DNA of 62,098 nucleotides, the filler included, from Basidiobolus ranarum (lineage: Eukaryota): the NCBI GenBank assembly GCA_040143965.1. It is 25 parts of 25 records of this genome, joined end to end, with 100 filler letters (N's around TTAATTAATTAA, not from the genome) between each part and the next. Parts side by side here need not be neighbours in the genome. Positions count along the whole stretch, not along the records: positions 24,951 to 27,339 come from JASJQH010010267.1; 24 more parts are not named here. One strand, given 5' to 3'. Of the stretch, positions 1-62,098 are shown in pieces; position 1 is the first letter of the stretch, and each line of letters starts with the position of its first letter. Position numbers and translations under genes: made by a program. The notes below the pieces were generated by a model. That model saw only the letters and a program-made list of their open reading frames with translations, was not told the origin of the DNA and searched no databases.

Positions 1-153
1 TCGTTTTAGAAAGGTAACTTCCAAATCAGTTGAACGAGCTATTGATTAGTTAATCGACTGTTGTAACATTATTAATGGTATAATGAGATAACTAGAGCTA
101 TCATTATGTTCAAAATATAAAGGGGACGTAGCGCTAAAGGGACCGTATTCAAC

Positions 154-660
154 ATGACTATCCAAAAAGGTGACCAGATCCCATACGGTGAGCATTTTAC
201 CTCTCTCCCTGAGGAGGGCTCCGATGTTCTCACTCACTCAGTTAAAGATTTGTTCGCGGGGAAGAAAGTTGTTCTTTTTGGTCTTCCAGGAGCCTTCACT
301 ACCATCTGTAGTAACAAGCACCTCCCTGAGTATGGACTTCACTATGATTCGTTCAAAGAGAAGGGTATCGATGCTATCTATTGTACAGCTGTAAATGATC
401 CATTTGTGATGCGTGCTTGGTCGCAAAACTATGATATCAAGGATAAGGTGGAGGTTATATCTGATGGTGATTGCTCATTCCATGAAAAGATTGGATTGAC
501 TCAGGTTATGCCTGGACTGGGAGTGAGATCCTTGCGATACAGTATGTATGTCGATGATGGGGTTGTCAAAGTTCTCAACATTGAGGAACCCGGACCATCA
601 AGCTACAAAATCTCTGGTCCCAATCATATGCTCAAGGATCTTGAAGAGTTAGGTGTTTAG
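154..660 (+). CDS. Peroxiredoxin, Prx5/type II (AHP1/PMP20-like, Redoxin family)
   Basis: Complete intronless 168-aa ORF with GKKVVLFGLPGAFTTICS (PxxxTxxC peroxidatic motif), VNDPFVMRAW and RSLRYSMYVDDGVV. Confidence 0.93.
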   Translation: MTIQKGDQIPYGEHFTSLPEEGSDVLTHSVKDLFAGKKVVLFGLPGAFTTICSNKHLPEYGLHYDSFKEKGIDAIYCTAVNDPFVMRAWSQNYDIKDKVEVISDGDCSFHEKIGLTQVMPGLGVRSLRYSMYVDDGVVKVLNIEEPGPSSYKISGPNHMLKDLEELGV

Positions 661-1319
661 ATGAATTTGCATATATATTGATTTCGTACACATTACATTA
701 ATAAATATCATTAACCTGATGCTAACAGCATCTTTCACTCAGTTCTTCAATCCTATCTAACTTTTTTTATGGAATTCATATTGTAAGCTGTATATTATCG
801 AAATAGTAAGCAGATAATAAATTATGGTAATGTTTGATTGCAATGAAACATTGTGTCATGTTTATTTCAAGTATGGAATATTCAACAATCATTTTGGAAC
901 CGCGAAGAAGTAACCGTCAGTGACATTTTGGCAAAATATGTGCATATATTACTGATTATAAAAACTCGCTGTTTCTTACTCAGCAGATGCCTAATGTGAG
1001 AAAGTGCAATTACTATGGTGCGCCAGTCTATTAGCGATTAGGTATGCCAATAAGGGATATAGCTTCAATAATTAGTACAAGTCCATGTGTATTTCTTTCT
1101 CTATAACTTCAAAGGTAGATGTATACATCATCAACACCGGAGTCAATGTCAGACAATGGCACTAGTTAGATTTGTAATTACTTAGGGGAGGATGAAAACA
1201 CTACCACTTATGCCGGGCTGCTCTCTTAGGGTATTCCTACCTTCAGCAGTATTATGCAGCTCCAGGTACCGAATATTAGAAAGACTCACATTCCTCCCAA
1301 ATCTAACAATACATGTAAA

Positions 1320-1730
1320 ATTCACAAGCCTACCAACACTCATGAACCTCCACAGTCCAGTCATAAATCCACTGAGACTCACGATACTCACAAATCTAGT
1401 AAGACACCTAGCACTACCAAGTCTACTGTGACTCATGATTCTTACAAATCTACTGAGGTTCACAAATCTTGCAATTCTACTGAGGCTCCTGATTCTCACA
1501 GATCTACCAATACCCATGACTCTCACAAGTCTCTCCAGACTTGTGAATCTCATAGGGCAACCGAGATTAATGAAACTAAGAAGTATATTGAGACTTAAAC
1601 CTCTCATAAGTCTACAGAGATTCACAACACTCCCAAGTCTACTGAGACTCGTGGTGCTGACAAGTTCATTCACAAGTCTAGTCAGAAGTCTACCAAAACC
1701 CATAATTTTCACAAGTCTACTGAGCCATCT
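1320..1730 (+). repeat. Degenerate 27-bp tandem repeat (unit ~AAGTCTACTGAGACTCATGATTCTCAC, reads KSTETHDSH)
   Basis: Recurring acaagtctactgag/actcatga motifs. ORF 1254..1598 shows 9-aa S/T/H/K repeats, and the repeat continues past its stop. Confidence 0.75.
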
Positions 1731-2398
1731 AAAGCTCAATAAAAGTGACCTTTAAGTATAGCATCACTATTTCTTGAGTAATTCACATATATGCTTAAGA
1801 TAAGCACCAATATCGGCCAAGTCATATTTGAGTACTACAGCTAACTTGTTCAGCTGTGATATAGGAAATAGTTGGGTGTATAAAGATAGGGACAAAAAAA
1901 TGATCGAGATAATACACTTCAACAGATAGAAACCAAGAAATTCTTAAGAACAGTTTTTACTCCGTGCTAGAATCACCTGGCACTCTGGAAACACCATCTG
2001 TAGAAGCAACTTGGAGAAGATAATATCCAATTCCACATGTATTACTTATATAAGGGTCAGAGCTGGGATTCACTTGAGAACTTGGGATATTTTCATGAAA
2101 ATGACACATTATGAAAATTTAAATATGCAGAAAATCATTTACATAAAACATCTATTACGATGTTCAAAGTAAATCTAGCTTTTAATATATACCTAATGTA
2201 CCGATTATGCCTGAAGTCTAGTTCGGAGATTTAGGGTCCGGACATGCTTTGACAGAAAATCAAAGGCGATACTACCAAAATCAGGTATTCTTAGCTATGC
2301 TAAGTTAGCCATTAACTTCCCGTACCCTTGGAGGTAAGCAGCGCCTTGAATAGACAAGTTCCCCGAGTAAATGTTTTTTGCTGTCTTTCCCAAAAAAA

Positions 2399-2498
2399 NN
2401 NNNNNNNNNNNNNNNNNNNNNNNNNNNNNNNNNNNNNNNNNNTTAATTAATTAANNNNNNNNNNNNNNNNNNNNNNNNNNNNNNNNNNNNNNNNNNNN
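2399..2498. other. Artificial contig linker (first of 24)
   Basis: N-run + TTAATTAATTAA + N-run recurs about every 2.49 kb, and the intervening contig lengths fall steadily. Confidence 0.98.
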
Positions 2499-2870
2499 CT
2501 AAATAGGAATATTTCTATATCTATATAACAAGTATGTCTTATTACCCCCACTTATCTACTATATCTTATTACACAAACTCCTGAATATCTCAGACAATTG
2601 ATTTACTTTGTACTATATAAGTCACCATATACTCTTAAGAATAAAGTAACTAAAACACACTATCATAAGTTGCTTCTAATACCCAAAGTCTACCCCCATT
2701 ATGTCAAGAACCTCCAACATAAGCATTATTTGTTCACAACTAAGAGATATGTTTATCAATTTCTCTTCTTCCATAACCTCCTTGTATTTGCAAAATTTGC
2801 CCAAAAGAATATGGATTTATGCATGCTTTGCCACTGAACAACTCCTAAATCATTTTACTAGATAATAATC
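2499..2870 (+). mobile_element. LTR family A fragment plus decayed copia gag start
   Basis: Reverse complement of about 5880-6275 (LTR A, leader and ATG TCA AGA gag start). Confidence 0.75.
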
Positions 2871-4794
2871 AAGTGATATTTACAAATATGGTAATACCTA
2901 CAGGAAATTACTTTCTGTGATTTACATAACTAGTATGTACTATATAGGCTAAGATTTGCCATGGTACTACATGCATCATTATAATCATCTAACTTTGCTT
3001 AAGCACTTTTCTAGTTGTAACGATTGGAAAATTGAAATGGAGAAATACTCAAAGTGATTGTCTGGCATGGAGAACTTGGCAATAAATATAAATAGCACAT
3101 TTAATGTGTGTGCACACTTTCATTATGTTTCAAGTATAAAAAAACTATTAGCCAAATATTGGACTTTGTGCAGATGACATGAAACCCCATGATAATGCTT
3201 CTCCAAAATTGTTTAATTCAAAGATTCCTGTTATTGAAGACAATAATGAATGGAAATTTTCAATATCTGAACATTCCAATCACCAAGTAGGAGAATATGA
3301 TCAAACTTACATAAAACTTGATGACTTTATAATAGTATAATGGTCCAGGATCACAAAGGATTAAAAATGCCATACTTTTTTGACAGCCTCCATACTACAA
3401 TTTTTTAGGGTGTAATTTAAGTAAAGACCATTCAGTTACTCTTTTTGCCAGATTTGCCTTTATGCCTGCTCCTTATTGTAAATCTGCAATACTTGAACCA
3501 CCTTGAGGGTGGGATACAGGTGCTAGTTATGTATTAATTGATTACGAGCTAACTCTCAATGTCCAGTCCATAAGTAAGAACTTCTGCGGTGATAAGTATA
3601 TATATGATACTAATGTGAAGAGTGAGGCTTGTGCGCCACAAATCTTTCAGGTAACGATCATTATAATGGATGCCCAATTGTTCTTGAGATTATGGGTATC
3701 GTAATGAAAGGATGTATTGGTTCCATCATTTTTTTCCCAATCTGTTACCAAGGAATGTGATCAAGAGTAATGGCAAATTCAAGCAGCTACATCTTGACAA
3801 AGAAGCAACTATAGTAACTGTATGATGGCAAGAAACTGTACGGATAATGGAAGTCAAAATGAATCAATTTTTGCAGCGTTTAACTAAACTGAATTCATAG
3901 GTAGATTGTAGTGGAAACAAATAATCACAAATTAACATTCATCTATAAATGGGTCCGTATAATCGAAATATATATATACAACTCATACATATGTTAAATA
4001 TGGCACAAAACTCCTCTACTTCCAGTAGAAAGATCTACTTGGTGAAATAATAAGAGTAGTGATAAATGAATAATGAAATTCCCACTAATTTCCTGTGCAA
4101 ATTAGTGACATTTTCTACGAGTACCACATCTACCTATTTTCATTCATGTCACGCTGCTAAAGCGAGTAACATCTGAGCACTGAAACCTGTTCTTGGTGTA
4201 TTGATAGACCAGTAGGACAAATTATATGTAAGGACCTATACATTACACCATAAACTTCCGTGTGGAGACAACCATCCACCAATACAATTTATCCCGTAAA
4301 TGTTAAGAAATTTTATGTTAATATTCGTATGTTACGTTTAGGTGACTTTGAGTTTGTACTGCTTAATGTAATAATCATACACCAACATTTCTCTTAGCAA
4401 TTGGATTACTGGGCCAGCTCGATATCCAACATGCTTTAGCGTAAGTAGCAGGTGAATTGAAATCCCCGATTTTAGCTGGAAAATAGGCATCCTTCACCGG
4501 AATGTCTACAATAGGATTAAAGTAGTTAGTATGCTGTTGGAATATTTAGTAACAGGACATTTACTTGAAAGGGAAAAGTTCCAGTTGACTCCGAGTGGAG
4601 GCATGGAATAGGCCGTCAGTAGTTGGTCACAGCTTCGCACGACCATTGACATGAATATTTTTGTGGCAAAAGAGTGAGATAAACATATTCGGTAACTGCT
4701 TACTTTATCTCTTTCAGTAAGCAGCGTTTGTTCACAAGAAAGCAAGCAATTATAAATAGTGATAGTCTCACTGTGCATTATCATCAGTCCAAGT

Positions 4795-4895
4795 ATGCAT
4801 CTTTACTCACTTGCTCTTATTTCTGCCGCCTTGATTGGCAATATCTCGGCCCAAAATGTGTTCTACGGCAGCTTTGTTCATTCGGTGAATGTAAC
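4795..4895 (+). CDS. 5' end of a probable secreted protein (N-terminus reminiscent of guanine deaminase), cut by contig end
   Basis: TATAAATA at 4751. MHLYSLALISAALIGNISA-Q is signal-peptide-like and is followed by NVFYGSFVHS. Confidence 0.4.
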
Positions 4896-4995
4896 NNNNN
4901 NNNNNNNNNNNNNNNNNNNNNNNNNNNNNNNNNNNNNNNTTAATTAATTAANNNNNNNNNNNNNNNNNNNNNNNNNNNNNNNNNNNNNNNNNNNN

Positions 4996-6070
4996 CCATG
5001 ACACTTTTGGTTTTACTTATTTGTAAGTCAAGTTCAGCCTTTCCCATTCCATATGCAACCAGCTTGTTTCTTCCAGCTACTGTGATGTCCAGAGGTTCTA
5101 TTTCCTTATAGTCATGCATTATGTTTCTATTGTGACACATATGATCACTTGGACCAGAATCTAGAATCCATACATCAGCAGAGTTATTTTCTGATTTAGA
5201 GGTTACCATAAGTACAAAGTGTCCATTTCCTCTTTTAGTGGTGCTAGATGCTTCCTTTTTCTTTAGAACCCATTTCTTCTTTGATCTGCAATAATGTGCT
5301 ATATGTCCCGGTTTTCCCCATTTGTAATATTTCATAGTGCTCCTTTCTGGTTGGCTATTTTGAGAATAAAATTCTTATGTAACTTTTGTTTCATCTGCAA
5401 GCTGACTTTTGTCTTTCCTTTGATATTCTTGTTGACTTAGATGAGTTATCAGATAATGCTGAGAAAGCCCATCCCCAATTGCTTCCAAAGTGAGTACAAG
5501 GGCTGAATATGATTCAAGGAGACTATTGATTATGGTAAGAATTATATCCATTTCAGGTACTTCATAATTCACTGATTCCAGTTGTTGGCCAAGTTTCTCA
5601 ACACCATTTACATATGTCATAATATCTGAATCCTTAGACATACAAGAGCTTAAGAATTTTCTTTGTAGCATCATCAAGTGAGCCAGCCCTTTTTGCTCAT
5701 CATGTTCCACTAGGATTTCCCATGCATTCTTGGCAGAGTGAGCATCTCTGACTAGCATAAGTTGTTGTGATCCCAGTCTTAGGCATATTTCCCTAAATGC
5801 CAATCTGTCTTTTTCTTCAAAGGTTGCCCTGGCTTCTTTACATGTTGGCTTCTTTGTTTCAGTGCCAGAATCTGTACTTTCCTCTTCAGAAGTTTCTTGC
5901 TCTTTGTCTGGTTGAACTACTTCCCAGACATGTTTCCCTTCAAGCACAAGTTGCATCTTGAATTTCCATTCATGGAAATCTTCCCCATTGAATATTGAAA
6001 TATTAGTAATCTCCTTTTGGGAACAAAACTCTAATTCACTGACTGCTCCCATGTTGGAGGATCTTGACAT
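4996..6070 (-). mobile_element. Ty1/copia gag-protease remnant
   Basis: FNGEDFHEWKFKMQLVL (copia gag N-term), degenerate zinc knuckle (GKPGHIAHYC) and protease WILDSGPSDHM, with stops/frameshifts. Confidence 0.92.
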
Positions 6071-6102
6071 AATGGTGGTAGACTTTGGGTTCTAGAAGCA
6101 AC

Positions 6103-6368
6103 TTGTGATAGTGAGTTTTAGTTACTTTATTCTTAAGAGTATATGGTTACTTATGTAGTAGAGAAGTAAATCAATTGTTTGAGATATTCAGGAGTTTGTG
6201 TAATAAGATATAATAGATAAATAGGGGTAATAAGACATACTTGTTATATAGATATAGAGATATTCCTATTTAGAAAATAGGGGCTATAGATATGCTGCTT
6301 TCTTTTTCTGATGTATGTATCATGACTAAAGTTAACTATGATCTTGAATAAAGATTAATTATCCAGCA
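6103..6368 (-). mobile_element. LTR family A (~265 bp)
   Basis: Lies directly upstream of gag. Near-identical copies at 12484-12592, 42355-42546, 49594-49702 and 49915-50041 end in ...TTATCCAACA. Confidence 0.8.
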
Positions 6369-6369
6369 G

Positions 6370-7391
6370 TTTTTCATTTGTGAAATGTTGGGAGGCTTGA
6401 AAATCAATATACTACATCTGAGGATCCTTGTTGGTAGTCATAGATAGAGCAGATATGAACAAGTGATCTTTTGTAGTTACCACATTTCCAGCTTCAGTAT
6501 TTTACCTTTGTTTACAATTCTTTTAAAACAATTGTTGCTTTGATGGCCAGTTCTTTTATAGTAATCACAGAATGTGCTACTTTTCTTCTTAAAGTGCTTT
6601 TGACCTCTATAGGAAGGTTTCCCATAGCCTATTAAAGCATTTTCTTTTTTCTTTTGGTTGGATCCTGATTTGTTTAAATCTTCATCTAGAAGTCTGCCAA
6701 ATACATATTTTAAGGTCAAATTTTCAGTTCTTGATTCTAGAGCCACTACTAGGCTTGGAAACTTGTGTGGCAGGCTATTCATGATTGTAACCATGATATC
6801 TTGATCAGCAGTAGGTACTCCAATGCATTCCATTTCATCCACTAAAATAGTGACTCTGTTAAGTAGTGATTTAATGTCTTCTCCTGGCTTCATCTTTGAG
6901 TTAAAGAATTGTTTTCTTAGAAACATCTTGTTGGCAGCAGAACTTGTTTGGTAGGAGTCTTCCAAGGCTTTCCATACCTTCTGGCAGTTTTAGCTCTTGA
7001 ACATTGAATTATCATTTTGTCTTTAACATTCAGACAAATTGTGTTAAAGGCACTTGGTGGTTTTTTAACCTGGAGTAAAGCTTTGGTTTCAGATAGTTTT
7101 GCATTGTTTTCTTGTCCTACAACAGTGTTCCAGTGTCCTTTTTTTTGCAGCAGCTTTTTCATTTTAATTTTCCAAACTTAATAATTGGTTCCATCAAATT
7201 TTTCAGAAAAGGAAGAAGTTCCATGTATTTGAGAAGTAGACTTTACAGAGAGTGCAAGCTTGGGGCTCACAACTTGTTAAAGTATTTGGGAGCCTGTTGG
7301 AAGTGATTTGGTGAATTAGAGGAATTGATGGTTTTCACGTATTGATTTATTGAGTAGAATGTTAACATATATAGTGTTGTCAAGATAAACG
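6370..7391 (-). mobile_element. Ty1/copia 5' part: LTR B, PBS, gag, start of protease
   Basis: LTR B from 7274, PBS-like AGTTGTGAGCCCC on the minus strand at about 7261-7273, gag ORFs 6477..7162. Same family as 41340-42254. Confidence 0.9.
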
Positions 7392-7491
7392 NNNNNNNNN
7401 NNNNNNNNNNNNNNNNNNNNNNNNNNNNNNNNNNNTTAATTAATTAANNNNNNNNNNNNNNNNNNNNNNNNNNNNNNNNNNNNNNNNNNNN

Positions 7492-9735
7492 GTCTTATAT
7501 ATTCCATCATTTACAACAAATCTGTTTTCAATTGGAGCAATTGAAAAGAAACATTATGATGTCAAATTCAGCCAAGGAAAAGCAACCATATACAAATCAA
7601 AGGACTTGATAGTAGCAACTGGAACAAGAATTGGTAATCTATATCACCTGGATGTTGCACCAATAACTGAGACTGTTTTGAACTTTGCAACAATTACTTC
7701 TGGAAACTTGATGATGTTGCATCAATGCTTGGGTCATCTAAACTATTATAGCATGAAACTATTATATAAACATAGCCTATGTATTGAAATGGATCTTAAG
7801 CCCTCAGATATTACTAAATGTGAAAGCTGTATTCAAGGGATAATCAACAGAAAACCGTTTCCAAAAGAAGGAGCTAGCAAAGTCAAAGATTTATTGGATC
7901 TTATTTGTACAAACTTATGTGGCCCAATGCAAACTCTGACACCAAGTAAGCAACAATATTTACTCATCTTTATAGATGATAAATCTCACTTCACAGTTTC
8001 ATATCTCTGGTTGAGCAAAGGAGAAGTGTTTCAATATTTCAAGATATATGAAGCAATGGTCACAACCATAACAGGAAGAAAAATCAAATACCTATGCAGT
8101 GATAATTGAAGTGAATTTAGCAATGAAACCATGCCTAGCTTTTGTCAAGAAAAGGGAATTCAGCAGCAATGTATTATTGCATATAGTGCAGAACAAAATG
8201 GAGTTGCAGAAAGGATGAAAAGGACTTTAGTAGAGAAGGCATGTACAATGCTGATCAATTCAGATATACCTAAGACCTATTGGGGTGAAGCTATTTTAAC
8301 AGCTACATATCTCCAAAATCAAAGTCAAACACATAGCAACCATGACTCTAGAACTCCTATTGAAATCTGGACTGGAAACAAGTCTAATCTGAATCACCTC
8401 AGAATTTTTGGAACAATAGTATATGCTCATATTCCTTAACCCCAGCCTGGGAAATTGGACAAAAAGGCAATTAAATGTATCCTATCAGGATATCAGAACA
8501 AAGGCTACCATCTCCTAATTGCAGGCACAAATCAAATCATCAACTCCAGAGATACTATATTCATTGAAGAAAATCTCAAATCTTCTATTCAAGGGAATTT
8601 GATTTTGGCTGAAAATCAATTTCTCAATAACTCAAATTTTGAGTAAGTGAGTTCTGAAGCCAATCTTGAGCTAACAAGTACTGAAACCAACTTGGAAAAT
8701 GATATATTGGAAATAGAAACTGGAGTTAGGCCAAATTTGAGATCTGAAACTATCTATCAAAATTATTCAAGTTTAGAAAATATCACATCTGGGACAAGGT
8801 CTAAAACATCAGCCACCAAGGAATTTCTGACAAAGCTCAAATTGTTACCAATCCCTGTGGTGAATATTCCTAGCAAAAAACCAACAAGCAATAATCCTGT
8901 CTCAAACTTCACTACAAGTTCTAAAACCAAGGAGAACAAACCATCATATGATATTCTGGAATCAAGCAGCTATATGGGTAGTGAAACATTGGGCAGCACT
9001 GGATATGCACCAATTTATACCAGAAAACCTGATAATTACTCCAAGGATACTGATAATTTGGAATCAGTTTCTGGAAATCAGCGTATTATCTCTGCAAATG
9101 AAAAATATGGTAATCTGAGAAAGGATATTTTTTGAGCCAATCAGGAATTAGGAAATTGGGCTCAGAAACAAGGCAATAATTTTCTGAACAGTCACATACC
9201 TAAGAAATATCCTACTCTCAATTTGGCTGATATTGGATGCAATCAATATAGTGGAAGTATATAATCAATCACAAGAAGTATTCAATCAATCACAAAATTC
9301 AGGAAATCAGGTCTGAGAAATCCTACCAAGTGAATATCAGAAATATCCTGTAAGTGAAACATCTGACCATTCTACCAAGGACTTTGGATGTCTCAAATCA
9401 GAGCATAAAATCAGCAGTTTCAATTCAGAAAAAGGGTGGAATATCTCTACACATATAGCATTTTCTGAACCAGAAAATTTGACCCAAGCTCTCAAATCTG
9501 ATGAAGTGACAGAATGGAGAAAAGCCACTGATGATGAAATTCACTCCCTAATCAAGAATTACACATGGATCCTTGTGGACTTACCTACTGGAAGAAAAAC
9601 TGTTGGTAATATATAGGTGCTGAAACTGAAACTTAACTCAGATGGATCTATCAACCAGTAAAAAGCAAGATTAGTAGTAAAAGGCTATGCTCAGGAACAT
9701 GGCATTGACTATGATGAAACATTTTCTCCTGTTAT
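7492..9735 (+). mobile_element. Ty1/copia integrase and RT start, pseudogenised
   Basis: HQCLGH...CESC (HHCC), DLICTNLCGPM, IDDKS, QNGVAERMKRTLVE and KARLVVKGYAQ..GIDYDETFSPV, with many stops. Confidence 0.93.
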
Positions 9736-10614
9736 AGTGTGGAATGGGGGTGTGTTATCAATCTTTCAAATGAAAAGACTAATATTCCACTACAAATCTT
9801 CAGCTGAGCTGAATTTATATTTACTGGAAGCTTAAAGATATTGATAGAAGATATACCCTTCACTGAAAGAAACTGTTAAAGACAACTNNNNNNNNNNNNN
9901 NNNNNNNNNNNNNNNNNNNNNNNNNNNNNNNTTAATTAATTAANNNNNNNNNNNNNNNNNNNNNNNNNNNNNNNNNNNNNNNNNNNNATTCAGTTATCAT
10001 ACCTTCAACACTGCTGATGGTACCGGTTACACGAGATGATATTGTATTAGTGTCTTAGCTCTAGAACATGGAATTTAGACAGATAACTGATTTCTCTATG
10101 CCAACAACAATTTGACTACGACCTCATATTTGCGGCAAAATGGAGGCTACAATATATTGAGAGAGTTAGATGAATAACTGGATTGAACAAACACATGATA
10201 CTTAGTTCACACCTTGGAATATCCTGTTGCTTGCTAACTCGTATCTATTGTTTACTTTAATCACTTGCTAACTCTTTCTTAACATGTCTTAACTCTAGAA
10301 CGTAAAAATGCCAGTTATGTCGGTTGATATGGTTACGTTAACACCTGAGCAAATGTGGCGGGAAGGAATATGCACAATGACCAAAAAATATGTCAAAGTG
10401 TCATCAAAGAATGCAGATATTGAAATGCGACGATCCAAATACACAATTGAGTTCGGGGGTAGATGACCAACAGGGTTTGATTTGAAGTGCGGGTACCGCA
10501 ACTGCTACGCTATTGATGCAGAAGATACCAAACAAGAATTTCTTGGCTTTCCAGCAACATGCTACGAGACAAGTGATACTATTAGGTATATCCGAGACTT
10601 GATCCAGATATTAT

Positions 10615-12383
10615 TGACTTATGGTGCCAAAAAATGGCAGGTGTGCGAAACACTCAAAAAAGAGTCAACAAAGTGCCAAAGATTACTGACAAGTGACAAA
10701 GGGTATGGTAATAACAATTGATTAGTATGGAAAACACTTAAAAGAGGGCTTACGCAGTGCTAGAGACTACTGAAAAATATCATAAGGTATGAATCCAAGA
10801 AACGAGCGATATGGGAAGCACTTTAAAGGGAGCCTACGGAGTGCAAGAGACTACTGAAAAATTATGAAGGATATGATGCCAAGAAATGCTGGGTATGGGA
10901 AACACTCAAATGAGAGTCCAAGAAGTGTCCAAACACTATAAAAACTCATAAAGGAAGGGTAAGGTGTCAGGAAAAGAGTGGTATTGAAATCACTTCCCGC
11001 AGAGTCGACCAAATGCTAAAGACTGCTGAGACATGACAAAGAGTACGGTAAAAGTAAACAGCAGGAAAGGAAATCACTTAAAGGAGAGTTCAAGAACGCT
11101 CTAAAGACTAATGACATATGGTTAAGCGTATGTTGTCAAGAGATTTTGGGTATCAGTGATGTTAAAGGAGAGTCTACAAAGTGCTAAAGACTACCGACAA
11201 TTGACAAAGGGTATGAGTCAAGAAACAAGCGGTATGAGAAATACTAAAAGGAGAGTGTACGGAGAGTTATGGTATGGGAAACACTTAGAGAAAAGCCTAT
11301 AAAGTGGTAAAGAAGTGCTAAAGACTACTGAAAACGACGAAGGGTATGGTGCCAAGAAATGACCGGCACGGAAAACACTTAAAGCACGTTTTATCAAGTG
11401 GAAAACACAACTGACAAGGGACGAAGGGTGTAGTGGCGAGATATAACGATTACGAAATACTTAAAGTAGAGTTAGTTTATTAAGTCCCAAGGACTACTAA
11501 TAAATGACGAAGAATATGTTAATGGGAAACACCAAAGGGATAGTCTACCAACCGCTAAAGACTACTGAAAAAGAGAAAGATTACGGTGCCAGGAAACGAT
11601 GGGTACGGAATATGTTTAAGGTTGGGTGTACGAAGTGCTAAAGACTACTGACAAAGATAGATGGTAGGGTGCCAAAAAATGACGGGTATGGGAAAGAGTT
11701 TATGTAATGCTAAAAACCACCGATAAGTGACCAAGAGTATGGTGCCAAGAAACGATGGATTTGGAAAGCACTTAAAGTAGAGTCTACAAAGCGGTGGTAA
11801 ACATTTAAAGCAGAGGCTACAAAATGCAAACACCTATTGACAAAAGACAAAAGCATGGTGACAAGAACCAAGCGATACGAATAACGCTTAAAGAAGAGTT
11901 TATAAAGTGCTAAAGACTGCTGAAAAATGACCAAGAGTAAGGTGACAACAAACGAAGGGTAGGGAAAACACTTACTGGATAGTCTACAAAGCGCTAAAGA
12001 TAACTGACAAATGATAAAGGGTATGATGAAAACAAACTTTGGGCGTGGGAAACACTTAAAGAAGAGTCTACGAAGTGTAAAGACTACTGACATGTGACAA
12101 AGGGTATGGTGATAATGAACTGCAGGTATGGGAAACACTTGAAAGAGAGTTTACGAGTCTTAAGAACTGCTGAAAAATGATAAAGGGTATGTCGGGTATG
12201 GGAAAAGCTAATCGCGAAGTCCACTAAGAGCTTAAGCCTGCTGACAAAAGACGAAGGGTATGGTGATAACATACGCCCGGTATGGGAAAGGCTTAAAGAA
12301 GAGTTTATAAAGTTCTAGAGACTATGGGAAACACTGATAGCAAAGTCTACGAAAAGGTATACACTGCTGATATGTGACAAACT
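10615..12383 (+). repeat. Degenerate 84-bp tandem array (about 20 units)
   Basis: GA(C/T)TACTGA anchor at 10681, 10765, 10849 ... 11915, 11999, 12082. Consensus ~GTGCTAAAGACTACTGACAAATGACAAAGGGTATGGTGCCAAGAAACGATGGGTATGGGAAACACTTAAAGAAGAGTCTACAAA. Confidence 0.9.
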
Positions 12384-12592
12384 NNNNNNNNNNNNNNNNN
12401 NNNNNNNNNNNNNNNNNNNNNNNNNNNTTAATTAATTAANNNNNNNNNNNNNNNNNNNNNNNNNNNNNNNNNNNNNNNNNNNNGATATTCCTATTTAGAA
12501 TATAGGGGCTATAGATATGTTGCTTTCTGTTTCTGATATATGTATCATAACTAAAGTTAACTATGATGTTGAATAAAGATTAATTATCCAAC

Positions 12593-13130
12593 ACAGCCAT
12601 TTTGATCAAAATTCAAGCTATATCCCTCCAATGTAGCTTTACTCACTGATAACAAATTTTTTGCTATCCCAGGCACATAGAGCATGTTTTTCAGTGTCAA
12701 ATGCATGTCCCCAGAGATGCCCCCAAGATTCACTTTAATTTTTCCCACTCCCAGAGCTTCTAGTGGCTGGTCATCTCCCATATAAACCTTCTTGATTATA
12801 TCAGTTTTGAGTGTCTTCAACCAGTTTTTTAATTAGAGAAATGTTGAAAGGCTCCAGAATCAATATACCATGACCTACAGTCTTGTTCAGAGGTCACTGA
12901 TACAGCAGAAATGAATAAAACTTCCTCTTTGGTTGAAACCTGATTTGCTTGTTCTGACTTCTCATTTTTGTTTTAATTTCTTGATTTGCAATCATTTATC
13001 TGGCGTCCTGGTTTGTTACAACCATACCATAAACCTGGTTTCCTTCTTTTGTAACATTTGTACTTGCCAAAGCTACGTTTTCCAGCTCCCAAAAGAGCCA
13101 CTTCCTCAGATTCTTTTTCCAAATTCTTAC
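12593..13130 (-). mobile_element. Ty1/copia zinc knuckle/protease remnant
   Basis: WYGCNKPGRQINDC, WYIDSGAFQH and LKNMLYVPGIAKNLLSVSK. Confidence 0.88.
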
Positions 13131-13134
13131 TTCT

Positions 13135-14878
13135 AAGATGGTAACTCCATGCTATTTTGACTTTTGGCAGTGTTACCAAAACTTTGAGACAAAGCACAGC
13201 AGTGTATGCGGTGAGCAAAACTAAAGTTGATTTTGTGCACTTATTCCTGTTGTTACTCACTAGGCTTTGTGCAGTTAGTGGCCTTGTACTGTCATTGTGC
13301 TTATGATTATTTTTTCTACAAAACCTCTGGTTTTCATAGCACAAGAATACGTGAGAACAATAGCAGGGCTTCTTTAAGTGTTGGTGTTGCAGCATGAGAA
13401 AAATATTGTAGAAAAGAGAACATCTCCCCCTAACAGAAATTTGAGGATTGCTATTGTAGGAAAACCATCACAATTTTAATCCATATGGGATTGACTGATT
13501 ACGTACCATCATAAAATCATCAGGTTAGATTTGATTTTAATCAAATTTATCAGTTTCAGGAGTGAAATTACAAGACCTCACAGAATAGTAACACATCATT
13601 GGCTACAATCTCAGCAAAATATGGATCAATGCATGTGCAAAAAATATAACTCAAATTTTACACAATTACCACTTGAATGGTTATTTGTCACCTTTGAAGT
13701 TCCTAGTTTCTTTGATATATTTTCCTGAATATTTTATAGAGTTGTTCATACCCAATGTTTAGTTCATATCCAACACAGGTTTGTATCAATATCTCCATCG
13801 AAGCCCACCACTGTATTAATGTTGCTGAATCAACATTTCTTCCAGCTATCTGGCAGATACCCTGCAATATTGTGCCACTCTGTATTAAGTTCTTCCCAGA
13901 TATCTGCATGGTCAACACCAGACTGAATGTCAAGTTGAATGTTCTTGTTCTGAAGCCACTTTCTGTGTACTTGCACTGCGTTTTGATGATACAAGGGCCA
14001 TAATATTTTAAACTAGTCATTATATCTGGACCTAAATCACAAGTGCTTATAGATAGCTTGGAGTCTTTGGTTGTGGAATTTGAATGGTTATCTAATGGGG
14101 TTCTGATGGGCAAATATTTTTTTAAACCTATACAATTGTGTATATTGCCATCACAGAAATTTGAGGTTTGTTATTGCAGGTAAAGCACCACAGATTCAAT
14201 CCATTTTGGATTAACTATTTACTTACCATCACAAAATTGTCAAGTTAGAGTTGATTTTAATCAATGTTTCAGTTTCAGGAGTGAAATTTCAAGATCTTGC
14301 AACATAGTTGCCCATGATTGGCTACAATCTGAGAGAACTATGGATCAATATTTGTGCAAAGGATGTAACTCACACTTTACACTTTTACCATTTGAATGCT
14401 TATTTGTCATCTTTGAGATCCCTAGTTTCTTTGGTTTATTCTCCCGAATATATTTATAGAGCACTTCATACCCAAAGTATAGCTCATATTTAACACAAGT
14501 TTGTTTCAATATCTTCATCAAAGCCCACCATTGTATAAATATTGCTGAATCAAAATTCTTCCAGCTATCTGGCGGATACCCTGCAATATTATGCCACTTT
14601 GTATTAAGTTCTTCCCAGATATCTGCATGGTCAACACCAGACTGAATGTCAAGTTGAATGTTCTTTTTCTGAAGCCACTTTGTGCATAATTCCACTTCAT
14701 TTTTCCCTTCATACTTTTGAAAATACTCCTCAAGTACTTTTACTACTTTTGCACATCTTTGTAGTGCAACACTACTGAGGATGCTTTGTGGTGTTTGTGT
14801 GGCTTTTTGCTTGCCTTTAACTTTGGGGCTAATTTCAACACTATGAAAAGTACCAGTTGAGGTTGGAGAGCCATGAGT
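13135..14878 (-). mobile_element. Nested fragments of the CACTA/EnSpm-like element (transposase 5' end, two right termini with ORF2 3' end, short inverted transposase piece)
   Basis: 13135-13425 matches 28666-28950. Termini CCCTAACAGAAAT at about 13428 and CCATCACAGAAAT at 14148 lead into the reverse complement of 36590-37284. 14010-14147 reads IISGPKSQVLIDSLESLVVEF on the + strand. Confidence 0.88.
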
Positions 14879-15420
14879 NNNNNNNNNNNNNNNNNNNNNN
14901 NNNNNNNNNNNNNNNNNNNNNNTTAATTAATTAANNNNNNNNNNNNNNNNNNNNNNNNNNNNNNNNNNNNNNNNNNNNCCACCAAAATGTACAAATGCTT
15001 AATTTCTGGTCAATAAATAATTATCTCACAAAGCTATTCACAACTCCACTTTTCTAAAGTTCCTCCAAACAGCCCATATTTTCCCAATATAAAGATGGCT
15101 TCAAAGTGTTTCTTTAGGCTAAAGGAACGGAGCATTATGTGGAGAGTGTTTGAAAATTATCCTTACAATAGTCTCAGCAATCTTTGCACTATCTTTAAAT
15201 CAATGTTTGATTTTTGAGTATAAAGAACAACTTTTATACAACTATATTGCTGGATTTTGACCAACAAAATATACTTACAGTGTGGAATAAAAGATAGTTC
15301 TAAGAGATTCAGTATTGTAATACTCAAACAGTTTCAAACAGAAATACAAGGTTTCAATATGAGCCACTATTATCCTTCTGTTTCAACAAGAAGAATATGT
15401 TGATGTTAAAAGAAGGGAAG

Positions 15421-16940
15421 TGTTAAAAAAGAAATCAATGTGGAAACTGTATGGAAACCTGTTCAGAACAAGTTTTACTGAGCCAAAAAGGAAGATCAGC
15501 AATAGAGATTGTTGAAATTAGGCAAACTGTAACTCATTATTTAGTAGTTAGTGCATTCATATAGTGATTATCCAGCACTTCATTGTACCATACAAAAATG
15601 TGTGTTTATTGCACTAACTGATAGAAATATCAAACAGATCACTTTAACCTATTCTCACTATTTTCTGAAAACTTCTCCATATCAGTTCAAACTTCACCAA
15701 CACTTTACAGGTATGTTTTTTGTGAACAATGCATGTCTAATAGTCCTATTTCATGGTAAACAATAAATAAGACACATTCAATTCAATAAAACTTAAGTGT
15801 CAAAGTTACAAATCCAAATCTTGTCCAAAGCACTTCCAAATCCCCTAAACACTTTTATCAGGTTATGAGTGCCAAGCTAGCTATTAGAGGAATGTCTACA
15901 TGAACTATTCCCAATTGTTTTGCATCCACAGAGATGTTTAATGGCAGAGACTTTCACCTTTGGAAGGTCAAGATGCAAATGGTGCTAGAAGACAAGGACC
16001 TTTAAGGATTTTTTGAAGCAGAAGAGATAGAGCCAATGGGACCATCAGAAGCAATCCTTGCCTTTTATAAGAAGCAGAGGAAAGCACTCTCTGCACTTTG
16101 TCTACATCACAGAAACTCTTGATTGGGGCTTATACGTGCAGACAAAAATGTCTGAACTGCTTGGGAAACACTTGATGGACTATATGAGACTAAAATTCTG
16201 GCTAATATGCTATATCTCAGATGAAAATTATTCTCAATTCTTAGGAATTCTGATGCTCTAATGGCTAATCTTTTAAATTTGATAAGAACTAAGGCAGATC
16301 AGCTGTCATCAACTGTAGCACCTCTTGACAAAGATAACTTAGTCATGACATGACTTGGCAGCTTTGCCAGATGAGTATGGGAATCTCATAATTGCCTCAG
16401 AATTTAGATCAGACCAATTAATAATGGTATATGTTGATTCCTGACTTTTAAATGAGGAACCAATGAGCTCTAATTCTCAGCAAAATAATGCAGATCAGGC
16501 ATGTTTTGGAGCTGTAAGACATCCAACAGGCTTCAATAATAGTGCCCCAAGTAGGAAATCAATTATCTGCAAGTGTTGCTAGACAGCAGGCCATTTAATC
16601 AAAGATTGTAGAGAAAATATTTTGCAAAAAAGCTAAAATTGGAAGAATCATATCAAGTAAGGGCTGAGAGGGCCCTTTGATCTGTTGTTGCCCTATCAGC
16701 AACCACCAAAAAAGGCCTAGTAACATGGTACACTGATTCAGGAGCTTCTCACCATATGTCAAACAAGAAAGATTGGCTTTCCAGCTTAAAACTCATCCCA
16801 ACAAGGAAAGTCTACTAAGGTAATGACTATGCACTAGATGCAGTTGGTAAGGGCTCAGTTCTGCTCAGTATTTGATCAAAATTAGGTTTCACCATCTGCA
16901 ACATTGCATGATATACTCTATAAACCAAATATAGCCAAGA
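15421..16940 (+). mobile_element. Ty1/copia 5' part: LTR D (15421-15860), PBS, decayed gag-protease
   Basis: TGTTAA...TTATCA followed by GGTTATGAG PBS, then FNGRDFHLWKVKMQMVLE, CKCC..GH..C and WYTDSGASHHM. Confidence 0.88.
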
Positions 16941-16944
16941 GTCT

Positions 16945-17372
16945 TGTCATGATTCTGATCTTGGCATACAGATCCACTGCAAATAGAACTCCCCTATTAT
17001 TAGTTTATGACATCATATCGGCTGTGCCATCTCTTCTTGGCAATCTTGTGTTAGTTTGTCCAGATTACCTTATATGGAAGTCATGTTCTTTTGAACATTC
17101 CATGAAACCTAACCAATCATGTCATCCCACACATGGTGTATTTCTGCCAAGACCTTCCATGGAAGGTCACCTGATCATCCTTACATCATCCCTCTTTGTA
17201 TTGGTCCTTGTAGCCCCCAACACCCCAACTCTTGAACTTGCCACAGTATATTCCCTATTAAGTATATTATGTTTCACCTTGCAATATCTATATAAGCCCC
17301 ATGTATTCCTTGATCAGACCTCAGTCTGATCAATGCCAGTTATCAATAAAGATTCTTGCCAAAGTATCTTCC
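16945..17372 (+). mobile_element. Unrelated LTR-like insertion (possibly Ty3/gypsy)
   Basis: Starts TGTCATGAT where copia homology stops and contains TATATAA then AATAAA in U3-R order. Confidence 0.5.
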
Positions 17373-17472
17373 NNNNNNNNNNNNNNNNNNNNNNNNNNNN
17401 NNNNNNNNNNNNNNNNTTAATTAATTAANNNNNNNNNNNNNNNNNNNNNNNNNNNNNNNNNNNNNNNNNNNN

Positions 17473-19866
17473 CACAGGATGCAGAGGAAAGCACTCTCTG
17501 CACTTTGTCCACATCTCACAGACTTTCAATTGAGGCACCTATAATCAGCCAAAAACATCTAAAATGCTTGGAGAAAACTTGAAGGACTATATGGGACTAA
17601 AGGTCTGGCCAATAGGCTATATCTTAGGCAAAAGTTATTCTCAACTTATATGAATTTTGATGATTCCATGCTTAATCATATAAGTTGGATAAAAACTATG
17701 GCAGATCAGCTCTCATCTATTGGAGCACCTCAAAATGAGGATGACCTAGTCATGACACTACTTGGTAGCCTACCAGACAAGCTTGGGAACCTCATAAATG
17801 CCCTAGAATTAAGATTGCAGCCATTAACAATGGATTACATTGGTGCTAGGCTTTTGAATGAAGAATTAAGGAGATCTAATTCTCCACAAAAAAATGCAGA
17901 AGAGGGATTTTTTGGAGCTGTAAAATATGCAATAGTCTTCAACAATGGTGCCCCTAATAGGAAATTAATCATCTGCAAGTATTGCAAGAAACTAGGCCAT
18001 TTAATAATAGAATAAACAAAAAAGATTCTTGCCACAATGCAAAAATCAGAACAAGTATATCAAGCAAGCACTGCTAGGGATCATCTATTTGTGTCTTCCC
18101 TATCTGTAAACACCAAAGAAGTCCCAGAAATGTGGTACATTGATTCAGGAGCTTCCCATCACATGTCAAACAAAAAAGATTGGTTTTCAAATTTAAAACC
18201 CATCTAAACAAGGAAAGTCTACTTAGGTGATGACTGTGCACTAGACGCAGTTGGTATGGCCACAGTCATGCTCAATTTGGATCAAAATTCACCCACACCA
18301 TCTGCATAACTGGATGATATACTCTATATATCAAATGTAGCCAAAAATCTACTCTCAGTAAGCCAAGCAATAACTCAAGTATTGAATTTTATATTCAGCA
18401 AGGCTGGATACCCTATCATGGATCAGAATAATATTAAATTAGCTACTGGGATCAAATCTCAAAACCTATACATGCTGGAAATCAACAAATTGCATTCTGA
18501 GCATGCAAACTTGGCCTTAACCAGTAAAATGTGGTGTCAAACTTAGTGTAGAAGATTAGGTCACACTGGGGAACAATAACTGACTCAAAAGATCTGAAAT
18601 CAGCTTGTTTCAGGCTTAGAAATTGAAAATATCACTTAATCTGATCTGTGTGCAGGTTGCATATACAGAAAAAATCAGCAAGAGCCGTTTTCAAGCTCTG
18701 AGGAGATCAAATCCTCTCTGAATTCTGCCTGGATTCATTCTGACCTATGTAGCCTGACAAACAGTGTCTCACCAGGTGGGAAAAGGTACTCTATGACCTA
18801 ATGTTGACAAAATAAGATGTATATGGCTATTCTTTCATCAATCAAAAGCTAAAGACTTAGCTACATTCAAGCACTACTAACCAGTGTTTGAGAGAGAATC
18901 AGCACAAAAAACAAGGGTACTGATGAGTGATAATTGTGGAGAATACTGTTCTAAAGGCTGTGCTAGTTTTTGTTCCTAACATGGAATTAGGCAACAAAAT
19001 ACTGTACCTTATACTCCACAGCAAAATGGAGTTGCTGAATGTGCTAATAGAACCATAGTGGAGATGGCAAGATCATTGTTTCATGATCAAAAGTTAGAAT
19101 ACCAATATTGGGCTGAATCTGTCTCCACTGAAGTCTATATCAACAACAGCTGCACAACAAGATTGTTACAATATCTTACTCCATTTGAAGCCCTGTATGG
19201 ATCAAAACCAAGAGGGGATCATGTCAGGATCTTTGGTTGCACAGCATATTGACTAATTTCCCTTCAAAAATTATCTATATTGCAACCCAAGAGCAGAAAA
19301 TCCATATTTGTTGATTACTGCAATGGATCTAAGGCCTACAGACTCTGATACCAAAAACCAGACAAAAATCAAGTGCAGAGATGTAATTTTTGATGAATAA
19401 GCAGAATTTTCACCCCAGATCAAAGTTCTTGATCAAGAAAATACAATCAGAACTATTCAGGAAGTGTTTGACATAAAGCCAGCTGTATCTGAGCCCTATT
19501 CAACCAAAATTCCAGTCCTAATTACATCAGATGATGATTCAAGGCCTGGAAGATCCTCCAGAAGAAGAAATAGGCCAGGGAACTGGTGGAGCACATCCAG
19601 TGATGATGTATATGCTTATGCAGCATTCTGTCATGAGCAATGGACTCTAGATCAAGCTCTGGAGTGTCCAGAATCAAATATATAGCAAAAAGTATTGTCT
19701 GATGAGTTTTTTTTACTGCAGGACAATACAATGTGGGTTTTAAGTCCTCTTCCACCAGGGAGAAAGCCAATAGGTTGCAAATAGGTCTACAAAGTCAAAA
19801 ACCAAGCTGATGGAACCATAGAAAGGTACAAAGCAAGGTTAGTTGCAAAAGGCTATTCCCAGACTC
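17473..19866 (+). mobile_element. Ty1/copia gag-PR-INT-RT pseudogene
   Basis: CKYCKKLGH, WYIDSGASHHM, PYTPQQNGVAECANRTIVEMARS and ERYKARLVAKGYSQ occur in copia order. Confidence 0.95.
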
Positions 19867-20321
19867 NNNNNNNNNNNNNNNNNNNNNNNNNNNNNNNNNN
19901 NNNNNNNNNNTTAATTAATTAANNNNNNNNNNNNNNNNNNNNNNNNNNNNNNNNNNNNNNNNNNNNGAAAACGCTGATTTCTCGCATCAAGCTATGGTAA
20001 GCAAGATTCGTTCAACATTTGAAATGATAGGGTGTGCAATTGTAAGGTACTTGGCTCTATAATACTCTTTTAATAAAAACCCGGCTTCATGAATTTTGAA
20101 TACTACGTGTTTAAAAGCCTGCCAGAAGGCTGTTAGTCTTACTTCCTAATAGCTTCCAGTATCATAGAGTTTGCTAGATGGTTCACTTCTTTACAGACAA
20201 TATATTAGTAATCTTTGTTCTCATACTGAATTATTATTTTGAAATCAGCCATTCGCATTCCCAACAGTGAAGTGTATAGAAACAATTGTTGAGATTTCTG
20301 GATTTATTCTTGAGTTACAAG

Positions 20322-20670
20322 TGTTAAAGTATTTGGGAGCCTGTTGGAAGTGGTTTGGAGAATTAGAGAAATTGGTGGTTTTCACTTATTGATTTATTGA
20401 GTAGAAAGTTGACATTTACACTTTTGTCAGGATGTAAACAAACTAACGTGTAGAAAGTGTTAAAAAAGGTTCTAGAAACATGTGCGCAAAGTTTGGGGCT
20501 TCTAGTACAGGTTTGAAAAAATCCATATATCTGAGAACTTATAAGATGGTAAAAATATTCCAAGTAAATTCCTCTTGAGAATAATGGGTAATATCTTTGT
20601 GAAATATAAGATAACTAAATACTAAGCTATATATGGCTATATAGGTGTTTAGGCAATGCTAATTTCAACA
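20322..20670 (-). mobile_element. Complete solo LTR, family B (349 bp), with 5-bp TSD ACAAG
   Basis: TGTTAAAG...TTTCAACA flanked by ACAAG at 20317-20321 and 20671-20675. Strand taken from the PBS-linked copy at 7274. Confidence 0.93.
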
Positions 20671-22115
20671 ACAAGATGGGTGCACAATCTATGACAAGAA
20701 TTTTGGAATTGTGGCAGGTGCTTGACAGAATGTAGTCACTTCACTTTTTCCAGATGTTCATTAGTTAAGCAGAAATACAGTATGTATATATCGCAAGATT
20801 ATCTCGAAAAGCAACAGATGAGATTGTGGCAGAAAATCTATGATGTTCTATTCTAACATCTCCACAGTTGTTTGACTATTCTTTCTTAGTTGTCTATGCA
20901 ACCTCTCTCAAAGTGGCTAGATATGCTAGGACTGAAGAGAAATAAATGTTACAAAGTTACATGATTCCAGTCCGTACCTAATTCCTGATATGAAAATCAC
21001 CATCAGGCATATTTGTGTCGAGATATATGCTGACTTTGAATTTGGTGCTATATGGGTGACGTAAAGGAATTGACAACATATAACTGATTTATGAGCTCAA
21101 ACGCAAGGTTATGAAGAATCCATTCAATGTACACACATCCCTCAAAACGTAGCAGCCAAACAATGTTTGCGAATTCTCATTTCGCATCGTGATCTCCAAC
21201 ATGTTTACCATTAAATTCTAAGCTACTTCGGCAGTGGTAAGTCGCTTAGTGATACTTCATGTTTACAATCTGCCAGCCTAGACCATGCACGTGTACTTGT
21301 TGAATGTGTAACGGCTTAGTAATAAAGGACAGGGTGCCTGAGAGTAAATACAATGGAGTAAATGGTCTCTTCTGAAGTGGGTAATACACCAGGTTTGCTA
21401 GTAAGAATTCTCTTTAGAAACATCACTTCTTTGGGGACCATGTTGTATGAAATATACCAGTCAGATACACTGCTCGGTGTGCATATAGTCATGGGAATTT
21501 TACGATATCAAATAGTGACAAATGTGAAGAGACTACTGCGATGTCAATGCGTCAACGCCCTGCGCTTTGGTAAATAGTTGACCACTTTAGGGAAAATACT
21601 CTTCCTTTTAGTTACATTCAGTGTGCATACTTTCCACCCAATTTGAGTTAAACCGATGCAAAGGTAGTGGCCAACTCTGGTGTCCTCCGATGAATATTAA
21701 AGGCAATGTCGGATTTCTGCTTATGAGTTAATAAGGGATTACAGATGCCAAGCGCTAACTGTATTGAGGAGCATCTTTGTGTTTCATACGCAATTTATTA
21801 GGAATAAAACGATATCATGATTCTACTTTAAGTAAGATTTTGCTGCTTTCACAATTAATGTGCTTGCAGATCCATTTACAAAACCAGCAATCCCATGATT
21901 CCCAACCTTAATTTCCGATCGTGATTTGCATTGGTTGAATATTTGTTTCACAAATTGATCACTGACGAATGGCGAACCCAGCTTCGAAGTTTCTTATTGT
22001 TTCTTTATACTACACCGATGTTAGTTAAAACTAGGGTTAAATAACCAAGGGTAATAAATCCGATTTAATCTTAGCTGTAGGTAGGTGCACCCCAGTTTCC
22101 TTTTCTACCACAAAT

Positions 22116-22358
22116 ATGTATCCACCGCATTCAGGAAACCAATATCATCCAAATACTGATCCTTCGGGCTATCCTCAGCAGACCAATCCTGGATACCCAC
22201 CTGAGCAGAGGGGTTACCCTCCTCAGCACAACAATGGTTATCCTCCTCAACAGAGCGCGGGTTATCCCCCTCAACATAACTCTGGTTATCCTCCTCAACA
22301 CAAGGCAGGCTATCCACCTCAACACCATGCAGGTTATCCTCCTCCACCCAATGCAGCT
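22116..22358 (+). CDS. 5' end of a protein with a GYPPQ-repeat low-complexity N-terminus (cut by contig end)
   Basis: Open from ATG to contig end with about 8 GYPPQxxx units whose codons vary synonymously. Confidence 0.7.
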
Positions 22359-22458
22359 NNNNNNNNNNNNNNNNNNNNNNNNNNNNNNNNNNNNNNNNNN
22401 NNTTAATTAATTAANNNNNNNNNNNNNNNNNNNNNNNNNNNNNNNNNNNNNNNNNNNN

Positions 22459-23399
22459 TTCTTCAGAGATTGTCAATACGTCGTATTATTTTAAAATCTC
22501 GCGGTGTACGAAAGCCACATTGGCATGTTAATGGTAACGAACTTGCCTATTGCTTGCGCGGCCAAGTACTTGTTACTATGTTCGAGAACGATAGTTCATT
22601 CAGCAGCTTCACAGTGAACGCCGGGCAGATATTTTATGTACCATCAGGAGCATTGCATCACCTGGAAAATATTGGAACTGAGGAGGTGGAGTTCATTGTT
22701 GCCTTTACTCACGAGAGACCAGAGGATTTTGGTATATCTGGTTCATTCGGGGCCATGACAGATGCAGTACTTGGTAACACTTATGATCTACCTGCAAAAG
22801 CGTTTGAGCCACTTAACCGAACAACGCATGCCACTGTGATTGGTCGTCAAGAGTCAGTTTCATCAATTCCCACTGGAGCACGATGGGGTAATCCTCATAA
22901 ATTCGATATAGAAGCTATGTCAGCGCCAATTTCATCACTTGCAGGGTCAGCCAGGACAGCGTGTAAGAAGTTCTGGCCTATCTTGGATGATATATCGATG
23001 TATTCATTGCAAGTCACTGATGAAGGTATGCGTGAACCTCATTGGCATCCAACCACAGTCGAGATGGGTTACATAGCGAAGGGAAATGCGCGGATGACAG
23101 TTATGAACCCTGGAGGAAGTTTGGTCACCTATTTGCTCAAGCCTGGAGATGTTTATTTTATTCCTCGTGCATACCTACACCATATTGAAAATCTTGGTGA
23201 TCAGTACATCCACTTTCTTATCTTCTTCGACCAGAACACTCCTGGTGACATTGGGTTTAAAGCGTTTATTAGTGGGTATTCACGTGAAACGTTGGCTGCT
23301 GCGTTTGGCACCAATGTTGAGAATTTACCAGAGTTTCCATTCACTCCCATCGATCCATTGTTGGTTGAGAGAGTTAATCCTGTTGACCCAATCGAATAG
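22459..23399 (+). CDS. Bicupin, oxalate decarboxylase (OxdC)-like; 5'-truncated
   Basis: Two cupin domains, each with HWH-x3-E...H (PHWHVNGNE..LHHLEN and REPHWHPTTVE..LHHIEN). No introns in the visible part. Confidence 0.88.
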
Positions 23400-23727
23400 T
23401 TAACTTTCTTAGACTTTGTGACCCATTCATAATATTCCTCATTCATCCTTCTTTTCGTGATTAACTTTTGCCATATCAGATAAGAATCTATATAGTGCAT
23501 CAATGTTCTGCAATAAATAGTTTGTCAAAATATTTTACTAACTTAAGCTTGTACCAAGTGATTTTAAGGTCGAATTATTACAAAGCATTAATTAGACTTT
23601 TACTGGAATTAATGTTGTGAATACTATTCGAACTCTACTGTTAATCTAGCAATAATGGCAGTTTGCGGCTGATATGCTTATACTATGTTGTATGTCGATT
23701 TCTGATTTCTCAGCCTTTATAAAGCAA

Positions 23728-23800
23728 GGCTCTGTAGCTCAGTGGATAGAGCGTCCGCCTCCTAAGCGGAAAGTCCCGGGCTCGACCCCCGGTTGGGTTG
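23728..23800 (+). tRNA. tRNA-Arg(CCT), possibly degenerate
   Basis: D arm GCTC/GAGC, anticodon stem TCCGC/GCGGA with loop CT-CCT-AA, T stem CCGGG/CCCGG and T-runs downstream. The acceptor stem is weak and the T loop is CTCGACC. Confidence 0.72.
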
Positions 23801-24503
23801 TTTCTTTATACAATTTTTCTTGGGTGTCACTAACATTGATGTACCAGATTATGTGCGCAAACGAAATATCCTCTATAAGAGGGATATTTTTAGCATAGAG
23901 TATTCAGCAATAATTCTCCTCAAACTTAGAGTAATGACGAGTACAATAGATACCTATGGTCGTAGTAATCTCGTGGATATATAGTGTTACTAATTGTTGT
24001 AAAGCATAACCTCGATAGTCTTGAAATGGCCGAGCAGAGTATGATATTCAAAATTGGACAGAGATTGATAGTAAGTGGAGGCATGCAATATGGATGCTCA
24101 TTATGAGGAGAGTCCAACCATACAAATGAACTGCTATGAAATGCACCATGAGGCTATATTTGTAATGGTGAACTTTACAGATCATAATGGTGCTCATGCC
24201 ATACATTTCTCCATTAGGAGTGTACAAAGGTAGTGTGAGGGAGAAAATAGAACAAAGCATTTTCAAGACATTTAAGCACAAAGAAGTTCTGATTTTGTTT
24301 ACCATTGACTTTTATCTCCAAAATTGGCTTCTGAGTGCTGTGTGGTGGGTAAATACCTCTTGAATCCCATGCTTGAAGTATGGAAACAATTGCTGCTACA
24401 TAACTATAGTGCTCTATTGGTCTTGTAGAAAATGGGGCTTCTAGGTTAGTCTTCAGATACTGGAGTTATTTGACCAATTAAATGTTCTTTTGTCCCAAAT
24501 ACT

Positions 24504-24850
24504 GTTGAGTTGATTTGGGAGCTATTGAAAGTATCGTAGAGAAGTAGAAGAATTGGTAGTATTCACTTTGTTATGTATTAAGTGGAAAGTTGACATTTAT
24601 TGTTTTGTCAAGGGGTATGCAGATAAACATGTAGAATGTGTGAAAAGTTAAGGGCCGCTAGAATAAGTTTAGGAAATCTATATATCTGAGAACTTCTAAG
24701 TTGGCAAGAATATTCTGTACATTCAGTTGAGAATAGTATGTTATATCTAGAAAGATATGGAATAGCTATCTACTAAGCCATATATGACTTCATAGATGCT
24801 TTACTGTTGAAATTAACATTGCCTAAGCAACTATATATTTATATATAGCT
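24504..24850 (-). mobile_element. Diverged LTR family B copy plus start of an inverted copy
   Basis: Colinear similarity to 20322-20670. Confidence 0.75.
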
Positions 24851-24950
24851 NNNNNNNNNNNNNNNNNNNNNNNNNNNNNNNNNNNNNNNNNNNNTTAATT
24901 AATTAANNNNNNNNNNNNNNNNNNNNNNNNNNNNNNNNNNNNNNNNNNNN

Positions 24951-25340
24951 ACATGGTGTACATTGTTAAGATGTCTCATGAATAGGCCCACACTAGCCCT
25001 ATTGACATTTGCTTGCAAAAACCCAGGATAAGCAGCATGAAATAAGTCAAGAAGCTTCAGAGTAACACCTTGTTTTTGGTTTTTCCGCAATTGGCTCAAA
25101 TCTAGGTGACTTTGGCAAGGATTCCGCATAGTTTCCAAATTGTTAAATCATGCATCATCAGAGCAAGTGATGGCAGCTCTTACATTCAGAGTCTTTTGTT
25201 AAGCCAGCTTTCCCATGAGATTTCTACTTTCAGGTGCTTAAGCAATTTCAGGTTGTTGTGTAGGCTGAAATATCCAATGTATATTCTGCTCTGCTAGATT
25301 GTCATATTGACATTGACATGTATGGTGTGGGATTGATTAT
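24951..25340 (-). mobile_element. CACTA-like element ORF2 fragment
   Basis: LDLSQLRKNQKQGVTLKLLDLFHAAYP matches 36018..36308. Confidence 0.85.
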
Positions 25341-25342
25341 AT

Positions 25343-25912
25343 TGTTAAAAGCCTGGTGACCTGTGGTATGAGCAGTAATTCCCAAAGAGGAAAATATGAA
25401 GTACGGTTACTGCATCTGAACACAAAGTCCAAGGCCAATCAGTTGCTTGTATAGCTGAAATGCCAAAGTTGCATACATTAACAGACTAGGTTAAGATTCC
25501 CTACAACATAGGCATAGCATACAATGACTGGTAGCTCAGTGGTTAGAGCACCTTGGCAGAGTGAAGGAAGTTCCAGGTTCAAATCCTGGCCAGATCAATA
25601 TTTCTCCCTAAATAATTTCAATAGGTTATGAGCCCTGGTTAGTGCTAAATCCTGAAATCCGGCTTGGGGTGGAATGTTAAAAGTCTGGTGACTTGTGGTT
25701 CAAGCAGTAATTCCAAAGGAGGAAAATATTGAGTACAGCAACTGCATCCAAACACAAAGTCTAAGGCCAATCAGTTGCTTGTATAGCTTAAAAGCCAAAG
25801 TACTACACATTGACAGACTAGGTTAGGGTTCCCTACCAATACAGGTATAGCATACATGGACTGGTAGCTCAGTGGTTAGAGGACCTTACTTGAATTAAGG
25901 AGGTCCCAGGTT
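25343..25912 (+). mobile_element. TRIM-like miniature LTR retroelement with tRNA-derived cassette in the LTR
   Basis: LTR1 25343-25623 (281 bp), PBS GGTTATGAGCCCTG at 25624, purine-rich GGGGTGGAA ending 25674, LTR2 from 25675 truncated at about 25912. Confidence 0.85.
25525..25597 (+). ncRNA. tRNA-like Pol III cassette inside the LTR (not a canonical tRNA)
   Basis: A box TAGCTCAGTGG, B box GTTCAAATC and cloverleaf stems. Further copies at 25858-25912 and 52070-52142(-). Confidence 0.8.
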
Positions 25913-26520
25913 AGTGGCCTGTAACTGCCACTAGTAGTCTCTCTTGAGCTTCCTCTTCAAAGGTCTTGCAAGCAGTGATGAAAATAAGGAGTGGGCACAA
26001 GTAGTAATTGTTAGTTCAAAACCAGGATACTTTTTATTTGAAAAGATATGGCTGCTATTTATACTTTTCTGGTGTGAGATATGAATACTAATGGGAATTT
26101 CCAGCAAGTTCCAGAGAATTTTATTGGTGGGGATCTGGGGTTATGATATCATCATCAATCATAACATTAGTAATCCATGCAATGTTCCGGAAGGTTGCAA
26201 AATAATCCAGAAAGTCATGGAATGTTACGGCAAAATAAGTTTTGATTGGTCAAAACTCAATCAATCATCAAATGTACCAAGAATCTTGTGGAATGTTTTA
26301 GAAGAGTGTAGAATTTTCCGGAAAATAATAGGGCTAATGTGGGTTAATACTGACAAATCTGAAATAATAGGGGATAATACTAATAGTTTGATATGATTGT
26401 CTAGAAAATATGGGTAAGTCAAATATGGATAATAAAATCAAAATTGTGCTATAGTAATGATATGAGCTTGGAGTGGAAATAAGTCAACCTGCCAGTGGGT
26501 AGCAATGCTGCCCCACTATA
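25912..26520 (-). mobile_element. ~610-bp LTR-like segment of another family
   Basis: Inverted ends TAGTGG...CCACTA(TA). Minus-strand TATAAAT and AATAAA. It interrupts both flanking elements. Confidence 0.55.
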
Positions 26521-27339
26521 ATGGTTCTGATGGAATTAAACTTTGCTACAGGAGCAAATGTTTCATTGTAGTCCACTCCTTCCATTTGAGAGTATCCTTT
26601 AGCCACCATTCTGGCTTTATATCTCTCTACAGGGCCATCAGCTTACTGTTTAACTTTAAACACCTATTTGCATCCAAATGATTTTTGGTCATCAGGTAAC
26701 TTAACCAAAGTTCAAGTTTGGTTATCTATGAGTGACTGATACTTCTCTGCCATTGCAGCACTCAAAAACTTTGTGTTGGGACTCTCTATAGCCTTTTGTA
26801 CTGATTTGGGTTTGTCGGAAAAGGCTAAATTAGCACAAGTCTCTTTTTGGCTAGTGTGAGAGTAGTAATCAGGTGGAGATCTCATCCAATTGGATCTCCT
26901 AAGATGGGAAATTGGCACTACAACTTCTGGTACCAATTTAGGCAATGAAACCACCTCAGGCTTGGTTGAGGACACTGCAGGTGAGAGATTTTCAGTGTTT
27001 TTCTCACTGATCAAGATCTGGTGAGAGAAAGTAGAATTTTCATCAATTTTCGGTTGTTTTTCTTGATCCTGGATTGTTTTGACTGAAAATTTTTCTTCTT
27101 CCACAAATTCCACGTCCCTTGACTTGATTAGCTTCTTATTTTCAGTGTCATATAGCCTGTACCCTTTTGTTCCATCACAATATCCCAAAAAAAGACATTT
27201 CTGGCTTTTTCGGTCTAATTTTGATCTCTTCTGGTCTGGAATCATTGCATATGCGGTACTTCCAAAAACTCTGAGATTAGCCACATCAGGTTTACTTCCA
27301 AACCAAGCTTGATAAGGTGTCATAGCCAATAGAGACCTA
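26521..27339 (-). mobile_element. Ty1/copia integrase C-term/RT start remnant
   Basis: TPYQAWFGSKPDVANLRVFGSTAY, KCLFLGY and [29 protein letters not shown]. Confidence 0.92.
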
Positions 27340-27439
27340 NNNNNNNNNNNNNNNNNNNNNNNNNNNNNNNNNNNNNNNNNNNNTTAATTAATTAANNNNN
27401 NNNNNNNNNNNNNNNNNNNNNNNNNNNNNNNNNNNNNNN

Positions 27440-28917
27440 GCTCTGGCTCCAGCTGATCCCCTTTAGCAATATAATCTTAGGCTTATGGCTAATACCAAGT
27501 TTGATGCTAGACTGACTATTTGGTGAACTGATATCAGTGATTATGTTGAAATCTGACTAAGCTCTTGACAGTAAAATCATCAAGTTTAGTGTTGTATTTG
27601 TATAGTAGTAATGCTTATGCCTGTTTGAGTAAACTCCATTGATTTGATAAAATCTACAGCAAGATAGTGCATTATGCCCGCAAAAGCCTCCAAGTTTACT
27701 GATGGCAGGAGTGTCACCAATACATAGAATGATATTAGCTTTAACAAAATATTCACCCATCTGAACCCCATTAGATAACTGTTCAAATTCCACAACCAAA
27801 GGCTTCAAGAAGCTATTAACAAGCACTGGTGATTTAGGTCCAGATATGAAGGATAGTATCAAAATATCATCACTCTTATACCATTCAGAAGGATGAGGAT
27901 TTAAGTTGATTAAAATTATTGGCCAGCAAGCCTTTCCAATGGTATATTAGTTTAGTGAGAAACAATCCAGAGCCAATGCAAATGCATGATCATACATGTT
28001 CTCAAAGAAACATTGACTTTTCAGATTCTGGTAGTGATATCCATCAAGTATATTGGCAATACCATCAGCTTTACAGTGAGTGCTTTGGTATTGGATCAAT
28101 GATCTATATTTGGGTGATTTCATCAAAACTTTAAGACAGGGAATCAATGGTGTGTAAATCAAATATGAATGATATTTACCTGATTCAGTGATTGCCAATT
28201 GTGTGCAAACAGTACATGACTTCAGGTTTTTCAGATCACTGGGGAAAGCCAAACAACCATTTGGACATGAAGGCAGTTTAATTACTGAAGGATTATAAGT
28301 CATATGATTGACAAGTGTTTTCCACTTATACCAGGTCAGTGGCAAGCAACAGTTACCAATCAACTGTGGTAAAAGTGTAAGAAACCAATAAACACCTGGT
28401 TGCTAAGATTGAATTGAACTCTCCACTCCTCAATAATCAGAGCTGGTTGCTTTACTGTAAGTGCTATGAGTGGACTAATGTTTGCCAATAACAACAAGTC
28501 CGTAACAAAACCATTGTCTTCTTCTTCAACTTCTGATACACTACCATTGGTATTGGAATAACCAAGGTCAACATCTAGCAGCAAGTCCTCAAAGTTGTCT
28601 GGACTTACTTGTTCAACCAAAGTTGAATTTTGATCTACATCATTCTGGTCATATAACTGTGCTAACTACATGGTATCTTGACTTTTGGCAGTGTTACCAA
28701 AACTTTGAGTCAAACTATAGTCAGTGGACTCAATAGGCAAAACTAAAGTCAATTTAGTGCACTTATTACTGTTGTTATACACCAGGCTTTGTGCAGCTGG
28801 TGGCTTTGTACAGTGACCATGCTTGTGATTGTTTTTTCTATGAAGCCTCCGGCTTTCATAGCACAAGAATTTGCAACAATAATAGCAGGGCTTCTTTGAA
28901 TGTTTGTGTTGTGGCAT
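27440..28917 (-). mobile_element. CACTA/EnSpm (Transposase_21/Tnp2-like) transposase pseudogene, 5' half
   Basis: SCPNGCLAF..LKSCTVC, ALALD(G)FSLN, ISGPKSPVLVNSFLKPLVVEF and IGDTPAISKLGGFCGHNALSCCRF. Confidence 0.88.
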
Positions 28918-29128
28918 GAGAAGAATATTGTAGAAAAAAGAACACCTCCCACGTAAGGGAGTTATTTTAGGTATAGCCCATTAATATCATCAGCTGATTC
29001 TTAGATGGTGTCACAGATGAGTCATCAGGAGACTTATGAGATATTTCAGGTAATGGATGGCAATTTTGTTTATTATAAGCTGTTTCTAAGCAATATTATT
29101 ACACCATGTTTACCATCTGAAAATTTCA

Positions 29129-29827
29129 ATGCTATTCAAAAAGAGTTCAAAAGCCAAGTCAAAATTGGCTTCCAAGCCAAAACATGCTGGCTCAAAAGGA
29201 AAAAAACCAGCAAGAACAGTCGACTTAATTGATGAACAGTCTAGCAATCCACTATCCATTTTGGAAGGCATTAACATGCTGGAAACTAACTCAAGTAATG
29301 GTGAAGCATTAATCAATTTACCAGATGTGTTCCTTTCATGCAATAGTGCAAGTGAATGGATTGTAATCCCCCACATACGTAGTATATCAATAGTTGAGCA
29401 AAGTTCAACCAAAACACTGTCAAGACCATCAACTTCCAAAATGGCTACTTTGCCCACTATTGAACAACCCTCCATAGAAAATTTGGATAGAATTATTACA
29501 ATAAGGGAATCTAAGGCAAAACACCTTAATAATTTGTATGCATTTGTAAATAAAAACTATGAAGTTGCTATACAGGCCATGACAAGCAATAACACCACAA
29601 TATTGCAATTAATGCAGCATTTGGAAGCAACTAGTCAACAGTTAGAGAGTCACTGAACAATGATACAAGACCTTCAGAATGCTGTACTTGAGCTACGGCA
29701 TATTGCTGCTCCCTCCATCCATTCTCTTATGGGATTTCAATCAATTCCACACCATACATATGAACATCACCATGACAATCTAGCAGAGCAGAATATGTGT
29801 TGGACCATTAAGCCTACACAATGACCT
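29129..29827 (+). mobile_element. CACTA-like element ORF2 (unknown protein), 5' part, divergent from the transposase
   Basis: Lys-rich N-terminus, S/T-rich linker and a coiled-coil-like segment. Homologous to 35310-36000 and 46190-46860. Confidence 0.8.
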
Positions 29828-30089
29828 NNNNNNNNNNNNNNNNNNNNNNNNNNNNNNNNNNNNNNNNNNNNTTAATTAATTAANNNNNNNNNNNNNNNNN
29901 NNNNNNNNNNNNNNNNNNNNNNNNNNNCAAGCCACAGTTGTCAATCAACTGTAGTAAAAGTGTAGAAAACCCTTAACACCTGGTTGCTAAGATTGGATTG
30001 GACTCTCCACTCCTCAATAATCAAAGCTGTTTCCTTTACTCTAAGTGATATGAGTGGACTAATGCTTGCCAATAAAAAAGAGTCCAAGC

Positions 30090-32155
30090 TATCTAAGAAT
30101 TATAATATTTGATTACCAGTAGATAGGTAATCTTGATGTAAAGATGAGTCTATTGACCAGCAGTGCTAATGAATAACATTAACTGGTATTTACAACCATT
30201 CAACTAAGTATATCCCAGTATACTGGCAAGCTCCAAAATCAATGTGACATGCTTTTGAGTCCCTCTTAGTAGTTACTGATATGGCAACACTATTGGAAGA
30301 TGTTAGCAGTGACTAATTGTTTGCTTGTTCCAATTTTAGCTTTTTGGCAAATCCCACTGGCTTTGATCTTTTGCTGAATGGCCTGGTTTCTTGCAAAAAG
30401 TGACCAAATTCAATGTCCCATTAGGGGCACCATTATCAAGGCCTGCTGCATGTTTACAGCTTTAAACAATGCCTGATCTGCTTTAGTTTACTGATAATCA
30501 GATCACTGCAGCTTCAGAATCCATAGCCCATGAACAACATAGTCCATTGTTGGTAGCTTTGGTCTTCAACCCAAGTTAATTTTGGATTGCTAAGTATATC
30601 TGGCAAATCTACAGTTAGGGACATAATTATTGATCCCCTTATAGGGATGCTCCAATGCATGAGAGCAATTCTGCCAAAGCATATTTGATTAATCACAGAA
30701 TCTGCAGAATTCTTTTGAGACAAGTATTGCATTTAACTGCAAGGTCCTTCTCTTTCAGCATCATTTGCCTGTTGAACCTTCAATATTTAAGGTCCTCATT
30801 GTCAAACTTCTCTGTTAAATCAAAAATGTTAGCAACAGTACTGGTGCACATGATAAAAGTGTCTAGGGGATTTGAAGCATTATCTCTCTTGATTTGGCTT
30901 CCAAGAAAATAACTTAATTCACCCATATCAGTCATCTGAAATTGATTTGATAAGCTGCTTTTTGTCTGATTAAGTGCTTCTGGATCATTTCTGGCTATGA
31001 TCAAGTCATCCACCTATATTGCCAAAATAAGGATTCTTTTTCTGGTTGTTTTGATAGAAATACTATGATCTGCTGAGCATTTTGGGAACCCTAGTGATTC
31101 CCAATAGGTATCTATCATGTTGTATCATGCCCTGGGTGCTTACTTGAGTACATATAGCAGCTTTTGCAGCTTACCGACCACATGAGGTTGTTTTGGGCTA
31201 TCAAATCCATCTGGTTGCTCCATATAAATCTCTTCTTCTAGATTTCCATTCAGAAAGTCTGTTTTTTGCATGTATTAGATGTAGATCAAGGTTATGGACA
31301 GCTGAGAGTGCCAGGATTGATTCAATGGAGCTAAACTTAGCTACTGGAGCAAAGGTTTCATTAAGATCAACTCCTGCAGTCTGGGATTAACCTTTTGCAA
31401 CTAATCTTGCTTTGTACCTTTCCATGGTATCATCATTGTGGTCTTTGACTTTGTAGATATATTTGCAACCTACTTGCCTTCTCCCTGATGGTAGAGGACT
31501 TGGAAGCTTTGTTTTATTGTCCTGAAGTAAAGAAAACTCATAAGAATTTGCTCTGTTCCACATATTGTTTCTGGACACTCCATAGCTTGATCTAGAGTCT
31601 GCAGCTTATGACAGAATGCTGCATAATCATATACCTCATCATTGGAACTGTTCCACCGGTTGCTAGGCTTATTTCTCCTTCTACAAGATCTTCTGGATCT
31701 TGAATCATCCACTGATGTAATTAGGACTAGAATTTTACTTTAATTGGGCTCAGTAACAGCTGGAATCTTGTTGTATGCTTCCAGAATGGTGATGAATTTG
31801 TTTTCTCAATCAAGGACTGTGATTTGAGGTGAAAATATGCTATTTCATTAATGATCCCATCTCTGCACATAACTAACTTCTGATTTTTGGTATCAAATAG
31901 TCTGTAGGGCTAAGATCCACCACAGTAATCAGGAAATATGGATTTTCTGCTTTTGGGTTCCAATTTAGAGCATTTTTGAGCTGGAATTAGGTGGCATGCT
32001 GTATAACCAAAGATTCTGAGATGATCTACACTTGGTTTTATTCCATATGGGGCTTCAGATTGAATAGAATTTTGCACCAATGTTGTTGAGCATCTGTTTT
32101 TAAGATAGACTGCAGTGGAGATTAATTCAGCCCAGTGTTGGTAAACCAACTTTTG
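30090..32155 (-). mobile_element. Rearranged Ty1/copia remnants (INT-RT, then gag)
   Basis: HWAELISTAVYLKNR, ERYKARLVAKG and VDDLIIARND..MTDMGELSYFLG, then a gag-like remnant 30090-30850. An LTR C fragment follows at 32156-32313. Confidence 0.88.
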
Positions 32156-32509
32156 TGTTGAAGTTTATTGTCTTTATCATATTTGTTATCTTTATCTTTA
32201 TTCACCTAACTATTTCATATATCACATATAAGTTAGTTAACATTACTTAGTCAAATATCACTTAGCTGAAAATTGGAACATATATTATATATATATGTGA
32301 ATAATGTGAGAATNNNNNNNNNNNNNNNNNNNNNNNNNNNNNNNNNNNNNNNNNNNNTTAATTAATTAANNNNNNNNNNNNNNNNNNNNNNNNNNNNNNN
32401 NNNNNNNNNNNNNTATATTCTGCTCTCCTAGATTGTCATGGTGATGTTCATATGTATGGTGTGGGATTGATCTAAATTCAATATGAGAATGGACAAAGAG
32501 AGCAGCATG

Positions 32510-34306
32510 TTACTATCATTGTATGTATTGGTGACACTCCTGCCATCAGTAAACTGGGAGGTTTTTGCAGGCACAATCACTGTTGTGCTGTAGATTTTGT
32601 CAAATCAATTGAGTCTACTGTAACAGGCATATACCTTACCACTATCTAAATAAAACACTAAACTTCATGATTTTATCATCAAGAGCCTGGTCAGATTTCA
32701 ACATGATCACTGATAGCAATTCACCAAATAGTCAGTCAAACATCAAACTTGGTATTAGCCATAAGCCTAAGATTGTATTGCTAAAGGGAATCAGCAGGAG
32801 CCAGAGCTTCCTATTAGGTACTATGCACTTACTATTCAACAACAATCCAATACTACTTACTCAGGTATATAGTGAAAAATTCAACATGAACAGGCCATTT
32901 AGATAGGATCAAATTTTAATCAATGAGGAAAATACTTGAAAATGTCAAGGTACCATCATATTTTACCAGGACTCCCATCAATATCCACTCATCTAGGCAT
33001 TTATTCAATTGCAAAGACTGGAAGTATTGGATTTGTATATTAGCAAGTGGAATCTTGAAAAGATTTCTGCCTGATAAGTGTTGGAAACATTGCAAGTTAT
33101 TTGTGTATATTGTGAATATAATTGTATGGCATCCACTCACATTGGCAGATCTCAGGCAGATACAAAAACTGTGCAAAGCTTTTGGAATTAGATATGAAAA
33201 ACTTTATTAAAGGTTTAAAGAAGATAGACTGAATCTATTCAGGTATTCAATACATTCCCTGCTGCATCTTTCAAAATACTTAACACATATAGGCCCTTGA
33301 CATACACTTTGGGAGTTCCAAATGGAGTGCACCTGTGGTGAAATGATGCTCCATGGAAATCATAAGTATTACTCTATGCTAATCTGATTAACAATGCACC
33401 TGCAAAATTGGTGGTGGATGTAATGCAATGGGCTAAGGAGTCTTCAGAGATATTAATCTTCCAACAAAGGGCTTTTTTCAATGTGCTCATGGGTTTTTTT
33501 ATTGCTTGAGCACAATAACAGTAACAAAACCCAATCCATGGACATAGAGTAAGTACCTATATAATTTAGACTAAATTGTTTGTGTGATAATCTGGTTGGA
33601 TTTCTAGGAAAGCTGCAAGGCAGATTTCTTGGTGAGATAGATCAAGATATGCAGTATTATTGTTTTAGCCATGGGGTAATCTATTCAAGCAATGACACAT
33701 CTACTTATGGCAGAACATTTATTGACTGCAAATCCAGGACATATTGGCTGAATTCTTTACAGAAATTTGCCAAAATCCAAGAGCTTTTTCTCATTGTGAG
33801 TGATAACAAGAGTCAGCTATTTGCTAAGTGTCAGTGCTATTGAAAATTTCCAATGTTTAGTAATTTTTCCACCATTAGTTTGCTGATAAAGCATATTGAT
33901 GCTGTTGAGTTATGTCCAATCAGTCAAGTATGTGCATATGTAGAGGCTAAACACAACAGGATTCATGTATTTTTTGATTCTCATTATGACTGGAATACAA
34001 AGCCCATAATATTTGAATAAAAGCATGCATATTAATTCAAATTCCTAAAGCAATAAACTCAGTAATTTGCCATTCAAAAATTAGATTTTTGCAAAAATTA
34101 CTGGATATTGAATAATGCATGCCAAATTTGGGGATCAATATTTTAACATGTAGGAATACTGTCAAAATACCATCAAGAAATCACCATCACACTATCAAAT
34201 TCCCTAGCAGAATGCAAGCCACCAATATTGTGATGGTTCTCTGATGGTTTTGCTATTTTGGAGGGTGGATCCAATCCGGATTAAATCAATCTTATTTTTG
34301 TTAGGG
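32510..34306 (+). mobile_element. CACTA-like transposase 3' half through to terminus
   Basis: GDTPAISKLG, TMHLLFNN, KDWKYW and YSIHSLLHL..GP..LWEF.ME..CG (DUF4218-like). Ends ATTTTTGTTAGGG at 34306. Confidence 0.88.
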
Positions 34307-34799
34307 ATTACTACTATACAAATACAACACTAAACTCCATGATTTTACTATCAAGAGCCTGGTCAGATTTCAATATGCTCACTAATATCAATTCACCAAA
34401 TAGTCAGTCTAGCATCAAACTTGGATTAGCTGTAAGCCTAAGATTATATTGCTAAAGGGGATCAGCTGGAGCCAGAGCTTCCTATTTGACACTATGCACT
34501 TGCTATTCAACAACATTCCATTACTACTTACTCAGCTATAAAGTGGAAAATTCAATATGAATGAGCCATTTAAGATAGGATCAAAGTTTTAATTGATTGG
34601 GAACATGCTTGAAGACATCAAGATACCATCAGATCTTACCAGGACTCCCATTAATATCCACTCATCTAGGCATTTATTCTAATGCAAAGACTCCCGAACA
34701 AAAATAAAATCAATTTGATCCGGATTGGATCCACCCTCCAAAATAGCAAAACCGTCAGAGAACTGTCACAATATCATTGGCTTGCATTCTGCCAGGGAT
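34307..34799. mobile_element. Internal transposase piece of another copy, then a further terminus (CCCGAACAAAAAT at 34693)
   Basis: 34307-34692 repeats 32637-33020, and 34693-34799 is the reverse complement of 34200-34306. Confidence 0.85.
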
Positions 34800-35197
34800 N
34801 NNNNNNNNNNNNNNNNNNNNNNNNNNNNNNNNNNNNNNNNNNNTTAATTAATTAANNNNNNNNNNNNNNNNNNNNNNNNNNNNNNNNNNNNNNNNNNNNT
34901 GGTGGTTTTTCACCAATTGATTTATTGAATAGAAAGTTGACATTTATAGTTGGGTCAGGATGTAAACAAAGTAACATGTAGAATGTGTAAAGGAAGGCCC
35001 CAGGAACATTTGTGCAAAGTTTGGGGTTTCTAGCACAAGTTTGCAAAATCTATATATCTGAGAACTTCCAAGTTGGTAATAATATTCAAAGTAAATACCA
35101 ATTGAGAATAATGGATAATATCTTAGTGAATCATAGGATAACTAAGTACTAAGCTATATATGACTATATAGGTGTTTAGGCAAAGCTAATTTCAACA

Positions 35198-37284
35198 GCA
35201 TCATCAGGGGATTTACAAGATTATTCCAATAATGGATGGCAATTTTGATTTATTATAAGCTTCTTCTGACCAATTTCATTACACTAAGTTTACCATCTGA
35301 TAATTTTATTACCATTCAAAAAGTATTCAAAATCTAAATCAAAATCAGCTTCCAAGCAAAACCCTGTGGGCACAAAAGGAAAAAAACCAGCAAGAACAGA
35401 GGACTTTATTGATGAGCAGTCTAGCAATCCACTATCCACTTTGGAAGGCATTAACATGCTGGAAACCAACTCAAGTAATGATGAAGCATTAATCAATTTA
35501 GCCAATGTATTCCTTTCCAGCAATAGTGCAAGTGGAAAGATTGTAATCCCTAAATTATGTAATTAATCAATAGTTGAGCCAAGTTCAACCAAAACACCAT
35601 CAAGACCATCACCTCCAAAATGGCTACTTTGCCCACTATTGAACAACCCTCCATAAAAATATGGATAGAATTATTATAACAAAGGAATTGCAGGCAGAGC
35701 ACCATAGTGATTTTTATACAATCATAAGTAAGAACTACAAAGTTGCTATACAGGCCATGACCAGCAATAATGCCACAATATTGCAATTAATGCAGCATTG
35801 GGAAGCAACTAGTCAACAGTTAGAGAGTCACTCAGCAATGATACAAGACTGTCAGAATGCTGTACTTGAGCTACAGCAACATACTGCTCCCTCCATTCAT
35901 TCTCATACAGGATTTCAATCAATCCCATACCATACATATGAATGTCACCATGACAATCTGGCAGAGCAGAATATATGTTGGACCATTTAGCCTACACAAT
36001 GACCCAAAATTGCTTGGATGCATGAAAGTAAAAATTTCATAGGAAAACCAGCAAACCAAAAGACTCTGTATGTCAGAGCTGCCATCACTTGCTCTGATGA
36101 TGAGTGGTTTTACATTTTGGAAACTGTGTGGAATCTTGCCCAAAATGACTTCAATTTGAGCCAATTGTGGAAAAACCAAAAACCAGGCGTAACTCTGAAG
36201 GTTCTTGACTTACTTCATGAGGCTTATCCTGTGTTTTGGCAAGCAAATTGCAATTGGGCTAATATAGGCCTACTCATGAAACATCTCAAGTATGTATGCA
36301 GATATTGACTTGGAAAAGAAAGAAAAGCAGGTAAAGAGGAACTCAAGGAGCAGGTAGTCAGTAAGCCCAAGGGAAAAGAAAAAAAACCAGTGAGTTTAGG
36401 CTCTACTGTCCTACTAACCAAATTCTTCACACCATTACAAAGATCTGTATTTCCAGAGTCAGATAAACTGGCAAAAAAGCTTAATTTCACCATGGAACCA
36501 GGTATAACAGTTGGAAGAGTGCTAAATTCAGAAGTTTATCCAACACCTGTCACCTCTCAACAAGCCAAAACACCAGCAGATAAAATGCATGGCTCTCCAA
36601 CCTAAACCATTACTTTTCAAAGTGTTGAAATTAGCCCCAAACTTAAAGGCAAGCAAAGAGCCACACAAATGCTGCAAAGCACCCTTGGTAGTGTCACACT
36701 ACAGCAATGTATAAAAATAGTAAAAGTGCTTGAGAAATATTTTCAAAAGTATGAAGGGAAAAATGCAGTGCAAGTGTGCAGAAAGTGGCTTCAGAAGAAG
36801 AATATTCAACTTGACATTCAGTATGGTGTTTACCATGCAGATACCTAGGAAGAACTTAATACTGAGTGTCATAATTTTGCAGGGCATCCACCAGATAGCT
36901 GGAAGAATGTTAATTCAGCAATGTTATTACAATGATAGGCTTTGATGGAGATATTGATAAAAACTTGTGTTGGATATGAGCTAAACCTTGGGCATGAAGA
37001 ATGATATAAAAATATTCCGGAGAATATATCAAAGAAACTAGGGATTTAGAAGGTGACAAATTAGCATTCAAGTGGTAAATGTGTAAAATTTGAGTTATAT
37101 TTTTTGAACATGTGTTCTCCATAGTTCTCTGAGATTTTAGCCAATCATGTGGAACTATTTTGCCAGATCTTGAAGTTTCACTCCTGAAACTGAAAACATT
37201 GATTAAAATCAAATCTAACTTGACAATTTTATGATGGTAAGTAAATGGTCAATCCAAAATGGATTAAAATTGTGATGGTTTCCC
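35198..37284 (+). mobile_element. CACTA-like element ORF2, near full length (decayed), and right subterminal region
   Basis: Colinear with 29020-29827 and 46080-47220, and with the reverse complement of 13465-14878. Preceded by LTR B (34900-35197). Confidence 0.85.
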
Positions 37285-37407
37285 NNNNNNNNNNNNNNNN
37301 NNNNNNNNNNNNNNNNNNNNNNNNNNNNTTAATTAATTAANNNNNNNNNNNNNNNNNNNNNNNNNNNNNNNNNNNNNNNNNNNNCTTCATCAGTTTATAC
37401 GTTATAG

Positions 37408-38303
37408 GACTGGTACTACTTGCCATATTCATCGTGTACGAACCACGTTACGCCAAAGAGCCCATCATGCCTTTCAGGTTCTTTAAAATTCGAAATGTTT
37501 GTGTTTGCTTTATTGGAGATATTGTATTCGGAGCAGTTTACTTCGGTGGAGTCTATTTCATTCCATTGTTCTTTCAAGCTGTACATGGCAACTCAGCCAC
37601 TGAATCTGGGATCAAACTGTTGCCGGCATTACTTTGCAATTTTGTTGCCTCCCTGGGAGCAGGTTGGATTGTCAGTTGGAGTGGTAAGGTTCGTCCCTGG
37701 ATCATTCTAGGTACCAGTATCCTTGTTGCTGGTACTGCGCTCATTACCACCTTGGACGCCCACTCGAACAAAGCTCAAGAGCTAGGCTATCTCGCCATTT
37801 ACGGTATTGGTTGTGGCCTTTGCTTTGAGCTCTATATCATTGGTATCCAGTCGGCAGTTAGTGAAGAGGGTAAGTACCTCATAATTCGCTGGGTTGGGAG
37901 TAGCTTAACTAAATGGTATTTTTCTTTAGATCAACCACAAATCACTGGTATTCATGCGTTCGCACAGTCCATTGGTGGAGCCATTGCATTGCCTATTCAA
38001 AATACTATACTTAATATCGTCTTGTCAAACAATCTTCGTAACCAGGTTCCCGGCCTTGGAGTAAGTTATCTTGAGTGTACGTAAAATAATGGGCCAAAAT
38101 TAACATTTGAACTTTACTATTAGATTGCTTCCATCGATCCAACTGAGGTCAAGGGTGTTGATATTCAATACCGTGAACAAGTAACCGAGGCTTATACCGG
38201 AGCTCTACAATATGCATTGATACCACTGTGTGCATTGGCTGCTATCACCTTCTTAGTTACACTATTTATGAAATCAGTCCATCTTAGCTCTCACAAAAAA
38301 TGA
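37408..38303 (+). CDS. MFS drug:H+ antiporter (DHA2-like), 3' part; introns 37870-37929 and 38061-38123
   Basis: AKEPIMPFRFFK, YFIPLFFQAVHGNSATESGIKLLP and multiple TM segments. GTAAGT..TAG introns restore the frame to TGA at 38301. Confidence 0.9.
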
Positions 38304-39869
38304 TTAATATCTTACCGCTAATACATAGCAATACACCGAATAATCTAAGCTTTTTATACACACCTCTCACCTCTATAACTTCAAGAAAAAGAGACTGTAA
38401 ATAAATCGAAAAGTCTGCTTTAAATGTTTCAAATAGTTCGTAATTCGAATTCGAAAGAACTTATACATTGTAACACCACATCTTATTAGTCAAAACAAAA
38501 TTGGCAATTCCAAAATGGAACAACCAATCTTTGCTAAAAAGCATCTAGATTGGGACGATCGACACTGATTTGTATTTCAATTGAAATATAGTATTTGCCT
38601 ATTGAGGAAATGTGAAAATTAACCCTTTAGGAAAAGTCACCATTTGTTGAGGAAACGTTTACTTGCTATCCACTTAATAAAGCAATTGTATGTGCAAAGA
38701 TCACTGCTCACTCCATTTAAGTACGACAAAGTAGTTAATACTGGATATAGATTGCGCCAGGGGTTAAAAAAGAGATGCTTGGTAATTGACTCAATCACCA
38801 GTAAGAAAGTAATCACGTATCTCGTCAGTTATGGTGCTTAGTTTTGATATCTTGAATCATCACCGGAACATATCAAAGATAACTTCACGCCTGATGGTAT
38901 GTACCCTAGTGCTAATAACTGATTCTCCTTGTTGCATGCATTTTTAAAATGTCGATATCTCTACATCCACTTGATGTGTGACACTGCTTAATCAGAGTCA
39001 AAATAATCGTTTTTGATATCCAGAAGGAGATTCCACTACTTTTGGTGATGATACCTACACCTGAATTCATTATAACCAGTAAATCAGTTCTAAGCTCATA
39101 GTTTTTTGAACTAGAATTATATACCATTGGTTATATTACCCAAAATTTTGATGCCAAGGTTTTGGCAAATTTTCATTGCATGTTTCGTATCTATATTATT
39201 TGTTGGTGCCAACCAAATCTCTCAGAATCAATCAATGATGAATGTGAGTTTACCAAATCAACGGAGTTTCCATATAGTTTAATCTACGCAGTAATTAAAA
39301 TTTATCAATATGGAAGAATGAAGATTATGATGTTTGTCAGCAATTCTTGCAGTGAAGACAACCTCTTAAGTAGTAGTTGAACTAAAATTCTTATCAGCGA
39401 CAACATGTTCATTAAAGACAATGTTTTGATCAGAATTCAAAATTATTAGTGACTTTTTCTGTTTCTTAAACTATAACAAAGATATACATCAAAACGGTAT
39501 ATACTCAAGGGAATATATCTACTAGTTTGACAGATTGTATACAGTGTCATATATCTGAGAACAGTAAAATTATCATAAAAAACTCTCGTTTACATAGTAA
39601 TAGTGAGCAACCTCCTTCAGACAAAAGAACAAATAAACAACGAGTTGAATATATATATTCTATTAAATTGCGAATTCATTATTGTATTTAATATGCCAAT
39701 TTTGGATCACAACAAAATATTTATTAAAAATTTCAATAGACACCTATTGTAAAATCCAACGATAATTTTNNNNNNNNNNNNNNNNNNNNNNNNNNNNNNN
39801 NNNNNNNNNNNNNTTAATTAATTAANNNNNNNNNNNNNNNNNNNNNNNNNNNNNNNNNNNNNNNNNNNN

Positions 39870-41337
39870 CATTCCACTACTACTTACTCAGCTATATAGT
39901 GAAAAATTCAATATGAATGGGATATTTGAGACAGGGTCAAAGTTTGAATTGATTGGGAAAATGCTTGAAAACATCAAGATACCATCATGTTTTACCAGGA
40001 CTCCCATCAATATCCACTCATCTAGGCATTTATTCAAATGCAGAGACTAGAAGTATTGTGTTTGTATGTAATCAAGTGGAATATTGAAAAGATTTCTGCC
40101 TTACAAGTACTGTCAACATTAGGGGTTGTTTATGGATATTGTTAATATATTCTTATGGCATCAACTCACATTGGCATATCTCAGGCAGATGCAGCAACTG
40201 GGCAAAAATGTTGTAATTGGATATGAAAAACTCTATTAGAGGTCTAAGGAAGATAGACTGAATCTATTCTGGTACTCAATACAATCCCTGCTGCATCTTT
40301 CATAATGCTTAGAGATTATAGGCCCTTGCTATACATTCTGGGAGTTCCTAATGGAGTGCACCTATGGTGAAATGATGCTTCATGTGAAATCATCAGTATT
40401 ACCATGTGCTAATCTGATAAACAATGTAACAGCAAAATCAGTGATGGATATAATGCAATGGGTTAAGGAGTCTCCAGAGTATATTAACCTTCCAACAAAG
40501 GGCTCTTATCAATGTGCTCATGGGTTCTTGCATTGTTTGAGCACAATAACAGCAACAAAACCCAATCCATGGACACAGAGTAAGTACCTCTATAATTTGG
40601 ACTAATTTGTTTGTGTGATTATCTGACAGTATTTCTAGGAAAGCTGCAAGACAGACTTCATGGTGAGAAAGATTGAGATAAGCAGTATCATTGTTTTAGC
40701 CAAGGGGTAATCTATTCAAGCAACAATGCATCTACTTGTGGCAGGATATTTGTTGACTACAAGTTGGGGATATATTGGCTGAATTCTTTGTGGAAATCTG
40801 CCAAAATCCAAGAGCTTATTTACATTGTGAATGGTAACAGGAGTCAGATATTTGCCAAGTGTCAGTGCTATTCAAAATTTCAGATGTTGAGCAATTTTTC
40901 CACCATTAGTTTGCTGGTAAAGCAGATTGACATTCTTGAGTTATGTTTGATCAGTCAAGTATGTGCACATGTAAAGACTAAACACAACAAGATTCTTATG
41001 TTTTTTGATTCTCATCATGGCTGGAGTTCAAAGCCTAAAATATCTTAATAAAGGCCTGCATATTAATTCAAATTCCTACAGCAGTAAACCCAGTAATTTG
41101 CCATTCAAAAATTAGATTTTTGCAAAAATTGCTGGAAATTAAAATAACACATGCCAAATATGAGGATCAACATTTTAACATGTATGAATACCATCGGATA
41201 CCATCAAAAAGCCACCATCTCACCATCAAAATCCCTAGCAGAATGCCAGCCACCAATATTGTGATGGTTCTCTCATGGTTTTGCAATTCAGAAGGGTGTA
41301 TCCAATCTGGATCAAATTAATTTTATTTTTGTAGGGG
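39870..41337 (+). mobile_element. CACTA-like transposase 3' part and terminus
   Basis: Colinear with 32845-34306. Ends ATTTTTGTAGGGG directly against copia sequence. Confidence 0.88.
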
Positions 41338-41339
41338 GA

Positions 41340-42254
41340 ACTTCATTATCCACAAACCAATGTTTTTCATTTGTGACATGTTGGGAGGCTCCAGAATGAA
41401 TATACCATGTCTGAGAATCCTTGTTGGTTGTCACAGACAGAGCAGATATGAACAAGTAATCTTCTGTGGTAACCACATTTCCAGATTCAGTATGCTTTAC
41501 TTCTTTTGCTATTCTTTGTAAGTAATGTTTGCTTAAATGGCCAGCTGTTTTACAGCAATCACAGAATGTGTCACTTTTCTTCTTAAAGTGCTTTTGACCT
41601 TGATAGGAAGGTTTCCCTTAGCCTATTAAAGCATTTTTTTCATTCTTTTGGTTGGATCCCAATTTATATAAATCTTCATCCAGAAGTCTGCCAAATACAT
41701 AATTTAAAACAAAATTTTCAGTTCTTAATTATACAGCCATTATTAGGCTCTGAAACTTGTGTGGCAGGCTATTCAAGACTGTAACTATGATTTCTTGAAC
41801 AGTAGTAGGTACCCAAATGCATTCCATTTCATCCACTAAAATAGCGACTCTGTTAATTAGTGATTTAATGTCTTCTGCTGGTTTCATCTTTAAGACAAAG
41901 AATTGTCTTCTTGAAAACATCTTGTTGGCAGTAGAACTTGTTTGGTAGGTGTCTTCCCAGGCTTTCCATACCTTCTTAGCAGTTTTAGCTCTTGAACATT
42001 GAATTAGCAATTTGTCTTTATAATTGAGACAAATTGTGTTAAAGGCACTTTGTTCTTTTTTAACCTGAAGTAAAACTTTGGTTTCAGTTAGTTTTGAGTT
42101 GTTTTCTTCTCCTACAAAAGTGTCCCAAAGTCCTTCTTCTTGTAGCAGCATTTTCATTTTAATTTTCCAAACTTGATAATTGGTTCCATCCAATTTTTCA
42201 GAAGAGGGAAAAGTTCCATAAATTTGAAAAGTAGACATTACAGAGAGTGCAAGC
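41340..42254 (-). mobile_element. Ty1/copia gag-protease remnant
   Basis: EKLDGTNYQVWKIKMKMLL, CDCCKTAGH..C and WYIHSGASQH. Confidence 0.92.
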
Positions 42255-42619
42255 NNNNNNNNNNNNNNNNNNNNNNNNNNNNNNNNNNNNNNNNNNNNTT
42301 AATTAATTAANNNNNNNNNNNNNNNNNNNNNNNNNNNNNNNNNNNNNNNNNNNNTGTTTGAGATATTCAGGAGTTTGTGTAATAAGATATAATAGATAGG
42401 TGGGGGTAATAAGACATACTTGTTATATAGATATAGAGATATTCCTACTTAGAATATAGGGGCTATAGATACGTTGCTTTCTGTTTCTGATATATGTATC
42501 ATAACTAAAGTCAACTATGATGTTGAATAAAGATTAATTATCCAACAGAAACCAGTCAAAAATCCCATCAAAAATGATCAAAATTGGCTAAATATGGCTG
42601 AAAATATGTATTTGAAAGC

Positions 42620-43691
42620 CCTGAGTTCCCATATCATTCTATGGTAGGTAGTTTGATCTATGCTATGACCGGAACCTGGCCAGATATCTCTTTTGCAGTG
42701 GGAGTAGTCAGCCAACATGTGCAAAACCCAGGATCTGAGCATTATGCAGCAGTTAAGTGGATCTACCAATATTTGAAGGGGACAATTGATCTGGGATTAA
42801 GATACAAATTTTCTTATGAGAATTAGGATCTAATTGGGTTTAGTGATGCAGATTGGGGATGTGATATTGAGGACAGAAGATCTATCACTGGATATACCTT
42901 TCTCTATAGTGAAGCAGCCATATCTTGGAATAGCAAGAAACAACCCACCATTGCTCTTTCAACAACTGAAGCAGAGTACATGGCAGCATCACATACAACA
43001 AAGGAGGCTATGTGGTTAAGGAAACTTTTCAAAGACTTGGGCATTTTTCAAAGTTCACCCACCATAATTTTTAAGGATAATCCAAGTTGTATTTCTTTAG
43101 CTAAAAATCCCAAATTTCATGCTAGAAGCAAGCGCATTGACATTCAACATCACTTTGTTAGGGAAGCTATTGAGAATAAGCATGTCCAACTAGAGTACTG
43201 TCCAACTGAGGACATGCTTGCTGACATCCTTACCAAACCATTACCCAAACCAAATTTGAAGAATTTAGATTTAAGTTAGGATTAGGATATATGAATATTT
43301 AGTTGAGTGGGAGTGTTGAAGTTTATTGTCTTTATTGTATTTGTTATCTCTATCTTTATACACCTAACTATTTCATATATCACATATAAGTTAGCTAACA
43401 TTACTTAGTCAAATATCACTTAGCTGAAAATTGGAACATATATTATATATATATGTGAATAATGTGAGAATTAGCAATTCCATATTGGAAATTTTAAACA
43501 TGTCCAAATTGCCCCAAATATAGCTCATTTTACTCCCACAGATGTTCTGAACACAATGCCAGTGTTAGTTTTTTGTATTTCCACTAAAATGTATAAATGC
43601 TTTATTTCTGGACAATAAATAATTATCTCACAAAGCTATAAACAACTCCACTATTCTAAAGTTCCTCCAAGCAGCCCATATTTTCCTAATA
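42620..43691 (+). mobile_element. Ty1/copia 3' end: RT/RNase H, PPT, LTR C (43314-43691)
   Basis: VGSLIYAMTGTWPDI, GFSDADWG, STTEAEYMA, KRIDIQHHFVRE and ADILTKPL. PPT GAGTGGGAG lies directly before TGTTGAAG. LTR C also occurs at 14979-15089 and 32156-32313. Confidence 0.93.
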
Positions 43692-44738
43692 GTCCCAAGG
43701 TCCTTTTTCTTGCAGCAGCATTTTCATTATAACTTACCAAACTTAATAATGGGTTCCATCCAATTTTTCAGAAGAGGGAAAAGTTCTAAAATTTGAGATA
43801 TAGACATTACAGAGAGTGTAAGCTTGGGGCTCACAACCAGTCAAAGTATATGGGAGCCTGTTGGATGTGGTTTGGAGAATTCGAGAAATCAAGCTAACAT
43901 GTAGAATATGTTAAGAAAGGTCCCATGAACATTTGTGCAAAGCTTGGGGCTTCTAGCATAAGTTTGAAAAATCTACATATCTGAGAACTTCTCAGTTGGT
44001 AAAATTAATCCAAGTTGCAATTGAGAATAATTGATAATATCTTGGTGAATTGTAAGATAACCAAGTACTAAGATCTATATGATTGTATAGGTGTTTAGGC
44101 AATCCTTATTTCAACAGTTCCTGGGACCTTCCTTAGCACATTCAACAGGTTAGTTTGCTTACATCTTGACAGAACTATAAATGTCAACTTTCACTCATTA
44201 AGTCAACAAGTGAAAGCCACCAATTTCTCTAATTCTCCAAACCACTTCCAACAGGCTCCCAAGTACTTTAAAAGTAACATCTGTATTTTATAGCCATGAA
44301 ATGGAAGTTACAAAACAGGTTCAATATTTACTCAAAAATATGTTTCAAACTAACTTTCAATTATTAGGTGTGATCAGAAGTACAAATATAAACTAAACAA
44401 TAGATGTAACACAATTATCAAATCTGGTAAACTTAAATATGGGATATGCTAATTCCAGGAAATTAATTTGAATATTCAATAGTTTGATAGTAGTAAAAAT
44501 AGGAATAGATTTAACTTGTTTATACTCATTAAACTTCAGAATATCAAATGATTTACCAATTCTTGTTGAAATTAGCATTGCCTAAACACCTAAATAGTCA
44601 TATATAACTTAGTAATTAGTTATCTTATAATTCACTAAGATATTATCAATTATTCTCAATTGGAATTTACTTAGAATATTTTTACCAACTTAGAAGTTCT
44701 CAGATATATAGATTTCTCAAACTTGTGCTAGAAGCCCC
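43692..44738. mobile_element. Cluster of LTR B fragments and a gag 5' remnant with PBS
   Basis: Matches to 20322-20670 in both orientations. GGGGCTCACAACC at about 43826. Confidence 0.8.
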
Positions 44739-44838
44739 NNNNNNNNNNNNNNNNNNNNNNNNNNNNNNNNNNNNNNNNNNNNTTAATTAATTAANNNNNN
44801 NNNNNNNNNNNNNNNNNNNNNNNNNNNNNNNNNNNNNN

Positions 44839-47220
44839 TAGATAACCATTCAAATTCCTCAATCAAAGGCTCCAAGAAGCTATCTATAAGCACTGGTGAT
44901 TTAGGTCCAGATATGATGGATAGTATCAAAATATTTTGACTCTTATACCATCCAGAAGGAGCAAGATTCAAGCTGATTAAGATTATTGACCAGCAAGCCT
45001 TTCCAATGGTATATTTGTTTAGTGAGAAACCATCCAGAGCCAATGCATGCTCATACATGTTCTCAAAGAAACCTTGACTTTTCAGATTCTGGTAGTGATA
45101 TCCAACAAGTAAACTGGTAATACCATCAAATTCATGGTGAGTACTATGGTATTGGATCGATGTTCTATATTTGGATGATTTCATCAAAACTTTAAGATGG
45201 GGAATCAACAGTTTGTAAGCCAAATGTGAACAATATGTATGTAATTTAGTGATTGTCAATTGTGTGCAAACTGTTCATGACTTCAGGTTTTTCAGATCAC
45301 TGGTGAAAGCCAAACAACTATTTAGATATCAAGGAAGTTTAATTACTGAAAATTATAAGTCATACAATAGACAGGTGTTTTCCGCTTGTATCAGGTCTGT
45401 GGCAAGCAACAGTTGCCAATCAACTGTGGTAAAAGTGTAAGAAAACCAATAAATACCTGGTTGCTAAGAGGGCATTGAACTCTCCACTCCTCAATAATCA
45501 AAGCTGCTTCCTTCATGGTAAGTGTCATGAGGGGACTAATGTTGGCCAATAACAAAGAGTCTGTAACAAAAACATTGTCTTCTTCAACTTCTGATATACT
45601 ACCATTGGTACTAGAATAACCAAGGTCAGCATCTAGCAGCAAGTCTTCAAAGTTGTCTGGACTTACTTGTTTGATCAAAGTTGCATTTTGACCTACATCA
45701 TTCTGGTCATATAACTGTGGTAACTCCATGGTATCTTGAATTTTGGCAGTGTTACCAAAACTTTGTGGCAAACTACAGTCCATGGACTCAATGGCAAAAC
45801 TAGAGTTGATTTAGCACACTTTTTACTGTTGTTATACACCAGGCTTGGTGCAGCTGGTGGCTTTGTACAGTGTCTGTGCCTGTGATTATTTTTTTTATGA
45901 AGCCTCTAGCTTTCATAGCACAAGAATTTGTGACAATAATAGCAGGGCTTGTTTAAATGTTTGTGTAGTGGCATGAGAAGGTTATTGTGGAAAAAAGAAC
46001 ACCTCCTATATAAGAATGGTATCTTAGGTATAGCCCGGCAATATCATCAGCTGATTCTGAGACAGTGTCACAGAAGAGTCAACAGGGGATATACAAGATA
46101 TTTCTGGTGATGGATGGCAGCTTTAGATTATTAAAAGCTGTTTCTAAGCAATTTCACTACACCAAGTTTACCATGTGGAAATTTCAATGCCATTCAAAAA
46201 GCATTCTAAATCTAAATCAAAATCTGCTTCCATGCCAAAGCCTTCTGGCCCAAAGGAAACAAACCGGAGAGAACAGAGGACTTGGTTGATGAGCAGTCTA
46301 GCAATCTACCATCCGCTTTGGAAGGTATAAACATGCCGGAAACTAACTCCAGTAATGATGAAGCATTAATTAATTTACCAGATGTGCTCCTTTCCGGCAA
46401 TTGTGCAAGTGAAGAGATTGTAATCCCCAAATTATGTAGTAAATCAATAGTTGAGCAAAGTTCAACCAAAACACCATCAAGACCATCAACTTCCAAAATG
46501 GCTACTTTGCCCACTCTTGAACAACCCTCTGTAGAAAATTTGGATGGAATTATTACAACTAGGGAATTGCAGGCAGAACACCATAATGATTTGTATGCAA
46601 TCATAAGTAAAAACTACAAAGTTGCTATACAGGCCATGAGAAGCAATAACACTGCAATATTGCAATTAATGTAGAGTTTGGAAGCAACTAGTCAACAGTT
46701 TGAGAGTCATTCAACAATGATACAAGACTTTTGAATGCTGAACTTGAGCTACAGCAATGTGCTGCTTCCTCTGTCCATTTTCATATGGGATTTCAATCAA
46801 TCCCACACAATACATATTAACATCACCACAACAATCTAGCAGAGCAGAAAATGTGTCAGACCATTAAGCCTACACAACAACCCAGAATTACTTGGGCACA
46901 TGAAAGTGGAAATCTCATAGGAAAACTGGCAAACCAAAACACTCTAAATCTCAAAGCTGCCATCACTTGCTATGATGATGAGTAGTTTAACATTTTGGAA
47001 ACTGTGAGCAATCTTACTCAAAATCACCTGGATTTGAGCCAATTGTGGAAAAACCAAAAACCAGGCATTACTCTGAAGGTTCTTGACTTATTTCATGTGA
47101 CTTATCCTAGGTTTTTGCAAGCAAATGGCAATTGGGCTAGTATAGGCCTATTCATGAAACATCTCAAAAATGTATGCAATTATTGACTTGGAAAAGAAAG
47201 AAAAGCAGCTAAAGAAGTAC
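44839..47220. mobile_element. CACTA-like element central region: transposase 5' half (-) and ORF2 (+)
   Basis: ALALDGFSLN..CWSIILISLNLAPS..ISGPKSPVLIDSFLEPLIEEF. Same divergent layout as 27440-29827. Confidence 0.9.
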
Positions 47221-47919
47221 NNNNNNNNNNNNNNNNNNNNNNNNNNNNNNNNNNNNNNNNNNNNTTAATTAATTAANNNNNNNNNNNNNNNNNNNNNNNN
47301 NNNNNNNNNNNNNNNNNNNNGGCTCACATTGACAATGAAGATAGTCTCTACGTGAATTTGTGCCATTCCTGTGAGCACCTTTCGAGTAACATACTTGAAT
47401 TAACGTAGCACGAGTCATTTTGACAGTCGGTTCTGACAATTTTGGTATTAACTTTAATTAGTCATCCGCCTTACTAATTGTATCAGTTTTACTTGCTATC
47501 AGTTCTTTAATCCGAAAAAGCAGCAATAGCCAGTTTCCGATACCAAAAACCATGAAAATTTGAATGAATCGAGTTTCAACAAGCAAGAAAGTTTTGGCGT
47601 AAAGTATTAACCAAGCCTGATCTTTTTGGTGGGGTTATAGTGGAGAGTTGCACCTCGACAAGGAGAAGTTCTTGAATCCAAGTCCAGCTAGAGAATAATC
47701 TTTCGCAGTTGAAGCAGTAATTGTTAAACTGAAGAATATAGCGTATTTGATAGGATATAATTGTATATCTCAATTGATTTGAAAATTGTTTTTTGATATT
47801 AAGAGAATTACTAGCTGTCAGAATGTGCAAACCGTCCTCGCCTGGTTATTGGAATAATTAACCATCAAGATCATTAACTGGAAATACTCAGAGGTTCCAA
47901 AGAACTATGAAACTCTATA

Positions 47920-48830
47920 TTAAGTGCTTCACATACCTAATGTATTTGTCGGCAGTTTATAGGACTAGGTGGATTCTTTTTTTAGTGTTTCCCATCCTAC
48001 TTGTTTGTAGATGCCATACCTTTTATTATTGGTTAGCAGTCTTCAGCACTTTGTAGACTCTCCTTGAATATATCTCATACCCCTTGTTTCTTGGCACCAT
48101 ACCTTTCATGATTTTTCAGTACTCATTAGCTCTTTGTTGGCTCTGCTGTATGTTTTTTGCATGCTTGTGATTTCTTGATGCCACTACTCTTGTCATTTGT
48201 CAGTGTGCTTTTGCACTTTGCAGACTCTTGTTAAGTGTAGCCAATACTCTGTATTTCTAGGCACTATAGCTAATGTTATATATTAGTGGGCTTGGTACAT
48301 TGTAAAGAGTAAGTAATATCCAGGTTTGCAAGTTCATAGATATAGGTTTTATTATTGAAAGCTTGGTATAGATGTCCATATTGCAAAACACTCATTTCTT
48401 GGCTCCATGCATCTTGTTATTTGAAAGTAGTTGTTGGGACTTTGTGTATTAAATTTCAAGTCTTTTCCATACCCATTGACATTTGTCAGTGATATTTAGC
48501 CCTTGGTTGACTTTGATTTAAGTTTTTCCCATACCCTCCATTTCTTTGCACCATACCCAATGACATTTGTAAATGGCTCAACACTTTGTCAGCAGTAAAT
48601 AATATTGCAGTCAATAAGTTCCCTATTCAAGTTTTGGCATTGAAGGCTTGGTCAGAGTGACCATGTAGCTCATACTAAGCATCCCATGGCTCCATACCCT
48701 TTATCATTTTTGGGTAGGCTTACCATTTGTTTCATGGTTCCATAACCCTTCTTATTTGCCATCAGTCTTTTCCCCTGTGTAGACTCTTCTTTAAGCATTT
48801 TATATACCAATCATTTTGCAGCATTGTGCC
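47920..48830 (-). repeat. Second, more decayed locus of the 84-bp array
   Basis: Reverse-complement motifs TTTCTTGGCACCATACC, CACTTTGTAGACTCT and TTTCCCATACC recur. Confidence 0.75.
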
Positions 48831-49802
48831 TGTGAATTCTTTTTAGTGCCATTTGCATTTGATCAATAGTAATGAATGTCTCAGCCCTTGTGGTTGCATG
48901 AAGCTTACTAGAATCTATGAGTATGAAATACTATTATTGCTTACATTCAAGACACCAATAGGGGGGTTGCAAATAAAAAGTGGTTAAGGTGTGCAAGTTC
49001 AAAGGGAAATCATGAGAATGCTCTATGCTGGACATTAGGTATGAACATGGACAACTGAGTAAAGCAGATACCATGGTTGGGGAAGGAGAAACTCTTTGCC
49101 TGAAAGTTTATTAACCTCTATATTGAATTTCAATCAGAAAAGATGATTCAACAGATTAAAATCACCAAGTATGCAAACATAATTGAAGCAAGGTATTGTA
49201 GTTTGGTGGTGAAAAGCCACCAATTACTGAAAGTATTCTCCAGAACTGTAGGGCTACATTTTCAGGTGTTTTTTGGCCAAAAACATACCTGAGTGGTTCC
49301 AGCTCCTGGTTGAGTATATGTGGTTGTTGATCAAAGAGTTATACAGGTCATGAGATATAGAATATTTGTAGATATGATCCCAGTTCTGAGTCTTCAGTCC
49401 CTGCAGAGAAATTGTTGCACACTATTGACTTCAACATATTCAATCAACCAGCCTGCAAAAAGAACTCAACCTTGTGAGGAAGGGATTGATCAATATTTCT
49501 TTGGGAAAATATGCATACATCCTTCTAGCCAACAGAATCGTTATTCAAGAATTCTTCAAGGGCACCACTAGGTGCATTTAGTAACAAATAATTGTTGGAT
49601 AATTAATCTTTATTCAACATCATAGTTAACTTTAGTTATGATACATATATCAGAAACAGAAAGCAACGTATCTATAGCCCCTATATTCTAAATAGGAATA
49701 TCNNNNNNNNNNNNNNNNNNNNNNNNNNNNNNNNNNNNNNNNNNNNTTAATTAATTAANNNNNNNNNNNNNNNNNNNNNNNNNNNNNNNNNNNNNNNNNN
49801 NN

Positions 49803-52043
49803 TTCCAAGTAAATTCCAATTGAGAATAATTGATAATATCTTAGTGAATTATAAGATAACTAAGTACTAAGCTATATATGACTATATAGGTGTTTAGGCA
49901 ATGCTAATTTCAATAGCTATATAGATATAGAGATATTCCTATTTAGAATATAGGGGCTATAGGTACGTTGCTTTCTGTTTCTGATATATGTATCATAACT
50001 AAAGTTAACTATGATGTTGATTAAAGATTAATTATCCAACATATTTTTTTCAAGATATAAGCAAACCAATGTGTAGAATGTGTTAAGGAAGGTCCCAGGC
50101 ACATGTGTGCAAAGTTTGGGGCTTCTAGCACAAGTTTGAAAAATCTATATATCTGAGAATTTCTAAGTTGGTAAAAATATTTCAAGTAAATTCCAATTGA
50201 GAATAATGGATAATATCTTAGTGAATCATAAGATAACTAAGTACTAAGCTATATATGACTATATAAGCATTTAGGCAAAGCTAATTTCGACAACAAAGAC
50301 CCTTGATGGCTCTCACACAGAATTTTGGAGATCTACAATGGCTGAAGAGTACCAGGCTTTGATTGATAATCAGATTTAGTTTCTAACCAACTAAAATGAT
50401 GGTAAATAAGCAAATAGCTCCCAAAACATGGTCAGAGTGAAATAAAACTCTGATAGCAATATAGAAGGGTACAAAGTTATATTGGTAGTGAAGGCTATTT
50501 CCAAGTGTCAAGATGGTTTGTACAGAATATTTTACTCCTATAGCTAAATTTGATTCAACTAGAGTGAGTTTAGCAGCTTAAGCTAAAAAAGATCTTATCA
50601 GACATCAAATAGATGTTAAAGCAGGCTTTTTGAATGGCGAGCTTGCTCAGGAGATCTATATGGACCAGCCAGATGGGTTGGTGTTCCTAGAAAATCCTAA
50701 AATAGTTTGCAGACTTTGGAAAACACACTATAACCTAAAGCAATCTCCAAGAGCTTGTAAGTGCAAGGTATATGCTTTTTGGAAACACTCAAGTTCCAAC
50801 AGAGTAATGCTGCCTATAGTATCCACTTCAGGCCAAATAAGACAAACCCAGCTTGAAATGTAGATGATTGTATTACAGCAACCAATGACTTGGAGACTTT
50901 GGAGAAAACCATAACCAGCCAATGTGCTATATTCAAAATAACTGATCATGGTGACCTGACATACTATCTTGGAATCAAAATTGAGAGATAGAGTTATCAC
51001 AATGATAACTTTGAACCCACCTAAGTATATCCTAGATATACTAAAGTGTTGAAATTAGCATTGCCTAAGCACCTACATAGTCATATATAGCTTAGTACTT
51101 AGTTATTGTATATTTCACCAAGATATTATCAATTATTCTCAATTGGAATTTACTTAAAATATTTTTACCAACTCAGAAGTTCTTGGATATAAAGATTTTT
51201 CAAAGAAGCCCCAAACTTTGCACTCTTGTTCCTGGGACCTTTGTTAACATATCCTACATATTAGTTTACACCTTGACAAAACTATAAATGGCAACTTCCT
51301 ACTCCATAAGTCAATAAGTGAAAGTCATCAATTTCTCTAAATCTCCAAACCACTTCCAACAGGCTCCAAATTACTTGCACAGATGTTACCCATTTTTTTT
51401 GACTGTTATTTACTTGGATTATTTTTACCAAGTTGGAAGTTCTGAGATATAAAGATTTATTAAACTTGTACTAGAAGCCCTGAAACTTTGCACACATGTT
51501 CCTGGGACCTTCCTTAGCACATTCTAGACTTTAGCTTGCTTAGATCTTGAAAAGACTATAAATGTCAATTTTCAACTCATTGAATCAATATGAGAAAACC
51601 ACCAATCTCCCTCATTTTCCAAATCACCACTGATGGGGTTACAAATACTTTAGCAATACTTAATATAAAGAAGGTAAAAATGGAAGAATGTAAGCCAGTA
51701 TTTACCATAATGGATACAATTCTTAACTTGATCAAATTTTGCTTAAATCAGAAGTGCTTGGATTCAAACGATAGCCAGATATATCCTTATCAAATCATAT
51801 CAGTTATGTGTACTTTAAGATATTTTAACATTATTGTGGATCTGTGCTTAAACACACATATTCTGGATCAAACTTTGATCTGATGGGATATTCATATACA
51901 AATTGGGGAAGGGATATTGAAAACAGTTGATCTAAATCAGGATACTTATTTCTTTGCTGTCATAGAGCTATTTCTTGGAATTCAAAGAAACAACCCACCA
52001 TAGCACTTTCAACAACAGAAGCAGAATATATGGCTGATTGTGG
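49803..52043. mobile_element. Nested LTR A/B copies within a decayed copia RT-RNase H
   Basis: LTR matches at 49803-50292 and 51047-51655. FLNGELAQEIYMDQPDG, LKQSPRA and SWNSKKQPTIALSTTEAEYMA. Confidence 0.87.
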
Positions 52044-52183
52044 TGTTGAAATTATTTAAGGAGAAATATTGGTCTGGCCAGGATTTGAACCTGGGACCTC
52101 CTTCACTCTAGCAACGTGCTCTAACCACTGAGCTACCAGTCCTTGTATGCTATGCCTATATTGCTAGGGAACCTTAACCTAGT
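52044..52183 (-). mobile_element. Third copy of the tRNA-bearing LTR (3' half), inserted in copia RNase H
   Basis: Reverse complement matches 25485-25623 and ends in canonical ...TTTCAACA. Confidence 0.88.
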
Positions 52184-52283
52184 NNNNNNNNNNNNNNNNN
52201 NNNNNNNNNNNNNNNNNNNNNNNNNNNTTAATTAATTAANNNNNNNNNNNNNNNNNNNNNNNNNNNNNNNNNNNNNNNNNNNN

Positions 52284-52401
52284 GAACCGAGACTACACTC
52301 ATATGGGTGCAGGATTAGACCCACGAGGTAACTTCTGGACACAAGCTTTCGCCAGAGTTCGTGGCAATATCAATTACAATCGAGTTCCAATCTGCCCTTG
52401 A
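52284..52401 (+). CDS. CAP/SCP-domain protein, 3' end
   Basis: NRDYTHMGAGLDPRGNFWTQAFARVRGNINYNRVPICP-stop. Paralog at 54408-54544. Confidence 0.7.
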
Positions 52402-52763
52402 GAATCAACATTTCCATAGAAGATGCCCTCCCTCCATTCCTGAAGAATATCAAAGTGATATAATACCTTGTCTTGGCTTAGACCTCGAACTAATTACATC
52501 TAAGAAATCAATAAATCGTTTCTAAAAGTCAGTCGTCCTCATTCTCATTCTTCCAAAGCGAGTTCATTATCCCAATCAATTGAAAACAACATCGAAAGAG
52601 AGCAACAAACCACAGATTGGTCAGAATAGTTATTTTAATCGTCAAATATCGAATTTACCTGGTAAATAAAGGAATAATGGAGAGTTACTGAATAAATCAA
52701 AGGGCATCAAAGTAGCGGAGAGTTACGGAGTAAATGAATGGGTATCATTATGAATGGATTCTG

Positions 52764-53339
52764 TCAAAGAATAATGCACAAGCAAGGACGTTTATCAAGA
52801 TTTTTCAAAGCCAGTTCTTCATCTTGAACTCCCTTGGAAGCTCTAATCATTCTAACCAGTTCATGAAAGGCTTTTTCTACATTGAAACCAGTCTTGGCGC
52901 TTGTTTCCAGAAACGGGCAGTTCAACTGCATAGCTGTAGCGTATCCTTGTTCTTTAGAAACTTGACGTTCTCCAGATTTATCACTTTTATTTCCAACTAG
53001 TATCAAAGGAACTCTTTCCATGTCTTCACGCACTCTTTGAATCTGTGAAAAATACTCGATACCACGATCAAGTGTGCTAGTGGAGGTGATGCTATAAATA
53101 AGTAGATACGCTTCTCCTCCTCGAATCCATTGGTCTCTCAATATGGTGTATTCCTCTTGTCCAGCAGTATCAAGGATTTCCAACATACAAGGAGCGTCGT
53201 CAATGACCGTTTGTTTTTGATAAGAGTTTTCTATGGTTGGATCGTATGTTTCAAGAAAGTGGTTCGATACCATTTGTAAGGTTACGGTGGTCTTTCCTAC
53301 TCCACCATCTCCTAATACCACCACTTTGTAAGTTTGCAT
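52764..53339 (-). CDS. Ras-family small GTPase (fungal Ras2-like)
   Basis: GDGGVGKT, YDPTIENSY, DTAGQEEY, NKSD, ETSAK and C-terminal CIIL CAAX. Intronless, 191 aa. Confidence 0.95.
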   Translation of the reverse strand: MQTYKVVVLGDGGVGKTTVTLQMVSNHFLETYDPTIENSYQKQTVIDDAPCMLEILDTAGQEEYTILRDQWIRGGEAYLLIYSITSTSTLDRGIEYFSQIQRVREDMERVPLILVGNKSDKSGERQVSKEQGYATAMQLNCPFLETSAKTGFNVEKAFHELVRMIRASKGVQDEELALKNLDKRPCLCIIL

Positions 53340-54407
53340 AAGCTTAAAGTAAAGGAAAGGTATATATATTTTTTGTTCTCAAAGTTAGCGTAATACAACT
53401 ATGCTCGAGTAAAGCTTTTGAACCGAGTTGTAGTTTTGGTAGGGTTTAAAGGAATAAGTGAAACCAGTTCACGTTGCTTTCATCAATAAAGCACAGTTGA
53501 ATATGGTCAATAAAAGTTCAAAGAAAAGGTAGTGAAAAGAGTATAAAAAGGAAACCTATATGACATACGCAGCAATAACTAGATAAAGCAAACAAATAGT
53601 ATAAAGATAAAGAATAGGAAATGTTTGGACTGAACTAGGAATATAAATCGTAGCTGAAGACTACAAATAGGCAGTACAAGTGGGAATATTTAGGTGATCA
53701 TGAAAATCAGAGAGAAAGGATAAGATTAGCTGTACGACGGTGTAAGGGAATTTTTTTACGAGTTAAATGAGTAACCTCTAGTGTAGGCAGTAAATCGAGA
53801 TATTGCTAGTAGACTTTTGGAAACCAGGCTCTTTGACTGGTCAAGTCCATGAATTTAGTAGCACTACCGAGAACTCCGCTCTGTGTTTTCTAGAAGAATT
53901 CCTGTCATTCCTTCCATAGATATGACATTCTGTGAGTATGTAACCAAGCTTGCTACGTACCTCCCCACATTCTTCATTCCGAACGCTAAGAAATCTCGAA
54001 CCGTACTTGTAGTTTGAAACGCATTAACAAAATGGATTTGTGCATATCGATAACGCTTAGTATGACATTGCATTGATACAATGCATCCAATTACAAATAT
54101 TTGGGCTTTAATAGACTTCAGATTCGAATGATTCTTTATCTCATTTAAATTGGATTGTGCACGGTGATGGGTTTGTATCTTATATTGAGCTACCATAGCA
54201 ATGCCCTCCGATACTAGAGTAATATTTAAAAGGACCCATCCTTGAATGGATAGATATGGTTATACTTATCATCTGCTCGGGTCACAATAGAGTAAAATCA
54301 AGAGAGAATTTATTACCTGAGTGTATCAATATGGAATTTAGATTTGAATTAGAAAGGAAATTCGGAGATTTGGAATTTGGATATATCTAGTCTAAAAGTA
54401 TCCCAGT

Positions 54408-54544
54408 TTATGGGCAGATTGGAACACGGTTATAGTCGATTTTGCCACGAACTCTGGCGAAAGCCTGTGTCCAGAAGTTGCCTCGTGGGTCTAATCCTGC
54501 ACCCATATGAGTGTAGTCTCGGTTCAAGATATTGGCACGGTGAA
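54408..54544 (-). CDS. CAP/SCP-domain protein, last exon
   Basis: After a TTTCTAG acceptor: HRANILNRDYTHMGAG...FWTQAF (CAP C-terminal motifs), then a stop. Confidence 0.75.
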
Positions 54545-55489
54545 CTAGAAATGGCAAAGGTTTGAGAGTGAGTACTTGAATGAGTGAGTGGATGCAGGAA
54601 ATACAATTCAACGAAAGACTAGAGTAGGTGGATGCGAATGTGGGTGTAGGGACAAAAGTTACANNNNNNNNNNNNNNNNNNNNNNNNNNNNNNNNNNNNN
54701 NNNNNNNTTAATTAATTAANNNNNNNNNNNNNNNNNNNNNNNNNNNNNNNNNNNNNNNNNNNNCTTCGGTAACTCATCATTCCTAACCTCTCAGTCACAT
54801 GAAAATCCTGCCTATTTTCTACGTATTTTTGAATTCTAGTCGGGTTAGTGGAGATCAATCATTGATAAGATCTAATATTTATTGGTGTCAGAGTGCCATA
54901 TTAAACAGTGATTCATGAAGACATACTATTAGCATTAGCGATCCATATACTTACCACATGTTGGTGGTGGAAAGGTGGTAAGCGGACTATGGTTACTGTG
55001 TTGATAATGACGGGTACAACTAGCCCTAACCCTGGTCATTAAACAGATCTCTTCAGTTTCTTGTTATTAACTTAGTTCAGGGTTTTGCTTCTAATCATTT
55101 CCCTTGAGACATGTCTGATTACCACAACCTTGTTACAGTAACCAGGTTTATCATATTTAACACATCTTGTTGCAGGTGATCTTTGGGCCAAGACAATGTT
55201 ATACTCGACACTGAAACTGTTATATATTCCTGTTCATTGTCTTTTTAGCATCTTGTTTGCCACTCCTGGGAGTCAGGACTAAGGGGGTTGTCATCTAACA
55301 ATATATATAGACGTGCTTGTTATGTAACAGCGAGATTTAGTGATTGAATTAAATTCCAAACATTTACTATTTAATGTTCTCTAACTATTTAAAGTTATAA
55401 TTGTTTGTTTCTTCACCACTGCTACTGCTCATTTAAACACCAAATCGAGTGAACTATTTGTGGAACGCGGAAAACTCGGAATAGAGGAT

Positions 55490-57142
55490 ATGCTCTTCAG
55501 AATCACTCTATATCTCTCAACCATTCTTTACTATTCCTCAGCAACAAGCTCATTAAATGAAGACTGTACATACCTAGTAAATACCTTTTTCACTGACATT
55601 TCTGTTGACCTTGGCAATGATAAGGATCAGCCAAGAGATTGCTGCCTACTTCCCGGTATTATATGTGAAAACAATCGGGTTGCCCAACTAGTGTTTATGG
55701 GAAATACCTCCGGGAGGCTTCCCGACGACCTAGGAAAACTAGACTATCTATCAGGAATTACATTTGTGGATACTAAAGTGACCGGGCCTATACCATCCTC
55801 CATCAGTAACCTAAGAAGACTCAAATCTTTGTAAGTGAACGTTAAGATGCTTGAGGTTCTTTTCTAATACAGATTCTGGAATAACTAGATCTCTCGCTCG
55901 CTCCGGATTCTCTGGGCCGCTTCCTGCAGAGATGTTTGACCTACCATTAGGATATCTGTGAGAATCAATGTTTGCCATTGTTATCGCCTATACTTTACTG
56001 ACAATTTCGCTTTGATTACAGGAACTTAAATGATAACCAGTTCAGTGGCGAGGTACCCAACGCTATATCTAAACTGAAAAATGCCGTCTATATGTAATCC
56101 TTTCATTAGAGCCACTACGTTTACACATGATTTACCATATTTTGAACTATACAGTGGCCTAAGTAATAATCGCTTGACTGGTGTTCTCCCTCCTTTCGAA
56201 TTGCTTGATCAGGGTATTTGCGAGCTCGGTGGAAATAACATTACATGTCGAAGTACCGGAACTCCAGCTTGTAGTTCAACCATGGTAATATCAACATGTG
56301 GATCTGGTATAAGATTACTTCATATCCACTGGGCATATTTCCTATTTTTAACCGTATCGATTTAGGCTTGCTTCCAGTAAAGCACGAGAAGGTACCTCCA
56401 TGGGGAATAGCTCTTATTACTATTGGATCATGTATCTTGTTCCTTTTACTTGGACTGATGACCTGGGTCTATCATAGAAGAGATGAAATTGGTAAAATTT
56501 ACATATATTCCCTCATCTAATATTCATGTACTAAGTGTATATCCAGATATAACACGACAAGTACCACCGGTCTTCGATAATGAAGAAAGTTATGAGCATC
56601 CCGAGGAAGAAAAATCCGAAGTCACTCCACCTATCATAGCAGATGAAGTTGTCAGTCAACAAGCTGCCAGTTACTCCATACAAGAGGGTCCGAGTACACC
56701 TATGTTTCAAAAAAGTTTAGATCGACCTTTACATTCACTTTCACCTCCACCACGTGCACCTCTTATGACTGACAAATCATGCCAGACGCACGATCACTTG
56801 GAGGCTCAACCCTATCAAAGTATCGGACATGAAAATCATCCGCCCAACTCATTTAACCGAATAACACTTTCAAAATCAGCAGAGTTCAATAGCAACAGTC
56901 TCTCAAAGAGTCACTTTACTCCAAACACCAAAAGGGGATCTGAATACATAGACGAAGATCAGATGTTTCCTGACGGATTAGAAGCGAATCTTAACTCTTC
57001 AAAAGAATTCACAAAGTCTACTCTTTACTACTCTTCTTCAAACTCCTCCTTTAAACGGATTCGAACTTCCAATGACAGTATAATAAGTGGATTCCCGGAG
57101 CCTCCTTCTGACGTAGAGCAACGTTACCTCAAACCACCGGAA
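55490..57142 (+). CDS. Single-pass LRR receptor-like protein (signal peptide, Cys cap, plant-type LRRs, TM, disordered tail); 3'-truncated
   Basis: Exons 55490-55830, 55889-55957, 56022-56093, 56155-56306, 56366-56491 and 56547-end splice in frame. Repeats SGRLP, TGPIP, SGPLP, SGEVP, TGVLP. TM WGIALITIGSCILFLLLGLMTWVY-HRR. Confidence 0.85.
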
Positions 57143-57242
57143 NNNNNNNNNNNNNNNNNNNNNNNNNNNNNNNNNNNNNNNNNNNNTTAATTAATTAANN
57201 NNNNNNNNNNNNNNNNNNNNNNNNNNNNNNNNNNNNNNNNNN

Positions 57243-59105
57243 ACATGACTTCAGGTTTTTCAGATCACCGGTGAAAGCCAAACAACCATTTGGACATGAA
57301 GGAAGTTTAATTACTGAAGGATTATCAGTCATATGATTGACAAGTGTTTTCCACTTGTACCAGGTCTGTGGCAAGCAACAGTTGCTAATCAACTGTGATA
57401 AAAGTGTAAGAAAACCAATAAACACCTGGTTGCTAAGATTGGATAGAACTTGCCACTCCTCAATAATCAAAGCTGCTTCCTTCACTGTAAGAGTTATGTG
57501 TGGACTAATGCTTGCTGGTAACAAAGAGTCCACAACAAAACCATCTTCTTCTTCTTCAACTTTTGATATATTACTATTAATACTATTAAGAACCAAGGTC
57601 AACATCTTGCAACACAGCCTGAAGGTTTTCTGGACTCACTGGTTCAACCAAAGTTGAATTTCTACCTGTATCACTTGGGTCATATAACTGGGCTAGCTCC
57701 ACCATATCTTGACTTTCAGATATGTTACAAAAACTTTGAGGCAAAGCTCAGCCAGTGGAGTCAGTGGGCAAAAGTAAACTTAATTTTGTGCACTTATAAG
57801 TGTTTATTTTGATAAAAGTGTTTAGGGTATTTTGAAGTGTTTTAAACAAGATCTAGATTGGGGAATTATATACTGAGGTTGTCATCAATTAAAAATGTCT
57901 TATTTTTGGTTTACTATGAAACAAGACTATTGGACATGCTTAGATCATAACAAACCTGCCTGTTAAGCATGGGTGAAGATTTGGGGTGTTTTGGAGTAGA
58001 TTTGAGAAAACAGTCAAAATTCATAAAAGTGATCTAATTACCATTTCTATCAATTAAAGCAATAAAGTCATGCTTTTGAATTGAAGAACTCAGTGCTAAT
58101 TAATCAGAATATGAATAAGTTTACTACCAAATAATGGGTGGCTATTTACCTAACTTCAACATTCCCACTTAACCAATTATTTTGCATTTCTCTTAAACCC
58201 AATTTATCCCATAATAATTCAAATTGTGCTTTAGCTAAAGGTTTGATTAAGATGTCAGCAATTGTGTCTTCAGTTGGGAAATAGAAATTACATTATATCA
58301 CATGTTATGCTCTGCTAGATTGGCAAAATAATATTTATATGTGTGGTGTGGGATTGAATGAAATCAAGTATGAGAAAGGATGGATGAGGCTGCATGGTGC
58401 TGTAGCTCAAGTACAGCATTCCAATGGTCATCTAGCATTGTTGAGTGCCTCTCCAACTGATGCCTAGTTTCTTCACAATGCTGCATCAATTCCTATATTG
58501 CTCTGTTATTTCTTTTCATAGCCTACATTACAACTTTATTGTTTTTTCCTATTGTCTCAGACAAATTGTTACTGTGTTCTGGCTGAGATTCACTTGTAGT
58601 TATTTGATCCAAGTTGTTCAGGACAAGATATGCATTAGTTTGATGTATCAGGCATTATGGAAGTTAATGATCTTGATAATGCTTTGCTTGAACTATGGTC
58701 ATTTATTGATTTACTATATAATGGGGGATGATAATATCTTCACTTGCACTGTGGCTACAATGCACTATGTCTGTAAAAGCAAGTACTCCTTCTTCTTTAC
58801 TTGAGTTAGTTTGTAGCATTGAAATTCCTTTGAAAGTGAAAAATGGACTGTTAGACTGCATGTCAAATAAGTCTTCTGTTCTTGTTGGTTTGCTTTCCTT
58901 TCCTACTAGCAAGTTTTGGCTTGGAACCCATTTTTGACTTAGATGAGGATATTTTTTCAATAGCATTCAAATAATAGATGGCAAACTTGGTGTAATGAAA
59001 TTGCTCACAAGTTTCTTGAGATAAGCTAAAGTTGCCATACATTACTAAAAATATCTTATAAATCCCCTGACAAATCATCTGTGACACTATCTCAAAATCA
59101 GCTGT
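57243..59105 (-). mobile_element. CACTA-like transposase fragment (57243-57800), LTR D-like/RNase H remnant (about 57810-58290), diverged ORF2 (58300-59105)
   Basis: PSVIKLPSCPNGCLAF, minus-strand IADILIKPL and similarity to 15421-15860 and 29000-29800. Confidence 0.8.
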
Positions 59106-59720
59106 AAATATTAGACTTGCTTCATTTTATTATGCCAGATCTAGCTTGCTAATCATAGTAAAATTTGCTACATTCTAAATACTAAAATTTTTGCTTATGT
59201 TAATGATCCCAATTATTTCAATTGTGTTATTGCATGGAAATTATATAGTAACTGCATCAAAATAGCTGATCATAGTCTGCTCTTAATCAACTTATTAGAC
59301 ATACATATTGAAGCAGCTCAATGCAGAATGCATTATGCTTGATCACACTCTAGGAAATTAACTTTGACATTTTGACCAATAGTATGAAAAGATCCCTGTT
59401 TCTGATAGAAACCAATAAAGCCTAACATCATGGATATATATGGTAGTTTTGTATCATGTCAAAATGGATTCTTTGTGCTTCACAACCTACTTCGGTACAG
59501 GAAACCACCACTTTCAAAATTTTGTGTAGGCAGTCAAATGAAGGGGCAGGTGGTGCAAAGCAGTACACACCTACTGACTTTACAGATGCCCAGGTATCTA
59601 CTATGAGTTCTTGCTTGAATNNNNNNNNNNNNNNNNNNNNNNNNNNNNNNNNNNNNNNNNNNNNTTAATTAATTAANNNNNNNNNNNNNNNNNNNNNNNN
59701 NNNNNNNNNNNNNNNNNNNN

Positions 59721-62098
59721 GTCTTCAATCCGCAATCAGGATTGACCCATACAAGTTCACTGGGAAGAAGCTTCACAATATCTCCAAGGCGGGATTGCAT
59801 CTCTTCAACAGATGGAACTCTGGGGGAACTATAGAGTTAAGAAAAAAGAAACGGAATTAGTCAAAGTCATGATGCCATGCATTCCCTCCAATTACACAAG
59901 TCACAAATATCCCAATTCATCGATCAATGATCGGAAACGAAGGTGAAATGGGAGTGAGGGAATGTCCAATGAAAATCAATACTTACTGGATATCGTAGAG
60001 TCCGGGACCGATCCAGTTGGTGTAAGAATGGGTCTCAAAGGCACTCAAGAGCTTAAGATCGGACTTTGAGTTTTCAATGGTGATCACATCAGCATCCATA
60101 CGCTTGATGGATGGGAAGATGTCATTGAAGTCGGAGTAGCACATATGAGTGTGGATCTGGGTAGAGTCCTCGACTCCAACACTGGAGAGCAAGAAAGCAT
60201 CGACAGCCCATTGGAGGTATTGTTTCCACTCGTTTTGACGGAGAGGAAGCTACAGGATCGGATCGAAATCGATGATTAGTAAATATGAACTACCAAATGA
60301 GTCAAGGAACCGATGGTTTAGTAAGAAGAGAAAGGGCTTATTGCCGGACGAAAGTGAAATCAAGGGAGGATAACAAAGTAATCGGATCAAGAAAGTAACT
60401 TACCCCTTCACGAATGGCTGGCTCATCAATCTGGATGACAGGAATACCGGCCTTTTCCAAGTCAACAACCTCGTCACGAATGGCCAAGGCGAGTTGGAAA
60501 GCGGTATCCTTGCGGGGTTGGTCGTCTCTGACGAAAGACCATTGAAGACAAGTGATGGGACCAGTCAACATACCCTTCATTGGCTTTTGAGTGAGGGATT
60601 GAGCATATTTGATCACATCAACGGTCATTGGCTTGGGACGGTGGATGTCTCCGAAGATGATCGGTGGCTTGACGCAGCGAGTACCATATGAGGCAACCCA
60701 ACCGTTCTGTGTGAAGACATATCCATCCAAGTTCTCACCAAAGTATTCAACCATATCGTTACGCTCACTCTCTCCGTGAACAAGAACATCAAGACCAATG
60801 TCTTCTTGGAAGCGAACAGTCTTCTCAATCTCGTTCTTGATGAAGGTATCATATTGTTCCTCACTCCATTCACTCTTGCGGACCTTGGAGCGGGCAAGAC
60901 GGACTTCCTTGGTCTGGGGGAAGGAGCCGACAGTTGTGGTAGCGAACTTGGGAAGGTTCAACTTGGCCTCTTGACTCTTTCTACGCTCAGAGAATTCAGA
61001 GTTACGCTTGAACATCTGAGGGGTGATGTTCTTCAAGCGATCTTGGACAACAGGGTTGTGGATTCTAGGAGATGAGGAACGGGCCTTGATGGACTTGGCG
61101 TTAGCCTCCAACTCAGCCTTGACTGACTCAACATCATCAACAGCCTTGGAAAGAAGTGTCACCTCTCTCAACTTCTCAACGGCAAAGGAAAGCCAGTCCA
61201 AAATCTCAGGATCAATCTTCTTCTCACCTTCAATGGAGTGAGGTGAGTGTAAGAGAGAGCATGATGGTGCAACGATCACTCGATCACCACCCAACTTGCT
61301 GACAGCCTTTTGTACACTCTCCAAAGCTTTGGCAAGGTTAGTCTTCCAGATGTTACGACCATTGACAACACCAAGTGAGAGGGATTGGGATGGGTTGATC
61401 TTCTCCAATACAGCATCTAATTGTTGAGGAGCTCTGACGAGATCAATGTGGATGGCGGCAACTGGGAGACTGGTCAAGATATCGAGGTTGTCCTCGACTT
61501 GAGAGAAGTAGGTGGCGACGATCAACTTGAGGCTAGAAGAAGCCTTGCTGAGGGTTTCGTAAGCTCCCTTGAAGCTAGATTTGGCGTTCTCGGGGAGATC
61601 AAGAGAAAGGAATGGCTCATCAATCTGAACCCAGGTGGCACCAGCCTCAGCAAGTCTCTGGAGAAGTTGCTCGTAGGCGGCGACCAAGGAAGGGAGGAGA
61701 GAGAGTTTGTCAAGGTTACCACTGTCCTTGGCGGTTTTACCTAAGAGTAGGTATGAGATAGGTCCAACGATGACTGGGCGAGTATGAATGCCGAGTTCCT
61801 TGGCTTCCAAGAACTCGTTAACAACCTTGGCAGACTTGGCCAAGGTGAATTGTTGGCCGTTCTTGAACTCAGGAACAATGTAGTGATAGTTGGTATCGAA
61901 CCATTTCTTCATTTCCATTGCTGGCACATCGATCTTATCGGCACTCTCGGTGGCTGGCTTCTGAAGACCACGGCCCATGGCAAAGTAGGTCTCAAGACCA
62001 GGGGCAAGGTGTTGATACTTTTGGGGGATCACACCGAAAGTGGTGGAGTTATCGAGGATATGATCGTAGAGAGAGAAATCACCACTGGGGATGTGGTC
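59721..62098 (-). CDS. MET6: Cobalamin-independent methionine synthase (both ends truncated); introns 60250-60403 and 59829-59986
   Basis: [55 protein letters not shown] and [10 protein letters not shown] (Zn ligands) after splicing. Confidence 0.97.

Follow-up and report, generated by a model that had tools for sequence, protein, structure and literature searches.

We have found, at positions 25343-25912 of a 62,098-base stretch of DNA (the window), what is very probably a Helenus-type TRIM, a member of the 'TRIMp3' class (Kojima 2024, PMC10886601), in an old and damaged copy. The evidence supports a non-coding miniature LTR retroelement carrying a tRNA-derived module with A and B boxes in its LTR.

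[quoted passage not shown] We count the element as Helenus because every structural feature of that group that could be tested was found here. Two direct LTRs (281 bp, and 238 bp left of the other) enclose a short internal part of 51 bp; tRNA-derived A and B boxes lie in the LTR (covariance-model scores of 42.7 and 50.3 bits; boxes in copies 1 and 3); the PBS GGTTATGAGCCC is located directly 3′ of the 5′ LTR (25624-25635), and the PPT GGCTTGGGGTGGAA directly 5′ of the 3′ LTR (25661-25674). The original prediction had named Helenus as a known analogue of an element possibly undescribed in this lineage. The likeness stands; the element, however, belongs inside Helenus as a member and is not a mere analogue, and its kind was already described in 2024.

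The window is made of 25 separate ∼2.4-kb contigs, arranged by length, with N/TTAATTAATTAA linkers between them. The element is situated in the contig at 24951-27339, and a third LTR copy was found at the edge of the contig at 49803-52183, so the copies do come from two contigs, as had been claimed; since the contigs are separate and artificially joined, the distance between the two loci carries no meaning. The G+C content of the window is ∼35%. Outside the element, a Ras-type GTPase ORF has its nearest Atlas cluster labelled mainly Basidiomycota, a gag ORF has its nearest Atlas clusters labelled Streptophyta, and a methionine synthase fragment matches the fungal PDB entries 3ppf, 3ppc and 4ztx with 670-675 bits and the plant entry 1u1h with 552 bits. 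From these matches the host was judged to be a fungus, probably a basidiomycete, the gag clusters notwithstanding; the PBS type, the Copia load and the G+C content raise the suspicion of a rust fungus.

Structure and boundaries of the element

A repeat search revealed a direct repeat with units at 25343-25579 and 25675-25912. With the edges set by paralogues of the flanking DNA and by the third copy, the 5′ LTR (LTR1, copy 1) occupies 25343..25623 (+) and has the predicted length of 281 bp (TGTTAAAA...TTTCAATA). The 3′ LTR (LTR2, copy 2), delimited by the direct repeat and BLAST, occupies 25675..25912 (+), has 238 bp and is truncated in the B box. BLAST aligned the two LTRs at 83.6% identity over 238 bp (E-value 1.7e-68); by direct count 199 of 237 aligned positions are identical and 38 differ (24 transitions and 14 transversions), with one gap in addition. 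The third copy (copy 3), identified by BLAST at 52044..52183 (−), is 92.0% identical over 138 bp (E-value 3.3e-52); it is partial, with its 5′ side cut by the contig end, and it terminates in TTTCAACA, the canonical end that had been claimed for it. Judged by the position of the tRNA-like module, the part of LTR1 that is 5′ of the module start (25343..25525, +) is the putative U3, and the LTR trailer at 25599..25623 (+), which has a T3 run only (ATATTTCTCC), would be the end of U5.

The 51-bp internal part between the LTRs (25624..25674, +) has no coding capacity and consists of the PBS and the PPT with ∼23 bp separating them, in accordance with the predicted order of a PBS followed by internal DNA ending in a purine tract. 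The 14-nt PBS (GGTTATGAGCCCTG, 25624..25637, +) follows the LTR without a gap, and its 12-mer GGTTATGAGCCC has its single exact occurrence in the window at this very place. The PPT (25661..25674, +) abuts the 3′ LTR; 10 of its 14 bases, and eight of the last nine, are purines. The LTR-internal-LTR arrangement was seen in one copy (n = 1), the total being three LTR copies at two loci in ∼60 kb of contigs. If intact, the element would be 613 bp long. The second LTR does begin at 25675, as predicted, but the complete ∼610-bp copy does not exist here: the sequence breaks off within the B box at 25912, and the 3′ LTR is without its last ∼43 bp.

Both LTR ends are genuine ends, confirmed independently of the repeat. 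The target DNA at 24959..25342 (+) is an unrelated dispersed repeat (380 bp of it at 24959-25338) with paralogues in the window: 82%-identical copies at 46795-47174 (−) and 35917-36296 (−), and three shorter pieces. Past ...GGGATTGATT all five paralogues read on into GAAATCC..., and the element start TGTTAAAAG (TGTT) stands there instead; the 5′ end of the element is thus an insertion boundary. On the other side, copy 3 breaks a Copia RNase H frame (...ISWNSKKQPTIALSTTEAEYMADCG; ...STTEAEYMADCG/) exactly where TTTCAACA ends, and the 3′ edge of LTR1 agrees with the end of copy 3. The sequence 3′ of 25912 has no resemblance to the LTR or to the upstream repeat; downstream of the element there is a decayed Copia pol on the opposite strand.

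In the stretch shared by all three copies, copy 3 is identical to the two LTRs at 87/95 and 85/96 positions, and LTR1 to LTR2 at 79/95. Copy 3 is therefore nearer to each LTR than the LTRs are to one another, which is consistent with an old insertion whose LTRs drifted from a copy-3-like consensus. The copy at 25343-25912 is dead. Given a fragmented assembly, a repeat-rich genome and LTRs that are 84% identical, there may also be some chimerism at the locus.

The tRNA-like module in the LTR

The tRNA-like module of LTR1 (25526..25598, +) is 73 nt long and was detected by the Rfam tRNA model RF00005 (25526-25597; 42.7 bits, E-value 3.8e-07) and by a box scan, which located the A box TAGCTCAGTGG at 25532-25542 (+) and the B box GGTTCAAATCC at 25576-25586 (+). 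The module of copy 3 (52070-52142, −) scores 50.3 bits with the same model. Two of the three LTR copies thus pass the RF00005 gathering score of 29; the LTR2 module, with 25.9 bits, is under the threshold. Only two places in the window, both within the element (LTR1 and copy 3), showed A and B boxes spaced as in a tRNA, so that the claim of a tRNA-like module with intact boxes in the LTR is borne out.

In LTR2 only the A box and one half of the T arm survive; its B box was lost by truncation. The statement that the three copies keep the D and T arms accordingly holds in one part and fails in the other: all three share a 23-nt D-arm/A-box stretch without a single difference, and the T arm is kept in two, LTR2 being cut inside the B box. 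Against this identical stretch the anticodon loops diverge just as described (GCAGAGT in LTR1, CTTGAAT in LTR2 and CTAGAGT in copy 3), and in the anticodon stem-loop of LTR2, CCTTA-CTTGAAT-TAAGG, the stem is compensated. At minimum energy the LTR1 module folds into a cloverleaf whose acceptor stem is bulged. In folding energy the cloverleaves were not set apart from shuffled sequences (z-scores −1.45, −0.64 and −0.28), and it is the covariance-model scores, not the folding energy, that argue for a cloverleaf.

ARAGORN called copy 3 as tRNA-Ser(AGA) and did not call copies 1 and 2 as tRNA. Copies of Helenus-type elements can be miscalled as tRNA genes in this way, inflating tRNA counts; such inflation by Helenus is documented for Puccinia and Cronartium (PMC10886601).

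Related modules in metagenomes

A search with the 23-mer produced six loci in metagenomes (L001-L006), none of them of the same family as the element, and no loci in the prokaryote genome collection; a search of JGI metagenomes with a two-part tRNA-like pattern gave no loci. Five of the six loci have a tRNA-like part 80-82% identical to that of the element over 57-79 nt, with an ARAGORN call of Ser(AGA). The repeats that bear these modules start with TGTTGG and are 162 bp long in L001, L002 and L004 and 190 bp long in L005 and L006. A 5-bp target site duplication (TSD) was seen at L001 (GCTTG) and at L005/L006 (CTTGG; one locus in two records), and none at L002. In these five the remaining LTR is unrelated to that of the element and no internal part is visible. 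The five soil metagenome loci have the appearance of solo LTRs from further Helenus-like families of soil eukaryotes. The sixth locus, L003, has only 24 nt in common with the element and is located beside ordinary tRNA genes.

Copia elements as candidate helpers

Copia gag, pre-integrase or pol domains were detected in six of the 21 long ORFs in the window, and a Copia LTR family of ∼350 bp (TGTTGAAATTAG...CTTTAACA) is represented by about ten fragments. The candidate helper type is exemplified by a Copia 5′ LTR (TGTTGAAATTAG...TTTTATCA) followed by the PBS GGTTATGAGTGCC and a gag start at 15510..15873 (+). At 7263..7391 (−) there is a second Copia LTR end (...CTTTAACA) together with the PBS AGTTGTGAGCCCC, followed by a gag ORF, and at 20322..20670 (−) a 349-bp solo LTR of the same family with a 5-bp TSD, CTTGT. 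Three LTR/leader junctions were found, ...TTTTATCA/GGTTATGAGTGCC at 15860/61 (+), ...CTTTAACA/AGTTGTGAGCCCC at 7275/74 (−) and .../GGTTGTGAGCCCC at 43839/38 (−), and all three share the PBS class of the element. The LTR tips are TGTTGAAATTAG and CTTTAACA in Copia versus TGTTAAAAG and ATTTCAACA in the element.

When the LTR end plus PBS of the element was aligned with Copia pieces, the score was 34 for the piece at 15510..15873 (shuffle maximum 29 in 200 shuffles) and 30 for the piece at 7263..7391 (−) (shuffle maximum 29). The other two of the four alignments did not exceed the shuffles, one scoring 25 (shuffle maximum 29) and that of the solo LTR, which is without a PBS, 18 (shuffle maximum 24). 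LTR end and PBS are in register with the element in three of the four pieces (scores 34, 30 and 25). Beyond the terminal ∼30-65 nt the element LTR and the Copia LTRs have nothing in common (best BLAST E-value 0.1); unrelated LTRs are what is expected when the TRIM is driven by Pol III and its helper by Pol II (PMC10886601). None of the window's Copia LTRs has a purine tract ahead of its start, hence there is no Copia 3′ LTR/PPT junction for comparison.

The window has no match to TGGTAGCRAGAG, the 3′-end type of initiator-tRNA PBS, and no initiator tRNA gene. The reverse complement of the PBS 12-mer has CAT centred in a seven-base loop with GGG/CC(C) flanks. Such a CAT-centred loop with these flanks suits the anticodon arms of initiator tRNAs. 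Half-tRNA-type priming of this sort is known for copia and Ty5.

The Copia elements of the window are plausible candidate helpers, and mobilization of the element by Copia is supported indirectly. The element and a Copia with matching PBS and LTR tips in one sample make a candidate helper pair; helpers are mostly unknown for the Helenus/TRIMp3 class (PMC10886601).

Transcription, proposed life cycle and alternative explanations

In the 570 bp of the element, runs of at least four Ts are absent from the sense strand and number five on the antisense strand. This T-run avoidance is weak evidence, because 4.5% of background strand-windows and 672 of 5000 shuffles of the element (13%) are also without T4+ runs. 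After the tRNA-like part there is no T4+ terminator. On the premise that the element is a Helenus, we lean towards Pol III being its working promoter, a view suggested by the preserved boxes.

In the life cycle that we propose, the A and B boxes would recruit RNA polymerase III; transcription would begin near 25526 in the 5′ LTR and continue past the weak T3 stretch, over the PBS and the 51-bp internal part, and across the U3 of the 3′ LTR. The RNA would be packaged by Gag/Pol of Copia elements of the same genome. The primer of the minus strand at GGTTATGAGCCC would be an initiator tRNA-Met fragment that pairs by way of its anticodon stem-loop, a mode that follows from the assignment in PMC10886601 together with what is known for copia and Ty5. 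The plus strand would start from the purine tract, and Copia integrase would insert the product with a 5-bp duplication of the kind seen here for the Copia family. The present copy was inserted into another dispersed repeat; its LTRs later diverged by ∼16%, and the last ∼43 bp of the 3′ LTR were lost.

An LTR-51 bp-LTR structure is topologically equal to 1.7 copies of a 332-bp repeat, and the assembly comes in ∼2.4-kb contigs, which leaves room for the idea that the locus holds no LTR element, being instead 1.7 units of a tandem duplication, a tRNA-SINE dimer or an assembly chimera. We find this idea scarcely credible. Tandem Repeats Finder detected no array at the element, the homology already starts 183 bp before the tRNA-like part instead of at its 5′ end, the TG...CA termini of the unit fall on the same bases at an independent locus, and a retroviral-type PBS and a purine tract are positioned exactly at the two junctions; with real insertion ends, no array and a start 183 bp before the module, the tandem-duplication and SINE-dimer readings were rejected. 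It is very improbable, too, that an autonomous Copia element, with the 281-bp sequence as its usual LTR, underwent a single internal deletion here, in which case the family would be no TRIM. That a single copy has a visible internal part, and that Copia elements of the same PBS class abound in the window, would be in keeping with such a deletion; yet the ∼10 Copia LTR fragments nowhere match the element LTR past its terminal nucleotides, the 51 bp amount to PBS, ∼23 bp and PPT as in published Helenus (PMC10886601), and a Pol III promoter is, as argued in the same paper, unsuited to a 5-kb coding element.

The remaining alternative accepts the TRIM and differs as to its promoter: transcription would be by Pol II from U3, as in ordinary TRIMs, and the tRNA-like part would be a passenger relic of an old SINE/tRNA insertion with no promoter role. 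The lack of a T4+ terminator after that part speaks for this, as does the fact that the Pol III promoter of Helenus is itself described as unvalidated (PMC10886601). We nevertheless consider it unlikely, since all three copies have the same A-box/D-arm stretch and both untruncated ones an intact B box, whereas the anticodon loop and U3 vary; moreover, a ∼80%-identical module resides inside unrelated LTRs of soil metagenome contigs, and the sense strand has no T4+ runs. A Helenus-type TRIM with Pol III as its likelier promoter is the reading retained below.

Comparison with known systems

The plant TRIM Cassandra resembles the element in that its LTR holds a Pol III-type small-RNA gene; in Cassandra this is 5S rRNA, whereas in the element it is tRNA-like, and the two are separate lineages (both points according to PMC10886601). 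Rfam gave no 5S rRNA match in the element's contig (E-values up to 1) or in the window (gathering thresholds). Membership in Cassandra or Ajax, a 5S-bearing TRIM, was rejected, the Rfam matches in the element being to tRNA only. Like the element, SINE2 units are short and have a tRNA-derived head with A and B boxes; they start, however, at the tRNA-like 5′ end and have a LINE-type tail (A-rich or simple-repeat), whereas the element starts 183 bp upstream and ends in CA. A tRNA-derived SINE was rejected as well, on the grounds that the repeat starts 183 bp before the module and ends in TTTCAACA, with PBS and PPT at the junctions. The origin proposed for Helenus is a SINE2 insertion into a TRIM LTR (PMC10886601).

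Helenus TRIMs have been known since 2024 and abound above all in rust fungi (PMC10886601), so the element brings little new biology. The fungal Helenus reported in that paper comprise 113 families from Pucciniales and a few from Agaricomycetes. The family itself is another matter. None of seven motifs 9-20 nt long (one from the start of the LTR, two from the start of the internal part with 13 and 15 nt, one from U3 and three from the tRNA-like part) had a match in the Helenus supplement of PMC10886601, where families are clustered at ≥75% identity over ≥75% of the length and line breaks can hide motifs; two shorter generic tRNA motifs matched other Helenus families there. No record of the same family was seen by eye among the fungal Helenus records through Helenus-1_CCin (PMC10886601). 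The match to a described element, which the original prediction had treated as a possible refutation, thus extends to the kind, Helenus, and not to a named family, as far as the motif search and inspection of that portion of the supplement go. Judged by short motifs and by eye rather than by computed alignment, the element probably represents a new Helenus family.

A wider reading can be put forward only tentatively: an undescribed Helenus family from a host new to the Helenus list, with a compact, insert-free module, with related modules ∼80% identical in unrelated LTRs, and with a Copia helper that can be named from the LTR tip, the U5 end and the half-tRNA PBS common to both. If true, the pair would be among few concrete TRIMp3-helper pairs, and the modules would hint at a Pol III module exchanged or conserved across Helenus lineages.

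It is with the fungal Helenus that the element has most to be compared (all of the following from PMC10886601). Their trailer, by eye, is usually CTTTTC, and that of the element has T3; their internal parts end in gggggaa, ggggggg or gggggtg, and that of the element in GGCTTGGGGTGGAA. The nearest T arm plus trailer, again by eye, is that of Helenus-4_PGr, Helenus-4_PSt, Helenus-12_PHor, Helenus-2_MLP, Helenus-4/14/16_CroRib and Helenus-5_UTr, families that have a longer insert after the anticodon region, in contrast to the compact 73-nt module of the element. Fungal and plant Helenus families have 5-bp TSDs. The commonest internal start among fungal Helenus is ggttatgagccc, with the 12-mer occurring 48 times in the supplement sequence file, and internal parts down to 51 bp (Helenus-1_CCin, fungal) and 43 bp (fish families) are recorded (Table S1). 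Like the element, fungal Helenus have LTRs that start with TGTT and end in ACA/ATA, with the tRNA-like part close to the 3′ end of the LTR; like the element, too, they have the PBS GGTTATGAGCCC and a G-rich 3′ end of the internal part, are non-coding and ∼0.6 kb long, and have Copia-type companions.

Insertion site and surroundings

The element, a Helenus-type TRIM copy (25343-25912), lies in an interspersed sequence that was itself repeated: the unclassified dispersed repeat at 24959-25338 is the target that received its insertion. Further copies of this repeat are found at 35917-36296(-) and 46795-47174(-), with ∼82% identity among the three, and pieces of it occur at 29739-29827, 32414-32471 and 58302-58357. 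The window consists of 25 contigs of 2378-2398 bp each, ordered by length and not forming a single locus, and the contig joints are N runs flanking TTAATTAATTAA (e.g. linker 24851-24950); spacing and neighbourhood across linkers carry no meaning.

Copia LTR copies stand head to head within one contig, at 43887-44116(-) and 44163-44275 / 44564-44738(+), making a long inverted repeat, and a further Copia PBS/leader is located at 43692-43889(-). This arrangement looks like nested or rearranged insertions. An ORF piece at 44840-45274(-) matches Transposase_21 (E 2.5e-08), the tnp2/CACTA type of DNA transposon.

Among other genes, a bicupin ORF (22166-23399(+)) is preceded by six 24-bp repeats coding for GYPPQQ-like units and is adjoined by an apparently ordinary tRNA-Arg(CCT) gene (23728-23800(+), 52 bits). 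The contig at 59983-62098(-), with a higher G+C content (48%), carries most of a cobalamin-independent methionine synthase in two frames, a split for which an intron or a frameshift may be responsible.

The tRNA-like module and its relatives

In the truncated LTR (the 3′ LTR, cut inside the B box) both sides of the anticodon stem, within 25858-25912, are altered, from CCTTG...GAAGG to CCTTA...TAAGG, so that pairing is retained or improved; with three LTR copies, this two-sided change cannot be told apart from chance. The anticodon of this LTR is TGA, not AGA.

Among the metagenome matches to the 23-nt D-arm/A-box stretch of the element, soil metagenome contigs hold short TGTTGG...ATA/ACA repeats bearing a tRNA-Ser(AGA)-like module and accompanied by 5-bp TSDs; the unit is 162 bp long in L001 and 190 bp in L005 and L006. 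These repeats probably represent solo LTRs that belong to other Helenus-like families, TRIMs with tRNA-derived sequence in their LTRs, in eukaryotic hosts.
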